From the sequence record NC_054919.1: a stretch of DNA of 64,000 nt. The stretch is one strand, 5' to 3'. Under the pieces are notes generated by a model. That model worked only from the letters and a program-made list of their open reading frames with translations. It ran no database searches and was not told the DNA's origin. Positions 1-64,000 of the stretch are shown in pieces. Numbering within the stretch: position 1 is the first letter of the stretch; each line of letters opens with the position of its first letter. This DNA is from Escherichia phage vB_EcoM_G4507. A program made the position numbers and the translations under genes.

Positions 1-1
1 A

Positions 2-202
2 ATGTCTTTAGTGATTTTTGGATGGTTATCAACACAATCAAAATTTATTGATTATGCCGACAAAGATGACATGCGATTAGCATCTGAAGTGTTTTCAAAA
101 GAACTCCAAGATATGGGTGATGAATACGCTCCAGTTATATTTGTTGATTCGGTTCATTCTGCTGAGTATGTTCCAGTATCTCATGGTATGTCAATGGTAT
201 AA
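2..202 (+). CDS. 17: terminase large subunit gp17, C-terminal fragment (5' end outside window)
   Basis: Open frame entering the window and ending just upstream of the gene 18 late promoter; assigned by T4 synteny (17 precedes 18), not by motif. Confidence 0.6.
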   Translation: MSLVIFGWLSTQSKFIDYADKDDMRLASEVFSKELQDMGDEYAPVIFVDSVHSAEYVPVSHGMSMV

Positions 203-205
203 ATA
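198..205 (+). promoter_or_regulatory. T4-type late promoter (TATAAATA) for gene 18
   Basis: Exact TATAAATA about 29 nt upstream of the gene 18 ATG, followed by AAGAGGA Shine-Dalgarno. Confidence 0.55.
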
Positions 206-233
206 TATTAAAGCATATTAAAGAGGATTAAAA

Positions 234-2213
234 ATGACTTTATTATCTCCGGGCATTGAGCTCAAAGAAACTACGGTTCAAAGCACCGTGGTTAATAACT
301 CTACTGGTACAGCAGCTTTGGCCGGTAAATTCCAGTGGGGTCCTGCTTTTCAGATTAAACAGGTTACAAATGAAGTAGATTTAGTTAATACTTTTGGTCA
401 ACCAACCGCTGAAACAGCTGACTACTTTATGTCTGCGATGAATTTCTTGCAGTACGGAAATGACTTACGAGTAGTTCGTGCTGTTGATAGAGATACCGCT
501 AAAAACTCATCGCCAATTGCTGGTAATATTGAATACACAATTTCTACCCCAGGTAGTAACTATGCAGTTGGAGATAAAATCACGGTCAAATATGTTTCAG
601 ATGATATTGAAACTGAAGGTAAAATTACTGAAGTAGACGCAGATGGAAAAATTAAGAAAATTAATATTCCTACTGCAAAAATTATTGCTAAAGCTAAAGA
701 AGTTGGCGAATACCCAGCATTAGGTTCTAACTGGACTGCAGAAATTTCTTCATCTTCTTCCGGTTTAGCTGCAGTAATAACTCTTGGAAAAATTATTACT
801 GATTCCGGTATTTTATTAGCTGAAATCGAGAGCGCTGAAACTGCTATGACAGCAGTTGATTTTCAGGCAAATCTTGAAAAATATGGAATTCCAGGAGTAG
901 TAGCTCTCTATCCAGGCGAATTAGGCGATAAAATTGAAATTGAAATCGTATCTAAAGCTGACTATGCGAAAGGCGCTTCTGCATTACTCCCAATTTATCC
1001 AGGTGGTGGTACTCGCGCATCTACTGCCAAAGCAGTGTTTGGATATGGACCACAAACTGATTCACAGTACGCCATTATAGTTCGTCGTAATGATGCTATT
1101 GTTCAAAGCGTTGTTCTTTCAACTAAGCGTGGTGAAAAAGATATTTACGATAGTAACATCTATATTGATGACTTTTTCGCAAAAGGTGGTTCAGAATATA
1201 TTTTCGCAACTGCGCAAAACTGGCCAGAAGGCTTCTCTGGAATTTTAACTCTGTCTGGTGGATTATCATCAAATGCTGAAGTAACAGCAGGAGATTTGAT
1301 GGAAGCTTGGGACTTCTTTGCTGACCGCGAATCTGTTGACGTTCAGTTGTTTATTGCGGGTTCTTGTGCCGGTGAATCTTTAGAAACAGCATCTACTGTC
1401 CAAAAACATGTTGTTTCAATTGGTGATGCTCGTCAAGATTGCTTAGTATTGTGCTCACCTCCGCGTGAAACTGTAGTTGGAATTCCTGTAACTCGTGCAG
1501 TAGATAATTTAGTTAACTGGAGAACTGCAGCAGGTTCATACACTGATAATAACTTTAATATCAGTTCAACCTATGCAGCAATTGATGGTAACTATAAGTA
1601 TCAGTATGACAAATATAATGATGTGAATCGTTGGGTTCCATTAGCAGCTGATATTGCTGGTTTATGCGCAAGAACTGATAACGTATCTCAGACTTGGATG
1701 TCTCCAGCTGGTTATAATCGTGGCCAAATTTTGAACGTTATTAAACTGGCTATTGAAACTCGCCAGGCTCAGCGCGACCGTTTATACCAAGAAGCTATCA
1801 ACCCGGTAACCGGTACAGGTGGTGATGGTTACGTATTGTATGGTGATAAAACAGCTACTTCTGTTCCTTCTCCATTTGATCGTATTAACGTTCGTCGTCT
1901 GTTTAATATGTTGAAAACGAATATCGGACGTAGTTCAAAATATCGTTTGTTCGAATTAAACAACGCGTTTACTCGTTCATCATTCCGCACAGAAACTGCC
2001 CAGTACTTGCAGGGAATTAAAGCTCTCGGTGGAATTTATGAATATCGTGTAGTTTGCGATACAACAAATAATACTCCGTCAGTAATTGATAGAAATGAGT
2101 TTGTTGCAACATTCTACATCCAACCGGCTCGTAGTATAAATTATATCCAACTTAATTTCGTCGCAACTGCTACTGGTGCAGATTTTGATGAGTTAACTGG
2201 TCTTGCAGGTTAA
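234..2213 (+). CDS. 18: tail sheath protein gp18
   Basis: 659-aa ORF MTLLSPGIELKETTVQ...; length and N-terminus match T4 gp18 as recalled; synteny 17-18-19. Confidence 0.95.
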   Translation: MTLLSPGIELKETTVQSTVVNNSTGTAALAGKFQWGPAFQIKQVTNEVDLVNTFGQPTAETADYFMSAMNFLQYGNDLRVVRAVDRDTAKNSSPIAGNIEYTISTPGSNYAVGDKITVKYVSDDIETEGKITEVDADGKIKKINIPTAKIIAKAKEVGEYPALGSNWTAEISSSSSGLAAVITLGKIITDSGILLAEIESAETAMTAVDFQANLEKYGIPGVVALYPGELGDKIEIEIVSKADYAKGASALLPIYPGGGTRASTAKAVFGYGPQTDSQYAIIVRRNDAIVQSVVLSTKRGEKDIYDSNIYIDDFFAKGGSEYIFATAQNWPEGFSGILTLSGGLSSNAEVTAGDLMEAWDFFADRESVDVQLFIAGSCAGESLETASTVQKHVVSIGDARQDCLVLCSPPRETVVGIPVTRAVDNLVNWRTAAGSYTDNNFNISSTYAAIDGNYKYQYDKYNDVNRWVPLAADIAGLCARTDNVSQTWMSPAGYNRGQILNVIKLAIETRQAQRDRLYQEAINPVTGTGGDGYVLYGDKTATSVPSPFDRINVRRLFNMLKTNIGRSSKYRLFELNNAFTRSSFRTETAQYLQGIKALGGIYEYRVVCDTTNNTPSVIDRNEFVATFYIQPARSINYIQLNFVATATGADFDELTGLAG

Positions 2214-2221
2214 TTGATTAT

Positions 2222-2235
2222 GGGGCTTCGGCCCC
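2222..2235 (+). terminator. GC-rich hairpin GGGGC-UUCG-GCCCC after gene 18
   Basis: Perfect 5-bp stem with UUCG tetraloop 9 nt after the gene 18 stop codon; lies inside the TTG-initiated ORF-track model 2214..2858. Confidence 0.5.
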
Positions 2236-2252
2236 TATTCTCGAGGAAACAA

Positions 2253-2858
2253 GTGATTATTTCTAAGTTTGTTACAATAAAACCAAGAAATCATTCAAAA
2301 ATGTGGTCGACAATTCTGGGATATAAAGTATCATATCATGATACAGTATCTGTTCCAATAGAATTAATGCCAAAGAATAGTAATAAAATAGTTGACGCTA
2401 AATGTGATTTGTGTGGTACTAAATTTAGTAGAAGCATTCAACTTTTAAATAGAACACCCACACATGCATGTAGAAAATGTAGCATTAAACAAGTTGCTAT
2501 TAAAAATTCGGAAGTTCAATCTGGAATAAGCAGACCATGGCAAAGAGGCGATAAACATCCTCGATGGACTGGTAAAAGAAAAGAGTTTGCATTATATGCT
2601 AGTAGAGTTCATTCTATAACTAAGTCAGCTAAAATAAGAAAAATTTGGTCAAAATGGCCGAATGCTGATAAAATAGGAGTGTGTGGAGTAGAAGGTGCTT
2701 ACCAACTCGATCATAAAGTATCTATCAAATATGGATTTGATAATTTAATTCCGCCGGAAATTATAGCAAGCGTAAAAAATTTAGAAATAATCACTTGGGA
2801 ATCTAACCGAGAAAAGTCAAAAAGAAATAGCGTAGATCTTTGGGATTTACTAGAATGA
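2253..2858 (+). CDS. free-standing HNH-family endonuclease (mob-like)
   Basis: C-terminal HNH-like motif GAYQLDHKVSIKYGFDNLIPPEIIASVKNLEIITWESNREKSKRN plus Cys pairs (CDLCG...CRKCS). Start set at GTG 2253 preceded by GAGGA; alternative ATG at 2301. Confidence 0.6.
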   Translation: MIISKFVTIKPRNHSKMWSTILGYKVSYHDTVSVPIELMPKNSNKIVDAKCDLCGTKFSRSIQLLNRTPTHACRKCSIKQVAIKNSEVQSGISRPWQRGDKHPRWTGKRKEFALYASRVHSITKSAKIRKIWSKWPNADKIGVCGVEGAYQLDHKVSIKYGFDNLIPPEIIASVKNLEIITWESNREKSKRNSVDLWDLLE

Positions 2859-2865
2859 TTCTAAA

Positions 2866-2883
2866 GGCCTGTTTCGACAGGCC
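2866..2883 (+). terminator. hairpin GGCCUGU-UUCG-ACAGGCC after the HNH gene
   Basis: 7-bp perfect stem with UUCG loop immediately 3' of the HNH ORF stop; followed by a TATAAATA at 2885-2892. Confidence 0.5.
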
Positions 2884-2943
2884 ATATAAATACACTATAT
2901 CCTTAATTCTTTAATTCTATATGCCCTAGGTTAAACATAGGGA

Positions 2944-2951
2944 TATAAATA
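2944..2951 (+). promoter_or_regulatory. late promoter TATAAATA for gene 19 (second copy at 2885-2892)
   Basis: TATAAATA 15 nt upstream of the gene 19 ATG, with GAGG Shine-Dalgarno between. Confidence 0.55.
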
Positions 2952-2965
2952 CTACAGAGGCTAAT

Positions 2966-3457
2966 ATGTTTGTAGATGATGTAACACGAGCGTTTGAATC
3001 TGGTGATTTTGCTCGACCTAACTTATTCCAAGTAGAAATTTCTTATCTTGGACAAAATTTTACATTCCAATGTAAAGCCACTGCTTTACCAGCTGGTATT
3101 GTAGAAAAAATTCCAGTCGGATTTATGAACCGTAAAATTAACGTAGCAGGCGATCGTACATTCGATGACTGGACTGTTACAGTAATGAACGATGAAGCTC
3201 ATGATGCTCGCCAGAAGTTTGTTGATTGGCAAAGCATTGCTGCTGGTCAAGGAAACGAAATTACTGGTGGAAAACCTGCAGAGTATAAAAAGAGCGCTAT
3301 TGTTCGTCAATATGCTCGTGATGCTAAAACAGTAACAAAAGAAATTGAAATTAAAGGTCTGTGGCCTACTAACGTGGGTGAACTTCAATTAGATTGGGAT
3401 TCAAACAATGAAATCCAAACCTTTGAAGTAACTCTTGCTCTCGATTATTGGGAATAA
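2966..3457 (+). CDS. 19: tail tube protein gp19
   Basis: 163-aa ORF MFVDDVTRAFESGDFARPNLFQVEISYLG...; length matches T4 gp19 as recalled; synteny. Confidence 0.95.
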   Translation: MFVDDVTRAFESGDFARPNLFQVEISYLGQNFTFQCKATALPAGIVEKIPVGFMNRKINVAGDRTFDDWTVTVMNDEAHDARQKFVDWQSIAAGQGNEITGGKPAEYKKSAIVRQYARDAKTVTKEIEIKGLWPTNVGELQLDWDSNNEIQTFEVTLALDYWE

Positions 3458-3463
3458 AATGAA

Positions 3464-3478
3464 TGGGGAGAAATCCCC
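3464..3478 (+). terminator. hairpin GGGGA-GAAAU-CCCC after gene 19
   Basis: 5-bp stem-loop directly after the gene 19 stop; late promoter TATAAATA follows at 3505-3512. Confidence 0.45.
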
Positions 3479-3489
3479 ATCCTGCTTAA

Positions 3490-5114
<1,625 letters not shown>

Positions 5115-5115
<1 letters not shown>

Positions 5116-5354
5116 TGGAAGGTTTAATTGAAGCTATTAAATCAAACGACCTCGTAGCCGCTCGTAAATTATTTGCTGAAGCCATGGCTGCAAGAACGAC
5201 TGATTTAATTAAAGAAGAAAAAATCGCTATCGCTCGTAATTTCTTAATCGAAGGTGAAGAACCTGATGACGAGGATGATGACGAAGACGAAGATAGTGAT
5301 GATAAAGACGACAAAAAAGACAAAGACTCTGACGAAGACGAGGATGATGAATAA
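5115..5354 (+). CDS. 67: prohead core protein gp67 (acidic C-terminal tail)
   Basis: 79-aa ORF with poly-Asp/Glu tail; start overlaps gene 20 stop (ATGA-type coupling); synteny 20-67-68-21. Confidence 0.85.
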
Positions 5355-5779
5355 TGCTTCTGATCCCTGAAACTCATGAATTAGTTCTCGAGAATGTCGA
5401 AGCACTTATTCCTGAAGCACAGGGTCGCTTTGACGAATTGTCTTCTGCTTTAAATAAAGACGATATAAATACAATTGTCGAGAATATGCTTGATGATGAA
5501 ACTGATTTAGCGGTTGCATTAGCTTCTATTAATGAAAATATGCCGTTAAATGAATTTATCGTTAAACATGTTTCTGCCCGTGGTGAAATTACTCGCACTA
5601 AAGATCGCAAAACCCGCGAACGTAATGCATTTCAAACTACCGGGTTGTCTAAAGCAAAACGTAGACAAATTGCTCGTAAAGCTACCAAAACGAAGATTGC
5701 CAATCCAGCAGGTCAATCTCGTGCTCAGCGTAAGCGTAAAAAAGCTCTTAAACGCCGTAAAGCATTAGGATTAAGCTAA
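5354..5779 (+). CDS. 68: prohead core protein gp68
   Basis: 141-aa ORF translationally coupled to gene 67; basic C-terminus; synteny. Confidence 0.85.
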
Positions 5780-6417
5780 TGAATGAACCCCAATTACTAA
5801 TTGAAACTTGGGGTCAACCTGGCGAAATTATTGATGGCGTACCAATGCTTGAATCTCATGATGGAAAAGACTTAGGTTTAAAACCGGGTTTATACATCGA
5901 AGGAATATTCATGCAAGCGGAAGTCGTCAATAGAAATAAACGTCTTTATCCAAAACGTATATTAGAAAAAGCGGTAAAAGACTATATTAATGAGCAAGTT
6001 TTAACTAAACAAGCTCTCGGAGAATTAAATCATCCTCCACGCGCTAATGTTGACCCGATGCAAGCCGCTATCATTATAGAAGATATGTGGTGGAAAGGAA
6101 ATGACGTATACGGACGAGCTCGTGTTATTGAAGGTGACCACGGTCCTGGAGATAAATTAGCAGCTAATATTCGTGCCGGATGGATTCCAGGAGTTTCTTC
6201 TCGTGGATTAGGTTCATTGACTGACACAAATAAAGGTTATCGTATCGTAAACGAAGGATTCAAATTAACTGTAGGTGTTGATGCAGTATGGGGTCCAAGT
6301 GCTCCAGATGCATGGGTAACTCCTAAGGAAATTACCGAATCACAGACGGCGGAAGCCGATACAAGTGCCGATGACGCCTATATGGCTCTCGCAGAGGCCA
6401 TGAAAAAAGCGTTATAA
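5779..6417 (+). CDS. 21: prohead core protease gp21
   Basis: 212-aa [37 protein letters not shown]...; length and position match T4 gp21 as recalled. Confidence 0.92.
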   Translation: MNEPQLLIETWGQPGEIIDGVPMLESHDGKDLGLKPGLYIEGIFMQAEVVNRNKRLYPKRILEKAVKDYINEQVLTKQALGELNHPPRANVDPMQAAIIIEDMWWKGNDVYGRARVIEGDHGPGDKLAANIRAGWIPGVSSRGLGSLTDTNKGYRIVNEGFKLTVGVDAVWGPSAPDAWVTPKEITESQTAEADTSADDAYMALAEAMKKAL

Positions 6418-6420
6418 ATA
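6413..6420 (+). promoter_or_regulatory. late promoter TATAAATA for gene 22, overlapping the gene 21 stop codon
   Basis: TATAAATA spans the TAA stop of gene 21, 28 nt upstream of the gene 22 ATG. Confidence 0.5.
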
Positions 6421-6447
6421 TTATTATCTAAACAACAGGACTACAAA

Positions 6448-7257
6448 ATGCTTAAAGAACAACTGATTGCCGAAGCGCAGAAAATTGATGCTTCCGTTGC
6501 TCTTGATAGTATTTTCGAATCAGTTAATATTTCTCCGGAAGCAAAAGAAACTTTCGGCACTGTATTCGAAGCTACCGTCAAGCAGCACGCCGTTAAATTA
6601 GCTGAATCTCATATCGCTAAAATTGCTGAAAAAGCAGAAGAAGAAGTAGAAAAAAATAAAGAAGAAGCAGAAGAAAAAGCTGAGAAGAAAATCGCTGAGC
6701 AAGCTTCTAAATTCCTTGACCATCTTGCAAAAGAATGGCTCACTGAAAATAAATTAGCAGTAGATAAAGGTATCAAAGCCGAACTGTTTGAATCCATGCT
6801 TGGTGGATTGAAAGAGCTCTTCGTTGAACACAACGTTGTTGTTCCAGAAGAATCAGTTGATGTTGTAGCTGAAATGGAAGAAGAACTGCAAGAACATAAA
6901 GAAGAATCAGCTCGTCTGTTCGAAGAACTCAATAAGCGTGACGCATATATCAATTATGTGCAGCGTGAAGTGGCATTGAGCGAAAGTACTAAAGATCTGA
7001 CTGAGTCTCAAAAAGAAAAAGTCTCTGCTCTGGTCGAAGGTATGGATTATTCAGATGCATTCTCAAGTAAATTGAGTGCAATCGTAGAAATGGTGAAGAA
7101 ATCTAATAAAGATGAAAGCACTATTACTGAGAGTATAAATACTCCTGATACTGAAGCAGCCGGACTGAATTTCGTCACTGAAGCTGTAGAAGATAAATCT
7201 GCACAAGGTGCAGAAGATATTGTAAGTGTATATGCGAAAGTCGCATCTCGTTTCTAA
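6448..7257 (+). CDS. 22: prohead core scaffold protein gp22
   Basis: 269-aa highly charged, coiled-coil-like ORF (AEKAEEEVEKNKEEAEEKAEKK); synteny. Confidence 0.9.
   Translation: MLKEQLIAEAQKIDASVALDSIFESVNISPEAKETFGTVFEATVKQHAVKLAESHIAKIAEKAEEEVEKNKEEAEEKAEKKIAEQASKFLDHLAKEWLTENKLAVDKGIKAELFESMLGGLKELFVEHNVVVPEESVDVVAEMEEELQEHKEESARLFEELNKRDAYINYVQREVALSESTKDLTESQKEKVSALVEGMDYSDAFSSKLSAIVEMVKKSNKDESTITESINTPDTEAAGLNFVTEAVEDKSAQGAEDIVSVYAKVASRF
7134..7141 (+). promoter_or_regulatory. late promoter TATAAATA for gene 23, inside the 3' end of gene 22
   Basis: TATAAATA within the gene 22 coding sequence about 135 nt upstream of the gene 23 ATG. Confidence 0.5.
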
Positions 7258-7275
7258 TTTTAAAGGTTAACACAA

Positions 7276-8841
7276 ATGACTATCAAAACTAAAGCTGAAC
7301 TTTTGAACAAATGGAAGCCATTACTGGAAGGTGAAGGTTTACCGGAAATTGCTAATAGCAAACAAGCGATTATCGCTAAAATCTTTGAAAACCAGGAAAA
7401 AGATTTCCAGACAGCTCCGGAATATAAAGACGAAAAAATTGCTCAGGCATTCGGTTCTTTCTTAACAGAAGCTGAAATCGGTGGTGACCACGGTTACAAT
7501 GCTACCAACATCGCCGCAGGTCAGACTTCTGGCGCAGTAACTCAGATTGGCCCAGCTGTTATGGGTATGGTACGTCGTGCTATTCCTAACCTGATTGCTT
7601 TCGATATTTGTGGTGTTCAGCCAATGAACAGCCCGACTGGCCAGGTATTCGCGCTGCGCGCAGTATATGGTAAAGATCCAATCGCTTCCGGCGCTAAAGA
7701 AGCATTCCACCCAATGTATGGTCCAGATGCAATGTTCTCTGGTCAGGGTGCTGCTAAGAAATTCGCTGCTTTGAAAGCAAGTGATACTCTTGAAGTCGGA
7801 ACTATTTACACTCACTTCTTCCAGGAAACTGGTACAGTATATCTGCAAGCTACAGCAGCTAAACAAATTGATTCAGGCGCATCTGACGCAGACAAATTAG
7901 ATGCTGAAATTAAGAAACAAATGGAAGCTGGTGTACTGGTAGAAATCGCTGAAGGTATGGCTACTTCTATCGCTGAACTTCAGGAAGGTTTCAACGGTTC
8001 TACCGATAACCCATGGAATGAAATGGGCTTCCGTATCGATAAACAAGTTATCGAAGCTAAATCTCGTCAGCTGAAAGCTGCTTACTCTATTGAATTAGCA
8101 CAAGACCTTCGCGCTGTTCACGGTATGGATGCTGATGCTGAACTGTCTGGTATTCTGGCTACCGAAATTATGCTGGAAATCAACCGCGAAGTTGTTGATT
8201 GGATTAACTACTCCGCTCAGGTTGGTAAATCTGGTATGACCCTGACTCCGGGTTCTAAAGCTGGTGTATTTGACTTCCAGGACCCAATCGATATTCGTGG
8301 TGCTCGCTGGGCAGGTGAATCCTTTAAAGCTCTGTTGTTCCAGATTGACAAAGAAGCAGTTGAAATTGCTCGTCAGACTGGTCGCGGCGAAGGTAACTTC
8401 ATTATCGCTTCCCGTAACGTAGTTAACGTTCTGGCTTCAGTTGATACCGGCATTTCTTATGCTGCACAAGGTCTGGCTACTGGCTTTAACACTGATACTA
8501 CCAAGTCAGTATTTGCTGGTGTTCTGGGTGGTAAATACCGTGTATATATCGACCAGTATGCTAAACAGGATTATTTCACCGTAGGTTATAAAGGTCCGAA
8601 CGAAATGGATGCTGGTATTTACTATGCTCCATATGTAGCTCTGACTCCGCTGCGTGGTTCTGATCCGAAGAACTTCCAACCGGTAATGGGATTCAAAACT
8701 CGTTACGGTATCGGTATCAACCCATTTGCAGAATCCGCTGCTCAGGCTCCGGCTTCTCGCATCCAGAGCGGTATGCCTTCTATTCTGAATAGCCTTGGTA
8801 AAAACGCTTACTTCCGCCGTGTATATGTTAAAGGTATCTAA
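7276..8841 (+). CDS. 23: major capsid protein gp23
   Basis: 521-aa ORF MTIKTKAELLNKWKPLLEGEGLPEIANSKQAIIAKIFENQEKDFQ...; T4 gp23-like over the full length. Confidence 0.97.
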   Translation: MTIKTKAELLNKWKPLLEGEGLPEIANSKQAIIAKIFENQEKDFQTAPEYKDEKIAQAFGSFLTEAEIGGDHGYNATNIAAGQTSGAVTQIGPAVMGMVRRAIPNLIAFDICGVQPMNSPTGQVFALRAVYGKDPIASGAKEAFHPMYGPDAMFSGQGAAKKFAALKASDTLEVGTIYTHFFQETGTVYLQATAAKQIDSGASDADKLDAEIKKQMEAGVLVEIAEGMATSIAELQEGFNGSTDNPWNEMGFRIDKQVIEAKSRQLKAAYSIELAQDLRAVHGMDADAELSGILATEIMLEINREVVDWINYSAQVGKSGMTLTPGSKAGVFDFQDPIDIRGARWAGESFKALLFQIDKEAVEIARQTGRGEGNFIIASRNVVNVLASVDTGISYAAQGLATGFNTDTTKSVFAGVLGGKYRVYIDQYAKQDYFTVGYKGPNEMDAGIYYAPYVALTPLRGSDPKNFQPVMGFKTRYGIGINPFAESAAQAPASRIQSGMPSILNSLGKNAYFRRVYVKGI

Positions 8842-8854
8842 TCTTTGACGATTT

Positions 8855-8874
8855 AAGGGACCTTCGGGTCCCTT
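8855..8874 (+). terminator. hairpin AAGGGACC-UUCG-GGUCCCUU after gene 23
   Basis: 8-bp perfect stem with UUCG tetraloop 14 nt after the gene 23 stop, followed by U-run. Confidence 0.6.
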
Positions 8875-8924
8875 TAGTTGTTTTTATGGTATAAATAAAT
8901 CATATAAACTGAAAGGAAAGCGCA

Positions 8925-10208
8925 ATGGCTAAAATCAACGAACTTCTGCGCGAATCAACCACAACGAATAGCAACTCAATCGGTCGCCCAAATCTCGTTG
9001 CTTTGACTCGCGCTACCACTAAATTAATATATTCTGACATTGTAGCAACGCAAAGAACTAATCAACCTGTTGCTGCTTTTTATGGTATCAAATACCTTAA
9101 CCCGGATAACGAATTTACATTTAAAACTGGTGCTACTTACGCCGGCGAAGCTGGATATGTAGACCGAGAACAAATCACAGAATTAACAGAAGAGTCTAAA
9201 TTAACTCTCAATAAGGGCGATTTATTCAAATATAATAATATCGTTTATAAAGTATTAGAAGATACACCATTTGCTGATATTGAAGAAAGCGATTTAGAAT
9301 TAGCTCTTCAGATTGCAATTGTTCTTTTAAAGGTTCGTCTATTTTCTGACGCAGCGTCAACAAGCAAATTTGAAAGCTCTGATAGTGAAATTGCGGATGC
9401 TAGATTCCAGATTAATAAATGGCAAACCGCAGTTAAATCTCGTAAACTTAAAACTGGTATCACAGTTGAATTAGCACAAGATTTAGAAGCAAATGGATTC
9501 GATGCTCCTAATTTCTTGGAAGATTTGCTTGCAACCGAAATGGCAGATGAAATCAATAAAGATATTCTGCAGTCTTTGATTACAGTGTCAAAACGCTATA
9601 AAGTTACAGGAATTACTGATACTGGATTCATCGATTTGAGTTATGCATCTGCACCTGAAGCTGGTCGTTCATTATACCGAATGGTATGTGAAATGGTTTC
9701 ACATATCCAGAAAGAATCAACTTATACAGCAACGTTCTGTGTTGCTTCAGCTCGTGCCGCTGCGATTCTTGCTGCATCAGGTTGGTTAAAACATAAACCA
9801 GAAGATGACAAATATCTTTCACAAAATGCCTACGGGTTCTTAGCTAATGGTTTACCGCTTTATTGCGATACCAACAGCCCATTAGATTATGTAATCGTTG
9901 GCGTAGTAGAAAATATCGGTGAAAAAGAAATTGTTGGATCAATTTTCTATGCTCCGTATACAGAAGGTCTTGACTTAGATGACCCTGAACATGTAGGTGC
10001 ATTTAAAGTTGTAGTTGATCCAGAAAGTTTGCAGCCATCTATCGGTTTATTAGTTAGATATGCTTTATCTGCAAATCCTTACACTGTAGCAAAAGATGAA
10101 AAAGAAGCAAGAGTAATTGATGGTGGAGACATGGATAAAATGGCGGGTCGTTCAGATTTGTCTGTTTTATTAGGTGTTAAGCTACCAAAAATTATCATTG
10201 ATGAATAA
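8925..10208 (+). CDS. 24: head vertex protein gp24
   Basis: 427-aa ORF, gp23 paralog by position; late promoter TATAAATA at 8890-8897; synteny. Confidence 0.93.
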   Translation: MAKINELLRESTTTNSNSIGRPNLVALTRATTKLIYSDIVATQRTNQPVAAFYGIKYLNPDNEFTFKTGATYAGEAGYVDREQITELTEESKLTLNKGDLFKYNNIVYKVLEDTPFADIEESDLELALQIAIVLLKVRLFSDAASTSKFESSDSEIADARFQINKWQTAVKSRKLKTGITVELAQDLEANGFDAPNFLEDLLATEMADEINKDILQSLITVSKRYKVTGITDTGFIDLSYASAPEAGRSLYRMVCEMVSHIQKESTYTATFCVASARAAAILAASGWLKHKPEDDKYLSQNAYGFLANGLPLYCDTNSPLDYVIVGVVENIGEKEIVGSIFYAPYTEGLDLDDPEHVGAFKVVVDPESLQPSIGLLVRYALSANPYTVAKDEKEARVIDGGDMDKMAGRSDLSVLLGVKLPKIIIDE

Positions 10209-10211
10209 AAC

Positions 10212-10233
10212 AAAGGGACCTTTCGGTCCCTTT
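10212..10233. terminator. bidirectional hairpin AAAGGGACC-UUUC-GGUCCCUUU between convergent genes 24 and rnlB
   Basis: 9-bp stem, symmetric A/U flanks, placed exactly between the two convergent stop codons. Confidence 0.6.
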
Positions 10234-10237
10234 TTAT

Positions 10238-11242
10238 TTAACTTACCAATTCAATCCAAGCCGGACGAAGTACATCTTGTACCATTTTAACTAATTCCTT
10301 CTTAATCAAAGAAGGATTATCCGCTTGAGTTAGAGTAATACCTTCACGAGAAGTTTCTTCCAAAATATCTTGAACCGTTAGTCCCATCACCTTTCCAAAA
10401 TCTTTTGGACCAATTTCACCAATTTTAGAAATAACGTTATTTACTCGGTTCAGTGTAACATAACAAGCTAAAATTCCCAGCAATTTATTATCAGCTTCTG
10501 ACAACTCAACTTTAGCTTTAATAGGCTTATCAGACTTTTTCTTTTCACTAAATTTAGAGTTCTTGCATTTGATGGCTACACGATTGCGATTAGGCAGCCA
10601 AGAAGGATAACAAGGTTTCAATACATATCCTTCAGCGGTAAATACTTCGCCTTTTGCTTCAGCATTCCAAACGCATTTATTTGCATCAACTAATCCAGCA
10701 TGGTCTACCGTAAAATTATAATCCTGTACGACAGAATCTAAATCATTTGGCAATTTAATAAGTTCTTCAAATTTACCACGACCTAAAAGTGGAGCCATTT
10801 TAAATTTAAATGTATTACAGAATGATTCCATCATATAATCATCGACATAAATTACATCACCACTTTCTGTAGTAACAATAATGTCAAATACATAAAAATC
10901 TTTATCACCATAATCGACATTCTTCTGAATGCCAGGTCCGGCGAATTCACCAAAGACTTGATAAGATACAACCGCTGAAGTTTCCATAATATCTTGTACT
11001 GCTTTAATGGAATCAGCGTAATTCTTCAAAATAATTTCATACCCAAAGAAATCTTCAGCAGGAAGAATAGGACCAGTTCGTTTAGCACAAGTTACTTTAT
11101 CACGCTCAATAATCAATGAGAAATTTGTGCCGTGAATCTTTTCACGAGCTACCCATTCGCCGCCAGTCAATCCTAAACTGTAAAGTTTTTCAATAAATTT
11201 AGAGTTGTAATGATTTTCAAGACTGCTATACTTTTTAAACAT
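10238..11242 (-). CDS. rnlB: RNA ligase 2 (Rnl2)
   Basis: 334-aa ORF with nucleotidyltransferase motif [10 protein letters not shown] (lysine-adenylate site); synteny downstream of gene 24 on the opposite strand. Confidence 0.9.
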
Positions 11243-11251
11243 AATTAATCC

Positions 11252-11530
11252 TCAAAATGTAATTTCTAACCAATCACCATCACGCTGATCACTATTGACT
11301 TTAAAGCTAAATCCTTCTTTTCTCAGCCAATCACCAATTTCTTCAGTAATCAATTTATCGCGAGCAGTACAATAATAACTAAAATATGTTTTACCTTGTT
11401 CAGCTGCTTTATTAGCAAGTTCCGAAAAATCTTTAATAAAACACTCTAGCTTAAACTGTTTACTTTTAAGTGCTTTTTCACGTAATTGATTAGCAAAAGA
11501 TTCATTTTCATAAAGATCATACTGTTCCAT
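11252..11530 (-). CDS. hypothetical protein (24.2-like)
   Basis: 92-aa ORF in the rnlB-hoc interval; position matches T4 24.2. Confidence 0.6.
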   Translation of the reverse strand: MEQYDLYENESFANQLREKALKSKQFKLECFIKDFSELANKAAEQGKTYFSYYCTARDKLITEEIGDWLRKEGFSFKVNSDQRDGDWLEITF

Positions 11531-11732
11531 TTTTCACCTTTTTATTAATATGCCTTTTTCTATAGACAACTTTTTCTCGAGTTTCAAATTTATTCTTAGC
11601 AGTCATAGCTCGAGCCCATAATACAGCCACTTCTTTCGCCTGTAAGTTTAATTCACGAGCAATTTCAATGAATGACTTTCCAGACTCATGAAGAGTAAAC
11701 ACCACAACCTCAGTTCTCATAATCAATCTCAT
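11517..11732 (-). CDS. small helix-turn-helix-like protein (24.3-like)
   Basis: 71-aa ORF with HTH-like segment GKSFIEIARELNLQAKEV; overlaps the start of the downstream ORF by 14 nt. Confidence 0.55.
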   Translation of the reverse strand: MRLIMRTEVVVFTLHESGKSFIEIARELNLQAKEVAVLWARAMTAKNKFETREKVVYRKRHINKKVKNGTV

Positions 11733-11800
11733 GTTATCGAGTTGATGCCATTATATACATCATTTTCTGAGTATGTTTTGTGTGCTTTCAAAATGAAGAA

Positions 11801-11816
11801 AGGGGCCGAAGCCCCT
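11801..11816 (-). terminator. hairpin AGGGGC-UUCG-GCCCCU after hoc
   Basis: 6-bp stem with UUCG loop (minus-strand sense) 5 nt after the hoc stop. Confidence 0.55.
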
Positions 11817-11821
11817 TATGA

Positions 11822-13240
11822 TTATGGATAGGTATAGATGATACCAGTTTCTAAAGCAGTTTTATGAATGATGTATCCATTGCGTGATTCTTGAACATCA
11901 ACTTCTGGATAGTCTTTCATCATCTTCTGAAGAGTGTAACGATGCAGGTAGTATTTACTATCTGGATCTTCAGTTTTCCAATCTTTACCTTCTTCGGTCA
12001 TTTTTTGGATTTCATCCATAACCCACCAACCGCACCAGATATAAGCTGAAGTGCGATGTGGAAGAGGATGAACATAAGGCAATTCACCTTCTGGTTCCGG
12101 AGCAACTTTATCAGTTACCTGAACTTGGCCTGTTGCTTTAACTGTTTTACTATCATAGTCGGTTGCTGTAACGGTTGCAGTAACTTCAATAGTTTGACTT
12201 CCAATAGATGATGTATCAACCGTGTATACATTAGTTGATTCTTCTACAGGAGAAGAATCTTTCTTCCATGAATATTCGATTTGTGCTTCTTCTGGAGCAT
12301 CCGTAACATTAGCAGTAAATGTAGCCGAAGCATCTTGCTGAACGTTAATAGAAGGAGGAGTCAATGTAACCTGTGGATTCATTGTCTTCTTATTAACTGT
12401 TAATGATACTTCATTAGAAGTAACTTCCTTTTCATTGTAATTTTCAGCCGTTACTTGGGCTACGCATTTAATTCTTTTTACTCCACTTGTAGTTGGAGTA
12501 TAGTTAAATGTAGAGTTAGTTTCTCCACCAATTTGAGAATCATCTACATACCATTTATATGTAGCAGACGCTCCATCAGGTTGAGAAACCAAGGCAGCAG
12601 TAAATTGAACTGGGGTTCCAATTACTCCAGCTGGAGGACTATCAGGAGTTACTGCCAAGGTAGTTGTCTGCGTCTTTTTATTAACAGTCAGTGACACTTC
12701 ATTGGAAGTAACTTCCTTTGTATCATAATCTGTCGCGGTTACTTGAGCTACGCACTTAATTGTTTTAACTCCGCTTGCGTCAGGAGTGTAATTGAATGTA
12801 GTGCTAGTTGCTTCGCCCACAGGAGAACCGTCAACGTACCATTGATACGTAGCGTTTGCACCTGATGGCTGTGAAGCTAAGGCAGCGGTAAATTCAATTG
12901 GAGTTCCAATCACTCCAGCATCAGGGCTACCAGGAGTTACTGCCAAAGTAGTTGTTTGTGTCTTATTTTGAACTGTGATAGTTGTACTAATTTCAGCTGT
13001 TTCAGGTTCAGATTCTGCAACTTGATTGGTTGCAACTACTTTAATAGTCTTTTGACCGGCAGGTCCTTTTAGTACATAACTAAAAGTTGCTGACGTTTCT
13101 TCCTGTGGAGCGTCGTCTACAGTCCAAGCATATGTAATAGGTCCATCTCCAGTTTGACCACTGGGTGTAGCAGTAAACTGCTGAGTCTGATCTATAACTC
13201 CAGTAGGTGTTTTAGGAGTTATATCAACTGTAAAAGCCAT
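11822..13240 (-). CDS. hoc: highly immunogenic outer capsid protein Hoc, with four Ig-like domains
   Basis: 472-aa ORF; two adjacent ~96-aa modules (KTQTTTLAVTP...EVTSNEVSLTVNK) are near-identical; conserved C-terminal capsid-binding region; synteny. Confidence 0.9.
   Translation of the reverse strand: MAFTVDITPKTPTGVIDQTQQFTATPSGQTGDGPITYAWTVDDAPQEETSATFSYVLKGPAGQKTIKVVATNQVAESEPETAEISTTITVQNKTQTTTLAVTPGSPDAGVIGTPIEFTAALASQPSGANATYQWYVDGSPVGEATSTTFNYTPDASGVKTIKCVAQVTATDYDTKEVTSNEVSLTVNKKTQTTTLAVTPDSPPAGVIGTPVQFTAALVSQPDGASATYKWYVDDSQIGGETNSTFNYTPTTSGVKRIKCVAQVTAENYNEKEVTSNEVSLTVNKKTMNPQVTLTPPSINVQQDASATFTANVTDAPEEAQIEYSWKKDSSPVEESTNVYTVDTSSIGSQTIEVTATVTATDYDSKTVKATGQVQVTDKVAPEPEGELPYVHPLPHRTSAYIWCGWWVMDEIQKMTEEGKDWKTEDPDSKYYLHRYTLQKMMKDYPEVDVQESRNGYIIHKTALETGIIYTYP
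12389..12964 (-). repeat. tandem duplication of two ~288-bp units inside hoc (Ig-like domains 2 and 3)
   Basis: Protein residues 93-188 and 189-284 are near-identical; DNA units at 12389-12676 and 12677-12964 computed from the ORF frame. Confidence 0.7.
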
Positions 13241-13249
13241 AAGTTATCC

Positions 13250-13930
13250 TTATTTTAATGTTACGAAAGAAGAATTACGTGTTTCACGAATTAGAACTGA
13301 TCCGTCACGATTAATGTAGTAAATTAAGCTAAATAAAGTTTGGTGTGCCGACGCATGTTCAAAACTAGTTGGGTGAGATTTCCAATCTGGGGTTTCAGCA
13401 ATCCATTGATAAATCCACCAAGGAACAGTGCAGAATCCTGGATTTTTTCCAATCAGCTGAAGATTCGGACTAAAGTTTTCCGGAAGAGTAAATACAGACG
13501 GCTTTTCAGATTCAATAATCTCAGCTACAGCCTGTTCGAATTTTTCTTCAACAAAAGGAGTATCTTCAATTAAAACAGTGGTATTTTCAGGAATTTTATC
13601 CGTTTCTACTACTTCAATTTTAATGTCAGATTTAACCGGAGAATCAATCAGAAGTGCTGCCTCTGGATTGACTTCTTCATCGTCATATTTTAATCCGTCT
13701 GCGGCATCAGCAGCATCAATTAAGTCTTTAATAGATAACCCATCAGTCTCTGGCATAGGTTCACTAGCGAGCTTCTGGAGAGCTTCTTCAATATCATTAA
13801 CGATATTATCAAAAGATTTATTCTTTTTGACCTTTATACCAAACTGTTCAGCATATTCAGCTAATTTAGCTTTAGCTTCTTTATTATCATCAAGAGCCTT
13901 CAGCTCTGCAATATAATCTTTATCTATCAT
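13250..13930 (-). CDS. inh: inhibitor of prohead protease (Inh)
   Basis: 226-aa ORF directly downstream of hoc; length and position match T4 inh as recalled. Confidence 0.8.
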   Translation of the reverse strand: MIDKDYIAELKALDDNKEAKAKLAEYAEQFGIKVKKNKSFDNIVNDIEEALQKLASEPMPETDGLSIKDLIDAADAADGLKYDDEEVNPEAALLIDSPVKSDIKIEVVETDKIPENTTVLIEDTPFVEEKFEQAVAEIIESEKPSVFTLPENFSPNLQLIGKNPGFCTVPWWIYQWIAETPDWKSHPTSFEHASAHQTLFSLIYYINRDGSVLIRETRNSSFVTLK

Positions 13931-13979
13931 AATATTTCCTCAGTATAAATATAGATATATTTATTACTCGGAAAATAGT

Positions 13980-14597
13980 ATGTACCACTTTGTATATGAA
14001 ACAACAAATCTAATAAATGGTAAAAAGTATATAGGAAAACACTCTACTGATGACTTGAATGATGGTTACCTTGGTTCCGGTAAGGCAATTCAGCAGGCTA
14101 TAAAGAAATATGGTGAAAACAATTTCTCTAGAACAATACTAAAAGAGTTTAAAACTTCCGAAGAAGCGTACATGTATGAAGAAGAAATTATAACTCCTGA
14201 AATAATAAAAAGCAAAAATTATTATAATATGAAACCTGGTGGAATTGGTGGAATTGTTATGACTACAGAGGTTATAGCAAAGATGAAAGAATCTTCCGCT
14301 AAGAGATTTGAAAACTCACCGGGCACGGTATTAGGTACAACTTGTTACACTAATGGAACTAAAAATATTTTTATTAAACCTGGAGAACTTGTTCCAGAAG
14401 GATTTGTAAAAGGAATGGTTCATCCTAATAGAAAGTCCAGAAAAGGATGTAAAGTCAAACCGACTACCACAGGAACTTTTTGGGTCAATAACGGTGCAAT
14501 AAATAAATTAATACAACCAGACGGTATTATTCCCGACGGATTTATTAAAGGTCGTCTCATGAAAAGAGATTCTAAAGGCAAATTTAGTAAGGCATAA
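13980..14597 (+). CDS. segE: GIY-YIG homing endonuclease, seg-like (segE position)
   Basis: N-terminal GIY-YIG motif: HFVYETTNLINGKKYIGKHS...YLGSGKAI...E; 205 aa; sits between inh and uvsW on the opposite strand from its neighbours. Confidence 0.65.
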   Translation: MYHFVYETTNLINGKKYIGKHSTDDLNDGYLGSGKAIQQAIKKYGENNFSRTILKEFKTSEEAYMYEEEIITPEIIKSKNYYNMKPGGIGGIVMTTEVIAKMKESSAKRFENSPGTVLGTTCYTNGTKNIFIKPGELVPEGFVKGMVHPNRKSRKGCKVKPTTTGTFWVNNGAINKLIQPDGIIPDGFIKGRLMKRDSKGKFSKA

Positions 14598-14599
14598 TT

Positions 14600-16108
14600 A
14601 TGGATATTAAAGTACATTTTCACGACTTCAGCCATGTACGCATCGATTGTGAAGAGAGCACGTTCCACGAATTAAGAGATTTCTTTTCGTTTGAGGCCGA
14701 TGGATATAGATTTAATCCTCGCTTCAGATATGGCAACTGGGATGGACGAATCCGTCTTTTAGATTATAATCGTCTTCTTCCATTTGGCTTAGTCGGGCAA
14801 ATTAAAAAGTTCTGTGATAACTTTGGCTATAAAGCCTGGATTGACCCACAAATTAACGAAAAAGAAGAATTATCAAGAAAAGATTTTGATGAATGGCTTT
14901 CTAAATTAGAAATCTATTCAGGAAATAAAAGAATTGAACCGCATTGGTATCAAAAAGATGCAGTGTTCGAAGGATTAGTTAATCGTCGTAGAATTCTTAA
15001 TCTTCCAACATCCGCTGGTAAATCTTTAATTCAAGCTTTGCTTGCGCGATATTATTTGGAAAATTATGAAGGCAAAATTCTTATCATTGTTCCAACAACT
15101 GCTCTGACAACTCAGATGGCTGATGACTTTGTTGACTATCGTTTATTCAGTCATGCAATGATAAAGAAAATCGGCGGTGGAGCATCAAAAGATGATAAAT
15201 ATAAAAATGATGCACCGGTCGTTGTTGGTACATGGCAAACTGTAGTTAAACAACCAAAAGAATGGTTCTCACAGTTTGGAATGATGATGAATGATGAATG
15301 CCATCTTGCTACAGGAAAAAGTATTTCATCTATCATATCAGGTTTAAATAACTGTATGTTCAAATTTGGTCTATCTGGTTCATTACGTGATGGCAAAGCC
15401 AATATCATGCAGTATGTTGGAATGTTTGGTGAAATATTTAAGCCAGTAACGACTTCTAAGTTAATGGAAGATGGACAAGTAACTGAGCTAAAAATTAATA
15501 GTATTTTTCTTCGCTATCCCGATGAGTTCACTACTAAATTAAAGGGAAAAACTTATCAAGAAGAAATAAAAATTATTACGGGGCTTAGTAAAAGAAATAA
15601 ATGGATCGCTAAATTGGCTATTAAGCTTGCACAAAAAGATGAAAACGCTTTTGTCATGTTTAAACATGTATCACATGGTAAAGCTATTTTCGATTTAATT
15701 AAAAATGAATACGATAAAGTTTATTACGTATCAGGGGAAGTTGATACCGAAACCCGCAATATAATGAAAACCTTAGCTGAAAATGGTAAAGGAATAATTA
15801 TAGTAGCTAGTTATGGTGTATTTTCTACTGGTATTTCAGTTAAAAATCTGCATCACGTTGTTTTAGCGCACGGTGTTAAATCAAAAATCATTGTATTACA
15901 AACAATCGGTCGTGTATTACGTAAGCATGGTTCTAAAACAATCGCAACAGTCTGGGACCTCATAGATGACTGTGGTGTCAAGCCAAAATCTGCTAATACT
16001 AAAAAGAAATATGTTCACTTGAACTATCTTTTAAAACACGGCATTGATCGTATTCAGCGCTACGCAGATGAAAAATTTAATTACGTAATGAAAACAGTTA
16101 ATTTATAA
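14600..16108 (+). CDS. uvsW: UvsW RNA-DNA/DNA helicase
   Basis: 502-aa ORF with Walker A PTSAGKS and DExH box MNDECH; synteny. Confidence 0.93.
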   Translation: MDIKVHFHDFSHVRIDCEESTFHELRDFFSFEADGYRFNPRFRYGNWDGRIRLLDYNRLLPFGLVGQIKKFCDNFGYKAWIDPQINEKEELSRKDFDEWLSKLEIYSGNKRIEPHWYQKDAVFEGLVNRRRILNLPTSAGKSLIQALLARYYLENYEGKILIIVPTTALTTQMADDFVDYRLFSHAMIKKIGGGASKDDKYKNDAPVVVGTWQTVVKQPKEWFSQFGMMMNDECHLATGKSISSIISGLNNCMFKFGLSGSLRDGKANIMQYVGMFGEIFKPVTTSKLMEDGQVTELKINSIFLRYPDEFTTKLKGKTYQEEIKIITGLSKRNKWIAKLAIKLAQKDENAFVMFKHVSHGKAIFDLIKNEYDKVYYVSGEVDTETRNIMKTLAENGKGIIIVASYGVFSTGISVKNLHHVVLAHGVKSKIIVLQTIGRVLRKHGSKTIATVWDLIDDCGVKPKSANTKKKYVHLNYLLKHGIDRIQRYADEKFNYVMKTVNL

Positions 16109-16122
16109 GGGCTTCGGCCCTT
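16107..16122 (+). terminator. hairpin AAGGGC-UUCG-GCCCUU between uvsW and uvsW.1
   Basis: 6-bp stem with UUCG loop overlapping the uvsW stop; the ORF-track TTG start at 16122 reads through it. Confidence 0.45.
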
Positions 16123-16133
16123 TGGAGAAAAAG

Positions 16134-16364
16134 ATGTTACTAGAATTTAAACAATTTCTTTATGAAGCTTCTATTGATGAATTTATGGGTAAAATTGCCT
16201 CTTGTCAAACATTAGAAGGTTTAGAAGAACTTGAAGCTTATTATAAGAAAAGAGTTAAAGAAACTGAATTAAAAGATACTGATGACATCTCAGTCAGAGA
16301 TGCTTTGGCAGGAAAAAGAGCTGAATTAGAAGATTCAGACGATGAAGTAGAAGAAAGCTTTTAA
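16134..16364 (+). CDS. uvsW.1: UvsW.1 small acidic protein
   Basis: Start moved from TTG 16122 to ATG 16134 (GGAG 7 nt upstream), giving 76 aa: MLLEFKQFLYEASIDEFMGKIASCQTLEG... Confidence 0.7.
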   Translation: MLLEFKQFLYEASIDEFMGKIASCQTLEGLEELEAYYKKRVKETELKDTDDISVRDALAGKRAELEDSDDEVEESF

Positions 16365-16419
16365 ATTAAAAAAGGCCCAACCAAAAAGGAAGGGCCAAAA
16401 CTATAGACTAAAGGTCACA

Positions 16420-16587
16420 CTATAGCAAAAGTTGCGTTTCATTTAATTGTTCTTCCGAACTTTCTGAAACTGGTAGTTCTTTAATGTAATTATAGCAAGG
16501 CCCAGGATGTACAGGACCTTTGTCTGTTTCAACAACCAATGCAGAATCGATTGGAGTTTTACAGACAACACAAATCTTATCTGACAT
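16420..16587 (-). CDS. small zinc-ribbon-like protein (uvsY.-2-like); absent from the ORF track (under 60 aa)
   Basis: Hand translation of the minus strand: MSDKICVVCKTPIDSALVVETDKGPVHPGPCYNYIKELPVSESSEEQLNETQLLL, 55 aa, CxxC...C motif; GAGGAGACAATC precedes the ATG. Confidence 0.55.
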   Translation of the reverse strand: MSDKICVVCKTPIDSALVVETDKGPVHPGPCYNYIKELPVSESSEEQLNETQLLL

Positions 16588-16615
16588 GATTGTCTCCTCT
16601 GAATTATATATCTAT

Positions 16616-16840
16616 TTATACAACTCTCATATGCATATCAATGCCCATATCTTTAGAATAAAAATATTCATCAAGATATCCGGCAAATTTTCCTTTAATA
16701 TAAAGAACATCTTCACCGCACGGGTGGTCGGCCAGGATACGAATATCCTGACGCTTAAGATTATGCTTTTTCATTAAGAATTGAATTTCCGTTTCAAATT
16801 CTTCTTCATAATTAAAAGCATCATCAATGTTATATCTCAT
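16616..16840 (-). CDS. hypothetical protein (uvsY.-1-like)
   Basis: 74-aa ORF whose ATG overlaps the uvsY stop (translational coupling). Confidence 0.65.
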   Translation of the reverse strand: MRYNIDDAFNYEEEFETEIQFLMKKHNLKRQDIRILADHPCGEDVLYIKGKFAGYLDEYFYSKDMGIDMHMRVV

Positions 16841-17253
16841 TATTTTCCAGCCTCAAATGCTCGCATGTCTTGAATATGCTTAATAGCAAATCCACGTGAT
16901 TTAATAGCATCAAGAGCTCCGCTACAGAAATCTAATAAAATCCCCCAATACTGTAACGAGGTATCAACCTTTAAAACATCCTTATCAGCTGATAGAACTG
17001 TCTTCATTTCTGATTTCTCGTAACGATCCATACTAAATTCATCACCATCTCCTCGTCCCGAGTAGTAGTCTAATTTAGCTTTAAGAGCAACTTTTTTCTG
17101 TGCTTCAATTCTAAGCATTTCCTTTTTAATACTTGAATGCTTATTAAGCCATTTACTATATAACATCACATTATTAGCTGCTTCATACTGTAATTTAGTC
17201 GAATCTATAAACACATCTTTCTTCAATTCTTCTTGAAGATCTTCTAATCTCAT
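16840..17253 (-). CDS. uvsY: recombination mediator UvsY
   Basis: 137-aa ORF MRLEDLQEELKKDVFIDSTKLQYEAANNVMLYSKWLNKH...; length matches T4 UvsY as recalled; MotA-type promoter upstream. Confidence 0.9.
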   Translation of the reverse strand: MRLEDLQEELKKDVFIDSTKLQYEAANNVMLYSKWLNKHSSIKKEMLRIEAQKKVALKAKLDYYSGRGDGDEFSMDRYEKSEMKTVLSADKDVLKVDTSLQYWGILLDFCSGALDAIKSRGFAIKHIQDMRAFEAGK

Positions 17254-17293
17254 ATTGTTCTCTATTCAATTGTTATTGGATGGACTTAGATTC

Positions 17294-17319
17294 ATTATAC
17301 CACGTTTATACGTGAAGCA
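17294..17319 (-). promoter_or_regulatory. MotA-dependent middle promoter for uvsY
   Basis: Minus strand reads AATGCTTCA (MotA box), 13 nt, then TATAAT, about 40 nt upstream of the uvsY ATG; overlaps the 3' end of gene 25. Confidence 0.5.
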
Positions 17320-17718
17320 TTATACTCTATTACTGGAAGCCAGTTGTAGTTTTATCTGCTCAATATCATCAGGGTTATCGATGACTGAAAAGCGTATTTC
17401 TACTATCAAAGTATAATCATCATAAACCGGTATTACATTAACTGCTAATTTATCAATACGTGGCTCATAGTTTCTTACTGCGCTTTCGATATTACGCTCA
17501 ACCGTGTCAGCAGTAAGAGGAGTCATATTCTCAAAAAGTTGGTCAGATAAATCGCATCCAAATTCAGGGTCAAACGGTCTTGAACCTTTTCTTGTTGTAA
17601 TAATTCCTAAAAGACTATTTTTAATTGACCTTAATCCAAGTGATCTTGAAACGTCTTTGTTCCAATCCATTTTCATCTCTGGGTCAATATCAGAATAAAG
17701 CTTATTAATATTTGCCAT
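17320..17718 (-). CDS. 25: baseplate wedge protein gp25
   Basis: 132-aa [66 protein letters not shown]...; gpW/gp25 family. Confidence 0.92.
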   Translation of the reverse strand: MANINKLYSDIDPEMKMDWNKDVSRSLGLRSIKNSLLGIITTRKGSRPFDPEFGCDLSDQLFENMTPLTADTVERNIESAVRNYEPRIDKLAVNVIPVYDDYTLIVEIRFSVIDNPDDIEQIKLQLASSNRV

Positions 17719-18344
17719 TACAATAGCTCAAAGAATTCTTTGAGTCCTCTTATTACATGAGCGTGAGTTTTTCCACACTCTGGACATTTAATTGGAACAG
17801 CCAAATAAACAGTAGGCTTTAAAAGCATATCTTTTATAGCTACAATATCTGACTCTGTGATGATAGAATATAAATCTTCTAGTTCCTTTTCATTTAAGTC
17901 TTCAACTGGAATGCTTTCCCCGTTAGCATGAATCGTTTCTATACATGATACTATCATGTGGGCTATATTTTTATCATCAAAAATTTTAGGGTATCGGAAT
18001 TTAATTTTAATGTCACCCAGTGTATACCAAAGGTCTTCTGGTGCATCTATTTGTGTATGTAATAGATTTATATGGGTTGGTATTTCAGTTCCGCAGGTGC
18101 ACTTCCAGGAGTTTTCGTGATTAACTTCTCCAAGAGAATGCGCCCATAAATGAATCAACAATAGTTCTGATTCTTGGCGATTTAAATCTTTTGCATTTGT
18201 GCAGTCTTTGATTAGCTTTTTAACAATTACTTCTACAGAACCATTATTTTTGGCAGTAATAAGTTCTAGATATTCTTTAAGAGTAAATGCGCGACAGTTG
18301 ATTATTTTAGAACCAACTCTCACATCAAATTTGTATTCATACAT
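17718..18344 (-). CDS. 26: baseplate hub protein gp26
   Basis: 208-aa ORF translationally coupled to gene 25; synteny 26-25 divergent from 51. Confidence 0.88.
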
Positions 18345-18365
18345 ATTTAGCTCCTTTATTTATCA

Positions 18366-18377
18366 TATTTATAAATA
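18366..18377. promoter_or_regulatory. overlapping divergent late promoters for gene 26 (minus) and gene 51 (plus)
   Basis: Plus strand TATTTATAAATA holds TATAAATA on both strands (plus 18370-18377, minus 18373-18366), each about 18-22 nt from its ATG. Confidence 0.55.
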
Positions 18378-18394
18378 GAATAAAAGGAGCATCT

Positions 18395-19144
18395 ATGGCA
18401 AACATTATTCGTTGTAAATTACCAGATGGTGTTCATCGTTTTAAACCATTTACGGTAGAAGATTATCGAGATTTTTTGTTAGTTCGAAACGATATAGAGC
18501 ATCGGTCACCACAAGAACAAAAAGAAATAATTACTGATTTAATTGATGATTATTTTGGAGACTATCCGAAGACTTGGCAACCATTTATATTTTTGCAGGT
18601 ATTTGTAGGTTCAATAGGTAAAACTAAAGTACCAGTCACATTTGTATGTCCAAAATGTAAAAAAGAAAAGACAGTTCCATTTGAAATATATCAAAAAGAA
18701 TTAAAGGAACCTATTTTTGATGTAGCTAATGTTAAAATTAAATTAAATTTTCCTTCTGAGTTTTATGAAAATAAAGCAAAGATGATTACTGAAAATATTC
18801 ATTCTGTTCAAGTAGATGAAATGTGGTATGATTGGAAGGAAATTAGTGAATCGAGTCAAATAGAACTTGTTGACGCCATCGAGATAGAAACATTAGAAAA
18901 AATTCTCGATGCAATGAATCCTATTAATTTAACATTGCACATGTCGTGTTGTGATAAGTACATTAAAAAATACACTGATATAGTAGATGTGTTTAAGCTA
19001 TTAGTTAATCCAGATGAGATATTTACTTTTTATCAAATTAATCACACGCTTGTAAAAAGTAATTATAGCTTAAATTCAATAATGAAAATGATTCCTGCCG
19101 AGCGCGGATTCGTATTAAAACTGATTGAGAAGGATAAACAATAA
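18395..19144 (+). CDS. 51: baseplate hub assembly catalyst gp51
   Basis: 249-aa ORF; AAGGAG Shine-Dalgarno; synteny 51-27-28-29-48-54. Confidence 0.88.
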
Positions 19145-20316
19145 TGAGTATGTTGCAACGCCCCGGATATCCAAATCTCAGCGTTAAATTATTTGAGAGT
19201 TATGACGCTTGGAGTAATAATAGATTTGTTGAATTAGCTGCTACTATTACCACATTAACTATGCGGGATTCTCTTTATGGTCGAAATGAAGGAATGCTAC
19301 AATTTTATGATTCTAAAAATATCCATACAAAAATGGATGGAAATGAAATAATTCAGATTTCTGTAGCTAATGCAAACGATATTAATAATGTTAAAACAAG
19401 AATTTATGGATGTAAGCATTTTTCTGTATCTGTAGATTCAAAAGGTGATAACATCATTGCTATTGAATTGGGAACTATTCATTCTATAGAAAATCTTAAA
19501 TTTGGTAGACCATTTTTCCCTGATGCAGGTGAATCTATAAAAGAAATGCTTGGTGTCATTTATCAAGACCGCACATTATTAACTCCAGCAATAAATGCTA
19601 TAAATGCTTATGTTCCTGATATTCCATGGACTAGCACATTTGAAAACTATTTGTCATATGTAAGAGAAGTTGCTCTAGCGGTAGGAAGCGATAAGTTCGT
19701 ATTTGTATGGCAAGACATCATGGGAGTTAACATGATGGACTATGATATGATGATAAATCAAGAACCATATCCAATGATTGTAGGTGAGCCAACTTTAATA
19801 GGTCAATTCGTCCAAGAATTGAAATATCCATTAGCATATGATTTTGTTTGGTTGACTAAATCAAACCCGCATAAACGTGATCCAATGAAAAATGCTACTA
19901 TCTATGCTCATTCATTTTTAGATTCTTCATTACCAATGATTACTACAGGAAAGGGTGAAAACTCTATTGTAGTGTCAAGGTCAGGTGCTTATTCTGAAAT
20001 GACTTATAGAAATGGATATGAAGAAGCTATTCGTCTTCAGACTATGGCGCAATATGACGGCTATGCTAAATGTTCTACTGTCGGTAATTTTAACTTGACT
20101 CCTGGCGTTAAAATTATTTTTAATGATAGTAAAAACCAATTTAAAACAGAATTTTACGTTGATGAAGTTATTCACGAATTATCAAATAATAATTCCGTAA
20201 CTCATCTATATATGTTCACTAATGCAACGAAACTGGAAACAATCGACCCAGTTAAGGTTAAAAATGAATTTAAAACTGATACTACCACTGAAGAAAGTAG
20301 TTCTTCCGATAAGTAA
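19144..20316 (+). CDS. 27: baseplate hub protein gp27
   Basis: 390-aa ORF coupled to gene 51 (ATGA overlap); synteny. Confidence 0.93.
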
Positions 20317-20797
20317 TAAAGAAGTTTCTATTCCTAAGATGGGTCTTAAACATTATAACATTTTAAAAGATGTTAAAGGTCCTGATGAAAATTTAAAGCT
20401 TCTTATTGATTCTATTTGTCCAAATTTATCACCGGCAGAAGTTGATTTCGTTTCTATTCATTTATTGGAATTTAATGGAAAGATTAAATCTCGTAAAGAA
20501 ATAGATGGCTATACTTATGACATTAATGATGTTTATGTATGCCAAAGATTAGAATTTCAATACCAAGGAAATACATTTTATTTTAGACCTCCTGGAAAAT
20601 TTGAACAATTTTTAACGGTGAGCGATATGTTATCTAAATGCTTGCTTAAGGTCAACGATGAAGTTAAAGAAATTAATTTTCTTGAGATGCCAGCATTCGT
20701 TTTAAAATGGGCAAATGATATTTTTACAACTTTAGCAATTCCTGGCCCTAATGGTCCAATAACTGGAATTGGCAATATTATTGGATTATTTGAATGA
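20261..20797 (+). CDS. 28: baseplate hub distal protein gp28
   Basis: ORF track starts at 20222; ATG at 20261 has an AAGG Shine-Dalgarno and gives ~178 aa; overlaps the gene 27 3' end in another frame. Confidence 0.75.
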
Positions 20798-22566
20798 AAA
20801 AGCCACAAGAAATGCAAACGATGCGTAGAAAAGTTATTTCAGATAATAAACCAACACAGGAAGCGGCTAAATCCGCTTCCAATACTTTATCTGGACTTAA
20901 TGACATTTCTACAAAATTGGATGATGCTCAAGCTGCTTCTGAATTAATAGCTCAAACCGTTGAAGAAAAATCGAATGAAATAATTGGAGCAATTGACAAT
21001 GTAGAAAGCGCAGTGAGTGATACTACTGCTGGTTCTGAGTTAATTGCTGAAACTGTCGAAATTGGCAATAATATTAATAAAGAAATCGGTGAATCGCTCG
21101 GAAGTAAATTAGATAAATTAACGAGTTTACTCGAGCAAAAAATCCAGACAGCCGGAATTCAACAAACAGGAACTAGTTTAGCTACGGTTGAAAGCGCTAT
21201 TCCTGTTAAAGTTGTTGAGGACGATACAGCTGAATCCGTGGGTCCTTTATTACCAGCTCCTGAAGCAGTTAATAATGATCCTGACGCTGATTTTTTCCCT
21301 GCCCCTCAACCAGTTGAACCTAAGCGAGAGTCACCGGAAGAAAAACAGAAAAAAGAAGCATTTAATTTAAAATTATCTCAAGCTTTAGATAAATTAACAA
21401 AGACTGTTGATTTTGGATTTAAAAAATCCATTTCAATTACTGATAAAATATCAAGCATGCTATTTAAGTATACTGTCAGTGCTGCTATTGAAGCTGCTAA
21501 AATGGTTGCATTAATAATGGCTGTTGTTATTGGAATAGACCTACTGATGGTTCATTTTAAATATTGGTCAGATAAATTTTCAAAAGCCTGGGATTTGTTT
21601 AGCACTGATTTTAAAACTTTTTCAAGCGAAACCGGAACTTGGGGTCCTTTATTACAGAGCATCTTTGAATCTATTGATGAAATTAAAAAGTTCTGGGAAG
21701 CGGGAGATTGGGGCGGTTTGACGGTAGCTATTGTAGAAGGGCTTGGAAAGGTTCTTTATAATTTAGGAGAACTTATTCAGCTTGGAATGGCTAAATTATC
21801 AGCAGCAATTCTTCGAGTTATTCCTGGTATGAAAGATACTGCTGACGAAGTAGAAGGAAGAGCACTGGAAAATTTCCAAAATTCTACTGGAGCATCTCTC
21901 AATAAAGAAGACCAGGAAAAAGTTGCGAATTATCAAGATAAACGAATGAATGGAGACCTTGGTCCGATAGCAGAAGGACTAGACAAAATTGCGAACTGGA
22001 AAACTCGTGCATCTAACTGGATTCGTGGTGTTGATAATAAAGAAGCATTGACAACTGATGAAGAACGCGCAGCAGAAGAAGAAAAATTAAAGCAGCTTTC
22101 ACCAGAAGAAAGAAAAAATGCTTTAATGAAGGCTAATGAAGCCCGTGCCGCGATGATTCGTTTTGAAAAATATGCTGATTCAGCTGATATGAGTAAAGAC
22201 TCAACGGTTAAATCAGTTGAAGCTGCCTATGAAGACCTTAAAAAACGAATGGATGACCCGGATTTAAATAATTCACCGGCAGTTAAAAAAGAACTTGCTG
22301 CTAGATTTTCTAAAATTGATGCTACTTATCAAGAGCTCAAGAAAAATCAGCCTAATGCCAAACCTCAAACTTCTGCTAAATCGCCAGAAGCAAAACAAGT
22401 CCAGGTAATAGAAAAGAACAAAGCACAGCAAGCTCCTATTCAACAAGCATCTCCTTCAATCAATAATACTAATAATGTTATTAAGAAAAATACTGTCGTT
22501 CATAATATGACACCCGTAACGAGCACGACTGCTCCTGGTGTATTTGATGCGACTGGAGTTAATTAA
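20794..22566 (+). CDS. 29: baseplate hub / tail-length determinator gp29
   Basis: 590-aa ORF with long alpha-helical central part; coupled to gene 28; synteny. Confidence 0.92.
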   Translation: MKKPQEMQTMRRKVISDNKPTQEAAKSASNTLSGLNDISTKLDDAQAASELIAQTVEEKSNEIIGAIDNVESAVSDTTAGSELIAETVEIGNNINKEIGESLGSKLDKLTSLLEQKIQTAGIQQTGTSLATVESAIPVKVVEDDTAESVGPLLPAPEAVNNDPDADFFPAPQPVEPKRESPEEKQKKEAFNLKLSQALDKLTKTVDFGFKKSISITDKISSMLFKYTVSAAIEAAKMVALIMAVVIGIDLLMVHFKYWSDKFSKAWDLFSTDFKTFSSETGTWGPLLQSIFESIDEIKKFWEAGDWGGLTVAIVEGLGKVLYNLGELIQLGMAKLSAAILRVIPGMKDTADEVEGRALENFQNSTGASLNKEDQEKVANYQDKRMNGDLGPIAEGLDKIANWKTRASNWIRGVDNKEALTTDEERAAEEEKLKQLSPEERKNALMKANEARAAMIRFEKYADSADMSKDSTVKSVEAAYEDLKKRMDDPDLNNSPAVKKELAARFSKIDATYQELKKNQPNAKPQTSAKSPEAKQVQVIEKNKAQQAPIQQASPSINNTNNVIKKNTVVHNMTPVTSTTAPGVFDATGVN

Positions 22567-22574
22567 GGAATAAT

Positions 22575-23669
22575 ATGGCAATTGTTAAAGAAATAACTGC
22601 TGATTTAATTAAAAAGTCCGGTGAGAAAATTTCAGCCGGACAGAGTACTAAATCAGAAGTAGCAACTAAAACATACACTGCCCAGTTTCCAACTGGGCGT
22701 GCTAGTGGTAATGACACTACAGGGGACTTCCAGGTAACAGATCTATATAAGAATGGATTATTATTTACTGCATACAATATGTCATCTAGGGATTCTGGAA
22801 GTCTTAGAACGATGAGATCTAACTACTCTTCTTCATCTTCGAGTATTTTACGTACAGCCAGAAACACTATCAGTAATACAGTATCAAAACTATCAAATGG
22901 ACTAATATCAGATAATAATTCAGGAACAATAAGTAAAGTTCCTGTTGCAAATATTCTTTTACCTAGATCTAAATCTGACGTCGATACGTCATCACATAGA
23001 TTTAATGATGTTCAAGATAGTCTTATTACAAAAGGTGGAGGTACTGCTACTGGTGTGCTAAGCAATATGGCTTCAACCGCAGTATTTGGAGCGCTGGAAA
23101 GTATAACACAAGGTATAATGGCTGATAATAATGAACAGATTTATACGACAGCCAGAAGCATGTACGGCGGTGCTGAAAATAGAACTAAAGTGTTCACTTG
23201 GGATTTGACTCCGCGCTCAACAGAAGATTTAATGGCTATTATTAATATCTATCAGTATTTTAACTATTTTTCTTACGGTGAAACTGGTAAATCTCAATAT
23301 GCTGCTGAAATAAAAGGATATCTAGATGAGTGGTACCGTTCTACTTTTATTGAGCCGTTAACTCCAGAAGATGCAGTTAAAAATAAGACGTTATTTGAGA
23401 AAATGACATCGAGTTTAACTAACGTTCTTGTAGTTTCAAACCCGACAATTTGGATGGTGAAAAACTTTGGTGCAACATCTAAGTTTGATGGAAAAACGGA
23501 AATATTCGGTCCATGTCAAATCCAGAGTATCAGATTTGATAAAACACCTAATGGTAACTTTAACGGATTAGCTATTGCTCCAAATCTCCCTAGTACATTT
23601 ACTCTCGAGATTACTATGAGAGAAATTATCACGTTAAACCGTGCTTCTTTATATGCGGGGACTTTTTAA
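22575..23669 (+). CDS. 48: baseplate tail-tube junction protein gp48
   Basis: 364-aa ORF; synteny. Confidence 0.92.
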   Translation: MAIVKEITADLIKKSGEKISAGQSTKSEVATKTYTAQFPTGRASGNDTTGDFQVTDLYKNGLLFTAYNMSSRDSGSLRTMRSNYSSSSSSILRTARNTISNTVSKLSNGLISDNNSGTISKVPVANILLPRSKSDVDTSSHRFNDVQDSLITKGGGTATGVLSNMASTAVFGALESITQGIMADNNEQIYTTARSMYGGAENRTKVFTWDLTPRSTEDLMAIINIYQYFNYFSYGETGKSQYAAEIKGYLDEWYRSTFIEPLTPEDAVKNKTLFEKMTSSLTNVLVVSNPTIWMVKNFGATSKFDGKTEIFGPCQIQSIRFDKTPNGNFNGLAIAPNLPSTFTLEITMREIITLNRASLYAGTF

Positions 23670-24634
23670 TGTATTCTTTAGAGGAATTTAATAATCAAGC
23701 AATAAACGCAGATTTCCAACGTAATAATATGTTCAGCTGTGTTTTTGCTACAACTCCATCAACTAAAAGCTCTTCGTTGATAAGTTCAATTAGCAACTTT
23801 TCTTATAATAACTTGGGCCTAAATTCAGATTGGTTAGGATTAACTCAAGGCGATATTAATCAGGGAATTACTACGCTAATTACAGCTGGCACACAAAAAC
23901 TGATAAGAAAATCAGGGGTTAGTAAATATCTTATTGGTGCCATGAGTCAACGTACAGTTCAAAGTTTATTAGGCTCATTTACAGTTGGTACATATTTAAT
24001 TGACTTCTTTAACATGGCATATAACTCATCTGGATTGATGATATACTCTGTAAAAATGCCAGAGAATAGATTATCCTATGAAACTGACTGGAACTATAAT
24101 TCTCCTAATATTCGTATAACTGGGAGAGAATTAGACCCTTTGGTTATTTCATTCAGAATGGATTCAGAAGCTTGTAACTATCGTGCAATGCAAGACTGGG
24201 TTAACGCTGTTCAAGACCCAGTAACTGGATTGCGTGCTTTGCCGCAAGATGTCGAGGCTGATATTCAGGTTAATCTTCATTCTCGCAATGGATTACCACA
24301 TACTGCGGTGATGTTCACTGGATGCATTCCAGTGTCCGTAAGCGCTCCTGAGTTATCATATGATGGAGATAACCAAATAACTACATTTGATGTTACTTTT
24401 GCGTATAGAGTCATGCAGGCTGGAGCAGTTGATAGACAAGCTGCGCTTGAATGGCTTGAATCTGCTGCTATAAATGGTATTCAAAGCGTTCTCGGAAATA
24501 GTGGAGGTGTCACTGGACTATCTAATTCGCTTTCACGACTTAGTAGATTAGGGGGAACTGCAGGAAGCATTTCAAATATTAACACTATGACAGGAATTGT
24601 CAATTCGCAAAGTAAAATATTAGGAGCAATATAA
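23669..24634 (+). CDS. 54: baseplate tail-tube initiator gp54
   Basis: 321-aa ORF coupled to gene 48; synteny. Confidence 0.92.
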   Translation: MYSLEEFNNQAINADFQRNNMFSCVFATTPSTKSSSLISSISNFSYNNLGLNSDWLGLTQGDINQGITTLITAGTQKLIRKSGVSKYLIGAMSQRTVQSLLGSFTVGTYLIDFFNMAYNSSGLMIYSVKMPENRLSYETDWNYNSPNIRITGRELDPLVISFRMDSEACNYRAMQDWVNAVQDPVTGLRALPQDVEADIQVNLHSRNGLPHTAVMFTGCIPVSVSAPELSYDGDNQITTFDVTFAYRVMQAGAVDRQAALEWLESAAINGIQSVLGNSGGVTGLSNSLSRLSRLGGTAGSISNINTMTGIVNSQSKILGAI

Positions 24635-24636
24635 CA

Positions 24637-24658
24637 ATGGGGACCTTTCGGTCCCCAT
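24637..24658. terminator. bidirectional hairpin AUGGGGACC-UUUC-GGUCCCCAU between gene 54 and the convergent 96-aa ORF
   Basis: 9-bp perfect stem between two convergent stop codons. Confidence 0.6.
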
Positions 24659-24662
24659 ATTT

Positions 24663-24953
24663 TTATTTACGGAATGAAATGAAAGCAGCAACTGAAGCAA
24701 CTAAACTGTCTTCAATATAAACTTCAATTTTTACCGGAGCTTCTGACTCAAATTTACCTGTTACTACACCCTGAAAAATACTTTCAGTCTGTTCTGGCTT
24801 TGAAAAATTTTCAGAAGGAAAAATTCCGAACTTTTTATCTGTTCCAAAAATTTTGATAAATTCATCGTAAACTGCTTCATTAAAAGCATTATCAGCAGGA
24901 ATAACGCCTTCAACTACAAGTTCTTGACCTAAAAAGCGCAAAGAAGATTTCAT
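24663..24953 (-). CDS. hypothetical 96-aa protein driven by the duplicated early-promoter cassette
   Basis: ORF with GAGGA Shine-Dalgarno 9 nt upstream; GTTTAC-type promoter directly upstream; no recognisable domain. Confidence 0.6.
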   Translation of the reverse strand: MKSSLRFLGQELVVEGVIPADNAFNEAVYDEFIKIFGTDKKFGIFPSENFSKPEQTESIFQGVVTGKFESEAPVKIEVYIEDSLVASVAAFISFRK

Positions 24954-24960
24954 TTTGTGT

Positions 24961-25014
24961 TCCTCATGTTATGTCAGTAAGACTACTATAACACAACACG
25001 AGGGACTTGTAAAC
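24961..25014 (-). promoter_or_regulatory. 54-bp early-promoter plus leader cassette, copy 1
   Basis: Minus strand GTTTACAAGTCCCTCGTGTTGTGTTATAGTAGTCTTACTGACATAACATGAGGA: GTTTAC (-35), TATAGT/TTATAG (-10), GAGGA SD. Matches 40215-40268 at 53 of 54 positions. Confidence 0.6.
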
Positions 25015-27071
25015 TACATCTTGAACTTTTTAGACATTCCGTTGATGTTAACCAAAGAAGCTAAGATTTGAGAAACTTCGTTTTCCTCTTCTTTTGATTC
25101 TTCTACAAGGAATTGATTAAATCCAGCCATTGGACGAACTTCACCAGTTTCCATTAGATGGTCGCCATCATATACTGATTCTTCTAATTGTTCAGAAGGA
25201 GGAACGATTGTACCTTCGATTAGATACTTGTTATAAGCAGTTTCTTTCATAAAGTAAGTACTTACTTTATTAATCTTCAGTAAAATTCCACGTGGTAGAA
25301 TAACTTCAGCTTCTGACGGAAATCCTGATAAATGACCCGGAACGATAACTTTGATTCGCTCAGCTCCTTTAATTACCATACCCACGCTAGTTTCAGCATC
25401 TTCATTAGCATATGTAGAATGACTACCCATATGCATCAAATCTTCTGCATCAACGGAACCTTCTCCTTCACCAGAAAATACTGCGCCGGAATCATCTAGA
25501 GCCATATAGTTTTTACCATGCTCACCGAAGATATTTGGTTTAAGCGATGTGGATACGAAGTTCTTGAAATAGAACATTTTATTTTCAATGTTATGACGCA
25601 AAGTTTTAAAGGTAACTTCTTGTCCACGGTAAAGTGTAGTTCCTGGAGGAAGAACTGAACCTTTAGCGAATGCAGAATCAAGCGTCTCAATATGTTTAAT
25701 AGCTCGTTCCATATATTCTTCACGGGTAGAATCTGGTTTACCCAAAAGGAACGAGTTCATTTCAACATATGAATCTGCACAATAATCTTCAATTACATCA
25801 GATTCAGCTTGAGTTAATCCTTTTGGAGTTACTTCAGTGCTTGCGTATTCATATGCCTGAGCAGCAGATTCATTAATCAATTTATAAATGCCATTCATGA
25901 CAAATTGAATAATAGCTGTCTTTTCATCTGGCGTAGCTTTAGAACCTTTAACCAAATCATTGATAATTTTCTTAATAACATCAAAGCTATTAGAAATATT
26001 AATATCAGCAAGATCGCTTAAAATTTTATCAGTCTTATAATCAAAGAATTCTTTATTCTTTAAATATTCTTGAGAACCTTGATATGTTATATCGCTCTGT
26101 AACTTGATAGATGGATCACGTAAACGTGCATGGGCTAATGCAATATGATTTCGGAAGCTTTCGAGTTCATAATCACTAGATTTAAAACGAGAAGCGCTTC
26201 TCATACCGCCTATAGCTCCTTTGCTGAAGTTTGAACCAATTTGAATAACGCCAGAGTTCATTGGTCCTTCTGCTTTATACACCGGAACTTTAGATTCAAA
26301 CTCTTGATATTTCTTAGCAGCGAAGCTATCACCCTGAAGTGAAGCATCAACAGTAGAATATTGAGCTTGTGCTGCTAATCGACGACTAATTTTAGTTTTC
26401 TGAATAACAGCTTGGTCCGTGCGCTTATCATTTTCTAAAGCAATAGAAGCAGCAACAGCAACAGCTTTAGGAACAGCATTACCTGTTTTAACATCTACAT
26501 AAACATCACCAACCTTTGATTCAACTTTTGTGAATAACTCAGTTGAAATAGGAGGTACACCTGGAATGTCTTCTAAATTGGCATTTTTACGATAAACCAT
26601 AATATATGCGTACTTTTTATCATAATCCCAGATTTCCTTTAAAAGAACATATCGACCTGCTCCTTTAGTACGTACTAAACGGTCAGCAATAACTTGCATT
26701 TGACGAGCAGCGCCATTTGTTTTACTCTTTAGTACGCGGAATAAGCATGCATCAATTTTATACTGTTTCATTGTTTGAAGAGCAGTATCAAAAACAGCGT
26801 TAATGACGCCAATTGGATTTCCACCCAAGTTTCTAAGTTTAACCAGTGATAATTTCTCGTTGACACCTATCATTACGATATGCATCATTTTATCGCCCGG
26901 CTTAACGTTTTTATTTGTATCACCTCCAGAGGTGTATGTACAAAATCTAAATCCAGGAAGCACGCTTTCTTCGCCGGCTTGAATAGCAAAAATTTGAGGT
27001 ATTTTATGCTTAGGATTTAAGTTAACAACCGGCGCCGAAGCGCCGTCAAATAATTCTGTAATAAGTTCCAT
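25014..27071 (-). CDS. Alt-like ADP-ribosyltransferase paralog
   Basis: 685 aa; N-terminus MELITELFDGASAPVVNLNPKHKIPQIF and ART motifs TLYRGQ, FYFKNFVSTSL, SEAEVILPRG align with the adjacent alt gene; ATG 3 nt after the alt stop. Confidence 0.85.
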   Translation of the reverse strand: MELITELFDGASAPVVNLNPKHKIPQIFAIQAGEESVLPGFRFCTYTSGGDTNKNVKPGDKMMHIVMIGVNEKLSLVKLRNLGGNPIGVINAVFDTALQTMKQYKIDACLFRVLKSKTNGAARQMQVIADRLVRTKGAGRYVLLKEIWDYDKKYAYIMVYRKNANLEDIPGVPPISTELFTKVESKVGDVYVDVKTGNAVPKAVAVAASIALENDKRTDQAVIQKTKISRRLAAQAQYSTVDASLQGDSFAAKKYQEFESKVPVYKAEGPMNSGVIQIGSNFSKGAIGGMRSASRFKSSDYELESFRNHIALAHARLRDPSIKLQSDITYQGSQEYLKNKEFFDYKTDKILSDLADINISNSFDVIKKIINDLVKGSKATPDEKTAIIQFVMNGIYKLINESAAQAYEYASTEVTPKGLTQAESDVIEDYCADSYVEMNSFLLGKPDSTREEYMERAIKHIETLDSAFAKGSVLPPGTTLYRGQEVTFKTLRHNIENKMFYFKNFVSTSLKPNIFGEHGKNYMALDDSGAVFSGEGEGSVDAEDLMHMGSHSTYANEDAETSVGMVIKGAERIKVIVPGHLSGFPSEAEVILPRGILLKINKVSTYFMKETAYNKYLIEGTIVPPSEQLEESVYDGDHLMETGEVRPMAGFNQFLVEESKEEENEVSQILASLVNINGMSKKFKM

Positions 27072-27074
27072 GAT

Positions 27075-29126
27075 TTATCCTTGAACGAACTTGTAAGGCA
27101 TGTTTGTAATATCTATGCAAGACGCAATAATTCCAAGAGATGATTCTACTTTCTGTTTAACATTTGATGAAACAAATGATGCAAAGTCAACTCTATCTTC
27201 TATATCACCTGTCATTGTAACTACTTCGCCGGTTTCCATTAAACGGTCACCGTCATAAATTACTGATTCGGTGAGTTCTTCGGTGGTCATAACTTCAGCT
27301 TGAATAAGCTTGTTGTTAGTTTTGACTGTTCCATCATTGTAAGATGCATCAGTTATTTTATTAACTTTGACCATTAATCCACGTGGCAAAATGACTTCCA
27401 TTTCATTTGAAGGCGCTAAACTTCCACCGGGTAAAACAACATTGACTTTATCAGCCCCAGTAATAACCCATCCAATTCCGACTAAATTATCGCTAGAATT
27501 AACAAGCCCTTCATCATTTTTATCGATAGAAATGTTTAGACGCTTTTCATCTGGTAAAACACCAACAGCTGAATCAGTCATCCAAGTACCAAAAATGTTT
27601 GGATATAATGATGTTGATACAAAATTTCTAAAATAAAAAACTCGATTTTTTACCATTGCTTCGTATATTGAAGGTAACATTCGTTGTGAACGATACAAAG
27701 TAATACCTTTTGGTAATCGTTCACCATTTTTAAAGGCTGAATCTAAATTATCAATAGCTTTTTCTATGTCAGATGCTGTCAAAATACTTGTACGCTCATC
27801 TGGATTATATAATCCCAAAAGAGCATTATTTATGTCTACATATCCTGAACCTACGTATTCACGAATTCCGCGTTTTTGTGCTGGTGTGTATTTAGATGAA
27901 TCTTTATTTTCGACTATAGGATGTAATGACCATCCAGCTGTAAGAGCATATCCACGTAATTCTCTTCGAATAATCTTTGTTTTTATTGCATTCCAAGAAT
28001 TTTGTACTAACTCATTTGCAGCATCTTGGTTTAAATGCGAATGTTTGTTAATATTTCTTTCAAACCAAGCACCTTTATATTTTTCTAAAGTATTATCGAC
28101 GATAGAAGCAATAGTTTCTAAAGTTTTTATTGAAGTAATAGATTCTTTTCGTAATTTTTCTAAAGCTTTATTTTTTATTTCTGCATTAATAATGGATTCT
28201 TTATCTTCAGGAATTATAGAAGCTTCTCTGAATGCCATCCCAGCTGTAACACTGCTAAGAGCATTCTCTAGTGCAAATCCTGAAGTAGAAATTACCGTTA
28301 ATTCATTAGAATCAGAAATTAAAGGCGCATCAGCGGGTTTATTTAATTCTGCTGCTGAAGCCTCAAATTTTTGAAACATCGGTGTTTCAAATCTAGAAGA
28401 TTCCAATGACTGACTTTGTGCAATTGCTCTACGGGAAATTTTAACTTTAACGATTACAGCTTGGTCAGAACGTTTATCATTTTCTTGTGCAATAGATGCT
28501 GCAATTGCCTCATTTTTGGTTACTTGAGCTCCGGTATCTTTATTGATATAAACATCACCGACCTTCGATTCAACTTTAGTAAAGAGCTCGGTACTAATTT
28601 CCGGAACTCCTGGAATGTCTTCTAGTGATACATTTTTGCGATGTATAAGAATATATGCATACTTTTTATCATAATCCCAGAGTTCCTTAAGAAGGACGTA
28701 TCTGCCACCTGAACGACTACGGATAAGTCTATCAGCAATAACTTGAATTTGTCGAGCTTGACCAGCGGTTTTAGACTTAAGAATACGAAGCATACAGGCA
28801 TCAATTTTATACTGACGCATTGTTTGCATCGCAACAGTAAAAACTGAATTGATATAATTAATTGGGCTTGGACCAAGACCTTTTAATTTAGCAATTGAAC
28901 CTTTAGCAGTTAATGTAAAAGGAACAATATGCATCATTTTATCGCCCATCTTTAAATCGCGATTAGTATCACCTCCAGATGTATAGGTACATAAACGAAA
29001 GCCTGGTTGTTCAATTGCATCATCAACATGAACTGAAAAAATTTGCGGTATTTTCTTCTTTGGATTTAAGTTTGTAATCGGAAGAGTAGTATCTTCGTCA
29101 AATAATTCTGTAATAAGTTCCATCAT
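27075..29126 (-). CDS. alt: Alt ADP-ribosyltransferase (capsid-packaged, injected)
   Basis: 683 aa; MMELITELFDEDTTLPITNLNPKKKIPQIF...; R-S-ExE motifs ITLYRSQ, FYFRNFVSTSL, NEMEVILPRG; late promoter upstream. Confidence 0.9.
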   Translation of the reverse strand: MMELITELFDEDTTLPITNLNPKKKIPQIFSVHVDDAIEQPGFRLCTYTSGGDTNRDLKMGDKMMHIVPFTLTAKGSIAKLKGLGPSPINYINSVFTVAMQTMRQYKIDACMLRILKSKTAGQARQIQVIADRLIRSRSGGRYVLLKELWDYDKKYAYILIHRKNVSLEDIPGVPEISTELFTKVESKVGDVYINKDTGAQVTKNEAIAASIAQENDKRSDQAVIVKVKISRRAIAQSQSLESSRFETPMFQKFEASAAELNKPADAPLISDSNELTVISTSGFALENALSSVTAGMAFREASIIPEDKESIINAEIKNKALEKLRKESITSIKTLETIASIVDNTLEKYKGAWFERNINKHSHLNQDAANELVQNSWNAIKTKIIRRELRGYALTAGWSLHPIVENKDSSKYTPAQKRGIREYVGSGYVDINNALLGLYNPDERTSILTASDIEKAIDNLDSAFKNGERLPKGITLYRSQRMLPSIYEAMVKNRVFYFRNFVSTSLYPNIFGTWMTDSAVGVLPDEKRLNISIDKNDEGLVNSSDNLVGIGWVITGADKVNVVLPGGSLAPSNEMEVILPRGLMVKVNKITDASYNDGTVKTNNKLIQAEVMTTEELTESVIYDGDRLMETGEVVTMTGDIEDRVDFASFVSSNVKQKVESSLGIIASCIDITNMPYKFVQG

Positions 29127-29146
29127 AGCCTCTCTAGTGTTTATTC

Positions 29147-29154
29147 TATTTATA
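29147..29154 (-). promoter_or_regulatory. late promoter TATAAATA for alt
   Basis: Minus-strand TATAAATA about 21 nt upstream of the alt ATG. Confidence 0.5.
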
Positions 29155-29159
29155 AAATT

Positions 29160-29177
29160 AAAGGCCCGAAGGCCTTT
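29160..29177 (-). terminator. hairpin AAAGGCC-UUCG-GGCCUUU upstream of alt
   Basis: 7-bp stem with UUCG loop at the stop of the 62-aa ORF; separates the early block from late alt transcription. Confidence 0.55.
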
Positions 29178-29364
29178 AATAATCTAGTGGTAAGAGAGTA
29201 CGGTATATTTCAAACTTTGGACCTTTTTCATAGGCATCAAATGTTTCTGTGAATTTATTATAAGCATATGCATCTACAAATTCGAGAATGACTTGTGATA
29301 CAGAAGTAGAAACATCTCCACCTTCTTTTTGAGCAATGACAATTGTTTCTAAGTAAGCTTTCAT
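29176..29364 (-). CDS. hypothetical 62-aa protein
   Basis: ORF coupled to the ligase stop (overlap 29361-29364); no recognisable domain. Confidence 0.5.
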   Translation of the reverse strand: MKAYLETIVIAQKEGGDVSTSVSQVILEFVDAYAYNKFTETFDAYEKGPKFEIYRTLLPLDY

Positions 29365-30824
29365 AAACCAGTTACCTCATGAAAATCACCAAATACATCC
29401 TCGAATGTATTAGCTTTAGTTTTATCTTCACGCAAACGAATCGCAATCGGAAGAAATAATTTAACGTAATCAGTGCGGCCATCAGATTTTAACCAACCGT
29501 TGCATTCGCACTCTAGAATTTTTCCAATATAATAATTTTGGTTTTCCATAATGCGAGTACGGTCAAGTTCATGCGATTTTACACCGGCTTTATCTTTTAA
29601 GCCTGAACCAGCATTTACTTTAATTTTTCCACACTCTGACTCAAGAATAAATCCACCTGCTTTAGTAGGGTCTTTACGGTGAGGATAAATTCCTACAATT
29701 TTTAAATCAACATCAATTACTTCTTTAAATTTATAGAGATTTTTTGAACGAGCATTTTCCCATAATCCATCGATATTTTTGAGAATAATACCTTCAAGAC
29801 CTTGGTCAATATACTTTTTATAAATTATCTTGGCTTCGTCTAGGTTATTTACTACCTGGTTTTCAATTAAAATTACTTTATCATAGCCTGATGTCATTTG
29901 TTCTAGTTTAGAAAAACGTACATCATATTTCAAACGAAATGCAGGAAGACCGTATATTTCTACCAACGGTACATAATCCCAGACCTGAAACTTCATGCAT
30001 TGTGCTTCTTTTTCAGAAATGGTTCCCTTTAAAGATTTATTGGCGATGCCATTAGATGCAGTACGTGATTCAGCTACTTCGGCGAATTCTTTAGCTTTAC
30101 TGTTTTCAGGATAAGCATCAAAAAGAAAATCTAGGCCTTCTGGCTCCTTTTTAACTTGCTCATGATATACCAATTCGCCATCAATTAACACGCCTTCTGG
30201 ATGAATCTGGCGGGCTTCAGCGGTCATTTTGATTAATTCTTCCTTAAGAAGATCTAATCCTAGATATTCATTACCAGCTCGTGATAAAAGACGAACGTCA
30301 TCTAATTCATCACCTCTGACTTCGGCAAAGCACCGAGCTCCATCAGCTTTTAACTGGGCAAAGGCTGGAAATTTGATATTCTTATTAATGCCTTTTTCAT
30401 CATAAGAACTTGCAAGCATTTGAGGTTGTTCAGGAATTAAACCTGGCCAAACTTTGTTCGCAATAGATACTGAAGCGCCACATTCAAGGTCTCGCATCAT
30501 CACTCGACGCAAAACTTCAACATCATCTTTTTTACCGTCAGTAATATAACCTACTAATTCCTCAATTGCCGCATTTCCGGTCAATTTTCGAGTAGCTAAT
30601 GTAAATTCAATGAAGTCAAGCATATCAGTAATAGTCAGCATTCCAAAACTCTGGGTAGCAATACCAGGTTTAGGCCATTTCTTGATATAATACTGTAACC
30701 CACGAGAATAAGTCAGACGATATACTCGTTTAAGCAATTCATTATCTTTATTCTTTTCAAGAATTGCTTGCTTCTGCTTAGTTGAACCAATAGATGCTAT
30801 TTCGTTCAGAATTTTAAGAATCAT
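29361..30824 (-). CDS. 30: ATP-dependent DNA ligase gp30
   Basis: 487-aa ORF with adenylation motif I FAQLKADGARC; N-terminus MILKILNEIASIGSTKQKQAILEKNKDNELLKRVYRLTY as in T4 ligase. Confidence 0.95.
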   Translation of the reverse strand: MILKILNEIASIGSTKQKQAILEKNKDNELLKRVYRLTYSRGLQYYIKKWPKPGIATQSFGMLTITDMLDFIEFTLATRKLTGNAAIEELVGYITDGKKDDVEVLRRVMMRDLECGASVSIANKVWPGLIPEQPQMLASSYDEKGINKNIKFPAFAQLKADGARCFAEVRGDELDDVRLLSRAGNEYLGLDLLKEELIKMTAEARQIHPEGVLIDGELVYHEQVKKEPEGLDFLFDAYPENSKAKEFAEVAESRTASNGIANKSLKGTISEKEAQCMKFQVWDYVPLVEIYGLPAFRLKYDVRFSKLEQMTSGYDKVILIENQVVNNLDEAKIIYKKYIDQGLEGIILKNIDGLWENARSKNLYKFKEVIDVDLKIVGIYPHRKDPTKAGGFILESECGKIKVNAGSGLKDKAGVKSHELDRTRIMENQNYYIGKILECECNGWLKSDGRTDYVKLFLPIAIRLREDKTKANTFEDVFGDFHEVTGL

Positions 30825-31090
30825 TGTTCATCCTTTAGAGTTTGGTTTACAGCTCTATTATAAATCAATTCATCATTAAGCTCAGTCAAAGACCTGTGGT
30901 ACGTTGTTCTAACTTTATTTCCTTGCATCCAGTGCTTGACGTAAATGAAACCTTGCTCTACACATTTTTTAAAAATTCGTTCGTCTTTTTGAGCTCGGAA
31001 TTCTGGATTGCATCTAAAAAATTGATTTACGTGACCGTAATCACGTGTAGTATTACCTTCATTTTCATAAATAGTGTGAACAACAAACAT
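30821..31090 (-). CDS. hypothetical protein (30.1-like)
   Basis: 89-aa ORF coupled to the ligase start; position only. Confidence 0.55.
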   Translation of the reverse strand: MFVVHTIYENEGNTTRDYGHVNQFFRCNPEFRAQKDERIFKKCVEQGFIYVKHWMQGNKVRTTYHRSLTELNDELIYNRAVNQTLKDEQ

Positions 31091-31929
31091 TAGAATGCTC
31101 CTTGGAAAATATTATTAGCACCAGTAGGTCTATTATACAAATACTCTATGCCACCGGGTTTAATATAGTTCCATGTCTGAAACGGATGCGTCTGATATGG
31201 ATGATATAGATGATTATAAGGATTAAATCCAGGAGTTCTCCAGGTAGTGTTCCAAGGAAAAGAATCGTTTTTAATCATCTTTTCAATTACATCTTTTATA
31301 GCTTTTTCACTATCAAAACTTTCTTTATTTTCCTTCGGTGAAAAAAGCTTATTTTCTACATCATTCCATGTATAAACTCGCTGAGCAGTTTTTGGAATAT
31401 TGTCACGCTCTCCTCGAGCCATCCAATAAACAGGAACATTTAATATTTCACTCGCATGATCGCAATGGTGAGCGAGATCGTCAATATAACAAATCACGTT
31501 ATATTTCTCTTTTGCCTTTTTAAACAACTCTTCTTTTGAAGAATCATGACCACACATCAGTACTTCTGAGAAGGCACCAGGAAAAAGAGCGTTCAAATTA
31601 AATTGACGATTCAGCAGAGCGTCAATAGAATCACCCAATGCTGTAACAGCTACAAAATTATAATCTTCTTTTAATTTGTTAATTACACACAGAGCATCTT
31701 TATATGGAGACAAGTAACGAATAAAATCTGAACGATTGTATTTTTCAATTAGCTTGACGCCAAGTTCTTCATCACAATTAAAAAGTTTACCTGGAGAAAT
31801 AAATTTCTCATCTTGGATCATTTTTAAAATATGTTCTAATGGAAGATTATATTTCTGAGCAAAATAAGGAAGACCTGATTGCCAGCTTAAACATACTCCA
31901 TCAATATCAGTTAAAATAGTAGGCTTCAT
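31090..31929 (-). CDS. HAD-superfamily phosphatase-like protein (30.2-like)
   Basis: 279 aa; N-terminal HAD motif I ILTDIDGVCL. Confidence 0.65.
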   Translation of the reverse strand: MKPTILTDIDGVCLSWQSGLPYFAQKYNLPLEHILKMIQDEKFISPGKLFNCDEELGVKLIEKYNRSDFIRYLSPYKDALCVINKLKEDYNFVAVTALGDSIDALLNRQFNLNALFPGAFSEVLMCGHDSSKEELFKKAKEKYNVICYIDDLAHHCDHASEILNVPVYWMARGERDNIPKTAQRVYTWNDVENKLFSPKENKESFDSEKAIKDVIEKMIKNDSFPWNTTWRTPGFNPYNHLYHPYQTHPFQTWNYIKPGGIEYLYNRPTGANNIFQGAF

Positions 31930-32390
31930 AGAGAGTCTCTTAATAGGTTTAACACATCAATAAATTCAGCTTCGGTTAGTATTGTATCATCTTTTGTTAG
32001 ACCACTAGCCATGCTGTGCTTCAAAACTTTTCCTTTCGAGGCTTGTAATGCATCACGAAAGCCCTTGTTTTGAATCGCTGCTTCAAAATATGCATTTGTG
32101 TATAATTCTTTCCACGCCGGGGAGTATCTTGAAAACGGAACTCCAATCCAGAAGAGGGTCCCACGGTCCTGAGCTCTAGCATAAGACCTTCCAGCTTGTT
32201 GGGCGGCAAGCCCGGATAACCCAAATATACGACGTTGTTGTTCAACATTTTTCACCTTACACCCTTGGAGGAATCCTTCAAGACCTCCAAATTGAATACC
32301 ATCCATAACGAAAGGCCATTGGGCGAAATTACTTAATGCGCATGATGGCCATCTAAAATTACTTCTAATCTCTAACTCAGACATTTTCAA
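31926..32390 (-). CDS. NADAR (YbiA/DUF1768)-like protein (30.3-like)
   Basis: 154 aa; segment SNFAQWPFVMDGIQFGGLEGFLQGCK matches the YbiA/NADAR signature SNFAxWP..DG as recalled. Confidence 0.7.
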   Translation of the reverse strand: MKMSELEIRSNFRWPSCALSNFAQWPFVMDGIQFGGLEGFLQGCKVKNVEQQRRIFGLSGLAAQQAGRSYARAQDRGTLFWIGVPFSRYSPAWKELYTNAYFEAAIQNKGFRDALQASKGKVLKHSMASGLTKDDTILTEAEFIDVLNLLRDSL

Positions 32391-32583
32391 TGCTTATAAT
32401 TTCAACATCAGCCCAATGACCATAGCAAGGAAGACGAAATTCAACTGGCCAGTTAGGGTCCTTTTCTAATATAATAGACTTAACTTGTGGTTCTTCGTGT
32501 TCATCAGTATACGGATTTTTATCTGTTACTTTATATGTGACCTTAATGTACTGAATTCCAAAAATCTTATTAATTATATTCAT
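32377..32583 (-). CDS. hypothetical 68-aa protein
   Basis: Short ORF in the operon-like 30.x array, overlapping its neighbours by a few nt. Confidence 0.5.
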   Translation of the reverse strand: MNIINKIFGIQYIKVTYKVTDKNPYTDEHEEPQVKSIILEKDPNWPVEFRLPCYGHWADVEIISIENV

Positions 32584-32777
32584 ACTAATTCCTTTAATCC
32601 GTAGATAGGAGATAATTCATCACCCATACGAAGGTCTTCATTTCCATCTACCCAGGAAACAATATAAGCCTCTTTTATTTGAATACCACTCCATTTAAAT
32701 GGAGGTAGAACCTTAGAAATTAATCCAGGTATACCAACTCCCTTTAATTCAACGGTTTGACCTAAAAAGAATTTCAT
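32580..32777 (-). CDS. hypothetical 65-aa protein
   Basis: Short ORF in the 30.x array; coupled start/stop. Confidence 0.5.
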   Translation of the reverse strand: MKFFLGQTVELKGVGIPGLISKVLPPFKWSGIQIKEAYIVSWVDGNEDLRMGDELSPIYGLKELV

Positions 32778-33064
32778 TAAAACCTCATCTGAAAACCATG
32801 CGATTTAACGTTACCACCGCCAATATCAGAAATATTAATTTCACGCGCAATTGAAGGGTCAATGTCAATTTCACGATTGAGTTTAGTGATAGCTAAAGTA
32901 TCGCGCCCATTTACAGTACGGAACTCTAAAGGACAAACCACATCAACGTAGTTTTTAATCGATTCGCTAGTAGGTTGCAAATGTGCAGGAAGGTCTTTAG
33001 GCGACTTTGAGAAAACTACTTCGCAGAAGTTTTTACGGGTATCAAAATAAGTAGTCATAAACAT
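32777..33064 (-). CDS. hypothetical 95-aa protein
   Basis: ORF preceded by GAGGA and a terminator-like hairpin. Confidence 0.55.
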   Translation of the reverse strand: MFMTTYFDTRKNFCEVVFSKSPKDLPAHLQPTSESIKNYVDVVCPLEFRTVNGRDTLAITKLNREIDIDPSIAREINISDIGGGNVKSHGFQMRF

Positions 33065-33080
33065 AACATTTTCCTCAGTA

Positions 33081-33096
33081 AGGGGCCAAAGCCCCT
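33081..33096 (-). terminator. hairpin AGGGGC-UUUG-GCCCCU
   Basis: 6-bp stem between ORF 33106-33483 and ORF 32777-33064, then U-run. Confidence 0.5.
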
Positions 33097-33105
33097 CATT
33101 TTATT

Positions 33106-33483
33106 TTAAATATCAAATTCGTTAAGAACTACATCAAAGATTGCTTCAAGATGCTCAGGTTTAGCTCTGTTACTCAGAATATGACGAATCCAAGTTTTAA
33201 CCAAAAGCTTGCGATTAGCACCATTCCAGCAAGGATGAGTCCCTAAATCACGTTGACGAAAATCATCATCCAGAGCGATTTTGAAGTTTGAACCTTCCAT
33301 TGTGATTGAAACCGTGATGCCATTTTCAAATCGCATATAAACGTAATTAGGAGTCATATACTGTTCAATTTCGCATACTGATCCATTTTGATGTTTCCAA
33401 AGGCAAATAGTATCAATAGAACCTGCAATACAATTAGAAACATATTTACGTTCAAAATTGGTGTAGTTCATTTTATTCTCCAA
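33106..33483 (-). CDS. hypothetical 125-aa protein
   Basis: ORF with GGAGAATAAAATG start context and GTTTAC-type promoter upstream. Confidence 0.6.
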   Translation of the reverse strand: MENKMNYTNFERKYVSNCIAGSIDTICLWKHQNGSVCEIEQYMTPNYVYMRFENGITVSITMEGSNFKIALDDDFRQRDLGTHPCWNGANRKLLVKTWIRHILSNRAKPEHLEAIFDVVLNEFDI

Positions 33484-33538
33484 GATGTTTAATTGCGGTA
33501 CAGGTATATAATATCATATCCTGTACCAAAGTAAACAA

Positions 33539-33871
33539 TTATTTTACTACTTTCCAATGCTGCATGTCAAGTTTACCAACTTTTTTCATCTTCTCAATTA
33601 AGCGTTCTGCACGTTGGCGAGCTGTAACATAATGCCATTCGCCTAATTCATTTTGTTCAATTTTTCCAACGATTACTGTATTCAATTCATAAATCCAACC
33701 AGTAAAGAAATTATGAACTTGAATTGTAAAGGTGAAATCTGTTCCCATACCTTCTGTTGTTTCTACTTCAATAATATCACCTTCAACTGCCATTAAGAAC
33801 CACATAGTTTCATCATATTTACCATTGAAGCATTTAGTTTTAACTGTAGCGTTCAGATTAATCGTTTTCAT
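33539..33871 (-). CDS. hypothetical 110-aa protein
   Basis: ORF with AAGGAGAATAAAATG start context and GTTTAC-N18-TAGTAT promoter upstream. Confidence 0.6.
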   Translation of the reverse strand: MKTINLNATVKTKCFNGKYDETMWFLMAVEGDIIEVETTEGMGTDFTFTIQVHNFFTGWIYELNTVIVGKIEQNELGEWHYVTARQRAERLIEKMKKVGKLDMQHWKVVK

Positions 33872-33958
33872 TTTATTCTCCTTTGTTTATGTAAGATAAT
33901 ACTATCACAAAGGAACTATACTGTAAACAACTTTATGCAATCTTTGGAAAATAAAAAA

Positions 33959-33976
33959 GGACTCCCGAAGGAGTCC
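33959..33976 (-). terminator. hairpin GGACUCC-UUCG-GGAGUCC
   Basis: 7-bp stem with UUCG loop 5 nt after the stop of the 58-aa ORF, then U-run. Confidence 0.55.
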
Positions 33977-33981
33977 TCAAC

Positions 33982-34158
33982 TTATGCTTTCTGCTTACCA
34001 AAACGAGAAGCATCATCTCGAAGAACCGCACGTGCTCGGCGCATGATCTTCTCAACAGTTTGATTGATACGAGAGTTCGACCCACGCTTGTAGCCAGCGC
34101 GTTTAGAATCACCAACTTTCTTTTCAACTGCTTTCTTTGCTTTAACTTGTTTTGCCAT
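33982..34158 (-). CDS. small basic protein (58 aa; possible 72-aa form from ATG 34200)
   Basis: Lys/Arg-rich MAKQVKAKKAVEKKVGDSKRAGYKRGSNSRINQTVEKIMRRARAVLRDDASRFGKQKA; start uncertain. Confidence 0.45.
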   Translation of the reverse strand: MAKQVKAKKAVEKKVGDSKRAGYKRGSNSRINQTVEKIMRRARAVLRDDASRFGKQKA

Positions 34159-34402
34159 TATAAATTCTCTTTTAAATGAAAATGCAGGACTTATTGGCAT
34201 TGCCTGCGAAAGCCCTCAAAGGGGTACTTAGGTTTTGAATATTTACCGACAGGATAACCATAAACCCGTCATCATTCACATTCAAGAGGTACACCATAAA
34301 ACTGCCGGGGTCTTAAAACTATAATGATTCGCAAATCATTAATCAGACAGTTCGATGGCTCCTCGATTTTAGCTCACACTAAGGCAGTGAATCTCCAATA
34401 AA

Positions 34403-34651
34403 TTACTTCAGTGTTACCACAAAGTGACGAACTGCTTTTCGTGCAGCAGAAGCCAGAGGCTTAGCATACTTAAGTTCATCTTTTTCCTGAAGCTCAGCGG
34501 CTAATGCAGTTTGAGCAGGATTTAGATGTTTGAAATAACGCAGGATTTCAAGAGCTTCGGCTTCAACATCAATAGATGCGCCATAGTTTTCGTGACCATT
34601 ATTCCATGCGTTTCGTTGCAGTTCAAGAGCGTGTTGTAATTGTTTAATCAT
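34403..34651 (-). CDS. rIII: lysis-inhibition accessory protein RIII
   Basis: 82-aa ORF between gene 31 and the 30.x array; length and position match T4 rIII as recalled; TATAAATA upstream at 34781-34788. Confidence 0.8.
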   Translation of the reverse strand: MIKQLQHALELQRNAWNNGHENYGASIDVEAEALEILRYFKHLNPAQTALAAELQEKDELKYAKPLASAARKAVRHFVVTLK

Positions 34652-34798
34652 TTAAAAATTCTCGTTAGAGATTAAAACTCGGTAGTCACGTTCTTCTGAA
34701 TTTCATCTTCTTTCGACAGATCTCTCAGTTGTAGACTACCACATAGAATTGTTCGGTTAACTTATTATTCCGACACCCAATTCATATTATTATTTATA

Positions 34799-35134
34799 TC
34801 ACTTATAAAGACATGGAATAGCTTTATAGTGACAAGTAACGAATTTTTGTTTAATTTCTTTTGGCTGCTTAAGACCCAGAGCTACAAAAGGATGCGGAAC
34901 GTTTCGAATTTGACCAACTGGAAGAGAAGTCAAATCACCAACTTCGCAGAAACCTTCAGGAACATCAGGACCAACAGAGTGAACTACACACAATTCAGGA
35001 ACTTCACCTTGAACACGTTTACCGATAATAAGCCCTGATTCTGTGACTTCTTCATCGCCAGCTTGTGCAGGTTCAGAAACTAAAATAACATATTCACCGA
35101 CAGCACGAATTGGTAGCTGTTGTACTTCAGACAT
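34799..35134 (-). CDS. 31: co-chaperonin gp31 (GroES analogue for gp23 folding)
   Basis: 111-aa [43 protein letters not shown]...; length matches T4 gp31 as recalled. Confidence 0.92.
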
Positions 35135-35164
35135 CGTTTTTCCTTTTTGTTAATAGATGAATTA

Positions 35165-35189
35165 ATAATAACAAATAATTCTTAAAGCA
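35165..35189 (-). promoter_or_regulatory. MotA-dependent middle promoter for gene 31
   Basis: Minus strand AATGCTTTA (MotA box), 12-13 nt, then TATTAT, upstream of the gene 31 ATG. Confidence 0.5.
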
Positions 35190-35190
35190 T

Positions 35191-35499
35191 TTATTTACCA
35201 ATAAATTGGAGCAAATGCTCAACTTTCATACCATTAACGGAAATCAATTTGTCAATAGAAAAACCTCGCCATGCGCCAAGTTCAACATCAAATACTGGAA
35301 TCATGTCAGTAGATTCTTTCCGAGTAGATTCAGTCAATTTACCAGTTTGCATGGTTGGCATAAAGTCTGCATCACGAGTACCTTTCATAGTACGAATAGT
35401 ACCATCAGACTTTTCAAAAACTACGTTTGAAACACCCATGGACAATTTAGTTTTCAAAATTTCGCGAATTGCTACTTTCTGCTCAGTTGTCAGTTTCAT
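35191..35499 (-). CDS. hypothetical protein (31.1-like)
   Basis: 102-aa ORF between cd and gene 31. Confidence 0.6.
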   Translation of the reverse strand: MKLTTEQKVAIREILKTKLSMGVSNVVFEKSDGTIRTMKGTRDADFMPTMQTGKLTESTRKESTDMIPVFDVELGAWRGFSIDKLISVNGMKVEHLLQFIGK

Positions 35500-35736
35500 T
35501 TATTTACCTATTACAGTTTTAATATGAGTTGTTCCACGTTCTTTAAGGGTGGAAAGTAATTTTTGGCATTTTTCTAAATCAGATTTCCAACTATATGGTC
35601 TATCAATACAAACCCAATTTGTCTTATAATACTGTTTCCATTTAGAGAAAAAATATTTCTTATACTCTACAGCAAACGAGATGTTCTCATTAGAATAAGA
35701 ACTAATTGCTGTGAGCTTTACCAAACGAAATTTCAT
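35500..35736 (-). CDS. hypothetical protein (31.2-like)
   Basis: 78-aa ORF coupled to the cd stop. Confidence 0.55.
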   Translation of the reverse strand: MKFRLVKLTAISSYSNENISFAVEYKKYFFSKWKQYYKTNWVCIDRPYSWKSDLEKCQKLLSTLKERGTTHIKTVIGK

Positions 35737-36317
35737 TATTCACCACAGAATTCGTTGATATTTTCCCAGTTTAACTTATTCAAGTTTTTCTTAGGAACAT
35801 TAAACACTTCAATACCTGCATTTCGCAGAATATCATCCCAGCCAGGTTTATTTTTATCGTATGTTTCGCAATAAACCAGCTTTTTAATACCAGATTGAGC
35901 TATTGCTTTTGCACAATCTGGACAGGGAGAAAGTGTTACATACATAGTAGCACCTTCAATAGAAGAACCATTTCGTGCAGCAAACAAAATTGCATTTAGT
36001 TCAGCATGAATTTCATTTTTAGATGACCATTCCGAGTGAGCACTACGATGTTCTTTTGCCAAGACAAAACGATCAGTTGAACCAAATGATACGCATTCGG
36101 GCTTATGGCCTTGAATGATAGTATGTTTAGGCTTATTCAACAACCATCCTTGCTCAGCAGCATAATCACAACAGTTCACACCCCCTGCGGGTGAACCATT
36201 ATACCCAGTAGAAATAATACGTCCATTCTTTTCAATTACTGCTCCTACCTTCCAGGAGCAACATTTTGATTCTTGTGATACTAAATATGCAATTTGAAGT
36301 ACTGTACTCGCTTTCAT
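35736..36317 (-). CDS. cd: dCMP deaminase
   Basis: 193-aa ORF with zinc-binding deaminase motifs HAELNAI and PCPDCAKAI. Confidence 0.93.
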   Translation of the reverse strand: MKASTVLQIAYLVSQESKCCSWKVGAVIEKNGRIISTGYNGSPAGGVNCCDYAAEQGWLLNKPKHTIIQGHKPECVSFGSTDRFVLAKEHRSAHSEWSSKNEIHAELNAILFAARNGSSIEGATMYVTLSPCPDCAKAIAQSGIKKLVYCETYDKNKPGWDDILRNAGIEVFNVPKKNLNKLNWENINEFCGE

Positions 36318-36652
36318 TTCATAATCACCAGATAAGCAGATTTAGCAGTTTCAACACGATAAATTTCGTGACGAAGTTTAGTTATACTTTTAATAACAGA
36401 ACTAATTATATTCTGCCCATCTTTAAAGCGGTTTTTCTTGTCAATAAAAATTGCACCAACCATCTTTTTGTGAAGCTCAACTGGATACTTCGTCACAATA
36501 ATAGCATCATATACAGAAGGATGAATACTATTTACTAGAGTGTCATTCATTAAAGTTATTCTAATGAACTGTGCTGTTTCAGAGTCAAGCGCTCTATGAT
36601 CGCCAGTATCATTTTCAAGACAATTATCAATTATATCAGTTAAATTCATCAT
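36314..36652 (-). CDS. hypothetical protein (cd.x array)
   Basis: 112-aa ORF coupled to the cd start. Confidence 0.55.
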   Translation of the reverse strand: MMNLTDIIDNCLENDTGDHRALDSETAQFIRITLMNDTLVNSIHPSVYDAIIVTKYPVELHKKMVGAIFIDKKNRFKDGQNIISSVIKSITKLRHEIYRVETAKSAYLVIMK

Positions 36653-36888
36653 AGTACGCCATACACCCTTTGTGCTTCAACTAATCCATCAAAATCCAGT
36701 TTAAGATGCGATATTTGATCGCCATCGCCTGGATTCACAATTACTAATACTGAACGAGGAGTTTCGGTAATAACACGAACCGATGTTTCAGGAAATCGTT
36801 CAGAAACCTTATTTACCAATTCCTGAGCAAATAGTTTAACTTTTTCTTGGAATTCTTTAACAGTAATTGGTTTTTCACTTAGCAGCAT
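36649..36888 (-). CDS. hypothetical protein (cd.x array)
   Basis: ORF-track start 36984 trimmed to ATG 36888 (GAGGAAAACAAAATG); GTTTAC-N18-TATTAT promoter at about 36915-36948. Confidence 0.5.
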   Translation of the reverse strand: MLLSEKPITVKEFQEKVKLFAQELVNKVSERFPETSVRVITETPRSVLVIVNPGDGDQISHLKLDFDGLVEAQRVYGVL

Positions 36889-36949
36889 TTTGTTTTCCTC
36901 ATTTGTTTGGTAGAGCCATAATATCACAACTCTACCGTAAAGTAAACTA

Positions 36950-37225
36950 TTAAATCGCTTTGAATTCCGCAGTTTGAGATTCAAAGCGAATGTCGCCTTT
37001 GATAACTAGCTCAGCATCAAGACCAAATACGACAATGATATGCGCGGAACCTGGATACAGCGTAATGGCAACAGAATCCACCTGGTCTGGAAGCAAAGTG
37101 TTTAATACATGAGTCACTTGAGCATGGATTCGAAGTTCGGCTGCGTTATCAAGCTTTTCAAACATATTATTAGCGATAATTTGGCTAAACACTACTTCTA
37201 CGATTTTAGAGTAAGTCGGAAACAT
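36950..37225 (-). CDS. hypothetical protein (cd.x array)
   Basis: 91-aa ORF with GAGG Shine-Dalgarno. Confidence 0.5.
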   Translation of the reverse strand: MFPTYSKIVEVVFSQIIANNMFEKLDNAAELRIHAQVTHVLNTLLPDQVDSVAITLYPGSAHIIVVFGLDAELVIKGDIRFESQTAEFKAI

Positions 37226-37227
37226 AT

Positions 37228-37428
37228 TTACCTCACATAATTTTCTTCAAGCCAATCAATAACATCCAACGCATTATCAAAAGTTGAACCATCTACTCTG
37301 TCTTCTGTTTCATAATCAAGAACATCTAAGCCTACTCTTCCATCAACAATAGGCCATAAACAAAATAGATATTTCTTTTCTTTTTCAATTTTATCACAAA
37401 GACGATAAATCTTTTCTATGTTATTCAT
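37228..37428 (-). CDS. hypothetical protein (cd.x array)
   Basis: 66-aa acidic ORF. Confidence 0.45.
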   Translation of the reverse strand: MNNIEKIYRLCDKIEKEKKYLFCLWPIVDGRVGLDVLDYETEDRVDGSTFDNALDVIDWLEENYVR

Positions 37429-37617
37429 AAGTTTTCCATGGTAAAGGCAGTTTAGTTTTCTTTACTGTTAGTTCAACATCAGGATTCTTTTCTCTTAATT
37501 TAAGGCATTCCTCCCAAGCTCTGATTTCACTAGTGAATACACAAAATTGCCCATTACTAGTACCGACTAAACCACTATTTACAATAATAATAGCCCAAGT
37601 TTCATGGTGCAAAGCCA

Positions 37618-37618
<1 letters not shown>
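37421..37618 (-). CDS. hypothetical protein (cd.x array)
   Basis: 65-aa ORF coupled to the pseT stop. Confidence 0.45.
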
Positions 37619-38836
<1,218 letters not shown>

Positions 38837-38840
<4 letters not shown>

Positions 38841-39067
38841 TTATTTTTCTCAACCAATGATTGAATATAATCATGCAGGTCTTTAGATGCTTTACCCCAC
38901 TTATTTTGATATTCATTTTTGAGATTAGCACGTGATTGAGCTAATAAAACATCATTAGTTGGAGGTAAAGATTCTAATCGCTGAATCTGGCGTCCATAAA
39001 TCATTGCAGCCATCTCGGATTCATAAATCAATCCTTTGAGATGTTCAAATTGATGCCATGAAATCAT
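38837..39067 (-). CDS. hypothetical 76-aa protein
   Basis: ORF coupled to its neighbours. Confidence 0.5.
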
Positions 39068-39363
39068 TTACATTTATCCTCTTTTAACTCTTGACGATAA
39101 TAACATATCATAGTTTTCTGGTCATGTACATATCGTTTTACATCATTAAGCCAAATACGAAATTCCTGGGAATCTTCAAATGGCATACCGACCCAAGCTT
39201 TACCATCAATAACTTTAACTTGCCAAGATAATTTAGCTTCGTCATATGACTTTATTTGTACAGGCCAATTAGGATGAATTGTTTCTTTCTTTACTTCTAG
39301 AGGCTTTGTCGAACAACCAACTAGAAGACCAATAGATAATATTACTGCTGATAGTTTAATCAT
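39064..39363 (-). CDS. pseT.2: outer-membrane spanin (lipoprotein, Rz1 equivalent)
   Basis: 99 aa; signal peptide with lipobox MIKLSAVILSIGLLVGC-S; adjacent to the i-spanin-like gene. Confidence 0.7.
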   Translation of the reverse strand: MIKLSAVILSIGLLVGCSTKPLEVKKETIHPNWPVQIKSYDEAKLSWQVKVIDGKAWVGMPFEDSQEFRIWLNDVKRYVHDQKTMICYYRQELKEDKCK

Positions 39364-39713
39364 TTAGAAAGGTCCTGGATGTCTTCTGCTAACTTGTTGA
39401 AGGAGTTGTTAATTTGTTTTTCAACCAATCCTGGCTTATGAGCCACCACATCCGCCTTCTTTGCGTCTTTGCGCAGTTTTTCATTTTCACGCTCAATAGC
39501 AGCAATTGCCTCACGATTTTTATTATTCATCGCATCAATATAATTATACTGAATTCGCAAATTATTTAATGCTAAAGCGTTTTCATTGGCTGTTTTTGTA
39601 ATTTCGGTAACTGATGTTTCTAATCTTTCTACCTTATTTTTTAAAATAATAGATGTTCCGCCAAATGCTATTACAAGTAATAGCAATCCAGCTGTAAAAT
39701 TACTTACATGCAT
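39360..39713 (-). CDS. pseT.3: inner-membrane spanin (Rz equivalent)
   Basis: 117 aa; N-terminal transmembrane helix GLLLLVIAFGGTSIIL followed by coiled-coil-prone periplasmic region; coupled to the o-spanin gene. Confidence 0.7.
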   Translation of the reverse strand: MHVSNFTAGLLLLVIAFGGTSIILKNKVERLETSVTEITKTANENALALNNLRIQYNYIDAMNNKNREAIAAIERENEKLRKDAKKADVVAHKPGLVEKQINNSFNKLAEDIQDLSK

Positions 39714-40210
39714 AAAGTTTTAATAACCTCTATAATATCGTCTTGAGAAAGACCGTTAATTAAAATATGATGTTCAGCTGGAGATTTAGAAATTTTAAAG
39801 CATGCCTCAACATCTTCTGCCATATCCGATGCACTACGATTTGGATTACTAATCCCAAGGCGATGTTTTCCCGTCAAAGGATTAACGATGATATAGCATT
39901 TGCAGCTATTGATATGAACATTGGGTTGAGTCTGATTAATGAACACTTCACAATCATACTTAGCGAGTTGATTTTCTAAAAAGACTTTCATCTCTTCAAC
40001 CGCATCAGGAAGCATATCACGGGCTTGCTCAAGACGACGATTTCGATATTCTTTAATGGTCGTTTTCCGCTTGACTTGTTTAGCTAAATCTTTCTTAAGA
40101 TCAGTGATATATCCAACTCGACGATTTCCTTTAAATACAGAAATCCCATCTGTAGTATCACCGTATGCTTCAACGACCATTTCAGTAGTAATACGCTGCA
40201 AATCCATCAT
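39704..40210 (-). CDS. alc: Alc, host transcription unfoldase / terminator on cytosine DNA
   Basis: 168-aa ORF between the spanin genes and rnlA; length and position match T4 alc as recalled; driven by early-promoter cassette copy 2. Confidence 0.8.
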   Translation of the reverse strand: MMDLQRITTEMVVEAYGDTTDGISVFKGNRRVGYITDLKKDLAKQVKRKTTIKEYRNRRLEQARDMLPDAVEEMKVFLENQLAKYDCEVFINQTQPNVHINSCKCYIIVNPLTGKHRLGISNPNRSASDMAEDVEACFKISKSPAEHHILINGLSQDDIIEVIKTLCM

Positions 40211-40214
40211 AAAG

Positions 40215-40268
40215 TCCTCATGTTATGCCAGTAAGACTACTATAACACAACACGAGGGACTTGTAAAC
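40215..40268 (-). promoter_or_regulatory. 54-bp early-promoter plus leader cassette, copy 2 (upstream of alc)
   Basis: Identical to 24961-25014 except one transition; GTTTAC -35 begins 3 nt after the rnlA stop; GAGGA SD 4 nt before the alc ATG. Confidence 0.6.
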
Positions 40269-40271
40269 AGC

Positions 40272-41859
<1,588 letters not shown>

Positions 41860-41867
41860 AATAAAAT

Positions 41868-41881
41868 GGGCCTTGCGGCCC
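41868..41881 (-). terminator. hairpin GGGCC-GCAA-GGCCC between nrdB and denA
   Basis: 5-bp GC stem with GNRA-type loop (minus-strand sense). Confidence 0.45.
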
Positions 41882-41886
41882 ACTCC

Positions 41887-43065
41887 TTAAAAGTATTTTT
41901 TAAAACTCATCATAACTTTATCATCAACATCATTATCAATCTGTGCAACAAGGTAAGATGACAGTTCTACTTCTTGTGGCGCGGATTGAACATTATCAGA
42001 ATTAAGATATTCACGAATCCAAGGATACGGATGTTTAACCGGAGCATCGGTAATTGGGCATGGAAGACCACACTGTTTCATACGAGATACAGTTAAGTAA
42101 TCAATAAAGCTCCACATGCTATTTGTATTTAATCCAGGAACATCGCCGTCTTTAAATAAATGAACTGCCCAATCTTTTTCTTGGCGGTTAACTTCCATGA
42201 AAATATCAACTGCTTCTTGTTCACACTCTTGAGCAATTTTAACCCATTCATCGCCATCAGTGCCAAGTTGAAGTTGACGAATAATATATTGGGTGCCTTT
42301 AAGGTGAAGCTGCTCATCACGTGCAATGAACTTCATAATCTTGGCATTACCTTCCATGATTTCCATGTTTTTATGGAAGTTAAAGGTACATGCGAAAGAT
42401 ACATAAAAACGAATAGCTTCCAATGCGTTGATTACATGCAAACAGAGGTAAAGAGATTTCATTAGCTCACGCTTCCAATATGTCTCATGCTCAATAGCAT
42501 CTTCAATAACGTCTTCGTCTGCATTAATTTCTTTTTGGTATTCGATATCAGCTTTAGCGTTTTCCCAATAACGAGTTTTAATCAGAACATCATCATAATA
42601 ACGTCCAATGGATTCAGCACGTTTCATAATAGCTTCATCTAATACAATTTCATCAAATACCTTCGATGGATCAGTATAAAGATTTCGCATGATATGTGTA
42701 TATGAACGGCTGTGAATAGTTTCACTAAAAGTCCACGTAGCAACCCATGTATCAAGGCTTGGGTCTGAAATTAATGACATAAGTACAGCAGACGGCGCAC
42801 GACCCTGAATGCTATCCAAAAGTGATTGATACTTCAGATTATTAGTAAAAATATTTTGCTGATACTGAGGAAGCTTATTAAACTGTGCAGCATCCATCAT
42901 CAAGTTTACTTCTTCAGGACGCCAGAAAAATGATAATTGCTTTTCGGTTAAATCTTCAAAAACTTTATGACGTTGAATATCATAACGCGCAATACCAAGA
43001 CCTGAACCAAAAAACATAGGTTCTTTTAAAACATCAACTGGATTTGTATTAAAAACTGTGCTCAT
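41887..43065 (-). CDS. nrdB: ribonucleotide reductase small subunit NrdB (continuous, no intron)
   Basis: 392-aa uninterrupted ORF MSTVFNTNPVDVLKEPMFFGSGLGIARYDIQRHKVFEDL... Confidence 0.93.
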   Translation of the reverse strand: MSTVFNTNPVDVLKEPMFFGSGLGIARYDIQRHKVFEDLTEKQLSFFWRPEEVNLMMDAAQFNKLPQYQQNIFTNNLKYQSLLDSIQGRAPSAVLMSLISDPSLDTWVATWTFSETIHSRSYTHIMRNLYTDPSKVFDEIVLDEAIMKRAESIGRYYDDVLIKTRYWENAKADIEYQKEINADEDVIEDAIEHETYWKRELMKSLYLCLHVINALEAIRFYVSFACTFNFHKNMEIMEGNAKIMKFIARDEQLHLKGTQYIIRQLQLGTDGDEWVKIAQECEQEAVDIFMEVNRQEKDWAVHLFKDGDVPGLNTNSMWSFIDYLTVSRMKQCGLPCPITDAPVKHPYPWIREYLNSDNVQSAPQEVELSSYLVAQIDNDVDDKVMMSFKKYF

Positions 43066-43116
43066 AAATTTTCCGCTTAGTTAATAGATAGTGACTCGTC
43101 CATGAGTCAAATTATA

Positions 43117-45381
43117 TCATAATTTACAGGATGAACAATCTTCAGCTTTTGGAGTTTCTATTTCATAATCATCAGTACCAGAACCATCACGGGTATTATG
43201 ATAATAGAAATTTTTTCCGCCAAAATACCAAAAATACAAAAGGTCATCAATCATTATTGACATTGGAACCTTGCCTTTAGGGAAGATTTGGGGGTCATAA
43301 TATGTATTCGCTGAAGCTGATTGACACACCCATTTCAGCATAATAGCTACCTGCGTAAGATAAGGTTTATTACCTTTCTTAGCTAATTTCCATGTATAAT
43401 CATAGAGGTCTATGTTATGCTCAATATTGGGCACGACTTGATTAAAGGAGCCCTCTTTTGATTCTTTAACAGAGACTGGTCCACGTGGAGGCTCGATACC
43501 GTTTGTACTGTTAGAAACTTGGGAAGATGACTCACATGGCATAAGTGCTGATAATGTGCTATTACGGATGCCAAAGAGCTTAAGGTCTTCCCGCAGCGAC
43601 GACCAGTCACAAACGTATTTTGGAGCTGCGATTTGGTCAATCTTTTTATTGTACCAGTCGATAGGTAATTCGCCTCGAGACCAACGAGTGTCTGAATAAT
43701 ATTCGCAAGGTCCTTTTTCTTTGGCGAGCTTAATGGATGCTTTAATGAGTCCATACTGTAATCTCTCAAATAGTTCATGTGTTAAATCGTTAGCATCTTC
43801 ATAAGAAGCAAAGTTACTTGCCAGCCAAGCTGCATAGTTGGTAACACCTACACCGAGGTTACGACGCTTTTTGGCTTTTTCTGCTTCAGGAACCGGATAT
43901 CCTTGGTAATCCAAAAGATTATCAAGAGCACGAACTTGGACTTCTGCCAATTCATTAATTTTATCTTGGTCTTGCCAATCAAAGTTATCCAGCACAAATG
44001 CTGATAACGTGCACAATCCAATTTCAGCATCAGGACTATTCACATCATTTGTTGGAATAGCAATTTCACAGCACAAGTTACTCTGACGAATAGGTGCCTT
44101 TTCACGAATAAACGGAGTATAGTTATTCGTATTATCAATGAACTGTACATAAATCCTTGCTGTTCCTGAACGTTCAGTCATGAGCAATTCAAATAGTTCA
44201 CGGGCTTTAATACGCTTTTTACGAATATTAGGGTCTTTTTCTGCTGCTTCGTACAATTCACGGAAACGGTCTTGGTCTTTAAAATAAGAATAATAAAGTT
44301 CGCCACCCATTTCATGCGGACTAAACAAAGTAATGTAATCGTTCTTTCCGAATCGTTCCATCATTAGGTCATTCAGCTGGACGCCATAATCCATATGACG
44401 GATACGGTTTTCTTCTACACCTTTGTTATTTTTCAAAACGAGAAGATTTTCAACTTCCAAATGCCAAATAGGATAATAAGCAGTAGCAGCGCCGCCACGA
44501 ATTCCGCCCTGTGAACATGATTTAACAGCAGTCTGAAAATGTTTCCAAAAAGGAATAACCCCAGTATGGCGTACTTCACCCATGCCAATCTTAGAACCTT
44601 CGGCACGAATCATACCAACGTTAATACCAATTCCAGCGCGTTTAGAGATATATTCAACAATCGAAGCGGAAGCCTTATTGATAGACTTCAGCGAATCACC
44701 TGCCTCAATAACAACACATGAACTAAACTGTCGAGTCGGAGTACGACAACCAGCCATAATAGGAGTTGGTAATGAAATCTGTCGAGTAGATACTGCTTCA
44801 TAAAAACGAATAACATGTTTTAATCTATCAACAGGTTCATCTTGATGCAATGCCATTCCAATAGTCATAAATGCAAACTGCGGAGTTTCATAAATTTGAC
44901 CAGTGGTTTTATCTTTAACTAAATATTTTTCTTTTAATTGCATCGCCCCGGAATAAGTAAATTCCATATCCCGCTCGTGCTTAATTTTTGATTCTAAAAA
45001 TGTAATTTCTTCTGCTGAATATTTTGACAACAATTCAGGGTCATATTTACCTGCATTTACACAGTAAGAAATATGGTCAATAAATGAACGTGGTTCATAC
45101 TGCCCATAAACATGCTTACGAAGAGCAAACATTAAACAGCGTGCAGCTACATATTGATAATCAGGTTCTTCAACCGAAATAGAATTCGCAGCAGCCTTAA
45201 TGACAATAGTCTGAATATCATCAGTTGTCATTCCATCACGGAGATATGATTTAATATTTTCATATAATTCATAAGGATCTACTGATGTTCCCTCAGATGC
45301 CCAAGATAAAACTTTAATAATTTTTTGCGGGTCAAAGCTCTGAGAAACACCACTACTTTTGATAACATTAATTAATTGCAT
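43117..45381 (-). CDS. nrdA: ribonucleotide reductase large subunit NrdA
   Basis: 754-aa ORF with N-terminal ATP-cone region and class I RNR catalytic region; length matches T4 NrdA as recalled. Confidence 0.95.
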   Translation of the reverse strand: MQLINVIKSSGVSQSFDPQKIIKVLSWASEGTSVDPYELYENIKSYLRDGMTTDDIQTIVIKAAANSISVEEPDYQYVAARCLMFALRKHVYGQYEPRSFIDHISYCVNAGKYDPELLSKYSAEEITFLESKIKHERDMEFTYSGAMQLKEKYLVKDKTTGQIYETPQFAFMTIGMALHQDEPVDRLKHVIRFYEAVSTRQISLPTPIMAGCRTPTRQFSSCVVIEAGDSLKSINKASASIVEYISKRAGIGINVGMIRAEGSKIGMGEVRHTGVIPFWKHFQTAVKSCSQGGIRGGAATAYYPIWHLEVENLLVLKNNKGVEENRIRHMDYGVQLNDLMMERFGKNDYITLFSPHEMGGELYYSYFKDQDRFRELYEAAEKDPNIRKKRIKARELFELLMTERSGTARIYVQFIDNTNNYTPFIREKAPIRQSNLCCEIAIPTNDVNSPDAEIGLCTLSAFVLDNFDWQDQDKINELAEVQVRALDNLLDYQGYPVPEAEKAKKRRNLGVGVTNYAAWLASNFASYEDANDLTHELFERLQYGLIKASIKLAKEKGPCEYYSDTRWSRGELPIDWYNKKIDQIAAPKYVCDWSSLREDLKLFGIRNSTLSALMPCESSSQVSNSTNGIEPPRGPVSVKESKEGSFNQVVPNIEHNIDLYDYTWKLAKKGNKPYLTQVAIMLKWVCQSASANTYYDPQIFPKGKVPMSIMIDDLLYFWYFGGKNFYYHNTRDGSGTDDYEIETPKAEDCSSCKL

Positions 45382-45698
45382 AAGTCCTCAACTTGAAAAT
45401 CGTCTTTAAACAATCGGTTAACTATATGAGCTATTATATCACCATGACACGGCTTTGGTTTACATGTGCATCCTAGCCTCATTCCACGTAAAGGCTCTAA
45501 ATGTGCTTTAGTTATTTCTCCGGATTTAATTCGACGTATAAAATCTTTTTTGAATAATTCAATGGCAGCCTCCCGGCTGCCAGCATCTTTACCGACGTAA
45601 TTTCCCCAAAATGTACCGCGGTGAATATTAACATCAAAGTCGGATTTATATTTATTCACTACTCGGCATATACGGCCTGCGCGGTTGTAAGTGTTCAT
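45372..45698 (-). CDS. hypothetical Cys-motif protein (nrdA.1-like)
   Basis: 108 aa; conserved-looking motif [11 protein letters not shown]...[13 protein letters not shown]; overlaps the nrdA start by 10 nt. Confidence 0.6.
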
Positions 45699-45915
45699 AT
45701 TGTTCTTCCGTTAAAACAGTAATATCGTAGTAACAGTCAGAAGAAGTTTTAACTGTGGAAATTTTATTATCAAAATACTCACGGGTCATTTTATGAGTAT
45801 AATATTTTTTGCCATAAATGATAATAGGCTGATTTGGTCCTGGAACTTCTAACTCACTTGGATTAGGAAGTGTAAAAAGAACTACACCAGAAGTATCTTT
45901 AAATCGTAAAATCAT
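45652..45915 (-). CDS. hypothetical 87-aa protein (nrdA.2-like)
   Basis: ORF overlapping the next gene by 47 nt in another frame. Confidence 0.5.
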
Positions 45916-45938
45916 AAATCCTCACAATTAAATTAAAA

Positions 45939-46250
45939 TTACACCGCCATTTTTCCTTTCAAGACGCCGTGGGGCTGATAATCTTTGAGAACGAAATCTT
46001 TAGGCCTGAGTTTAAGAATGTATTCCAATTGTTCTTTAGTAGAAAGATAGCGGAATTTATAAGGCAATCCGCCTATTACCAGTTCACAAAGCTCTTTAGG
46101 TTCACGACGCAAAATTTCTTTACATTGTTCTACGTGATTCATATAGATATGAGTATTACCACCGGAAAATATCAAATCTCCCGGAATAAGATTACACATC
46201 TTAGCTACAATATGAACTAACGTAGCATATGATGCAATATTAAATGGAAG
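45939..46250 (-). CDS. td: thymidylate synthase, exon 2
   Basis: Exon starts CTACCGTTTAAT (LPFNIASYATLVH...) directly after the intron terminal G; joins in frame with exon 1 for a 286-aa product. Confidence 0.9.
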   Translation of the reverse strand, partial: LPFNIASYATLVHIVAKMCNLIPGDLIFSGGNTHIYMNHVEQCKEILRREPKELCELVIGGLPYKFRYLSTKEQLEYILKLRPKDFVLKDYQPHGVLKGKMAV

Positions 46251-47266
46251 CATTATGTTCAGATAAGGTCGTTAATCTTACCCCGGAATTATATCCAGCT
46301 GCATGTCACCATGCAGATCAGACTATATCTCCAACTTGTTAAAGCAAGTTGTCTATCGTTTCGAGTCACTTGACCCTACTCCCCAAAGGGATAGTCGTTA
46401 GGCATTTATGTAGAACCAATTCCATTTATCAGATTTTACACGATAAGTAACTAATCCAGACGAAATTTTAAAATGTCTAGTTGCATCTGCTGCACAATCA
46501 AAAATAACCCCATCACATGAAATCTTTTTAATATTACTAGGCTTTTTACCTTTCATCTTTTCTGATATTTTAGATTTAGTTATGTCTGAATGCTTATGAT
46601 TAAAGAATGAATTATTTTCACCTGAACGATTTCTGCATTTACTACAAGTATAAGCAGAAGTTTGTATGCGAACACCGCACTTACAAAACTTATGGGTTTC
46701 TGGATTCCAACGCCCGTTTTTACTTCCGGGTTTACTGTAAAGAGCTTTCCGACCATCAGGTCCAAGTTTAAGCATCTTAGCTTTAACAGTTTCAGAACGT
46801 TTCTTAATAATTTCTTCTTTTAATGGATGCGTAGAACATGTATCACCAAACGTTGCATCAGCAATATTGTATCCATTAATTTTAGAATTAAGCTCTTTAA
46901 TCCAAAAATTTTCTCGTTCAATAATCAAATCTTTCTCATATGGAATTTCTTCCAAAATAGAACATTCAAACACATTACCATGTTTGTTAAAAGACCTCTG
47001 AAGCTTTATAGAAGAATGGCATCCTTTTTCTAAATCTTTAAAATGCCTCTTCCATCTCTTTTCAAAATCTTTAGCACTTCCTACATATACTTTATTGTTT
47101 AAAGTATTTTTAATCTGATAAATTCCGCTTTTCATAAATACCTCTTTAAATATAGAAGTATTTATTAAAGGGCAGTCCTACAATTTAGCACGGGATTGTC
47201 TACTAGAGAGGTTCCCCGTTTAGATAGATTACAAGTATAAGTCACCTTATACTCAGGCCTCAATTA
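46251..47266 (-). ncRNA. self-splicing group I intron of td (1016 nt) carrying the I-TevI ORF
   Basis: Exon 1 ends CTTGGGT; intron begins UAAUUGAGGCCUGAGUAUAAGGUGACUUAUACUUG... and ends ...AUG. Boundaries give exactly 1016 nt and a uninterrupted td reading frame. Confidence 0.9.
46398..47135 (-). CDS. I-TevI: GIY-YIG homing endonuclease I-TevI (intron-encoded)
   Basis: 245 aa; MKSGIYQIKNTLNNKVYVGSAKDFEKRWKRHFKDLEKGCHSSIKLQRSF... with zinc finger CKCGVRIQTSAYTCSKC and C-terminal DNA-binding region. Confidence 0.93.
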   Translation of the reverse strand: MKSGIYQIKNTLNNKVYVGSAKDFEKRWKRHFKDLEKGCHSSIKLQRSFNKHGNVFECSILEEIPYEKDLIIERENFWIKELNSKINGYNIADATFGDTCSTHPLKEEIIKKRSETVKAKMLKLGPDGRKALYSKPGSKNGRWNPETHKFCKCGVRIQTSAYTCSKCRNRSGENNSFFNHKHSDITKSKISEKMKGKKPSNIKKISCDGVIFDCAADATRHFKISSGLVTYRVKSDKWNWFYINA

Positions 47267-47815
47267 ACCCAAGAAAACATCTACTGATCGTTGATACCAC
47301 TGCAAATCCAAATAGCCATTACGCACATTAAACTGATAGAACATATGACAAGGCGGTAATGCCATTTGCTTAAGTTCTGCCGGATTCCATGCTGAAACAA
47401 TTTGACGCCTATCATTTGGCAGTTTTTTAATACGATCAATAACTTCTATAATTTGGTCTACACCGCCAAAATCACGCCATTGTTTTCCATAAATTGGACC
47501 AAGTTCACCGCTATGGTATCCTAAATCTTTTGCTTGATTTTCGTAATTTTCATCCCAGACTGTTTTGCCTTGAATTAATGAATTATGTTGAATTAATCGC
47601 AAATCATTTACGTTAGTACTTCCTGATAAGAACCACAATAACTCAGAAATACATGCATTCCAGGCGAGCTTCTTAGTTGTTACTGCAGGAAAACCTTTAG
47701 TTAAATCCCAGCGTAATTTAGTACCGAACAAAGCAATTGTTCCTGTGCCCGTTCGGTCATCAGTTTCATAACCATTTTCAAAAATGTCTTTAATTAAATC
47801 TTGGTATTGTTTCAT
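47267..47815 (-). CDS. td: thymidylate synthase, exon 1
   Basis: 183 codons MKQYQDLIKDIFENGYETDDRTGTGTIALFG... ending VDVFLG, then in-frame UAA at the first intron codon. Confidence 0.9.
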
Positions 47816-47860
47816 TTAGTACCTTATATAAATTATAATACATTTTATGAAGCTAAATAA

Positions 47861-48208
47861 TCAATACGGTTTAGCATCAAATTTTCTCTCAATTTCAGGC
47901 GTGAAATATAATTCTTTACCGCGTTTGGAAAAGCGACCAATAATATGATAATTATTCTCATCAAACGTGATATTACCAATATCCATAGCTTTCAACCAAA
48001 TATCGATATTTCTATCCAGCTTTATGTCAAAATTCCAATACGGAGAACTATTACCGAAAATACTGCAAGCGGATTCAGTGAAACAACTGCTATAAATCTT
48101 GTCTTTAGGAACTACTAATTGATAGACACCTTTAATAAACTGAGGACCCTGCCATTTAGGTTGTTTCTCATCTTTTTCTAATAGAATAGGGTAATAATTA
48201 AAATTCAT
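47861..48208 (-). CDS. hypothetical 115-aa protein inserted between frd and td
   Basis: ORF starts 19 nt after the frd stop (co-transcribed); no recognisable motif. Confidence 0.55.
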   Translation of the reverse strand: MNFNYYPILLEKDEKQPKWQGPQFIKGVYQLVVPKDKIYSSCFTESACSIFGNSSPYWNFDIKLDRNIDIWLKAMDIGNITFDENNYHIIGRFSKRGKELYFTPEIERKFDAKPY

Positions 48209-48227
48209 ATTTCCGCCACGCGTTATT

Positions 48228-49054
<827 letters not shown>

Positions 49055-49065
49055 ATTATCTCCTA

Positions 49066-49398
49066 TTAAAAAGGATCAGGAATATATCCGCTAGCTTTAA
49101 TCATTTTAATTAACGTTAGCATTCCTTTATTAACCGCTCGTGAGATTTCATCAAAAACTTCATCACTAAAAAGTTCTAACACACCCTTCTGAACTTTTAA
49201 TTTACAGCCAACAATTTCGTCATCGCCTATAGTAAATTCATTACCACCAATTCCTCCGAAAAACTTAATTACACCAGTTAACTGTCTTCCACGAGAATAT
49301 GGGTCGTGTGATAAATTAATATGAGTCACCCCGGGTACAGTTTTAAATTGGCAGCGAATGTTTACTTGGGAAATTCCAGTTACATGAATATCAGACAT
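49066..49398 (-). CDS. hypothetical 110-aa protein (frd.x array)
   Basis: ORF with GAGGA Shine-Dalgarno. Confidence 0.5.
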   Translation of the reverse strand: MSDIHVTGISQVNIRCQFKTVPGVTHINLSHDPYSRGRQLTGVIKFFGGIGGNEFTIGDDEIVGCKLKVQKGVLELFSDEVFDEISRAVNKGMLTLIKMIKASGYIPDPF

Positions 49399-49408
49399 AA
49401 TATTTTCC

Positions 49409-49651
49409 TCAAACAGACTTTTTCACAATTTTCCAATCAGCTTTAAACTGTTCAACGTCAGAATGGTAAATCCAGAATCCTGCGCTTTCTCCATCCTCAT
49501 AAAGAGGGCATCCATCACATTCATCTTCCCATCCCATATCACGCAAAAGACGTTCAGCTTTTTCAACAAGTTCAGAATCTTTACCAATAATATTAAAATA
49601 CCATTTACCTCTAACTTCTGAATCTTTGATACTCTGACGTTGTAATCTCAT
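49409..49651 (-). CDS. hypothetical ~80-aa protein (frd.x array)
   Basis: ORF-track start 49708 lies inside a GTTTAC-N18-TACTAT promoter; trimmed to ATG 49651 preceded by AAGGAG. Confidence 0.5.
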   Translation of the reverse strand: MRLQRQSIKDSEVRGKWYFNIIGKDSELVEKAERLLRDMGWEDECDGCPLYEDGESAGFWIYHSDVEQFKADWKIVKKSV

Positions 49652-49708
49652 TTTATTCTCCTTAGTTGATAAGGCTATAGTATCACTACCATAGCCTGTT
49701 GTAAACAA

Positions 49709-49969
49709 TTATTTTTGAATTTTATCGAGCCACTTACCAAGCTTAATCATTTCTTTAGTAGCCTTTTCCATACTTCTGAACTTAACCAATAGAGGATAGG
49801 TATCGACACCCATAACTAAACTGGTTACAAGACTGTGTTCACCCACAAGCCATAACGAATACGTTTGAATATCGAGCCCGTAATTTCTGTCTTTGTGGAC
49901 CCGTACACCTATCACTTCAAATTTCTCACTAGCTTTTTCTACCGCATCCAGGAAATCATCTTTAGTCAT
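49709..49969 (-). CDS. hypothetical ~86-aa protein (frd.x array)
   Basis: ORF-track start is TTG at 50002; ATG 49969 has TAAGG Shine-Dalgarno. Confidence 0.45.
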   Translation of the reverse strand: MTKDDFLDAVEKASEKFEVIGVRVHKDRNYGLDIQTYSLWLVGEHSLVTSLVMGVDTYPLLVKFRSMEKATKEMIKLGKWLDKIQK

Positions 49970-49970
49970 A

Positions 49971-50336
49971 TTAGGCCTTAAAAGTTTTTCGCAAAAGTTC
50001 AATGATTTCGTCTACATTGTTTTCATCTACAATGCAGTGAATTTTTGTTACGCCAGAAACCTTGTCTTTGACTTCATCTTCTTCAGAAGTCGGTTCTTTA
50101 TACTCGCGAAAACAATGAAATTCGTCTTCACAAACGTTAAAGTAAAAATGCTTTCCATTTGCGCATTCAATGTGTTTTATTACTCTAAATCCATCAACAA
50201 AGAAAGCTTCTTTAACTTCAAACCATCCGCCGTTTTCTTGAATAATTTTAACTATTGATGAATTAGAACGTGGGCGATAATTAATAAATGTATCAATAAG
50301 TCTTGGAACAAGCTCATACTTTTTGCCGATATACAT
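49971..50336 (-). CDS. hypothetical ~121-aa protein (frd.x array)
   Basis: ORF-track start 50393 crosses hairpin 50358-50375; ATG 50336 preceded by GAGGAAACC. Confidence 0.5.
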   Translation of the reverse strand: MYIGKKYELVPRLIDTFINYRPRSNSSIVKIIQENGGWFEVKEAFFVDGFRVIKHIECANGKHFYFNVCEDEFHCFREYKEPTSEEDEVKDKVSGVTKIHCIVDENNVDEIIELLRKTFKA

Positions 50337-50382
50337 TACGGTTTCCTCATTTTGATAGGGGCTTGATAGAGCCCCTTGATAA

Positions 50383-50610
50383 TTATTGTTCAATCAGTCC
50401 CATGTAAAATTCTGCGTCTTCAGAATCCATGCCATCACAATATTCATTAGCCATAAAGCGGGTGAGGTCTTCAAGAGGACCTTCAATAACGATTTGAATA
50501 CTCCAAAACTTAGAATCTTGTACGCTTGTGATACTAAGTTCAGGATAACGATTACGAATAATTTCTTCAATATATTCAAAATCAACGATGTCAATATCAA
50601 CTTTAGCCAT
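50383..50610 (-). CDS. hypothetical ~75-aa acidic protein (frd.x array)
   Basis: ORF-track start 50673 trimmed to ATG 50610 ([13 protein letters not shown]...) preceded by AAAGAGGAAAATAAT. Confidence 0.5.
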
Positions 50611-50713
50611 ATTATTTTCCTCTTTAATTATCAGCAGTATTGCCGATAGTTGTATAGTACCATGGAAGGACAAGGATGTAAACCGTTTTGTGAAAAATTT
50701 TTAAAATAAAAAA

Positions 50714-50732
50714 GGGGACCCTAGAGGTCCCC
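50714..50732 (-). terminator. hairpin GGGGACC-UCUAG-GGUCCCC downstream of gene 32
   Basis: 7-bp perfect stem 22 nt after the gene 32 stop, in an A/U-rich context. Confidence 0.55.
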
Positions 50733-50754
50733 AATTAATTAGTAATATAATCTA

Positions 50755-51663
50755 TTAAAGGTCATTCAAAAGGTCATCCAGGTCCGTGTCATCAGCACTA
50801 GATGAACTGCCAGAGCTTGAGCTCATAAAATCATCTTCAGTTTTTGTATTGAAGTCATCAACATTGAATGCATCCAAATCATCAGCAACTTTATCAGCTT
50901 TCTTAGCAGCAGTTGCAGCGGCACCGCCCATCACAGCAGTTCCCATAACTTGACCGAATTTAGTGCTCAGTTCTTCAAATGATTTGAATTTATCTTTAGA
51001 AGTCATTTCAGAAAGGTCAACCATTTGTTCGAACAGTTCTTTCTGAAAAGATTCATCATCAATGTTTGGAATCGCAGATTGATTCAGGAATTTAGATTCA
51101 TCGTAGTTACTAAATCCAGAAACCTGTTTAACTTTCAGTACAAAGTTAGCACCTTCCCACGGACAAGTTACATCAACCGGAGTTTCACCCATTTCAACAT
51201 CAACTGCAATCATTGCATTGATTTTATCCCAGATTTTCTTACCGAAACGGTATTTAAATACTTTACCTTCATTTTCTGGAGCAGCTGGGTCTTTTACAAC
51301 AAGAATGTTAGCCCAGTAAGAAGTTTTACGTTTAACAAGACTGTACTCTTTATTGTCAGTGTTGTACAGATCATTTTTACTGATGTATTGACATACTGGG
51401 CAAGAATCGTAATCACCGTGGGTAGATGAACAGTTTTCAATATACCATTTACCATTTTTCTTGAAACCGTGATTTACAAGAATTGCGAATGGTGCTTGTT
51501 CATCATTTTTAGACGGAAGAAAACGAATTACTGCTTGACCGTTACCCGCATTGTCGAGTTTCAGTTTCCACTCGCCTTTATCTTCAGAAGAAAAACCACC
51601 TTTATTTCCAGCCAGTTTAGCCATTTGCGCAGCGAGTTCAGCAGTAGATTTACGTTTAAACAT
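50755..51663 (-). CDS. 32: single-stranded DNA-binding protein gp32
   Basis: 302-aa [55 protein letters not shown]... with acidic Ser/Asp-rich C-terminal tail. Confidence 0.95.
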
Positions 51664-51696
51664 TTTTATTTCCTTTTTAATTTAATTAACAGTTGG

Positions 51697-51729
51697 TGCT
51701 ATGACGATGTATGACCTCATAGCTGGTCA
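51697..51729 (-). promoter_or_regulatory. gene 32 autoregulatory translational operator (5' pseudoknot; AU-rich leader follows)
   Basis: Minus-strand RNA UUGACCAGCUAUGAGGUCAUACAUCGUCAUAGC: stem A UGACC/GGUCA and stem B GCUAUGA/UCAUAGC are interleaved (H-type), followed by about 30 nt of A/U-rich sequence before the ATG. Confidence 0.6.
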
Positions 51730-51762
51730 ATGAGATAATTATAATCTATTTATAATAAGCAA

Positions 51763-52416
51763 TTAATACTTACAAGATTTCACAGTTTCAATGAAAACAT
51801 TTTTAGCTTTCTGTGAATCAATATTTAAAATTTTTCTATAAGCCTTTAACTTTATAGAATAATTATTCCAGACTAAATTATCAGTCTGTTCATCATGTTT
51901 ATCAATTATATTTAAAAATGAATCAAGCAAGATAAACGTCTCAAACGAAATTATGTTCGATTGCAGAAGTTTAAAAATATAACTTGACTGAACCTTTGGA
52001 TTATATTCAAAGATTTCTTTAAAAGCAGAAACTTCAACTTTTTTACTAAAATAGTAAATATTGCGAATATCTTCTTCAAACTTAAACTTAATTTGCTTTA
52101 AGCGTCCGATATATTCACGATAAAACACAAGTGCATCAGCGTCAGAGATGTCACCAATCCAAGCATCTTGGTTAGCAACCAAATTACTTATAAAGATTAA
52201 AGCAAGTTCCTTTAATTTATATTTTTCTGATAACTTCTGGAAAAAATACTTATCCCTTCGCTTTTGATAAGCGGCATCAGACACCCGCATGCACCAATTA
52301 TACTTAATTACATCATACTTTCCATTCATATGCTGTTTTATCATTAAGTATAATTTATAAACTGATTTACCATCAATGTATCTTTCACCACCAGCAGGCA
52401 TGCGGAGTTTAATCAT
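51763..52416 (-). CDS. 59: helicase loader gp59
   Basis: 217-aa ORF immediately upstream of gene 32; synteny 33-59-32. Confidence 0.9.
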   Translation of the reverse strand: MIKLRMPAGGERYIDGKSVYKLYLMIKQHMNGKYDVIKYNWCMRVSDAAYQKRRDKYFFQKLSEKYKLKELALIFISNLVANQDAWIGDISDADALVFYREYIGRLKQIKFKFEEDIRNIYYFSKKVEVSAFKEIFEYNPKVQSSYIFKLLQSNIISFETFILLDSFLNIIDKHDEQTDNLVWNNYSIKLKAYRKILNIDSQKAKNVFIETVKSCKY

Positions 52417-52751
52417 AGTAGAAAATCTAATGTATTAGTTTTTTCACAACGAACAACAGAAGGACGTAAAAGATTTTCGTCAATAGCTTCTGACTGAATT
52501 TTTTCAATTATACCCGAAGGAATAAATTTAGCAAATTGAGTTTCAGGAATAGAATTTTCTTCTAAGAATGCTGTTGTAGCTTCAAGATAACTCATTCCAA
52601 ACTCTTCTACCATTTTTTCAATAATAAATCCATTTTCTTGGCGGTCAAGAAGCTTTGCAATTTCATCCTTTTCTTTCTTAATTGAAAGTTCTTTTTCTGA
52701 AAGTCCGGTCTCATCGACCGGACGAATATCATTTAGAGAAAACTGTGTCAT
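52413..52751 (-). CDS. 33: late transcription co-activator gp33
   Basis: ORF-track start 52760 trimmed to MTQFSLNDIRPVDETG... (112 aa); coupled to the gene 59 start. Confidence 0.85.
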   Translation of the reverse strand: MTQFSLNDIRPVDETGLSEKELSIKKEKDEIAKLLDRQENGFIIEKMVEEFGMSYLEATTAFLEENSIPETQFAKFIPSGIIEKIQSEAIDENLLRPSVVRCEKTNTLDFLL

Positions 52752-52998
52752 AAAGTTCAACTACCTCTTCAGTTTCAGCTTCAAACACATCACGATTATC
52801 TTTATGATACAAAGCTAACAGACGATTAAACATCTTACCATCAACGCCAAGTTCATCTTTGGCACGAATTCGAATATCTTTAATCAATTCATTATAACCA
52901 GAAATTTTCAGTTTATGATCAGATGCTTCTTTAATAAATTTAGCCAAGTCTTCGCCATGGATAGCTTCATCAAATTCAACCATTTCTTTTTTAGCCAT
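52729..52998 (-). CDS. dsbA: double-stranded DNA-binding protein DsbA (late transcription enhancer)
   Basis: 89-aa ORF between rnh and gene 33; length and position match T4 dsbA as recalled. Confidence 0.8.
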   Translation of the reverse strand: MAKKEMVEFDEAIHGEDLAKFIKEASDHKLKISGYNELIKDIRIRAKDELGVDGKMFNRLLALYHKDNRDVFEAETEEVVELYDTVFSK

Positions 52999-53006
52999 TA
53001 TTCACC

Positions 53007-53924
53007 TCAAAATTCATTAATGCTATTAGTTAATTTAGAAAGACCCGCTTTTACAAAATATGAATAAATTTTGCCGCGCGGTGGTAATTTATATGAATTA
53101 TAGTAATTCACAATGTTTGAAGCAATATTATCAGGAATATAATCAAAATCAATTAGAACTAAATTTTCTTTATAACGATTATATTCAGATTCTGTGAGAA
53201 GCACCTTAGCTTGCTCACGGTCATTAGCAATAGCTTCAACAATAGAGGTTTTCATTGAAGGAGTTCGTTCACCTTCAACTCTGGTAAACCAAAAGTCAGA
53301 TCGTACTTTAACTGAAGCAACGTTATCCTTTTTGTCGCCTTTAAGGATTTTAGTCATACAGTCAATTTCAGCAGAACCGCTTTTAATTTTAACCCATTTC
53401 TTGTGCATCGGTGACCATTGCTTAACATTTGGGTATTTGTGAAGTTGAGTAAAGTCACCATCCGACGAAATGATTAAAATCTTATGTCCTTCTAAAGAGA
53501 ACTTTTTAACAAGAACAGCGATATGATCATCTGCTTCATACTTATCAATATCCATAACGATGTATGGCATATAAGCTTTCAATTCATCTATAACTTTATG
53601 ACTGGATTCAAAATAACCTTCCCAGTCCCAAGTAGATTCTTCTCGTGCTTTTCCACGGTTTTTCTTATAATAATAAGCGAAATCACGACGCCAGTATCCA
53701 GATTTCGCATTATCAATACACAATACAATTTTAGTGTATCCAAGAGTTTTTGCTTTTTTAACATTGAACTTAATTGAGTTCAATATCAAATGACGAACCA
53801 TTGATAAATTAATTTTTTCTTTATCTGGGAAGTTTACCAGAGCAGTTGAAAGCGCAATCTGACTAAAGTCAATTAAGCAAATTCCTTCTTTGTAATCTTC
53901 ATCCAGCATCATTTCTAAATCCAT
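53007..53924 (-). CDS. rnh: RNase H (5'-3' exonuclease, FEN-1 family)
   Basis: ORF-track start 53939 contains the Shine-Dalgarno; ATG 53924 (MDLEMMLDEDYKEGICLIDFSQ...) gives 305 aa with acidic-cluster nuclease motifs. Confidence 0.9.
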   Translation of the reverse strand: MDLEMMLDEDYKEGICLIDFSQIALSTALVNFPDKEKINLSMVRHLILNSIKFNVKKAKTLGYTKIVLCIDNAKSGYWRRDFAYYYKKNRGKAREESTWDWEGYFESSHKVIDELKAYMPYIVMDIDKYEADDHIAVLVKKFSLEGHKILIISSDGDFTQLHKYPNVKQWSPMHKKWVKIKSGSAEIDCMTKILKGDKKDNVASVKVRSDFWFTRVEGERTPSMKTSIVEAIANDREQAKVLLTESEYNRYKENLVLIDFDYIPDNIASNIVNYYNSYKLPPRGKIYSYFVKAGLSKLTNSINEF

Positions 53925-53953
53925 ATGAACCTCGTTCAATTAGTGAGATTTCT

Positions 53954-53983
53954 ATTATATACTATCTAAATCTTAAAGTAAAC
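53954..53983 (-). promoter_or_regulatory. early promoter for rnh (GTTTAC-N18-TATAAT), back-to-back with the gene 34 late promoter
   Basis: Minus strand GTTTAC (53983-53978), 18-nt spacer, TATAAT (53959-53954). Confidence 0.45.
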
Positions 53984-53986
53984 AGG

Positions 53987-53994
53987 TATAAATA
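53987..53994 (+). promoter_or_regulatory. late promoter TATAAATA for gene 34
   Basis: TATAAATA 35 nt upstream of the gene 34 ATG. Confidence 0.5.
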
Positions 53995-54028
53995 CTTATT
54001 ATTGAAAACACAATAGGAGCCCGGGAGA

Positions 54029-57000
54029 ATGGCCGAGATTAAAAGAAAGTTCAGAGCAGAAGATGGTCTGGACGCAGGTGGCGATAAAATAATCAACGTA
54101 GCTTTAGCTGACCGTACCGTAGGAACTGACGGTGTTAACGTTGATTACTTAATTCAAGAAAACACAGTTCAGCAATATGATCCAACTCGTGGATATTTAA
54201 AAGATTTTGTAATCATTTATAATAATCGTTTTTGGGCAGCAACGGATAATATTCCAAAACCTGCTGGAAATTTTAATAGAATTCGTTGGAAAGCATTACG
54301 TACTGATGCCGTATATACAACCGTATCATCTGGACCATATCAATTAAAATCCGGAGAAGCAATTTCAGTAGATACATCAGTTGGCAATGACATTGAGTTT
54401 ACTTTACCACCTTCTCCGCTTGATGGAGAAACCGTAATAATTCAAGATATCGGTGGAAAACCTGGCATAAATCAGGTTAAAATAAATTCTTCAAATCAGA
54501 GTATTGTCAATTTTAGAGGTGAACAGGTACGTTCAGTTTTAATGACTCATCCAAAGTCACAGATGATATTCATTTTTAATAATCGTTTGTGGCAAATGTA
54601 TGTTGCTGATTATAGCAGAGAAGCTGCGATTGTTACTCCATCGACTGCGTATCAAGCACAATCTAATGATTTTATCGTACGTAGATTTACTTCTGCTGCA
54701 CCAATTAATGTTAAACTTCCGAGATTTGCTAATCATGGCGATATTATTAATTTCGTTGATTTAGATAAACTGAATCCACTTTATCATACAATTGTTACTA
54801 CATACGATGAAACGACTTCAGTACAAGAAGTTGGAACTCATTCCATTGAAGGCCGTACATCGATTGACGGTTTCTTGATGTTTGACGATAATGAGAAATT
54901 GTGGAGATTGTTTGACGGGGATAGTAAAGCACGTTTACGCATTATAACAACTAATTCAAATATTCGTCCAAATGAAGAAGTCATGGTATTTGGCGCGAAT
55001 AATGGAACAACCCAAACAATTGAACTTCAGCTTCCGACTGATATTTCTGTTGGTGATACTGTTAAAATTTCCATGAATTACATGAGAAAAGGACAAACAG
55101 TTAAAATCAAAGCTGCTGGTGAAGATAAAATTGCTTCTTCAGTTCAATTGCTGCAATTCCCAAAACGTTCAGAATATCCGCCTGAAGCTGAATGGGTAAC
55201 AGTTCAAGAATTAGTTTTTAATGGTGAAACTAATTATGTACCAGTTTTGCAACTTGCTTATATAGAAGATTCTGATGGAAAATACTGGGTTGTACAGCAA
55301 AACGTTCCAACAGTTGAAAGAGTCGATTCTTTAAATAATTCTACTAGAGCAAGATTAGGCGTAATTGCTTTAGCTACACAAGCTCAAGCAAATGCTGATT
55401 TAGAAAATTCTCCACAAAAAGAATTAGCAATTACTCCAGAAACGTTAGCTAATCGTACTGCTACTGAAACTCGCAGAGGTATTGCAAGAATAGCAACTAC
55501 TGCTCAAGTAAATCAGAACACCACATTCTCTTTTGCAGATGACCTTATCATCACTCCTAAAAAGCTGAATGAAAGAACTGCTACAGAAACTCGTAGAGGT
55601 GTTGCTGAAATTGCTACGCAGCAAGAAACTAATACAGGTACTGATGATACTACAATCATCACTCCTAAAAAGCTTCAAGCTCGTCAAGGTTCTGAATCAT
55701 TATCTGGTATTGTAACTTTTGTATCTACCGCAGGAGCTACTCCAGCTTCTAGTCGTGAATTAAATGGTACGAATGTTTATAATAAAAACACTAATAATTT
55801 AGTTGTTTCACCTAAAGCTTTGGATCAGTATAAAGCTACTCCAACGCAACAAGGCGCAGTAATTTTAGCAGTTGAAAGTGAAGTAATTGCTGGACAAAGC
55901 CAAGAAGGATGGGCAAATGCGGTTGTAACGCCAGAAACGTTACATAAAAAGACATCAACTGATGGAAGAATTGGTTTAATTGAAATTGCTACGCAAAGTG
56001 AAGTTAATACAGGAACTGACTATACTCGTGCAGTCACTCCTAAAACTTTAAATGACCGTAGAGCAACTGAAAGTTTAAGTGGTATAGCTGAAATTGCTAC
56101 GCAAGTTGAATTCGACGCAGGCGTCGACGATACTCGTATCTCTACACCATTAAAAATTAAAACCAGATTTAATAGTACTGATCGTACTTCTGTTGTTGCT
56201 CTATCTGGATTAGTTGAATCAGGAACTCTCTGGGACCATTATACCCTTAATATTCTTGAAGCAAATGAGACACAGCGTGGTACACTTCGTGTAGCTACAC
56301 AAGTTGAAGCTGCTGCAGGAACATTAGATAATGTTTTAATAACTCCTAAAAAGCTTTTAGGTACTAAATCTACCGAATCGCAAGAAGGTGTTATTAAAGT
56401 TGCAACTCAGTCTGAAACTGTGACTGGAACGTCAGCAAATACTGCTGTATCTCCAAAAAATTTAAAATGGATTGTGCAGAGTGAACCAACTTGGGCAGCA
56501 ACTACTCTGATAAGAGGGTTTGTTAAAACTTCTTCTGGTTCATTAACGTTTGTTGGTAATGATACGGTAGGTTCAACACAGCCATTAGAATCATATGAGA
56601 AAAATGGTTATGCAGTATCACCATATGAATTAAATCGCGTATTAGCAAATTATTTGCCGTTAAAAGCAAAAGCTGCTGACGCAAATTTATTAGATGGTCT
56701 AGATTCATCTCAGTTCATTCGTAGGGATATTGCCCAGACAGTTAATGGTTCACTAACCTTAACCAAACAAACGAACCTGAGTGCCCCTCTTGTATCATCT
56801 AGTACTGCTACGTTTGGTGGATCAGTTTCAGCAAATAGTACACTAACTATTTCTAATACTGGAACGGCAACTCAATTAATTTTTGAGAAAGGACCTCAAA
56901 CTGGAACAAACCCGACTCAAACAATGACTGTAAAAGTGTGGGGAAATCAATTTAGTGGGGAGTCAGACACAACACGTTCTACTGTATTTGAAGTTAGTGA

Positions 57001-57898
57001 TGAAACTTCTAGTCATTTTTATTCTCAGCGTAATAAAGCTGGTAATATAACATTTAATATCAACGGTACAGTAACACCGATAAATGTGAATGCTTCAGGA
57101 ACATTGAATGCGAATGGCGTTGCTACATTTGGTAATTCAGTCACTGCAACTGGTGAAATTATTTCTCGAAGCGCAAATGCTTTCCGTGCTATTAATGGAA
57201 ATTATGGTTTCATTATTCGTAATGACGGGTCAGTAACGAATTTTATGCTTACTGCATCAGGCAATCAAACTGGTGGATTTAATGGATTACGTCCATTGTC
57301 CATTAATAATCAATCTGGGCAGGTCACAATTGGTGAAAGCTTGATCATTGCTAAAGGTGCTACTATAAATTCAGGTGGTTTAACTGTTAACTCGAGAATT
57401 CGTTCTCAAGGTGTTAAAACATCTGATTTATATACCCGTGCGCCGACATCTGATACTGTAGGATTCTGGTCAATCGATATTAATGATTCAGCCACTTATA
57501 ACCAGTTCCCGGGTTATTTTAAAATGGTTGAAAAAACTAATGAAGTTACTGGACTTCCATACTTAGAACGTGGCGAAGAAGTTAAATCTCCTGGTACATT
57601 GACTCAGTTTGGTAACACACTTGATTCACTTTACCAAGATTGGATTACTTATCCAACGACTCCAGAAGCACGTACCACTCGCTGGACACGTACATGGCAA
57701 AAAACTAAAAACTCTTGGTCAAGTTTTGTTCAGGTATTTGATGGAGGTAACCCTCCTCAACCTTCGGATATAGGAGCAATTCCATCTGATAATGGAATAA
57801 TAGGTAATCTTACTATTCGTGATTTCTTACGAATTGGTAATGTTCGCATTATTCCTGACCCAGTGAATAAAACTGTTAAATTTGAATGGGTTGAATAA
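54029..57898 (+). CDS. 34: long tail fibre proximal subunit gp34
   Basis: 1289-aa ORF; internal repeats of (I/V)TPKKL..RTATETRRG(V/I)AEIATQ-like units; synteny 34-35-36-37-38. Confidence 0.95.
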   Translation: MAEIKRKFRAEDGLDAGGDKIINVALADRTVGTDGVNVDYLIQENTVQQYDPTRGYLKDFVIIYNNRFWAATDNIPKPAGNFNRIRWKALRTDAVYTTVSSGPYQLKSGEAISVDTSVGNDIEFTLPPSPLDGETVIIQDIGGKPGINQVKINSSNQSIVNFRGEQVRSVLMTHPKSQMIFIFNNRLWQMYVADYSREAAIVTPSTAYQAQSNDFIVRRFTSAAPINVKLPRFANHGDIINFVDLDKLNPLYHTIVTTYDETTSVQEVGTHSIEGRTSIDGFLMFDDNEKLWRLFDGDSKARLRIITTNSNIRPNEEVMVFGANNGTTQTIELQLPTDISVGDTVKISMNYMRKGQTVKIKAAGEDKIASSVQLLQFPKRSEYPPEAEWVTVQELVFNGETNYVPVLQLAYIEDSDGKYWVVQQNVPTVERVDSLNNSTRARLGVIALATQAQANADLENSPQKELAITPETLANRTATETRRGIARIATTAQVNQNTTFSFADDLIITPKKLNERTATETRRGVAEIATQQETNTGTDDTTIITPKKLQARQGSESLSGIVTFVSTAGATPASSRELNGTNVYNKNTNNLVVSPKALDQYKATPTQQGAVILAVESEVIAGQSQEGWANAVVTPETLHKKTSTDGRIGLIEIATQSEVNTGTDYTRAVTPKTLNDRRATESLSGIAEIATQVEFDAGVDDTRISTPLKIKTRFNSTDRTSVVALSGLVESGTLWDHYTLNILEANETQRGTLRVATQVEAAAGTLDNVLITPKKLLGTKSTESQEGVIKVATQSETVTGTSANTAVSPKNLKWIVQSEPTWAATTLIRGFVKTSSGSLTFVGNDTVGSTQPLESYEKNGYAVSPYELNRVLANYLPLKAKAADANLLDGLDSSQFIRRDIAQTVNGSLTLTKQTNLSAPLVSSSTATFGGSVSANSTLTISNTGTATQLIFEKGPQTGTNPTQTMTVKVWGNQFSGESDTTRSTVFEVSDETSSHFYSQRNKAGNITFNINGTVTPINVNASGTLNANGVATFGNSVTATGEIISRSANAFRAINGNYGFIIRNDGSVTNFMLTASGNQTGGFNGLRPLSINNQSGQVTIGESLIIAKGATINSGGLTVNSRIRSQGVKTSDLYTRAPTSDTVGFWSIDINDSATYNQFPGYFKMVEKTNEVTGLPYLERGEEVKSPGTLTQFGNTLDSLYQDWITYPTTPEARTTRWTRTWQKTKNSWSSFVQVFDGGNPPQPSDIGAIPSDNGIIGNLTIRDFLRIGNVRIIPDPVNKTVKFEWVE

Positions 57899-57906
57899 GA
57901 GGTATT

Positions 57907-59022
57907 ATGGAAAAATTTATGGCAGAGTTTGGACAAGGATATGTCCAAACGCCATTTTTATCGGAAAGCAATTCAGTAAGATATAAAATAAGCATAGCGG
58001 GCTCTTGCCCGCTTTCTACTGCAGGGCCATATGTTAAATTTCAGGATAATCCCGTTGGAAATCAAACATTTAGTGCAGGTCTTCATTTAAGAGTTTTTGA
58101 CCCTTCTACGGGAGCATTAGTTGATAGTAAGTCATATGCTTTTTCTGCTTCAAACAATACAACATCTGCCGCTTTTGTCAGTTTCATGAATTCTTTGTCA
58201 AACAATAGACTTGTTGCTATATTAACTAGCGGAAAGGTTAATTTTCCTCCTGAAGTGGTATCTTGGTTAAGGGGAGCAGGAACTTCAGTTTTTCCATCAG
58301 ATTCAGTATTGTCAAGATTTGACGTATCATATGCTGCTTTTTATACTTCTTCTAAAAGAGCTATTGCATTAGAGCATGTTAAACTAAGTAATAGAAAAAG
58401 CACAGATGATTATCAAACTATTTTAGATGTTGTATTTGATAGTTTAGAAGACGTCGGAGCGACAGGATTTCCAAAAAGAACTTATGAAAGTGTCGAGCAA
58501 TTCATGTCAGCAGTTGGTGGAACTAATAACGAAATTGCGCGATTGCCAACTTCAGCTGCTATAAGTAAACTTTCTGACTATAATTTAATTCCTGGTGATG
58601 TTCTTTATCTTAAAGCACAGTTATATGCTGATGCTGATTTACTTGATCTTGGAACTACAAACATATCCATTCGTTTTTATGATGCATCAAATGGATATAT
58701 TTCCTCTACCCAAGCTGAGTTTACTGGGCAAGCTGGGTCATGGGAATTAAAGGAAGATTATGTAGTTGTTCCTGAAAATGCAGTCGGATTTACTATATAT
58801 GCGCAGAGAACTGCTCAAGCTGGTCAAGGCGGAATGAGGAATTTAAGCTTTTCTGAAGTATCAAGAAATGGCGGCATTTCAAAACCTGCCGAATTTGGCG
58901 TCAACGGTATTCGCGTTAATTATGTCTGTGAATCGGCTTCACCTCCAGATATAATGGTACTTCCTACACAAGCCTCTTCTAAAACTGGCAAAGTGTTTGG
59001 ACAGGAATTTAGAGAAGTTTAA
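57907..59022 (+). CDS. 35: long tail fibre hinge (knee) protein gp35
   Basis: 371-aa ORF directly after gene 34. Confidence 0.9.
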   Translation: MEKFMAEFGQGYVQTPFLSESNSVRYKISIAGSCPLSTAGPYVKFQDNPVGNQTFSAGLHLRVFDPSTGALVDSKSYAFSASNNTTSAAFVSFMNSLSNNRLVAILTSGKVNFPPEVVSWLRGAGTSVFPSDSVLSRFDVSYAAFYTSSKRAIALEHVKLSNRKSTDDYQTILDVVFDSLEDVGATGFPKRTYESVEQFMSAVGGTNNEIARLPTSAAISKLSDYNLIPGDVLYLKAQLYADADLLDLGTTNISIRFYDASNGYISSTQAEFTGQAGSWELKEDYVVVPENAVGFTIYAQRTAQAGQGGMRNLSFSEVSRNGGISKPAEFGVNGIRVNYVCESASPPDIMVLPTQASSKTGKVFGQEFREV

Positions 59023-59026
59023 ACTG

Positions 59027-59044
59027 AGGGAGCCTTCGGGTTCC
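59027..59044 (+). terminator. hairpin GGGAGCC-UUCG-GGUUCCC after gene 35
   Basis: 7-bp stem (one G-U pair) with UUCG loop, then U-run and a TATAAATA at 59054-59061. Confidence 0.55.
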
Positions 59045-59084
59045 CTTTTTCTTTATAAATAATATTAAAATAAAGGGGCATATA

Positions 59085-59735
59085 ATGGCTGATTTAAAAG
59101 TAGGTTCAACTGTAGGTGGATCTGTCATTTGGCATCAAGGAAATTTTCCATTGAATTCAGCCGGTGACGATGTACTCTACAAATCATTTAAAATATATTC
59201 AGAATATAATAAACCACAGGCAGCTGATAACGATTTCGTTTCTAAAGCTAATGGTGGTACTTACACCGGTCCAATTACTATTAATTACGGGGTAAATAGT
59301 TATCTTCAATTAAGTAATAATGAAACCCCCATTCGAATTCGTTCTGGTGGCGGTACCGGTAATACTCTTGTAGTTGGCGGCTCTTCCGGCGGTATTAGTT
59401 TTAGACCTGCAGGTAGTGAAATCACTACTGGACAAATTACTATTACACCAGAAGGTTTGACAACATTTACCAGGGCTGTAACGGCTCCATCGGTAACTGT
59501 TACATCTACTCCTTCCGCAGCATCTGATGTTACTCGCAAAGATTATGTTGATGGAGCAATAAATACTGTTACAGCAAATGCAAACTCTAGGGTATTACGC
59601 TCTGGAGACACTATGACAGGAAATTTAACTGCGCCAAACCTTTTTTCACAGAATCCTGCATCTCAACCCTCGCATGTTCCGCGATTTGACCAAATCGTAA
59701 TTAAGGATTCTGTTCAAGATTTCGGCTATTATTAA
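59085..59735 (+). CDS. 36: long tail fibre distal connector gp36
   Basis: 216-aa ORF MADLKVGSTVGGSVIWHQGNFPLN...; synteny. Confidence 0.92.
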   Translation: MADLKVGSTVGGSVIWHQGNFPLNSAGDDVLYKSFKIYSEYNKPQAADNDFVSKANGGTYTGPITINYGVNSYLQLSNNETPIRIRSGGGTGNTLVVGGSSGGISFRPAGSEITTGQITITPEGLTTFTRAVTAPSVTVTSTPSAASDVTRKDYVDGAINTVTANANSRVLRSGDTMTGNLTAPNLFSQNPASQPSHVPRFDQIVIKDSVQDFGYY

Positions 59736-59743
59736 GAGGACTT

Positions 59744-63863
<4,120 letters not shown>

Positions 63864-63894
63864 TTTGAATAAATATCCTTAAAAGGAGGGTCTA

Positions 63895-64000
63895 TGGCAG
63901 CACCTAGAATATCATTTTCGCCCTCTGATATTCTATTTGGTGTTCTAGATCGCTTGTTCAAAGATAACGCTACCGGGAAAGTTCTTGCTTCCCGGGTAGC
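63895..64000 (+). CDS. t: holin T, N-terminal fragment (3' end outside window)
   Basis: MAAPRISFSPSDILFGVLDRLFKDNATGKVLASRV... after AAGGAGG Shine-Dalgarno; synteny after gene 38. Confidence 0.8.

Follow-up and report, generated by a model that had tools for sequence, protein, structure and literature searches.

The thymidylate synthase gene (td) of Escherichia phage vB_EcoM_G4507 is, with near certainty, interrupted by a 1016-nt self-splicing group I intron that encodes the endonuclease I-TevI. In the window, that is, the whole 64,000-nt stretch of DNA analysed, the gene is on the minus strand, like all features described below, and comprises exon 1 at 47267..47815, the intron at 46251..47266 and exon 2 at 45939..46250. 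As an element known from the 1980s onwards, the I-TevI-encoding td intron ranks among the best studied of the mobile introns, and what is seen here is its classical form in another T4-like genome; the present analysis established its exact boundaries, the identities of the encoded proteins, the ribozyme fold with its covariation, the regulatory sequences and the presence/absence polymorphism of the locus.

The exon and intron boundaries had been proposed in an earlier note from the sequence, and every coordinate and length held to the base when the minus strand was read between 45800 and 47950, the ORF list was consulted and the lengths were counted by script (549 + 1016 + 312 nt). Exon 1 consists of 183 codons ending in UUGGGU (TTGGGT in the DNA), and its reading frame runs through ...GTTTTCTTGGGT directly into TAA, that is, bases 1-3 of the intron (47264..47266) form the predicted UAA in the frame of exon 1. 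The intron RNA reads UAAUUGAGGCC...CAUAAUG with a terminal G (in the DNA, TAATTGAGGCC at the 5′-end and CATAATG at the 3′-end), and exon 2, which contains 103 codons and a stop codon, starts with CUUCCAUUUAAU encoding LPFN. Joining position 47267 to 46250 kept the frame and gave a 286-aa product, the predicted ligated-exon sequence being ...UUCUUGGGU followed by CUUCCAUUU... The ORF list contained three separate ORFs at 47264-47815, 46398-47135 and 45939-46253, the last of which has 104 codons as called, its start ATG being formed by the final three bases of the intron. The note had expected an ORF caller to report two unrelated proteins plus the endonuclease; the three separate ORFs were indeed there, but the two fragments were not unrelated, as both matched the thymidylate synthase (TS) profile PF00303.

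The restoration of a 286-aa enzyme by exon joining was borne out by an end-to-end match of the spliced protein to the crystal structure of T4 TS, 1TIS (residues 1-286 of both, E=4.9e-191), and by a score of 318.8 bits against PF00303 (ThyA) over profile positions 1-266. Exon 1 covered positions 1-175 of this profile and exon 2 positions 176-266, and since the two spans abut at 175|176, the junction is exact at the resolution of the profile. The catalytic PPCH motif at residue 154 is intact, including the catalytic Cys, and purifying selection acts on both exons (pN/pS 0.05-0.34 against six relatives, 0.05-0.12 for exon 1), which argues that td is expressed as a whole. When a synthetic 300-nt spliced junction was used as a query, many phages were found in which both halves are contiguous. 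Intronless alleles, with which the note had asked for a comparison, showed the same continuity at the insertion point: td of T2 and vB_EcoM_P8 is uninterrupted, 861 nt long and reads through the same position as ...GTTTT(C/T)CT(T/C)GGT|CTTCCATTTAAT...

The canonical td secondary structure (P1, P2, P3-P6, P6a, P7, P7.1, P7.2, P8, P9, P9.1, P9.2 and P10) was placed on the intron, and 77/77 canonical pairs proved to be standard pairs; folding into a P1-P9 core, on which the earlier interpretation depended, was thereby found, with all canonical helices from P1 to P9.2 and also P10 being formed. At the 5′-end, P1 (47252..47273) pairs the exon sequence CUUGGGU (47273-47267) with the internal guide GCCUGAG (47258-47252), and the 5′ splice site follows U47267 (U-1), which makes a U.G wobble with G47258 in 10/10 natural variants. 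All seven pairs of P1 are kept in the ten variants (100% paired), with one-sided variation in three of them, and this helix was also placed by the RF00028 alignment of the identical sequence. The P10 guide GAG (47259..47261) pairs with bases 1-3 of exon 2, CUU (46250-46248); its third pair is G.U, U-A or A-U depending on the phage and is unpaired in 3/10. P2 is the hairpin UAUAAG-GUGA-CUUAUA at 47236..47251, identified by pair counting. The 5′ strands of the core occupy 47178..47228 (P3 at 47228-47223, P4 at 47219-47214 and 47195-47190, P5 at 47209-47207 and 47201-47199, the 5′ strand of P6 at 47189-47188 and that of P6a at 47182-47178), while the 3′ strands of P6a (CUACA, 46413-46409) and P6 (GC, 46403-46402) lie at 46402..46413 within the final codons of the I-TevI ORF (UAC AUA AAU GCC UAA), an overlap of the ORF end and the intron core that was noted for T4 as well (PMC2988022). 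The 3′ catalytic core extends over 46299..46396 and contains the 5′ strand of P7 (46396-46391), P7.1 (46390-46381), P7.2 (46376-46363), P3′ (46357-46352), P8 (46351-46332), P7′ (46326-46321) and P9 (46316-46299); it is followed by the peripheral helices P9.1 (46298-46283) and P9.2 (46282-46262) at 46262..46298, likewise assigned by pair counting. The 3′-end of the intron, ...AUAAUG with its terminal G, is the same in 10/10 variants.

The minimum free energy folds of P1 alone and of a mis-chosen P2 segment gave z values of -0.67 and 0.15; short helices cannot be separated from shuffled sequences by energy, so pairs were counted on an alignment of ten natural td-intron variants with 78-100% intron identity. 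Over these variants, 99.3% of the pair cells were paired compared with 30-42% when the partners were slid by 1-3 columns, and five compensatory pairs (two in P8, two in P9.2, both from Melville, and one in P10) were detected versus 0 in every slid control. In 500 shuffles, neither the percentage of paired cells nor the number of compensatory pairs or of compensatory cells nor the covariation score was ever as high as observed. Covariation came only from P8, P9.2 and P10, and one-sided changes occurred in P1, P6a, P7.2, P9 and P9.2, while the P3-P7 core helices are invariant across the variants; the assignment of P3-P7 is consequently based on sequence conservation and the RF00028 alignment and not on covariation. 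P7.1 (CCC-UUUG-GGG, 46390-46381) and P7.2 (GGGUC-AAGU-GACUC, 46376-46363) were formed in 10/10 variants, with a single G.U to A-U change in U5. The T4 td intron is said to have been classed as IA2 by Michel and Westhof in 1990, with P7.1 and P7.2 between P7 and P3′ reportedly defining this subgroup. The IA2 label, itself taken from the literature, is consistent with the P7.1 and P7.2 helices found here. P2, P7.1 and P7.2 serve the classification of group I introns (PMC3984707). Splicing of the T4 td intron is documented (PMC2988022, PMC3984707), and by its 99.7% identity to that intron the element described here would also be expected to self-splice in a guanosine-initiated reaction.

In the whole 64,000-nt window, the Rfam model RF00028 gave no match at its gathering score of 50 bits. 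In E-value mode, however, the 3′ half (P7-P9) reached 42.5 bits (E=4.3e-9), and the 5′ part alone gave 16 bits over P1-P6 (E=0.036) and aligned in the same manner as introns lacking the ORF. The score remained below 50 bits on the ORF-bearing introns of T4, RB3, U5, TuIa, HMGUkp2 and Melville and on that of F1, which carries a partial deletion (446 nt), whereas the naturally ORF-deleted introns of Shinka, PD112 and HMD-9 scored 66.9, 73.8 and 72.7 bits, respectively; intronless loci gave no match to the model. The miss is explained by the 738-nt ORF that sits in the P6a loop. Taking the Rfam miss as evidence against an intron was rejected, since the proven intron of T4 is missed as well and three ORF-less copies pass, and it follows that a negative default Rfam scan cannot rule out ORF-bearing group I introns.

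The ORF looped out of P6a (46398..47135) encodes the 245-aa GIY-YIG endonuclease that the earlier note had described, and its Pfam domains and PDB matches are those of I-TevI. The protein is composed of a GIY-YIG nuclease domain (residues 1-97), a linker with a zinc finger (149-179) and a DNA-binding domain (192-242), and it scored 66.8 bits with PF01541 (cut-off 22.6), 73.4 bits with PF22635 (27) and 108.9 bits with PF20987 (27). It is identical to the 1LN0 and 1MK0 structures except for the engineered R27A and E75A substitutions, and to 1I3J except for A219T. Compared with the T4 ORF, there is one nonsynonymous and one synonymous change, and A219T is the sole protein difference from both T4 (244/245 identical) and RB3; residue 219 is Ala in all six other homologues, so that A219T occurs only once in the set of seven I-TevI sequences.

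The start of the I-TevI ORF is embedded in sequences that resemble the control elements of T4. A 12-bp hairpin at 47134..47165 encloses the Shine-Dalgarno sequence GAGG together with the first two bases (AU) of the start codon, which it would sequester; its energy is -11.6 kcal/mol (z=-5.6), and 0/200 shuffles were equally stable. An operator-like copy of the homing site lies at 47159..47183 with 14/20 identity to TTGGGTCTTCCATTTAATAT, and a late-promoter-like box, (T)AATAAATA at 47167-47159, overlaps both this site and the 5′ arm of the hairpin. The segment from GCCC through the ATG is identical to that of T4, and just upstream there is one T fewer than in the old T4 reference. In T4, the hairpin, the late promoter and the operator together limit I-TevI translation to late transcripts and bring about autorepression, and td splicing is impaired when the control of I-TevI expression is lost (PMC2988022). 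In exon 1, the pentamer CAACG at 47289..47293, which lies within the codons of a conserved YQR at -27..-23 from the insertion site, matches the CNNNG cleavage motif of I-TevI and is found at the same distance in the intronless td of T2 and P8. Since I-TevI cleaves at a distance of 23/25 nt with a preference for 5′-CNNNG-3′ (PMC2988022), the position of this candidate cleavage site fits the published distance.

By analogy with the experiments carried out with T4, the intron of this phage would be expected to splice and to home, and I-TevI to repress its own synthesis; the following course of events is proposed. On the pre-mRNA, a ribosome translating exon 1 would halt at the UAA with which the intron begins, which would end translation of the unspliced RNA; such an in-frame stop has been seen as a ribosome-stalling device that lets the intron fold, the ribosome acting as a chaperone of the T4 introns (PMC3984707). 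The intron would then adopt the P1-P9.2 ribozyme fold, an external guanosine would attack after U47267 within the U.G pair of P1, and the freed 3′-OH of exon 1 would attack after the terminal G46251, by which ...VFLG would be joined to LPFN... in the 286-aa enzyme. In read-through transcripts of the early and middle periods, the I-TevI ORF in the P6a loop would have its ribosome-binding site and start codon locked in the hairpin, and it would be translated only from the late transcript, which would start inside the 5′ arm of the hairpin, while I-TevI may in turn repress the late promoter through the operator that mimics the homing site. In a mixed infection, I-TevI would bind the intronless td around the insertion site and cut it 23/25 nt upstream at CAACG, and repair off the intron-bearing allele would copy the intron in.

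The distribution of the intron agrees with its being mobile. It was detected in 288 phage records and in full length in 195, with 185 being ≥99% identical, and many intronless td alleles exist alongside the 195 records with the full-length intron. In each of five comparisons the intron was more conserved than the flanking exons: its identity was 99.7% in T4 (exons 1 and 2, 93.8 and 87.8%), 96.6% in U5 (84.0 and 70.6%), 90.0% in TuIa (77.8 and 68.6%), 87.6% in HMGUkp2 (70.9 and 65.7%) and 78.1% in Melville (73.0 and 66.3%). The presence/absence polymorphism together with the stronger conservation of the intron indicates that the element spread horizontally by homing. The T-even intron survey of Sandegren and Sjoberg from 2004 reportedly described this pattern of spread by homing, and we take the td sequences of U5 and TuIa (AY262155 and AY262157) to originate from that survey.

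Other explanations of the interrupted gene were weighed against a functional intron. If the 1016 nt were a dead insertion, td would be a pseudogene with nonfunctional fragments and the phage would use the host thyA; this would agree with the automatic annotation of the identical segment as two fragmentary CDSs and with the absence of an Rfam match at the gathering score, but T4 itself is missed by Rfam too, the frame, the catalytic PPCH and a pN/pS of 0.05-0.34 are kept in both exons, compensatory changes accompany the conservation of the ribozyme core, and the T4 intron, only three substitutions away, self-splices experimentally, all of which makes a pseudogene extremely improbable. A two-subunit enzyme could arise without RNA splicing if a 183-aa N-terminal fragment were combined with a 104-aa C-terminal fragment initiated at the ATG at 46253. 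An in-frame ATG exactly at the 3′-end of the intron and the 104-aa protein given by ORF callers speak for this, and older T4 literature describes an N-terminal TS fragment made from unspliced RNA. However, this ATG is the intron terminus ...AUAAUG itself, with the obligatory terminal G and invariant in 10/10 variants, it is not preceded by a Shine-Dalgarno sequence (CUUAUCUGAACAUA) and lies just past the P9.2 helix. Moreover, the break would fall within the conserved DVFLG|LPFNIASY motif and relatives have one continuous TS chain, leaving this explanation a practically negligible probability.

The endonuclease raises a different question, as the intron might splice while I-TevI has been inactivated or retargeted by A219T, in which case a stranded, nonmobile intron would be heading toward the loss of its ORF. 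The uniqueness of A219T among the seven I-TevI sequences is compatible with such a state, and so are the at least four independent ORF deletions in relatives, which show that decay of the ORF is frequent. Nevertheless, the ORF is of full length with intact catalytic and DNA-binding domains far over the Pfam thresholds, it differs from T4 merely by one nonsynonymous and one synonymous change, and I-TevI binding is tolerant of sequence variation (PMC2988022), thus we consider a stranded intron very unlikely. The only allele-specific features are A219T in I-TevI and the exon-2 sequence CUUCCA, which differs from the T4 homing site, and exon differences from T4 resume at -22 and +3. One could speculate that A219T, located in the helix-turn-helix subdomain, and CUUCCA fine-tune I-TevI binding or autorepression for co-circulating td alleles, in which case the divergence at -22 and +3 beside a near-identical intron would imply that homing took place very recently and that its co-conversion tract was unusually short, but we hold this to be very unlikely.

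The reading of the locus as a split td with a functional I-TevI intron has a consequence for annotation. Over the td segment, identity to Escherichia phage vB_EcoM_G10400 (MK327937), a Tequatrovirus, reaches 100%, and MK327937 is annotated with two "putative thymidylate synthase" CDSs and a "group I intron endonuclease", which is the split annotation that the earlier note had foreseen. Many T4-like genomes have been deposited with td as two fragmentary CDSs, and joining them matters for gene counts and metabolic inference. G10400 was the closest relative in the collection searched, with an identity of only 97.7% for a 22-kb query. In the window, nrdB (41887-43065) is continuous and intronless, encoding 392 aa, and no mobE gene was found between nrdA and nrdB, whereas in G10400 (MK327937, 138500-140500) nrdB is interrupted by an intron that holds an ORF of 810 nt (269 aa), probably an I-TevIII-like one. 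The nrdB intron is thus subject to presence/absence polymorphism between near-identical phages, and this difference together with the 97.7% identity over 22 kb shows the phage to be a mosaic relative of G10400. A 144-aa ORF with a GIY-YIG-like motif lies just downstream of nrdB (41449-41883); where it lies, denA (endonuclease II) is a more probable identity than a homing endonuclease. Between frd and td, a 115-aa ORF was seen at 47861-48208 with no Pfam match. T4 lacks this ORF, its frd and td genes overlapping each other, but RB3 has it (RB3_232), and it also occurs upstream of td in T2. Other relatives carry a different small ORF at this place (with DUF4858 in Shinka), so that the frd-td junction is a variable spot.

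The nearest known counterparts are the td introns of T4 and RB3. The T4 td intron is said to be the first intron discovered in a prokaryotic system. In T4 the same gene is interrupted after ...UUGGGU, the helices, the hairpin and the late-promoter box are the same, and 1013/1016 intron positions (99.7%) are identical; in RB3 the intron has the same 1016-nt length and 1014/1016 identical positions. In the curated records of T4 (NC_000866, AF158101) and RB3 (KM606994), td is joined from two pieces and I-TevI is annotated between them. The three differences from T4 are at intron positions 263 (synonymous, K44), 786 (A219T) and 949 (A for C), the last being in the segment that connects P7′ with P9, where RB3 also has A. 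Identity to T4 drops to 93.8% in exon 1 and 87.8% in exon 2, and exon 2 starts with CUUCCA here compared with CUACCG in T4, which gives P10 its third (G.U) pair. The old T4 reference (AF158101, NC_000866) contains ACTTGCCC in place of the ACTGCCC found here, in RB3 and in newer T4 records, so that its intron is 1017 nt long versus 1016 nt here and in the newer records MT984581 and OZ035787. The extra T falls at about intron position 93 (in the 47174 region), inside the operator-like site, and is probably an error or a strain variant.

Introns lacking the ORF are inserted at the same site in Shinka (320 nt; L003, 751-1070), PD112 (262 nt; L004, 751-1012), HMD-9 (254 nt; L012, 701-954) and F1 (446 nt; L013, 701-~1146) and have a near-identical core. 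They retain the 3′-terminal 27-79 nt of the I-TevI gene and are therefore derived from an ORF-bearing intron like the one described here; since they lack the endonuclease, they cannot home on their own. The multiple alignment showed that the Shinka intron differs from the present one by a 696-nt deletion and three loop substitutions only, and the global pairwise identities of Shinka, PD112 and HMD-9 were disregarded as large-gap alignment artefacts. At least four different deletion end points are represented among these natural mini-introns, in which the life cycle of a homing endonuclease has reached its degeneration stage, and in HMD-9 the 5′ strand of P6a was lost and a new GUUC-UUUU-GAAC hairpin is present instead.

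More distant td introns are found at the same site and with the same architecture in U5, TuIa, Klebsiella phage HMGUkp2 and Salmonella phage Melville, where a 245-aa I-TevI homologue is encoded; they show 78-97% intron identity and 11-67 amino acid changes in the endonuclease, and they are the source of the compensatory changes in P8, P9.2 and P10. Short matches were also seen elsewhere: the P7′/P9 segment (46298-46349, intron positions 918-969) has 33-52-nt matches of 88-100% in unrelated phages, namely Escherichia phages cardinal, VEcB and phiWec187 and Campylobacter phage A145, and intron positions 43-84 have a 42-nt exact match elsewhere in phage F2; these matches probably stem from further group I introns that have core sequence in common. 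The intron with I-BmoI in the thymidylate synthase gene of a Bacillus phage similarly combines a group I intron in a TS gene with a GIY-YIG endonuclease, but it belongs to another phage lineage and its endonuclease is only distantly related. The T4 introns in nrdB (I-TevIII) and nrdD (I-TevII) come from the same phage group and are of the group I class, whereas their host genes and endonucleases are different; in these introns, too, the endonuclease ORF is looped out of the core and is controlled by a late promoter and a hairpin (PMC2988022).
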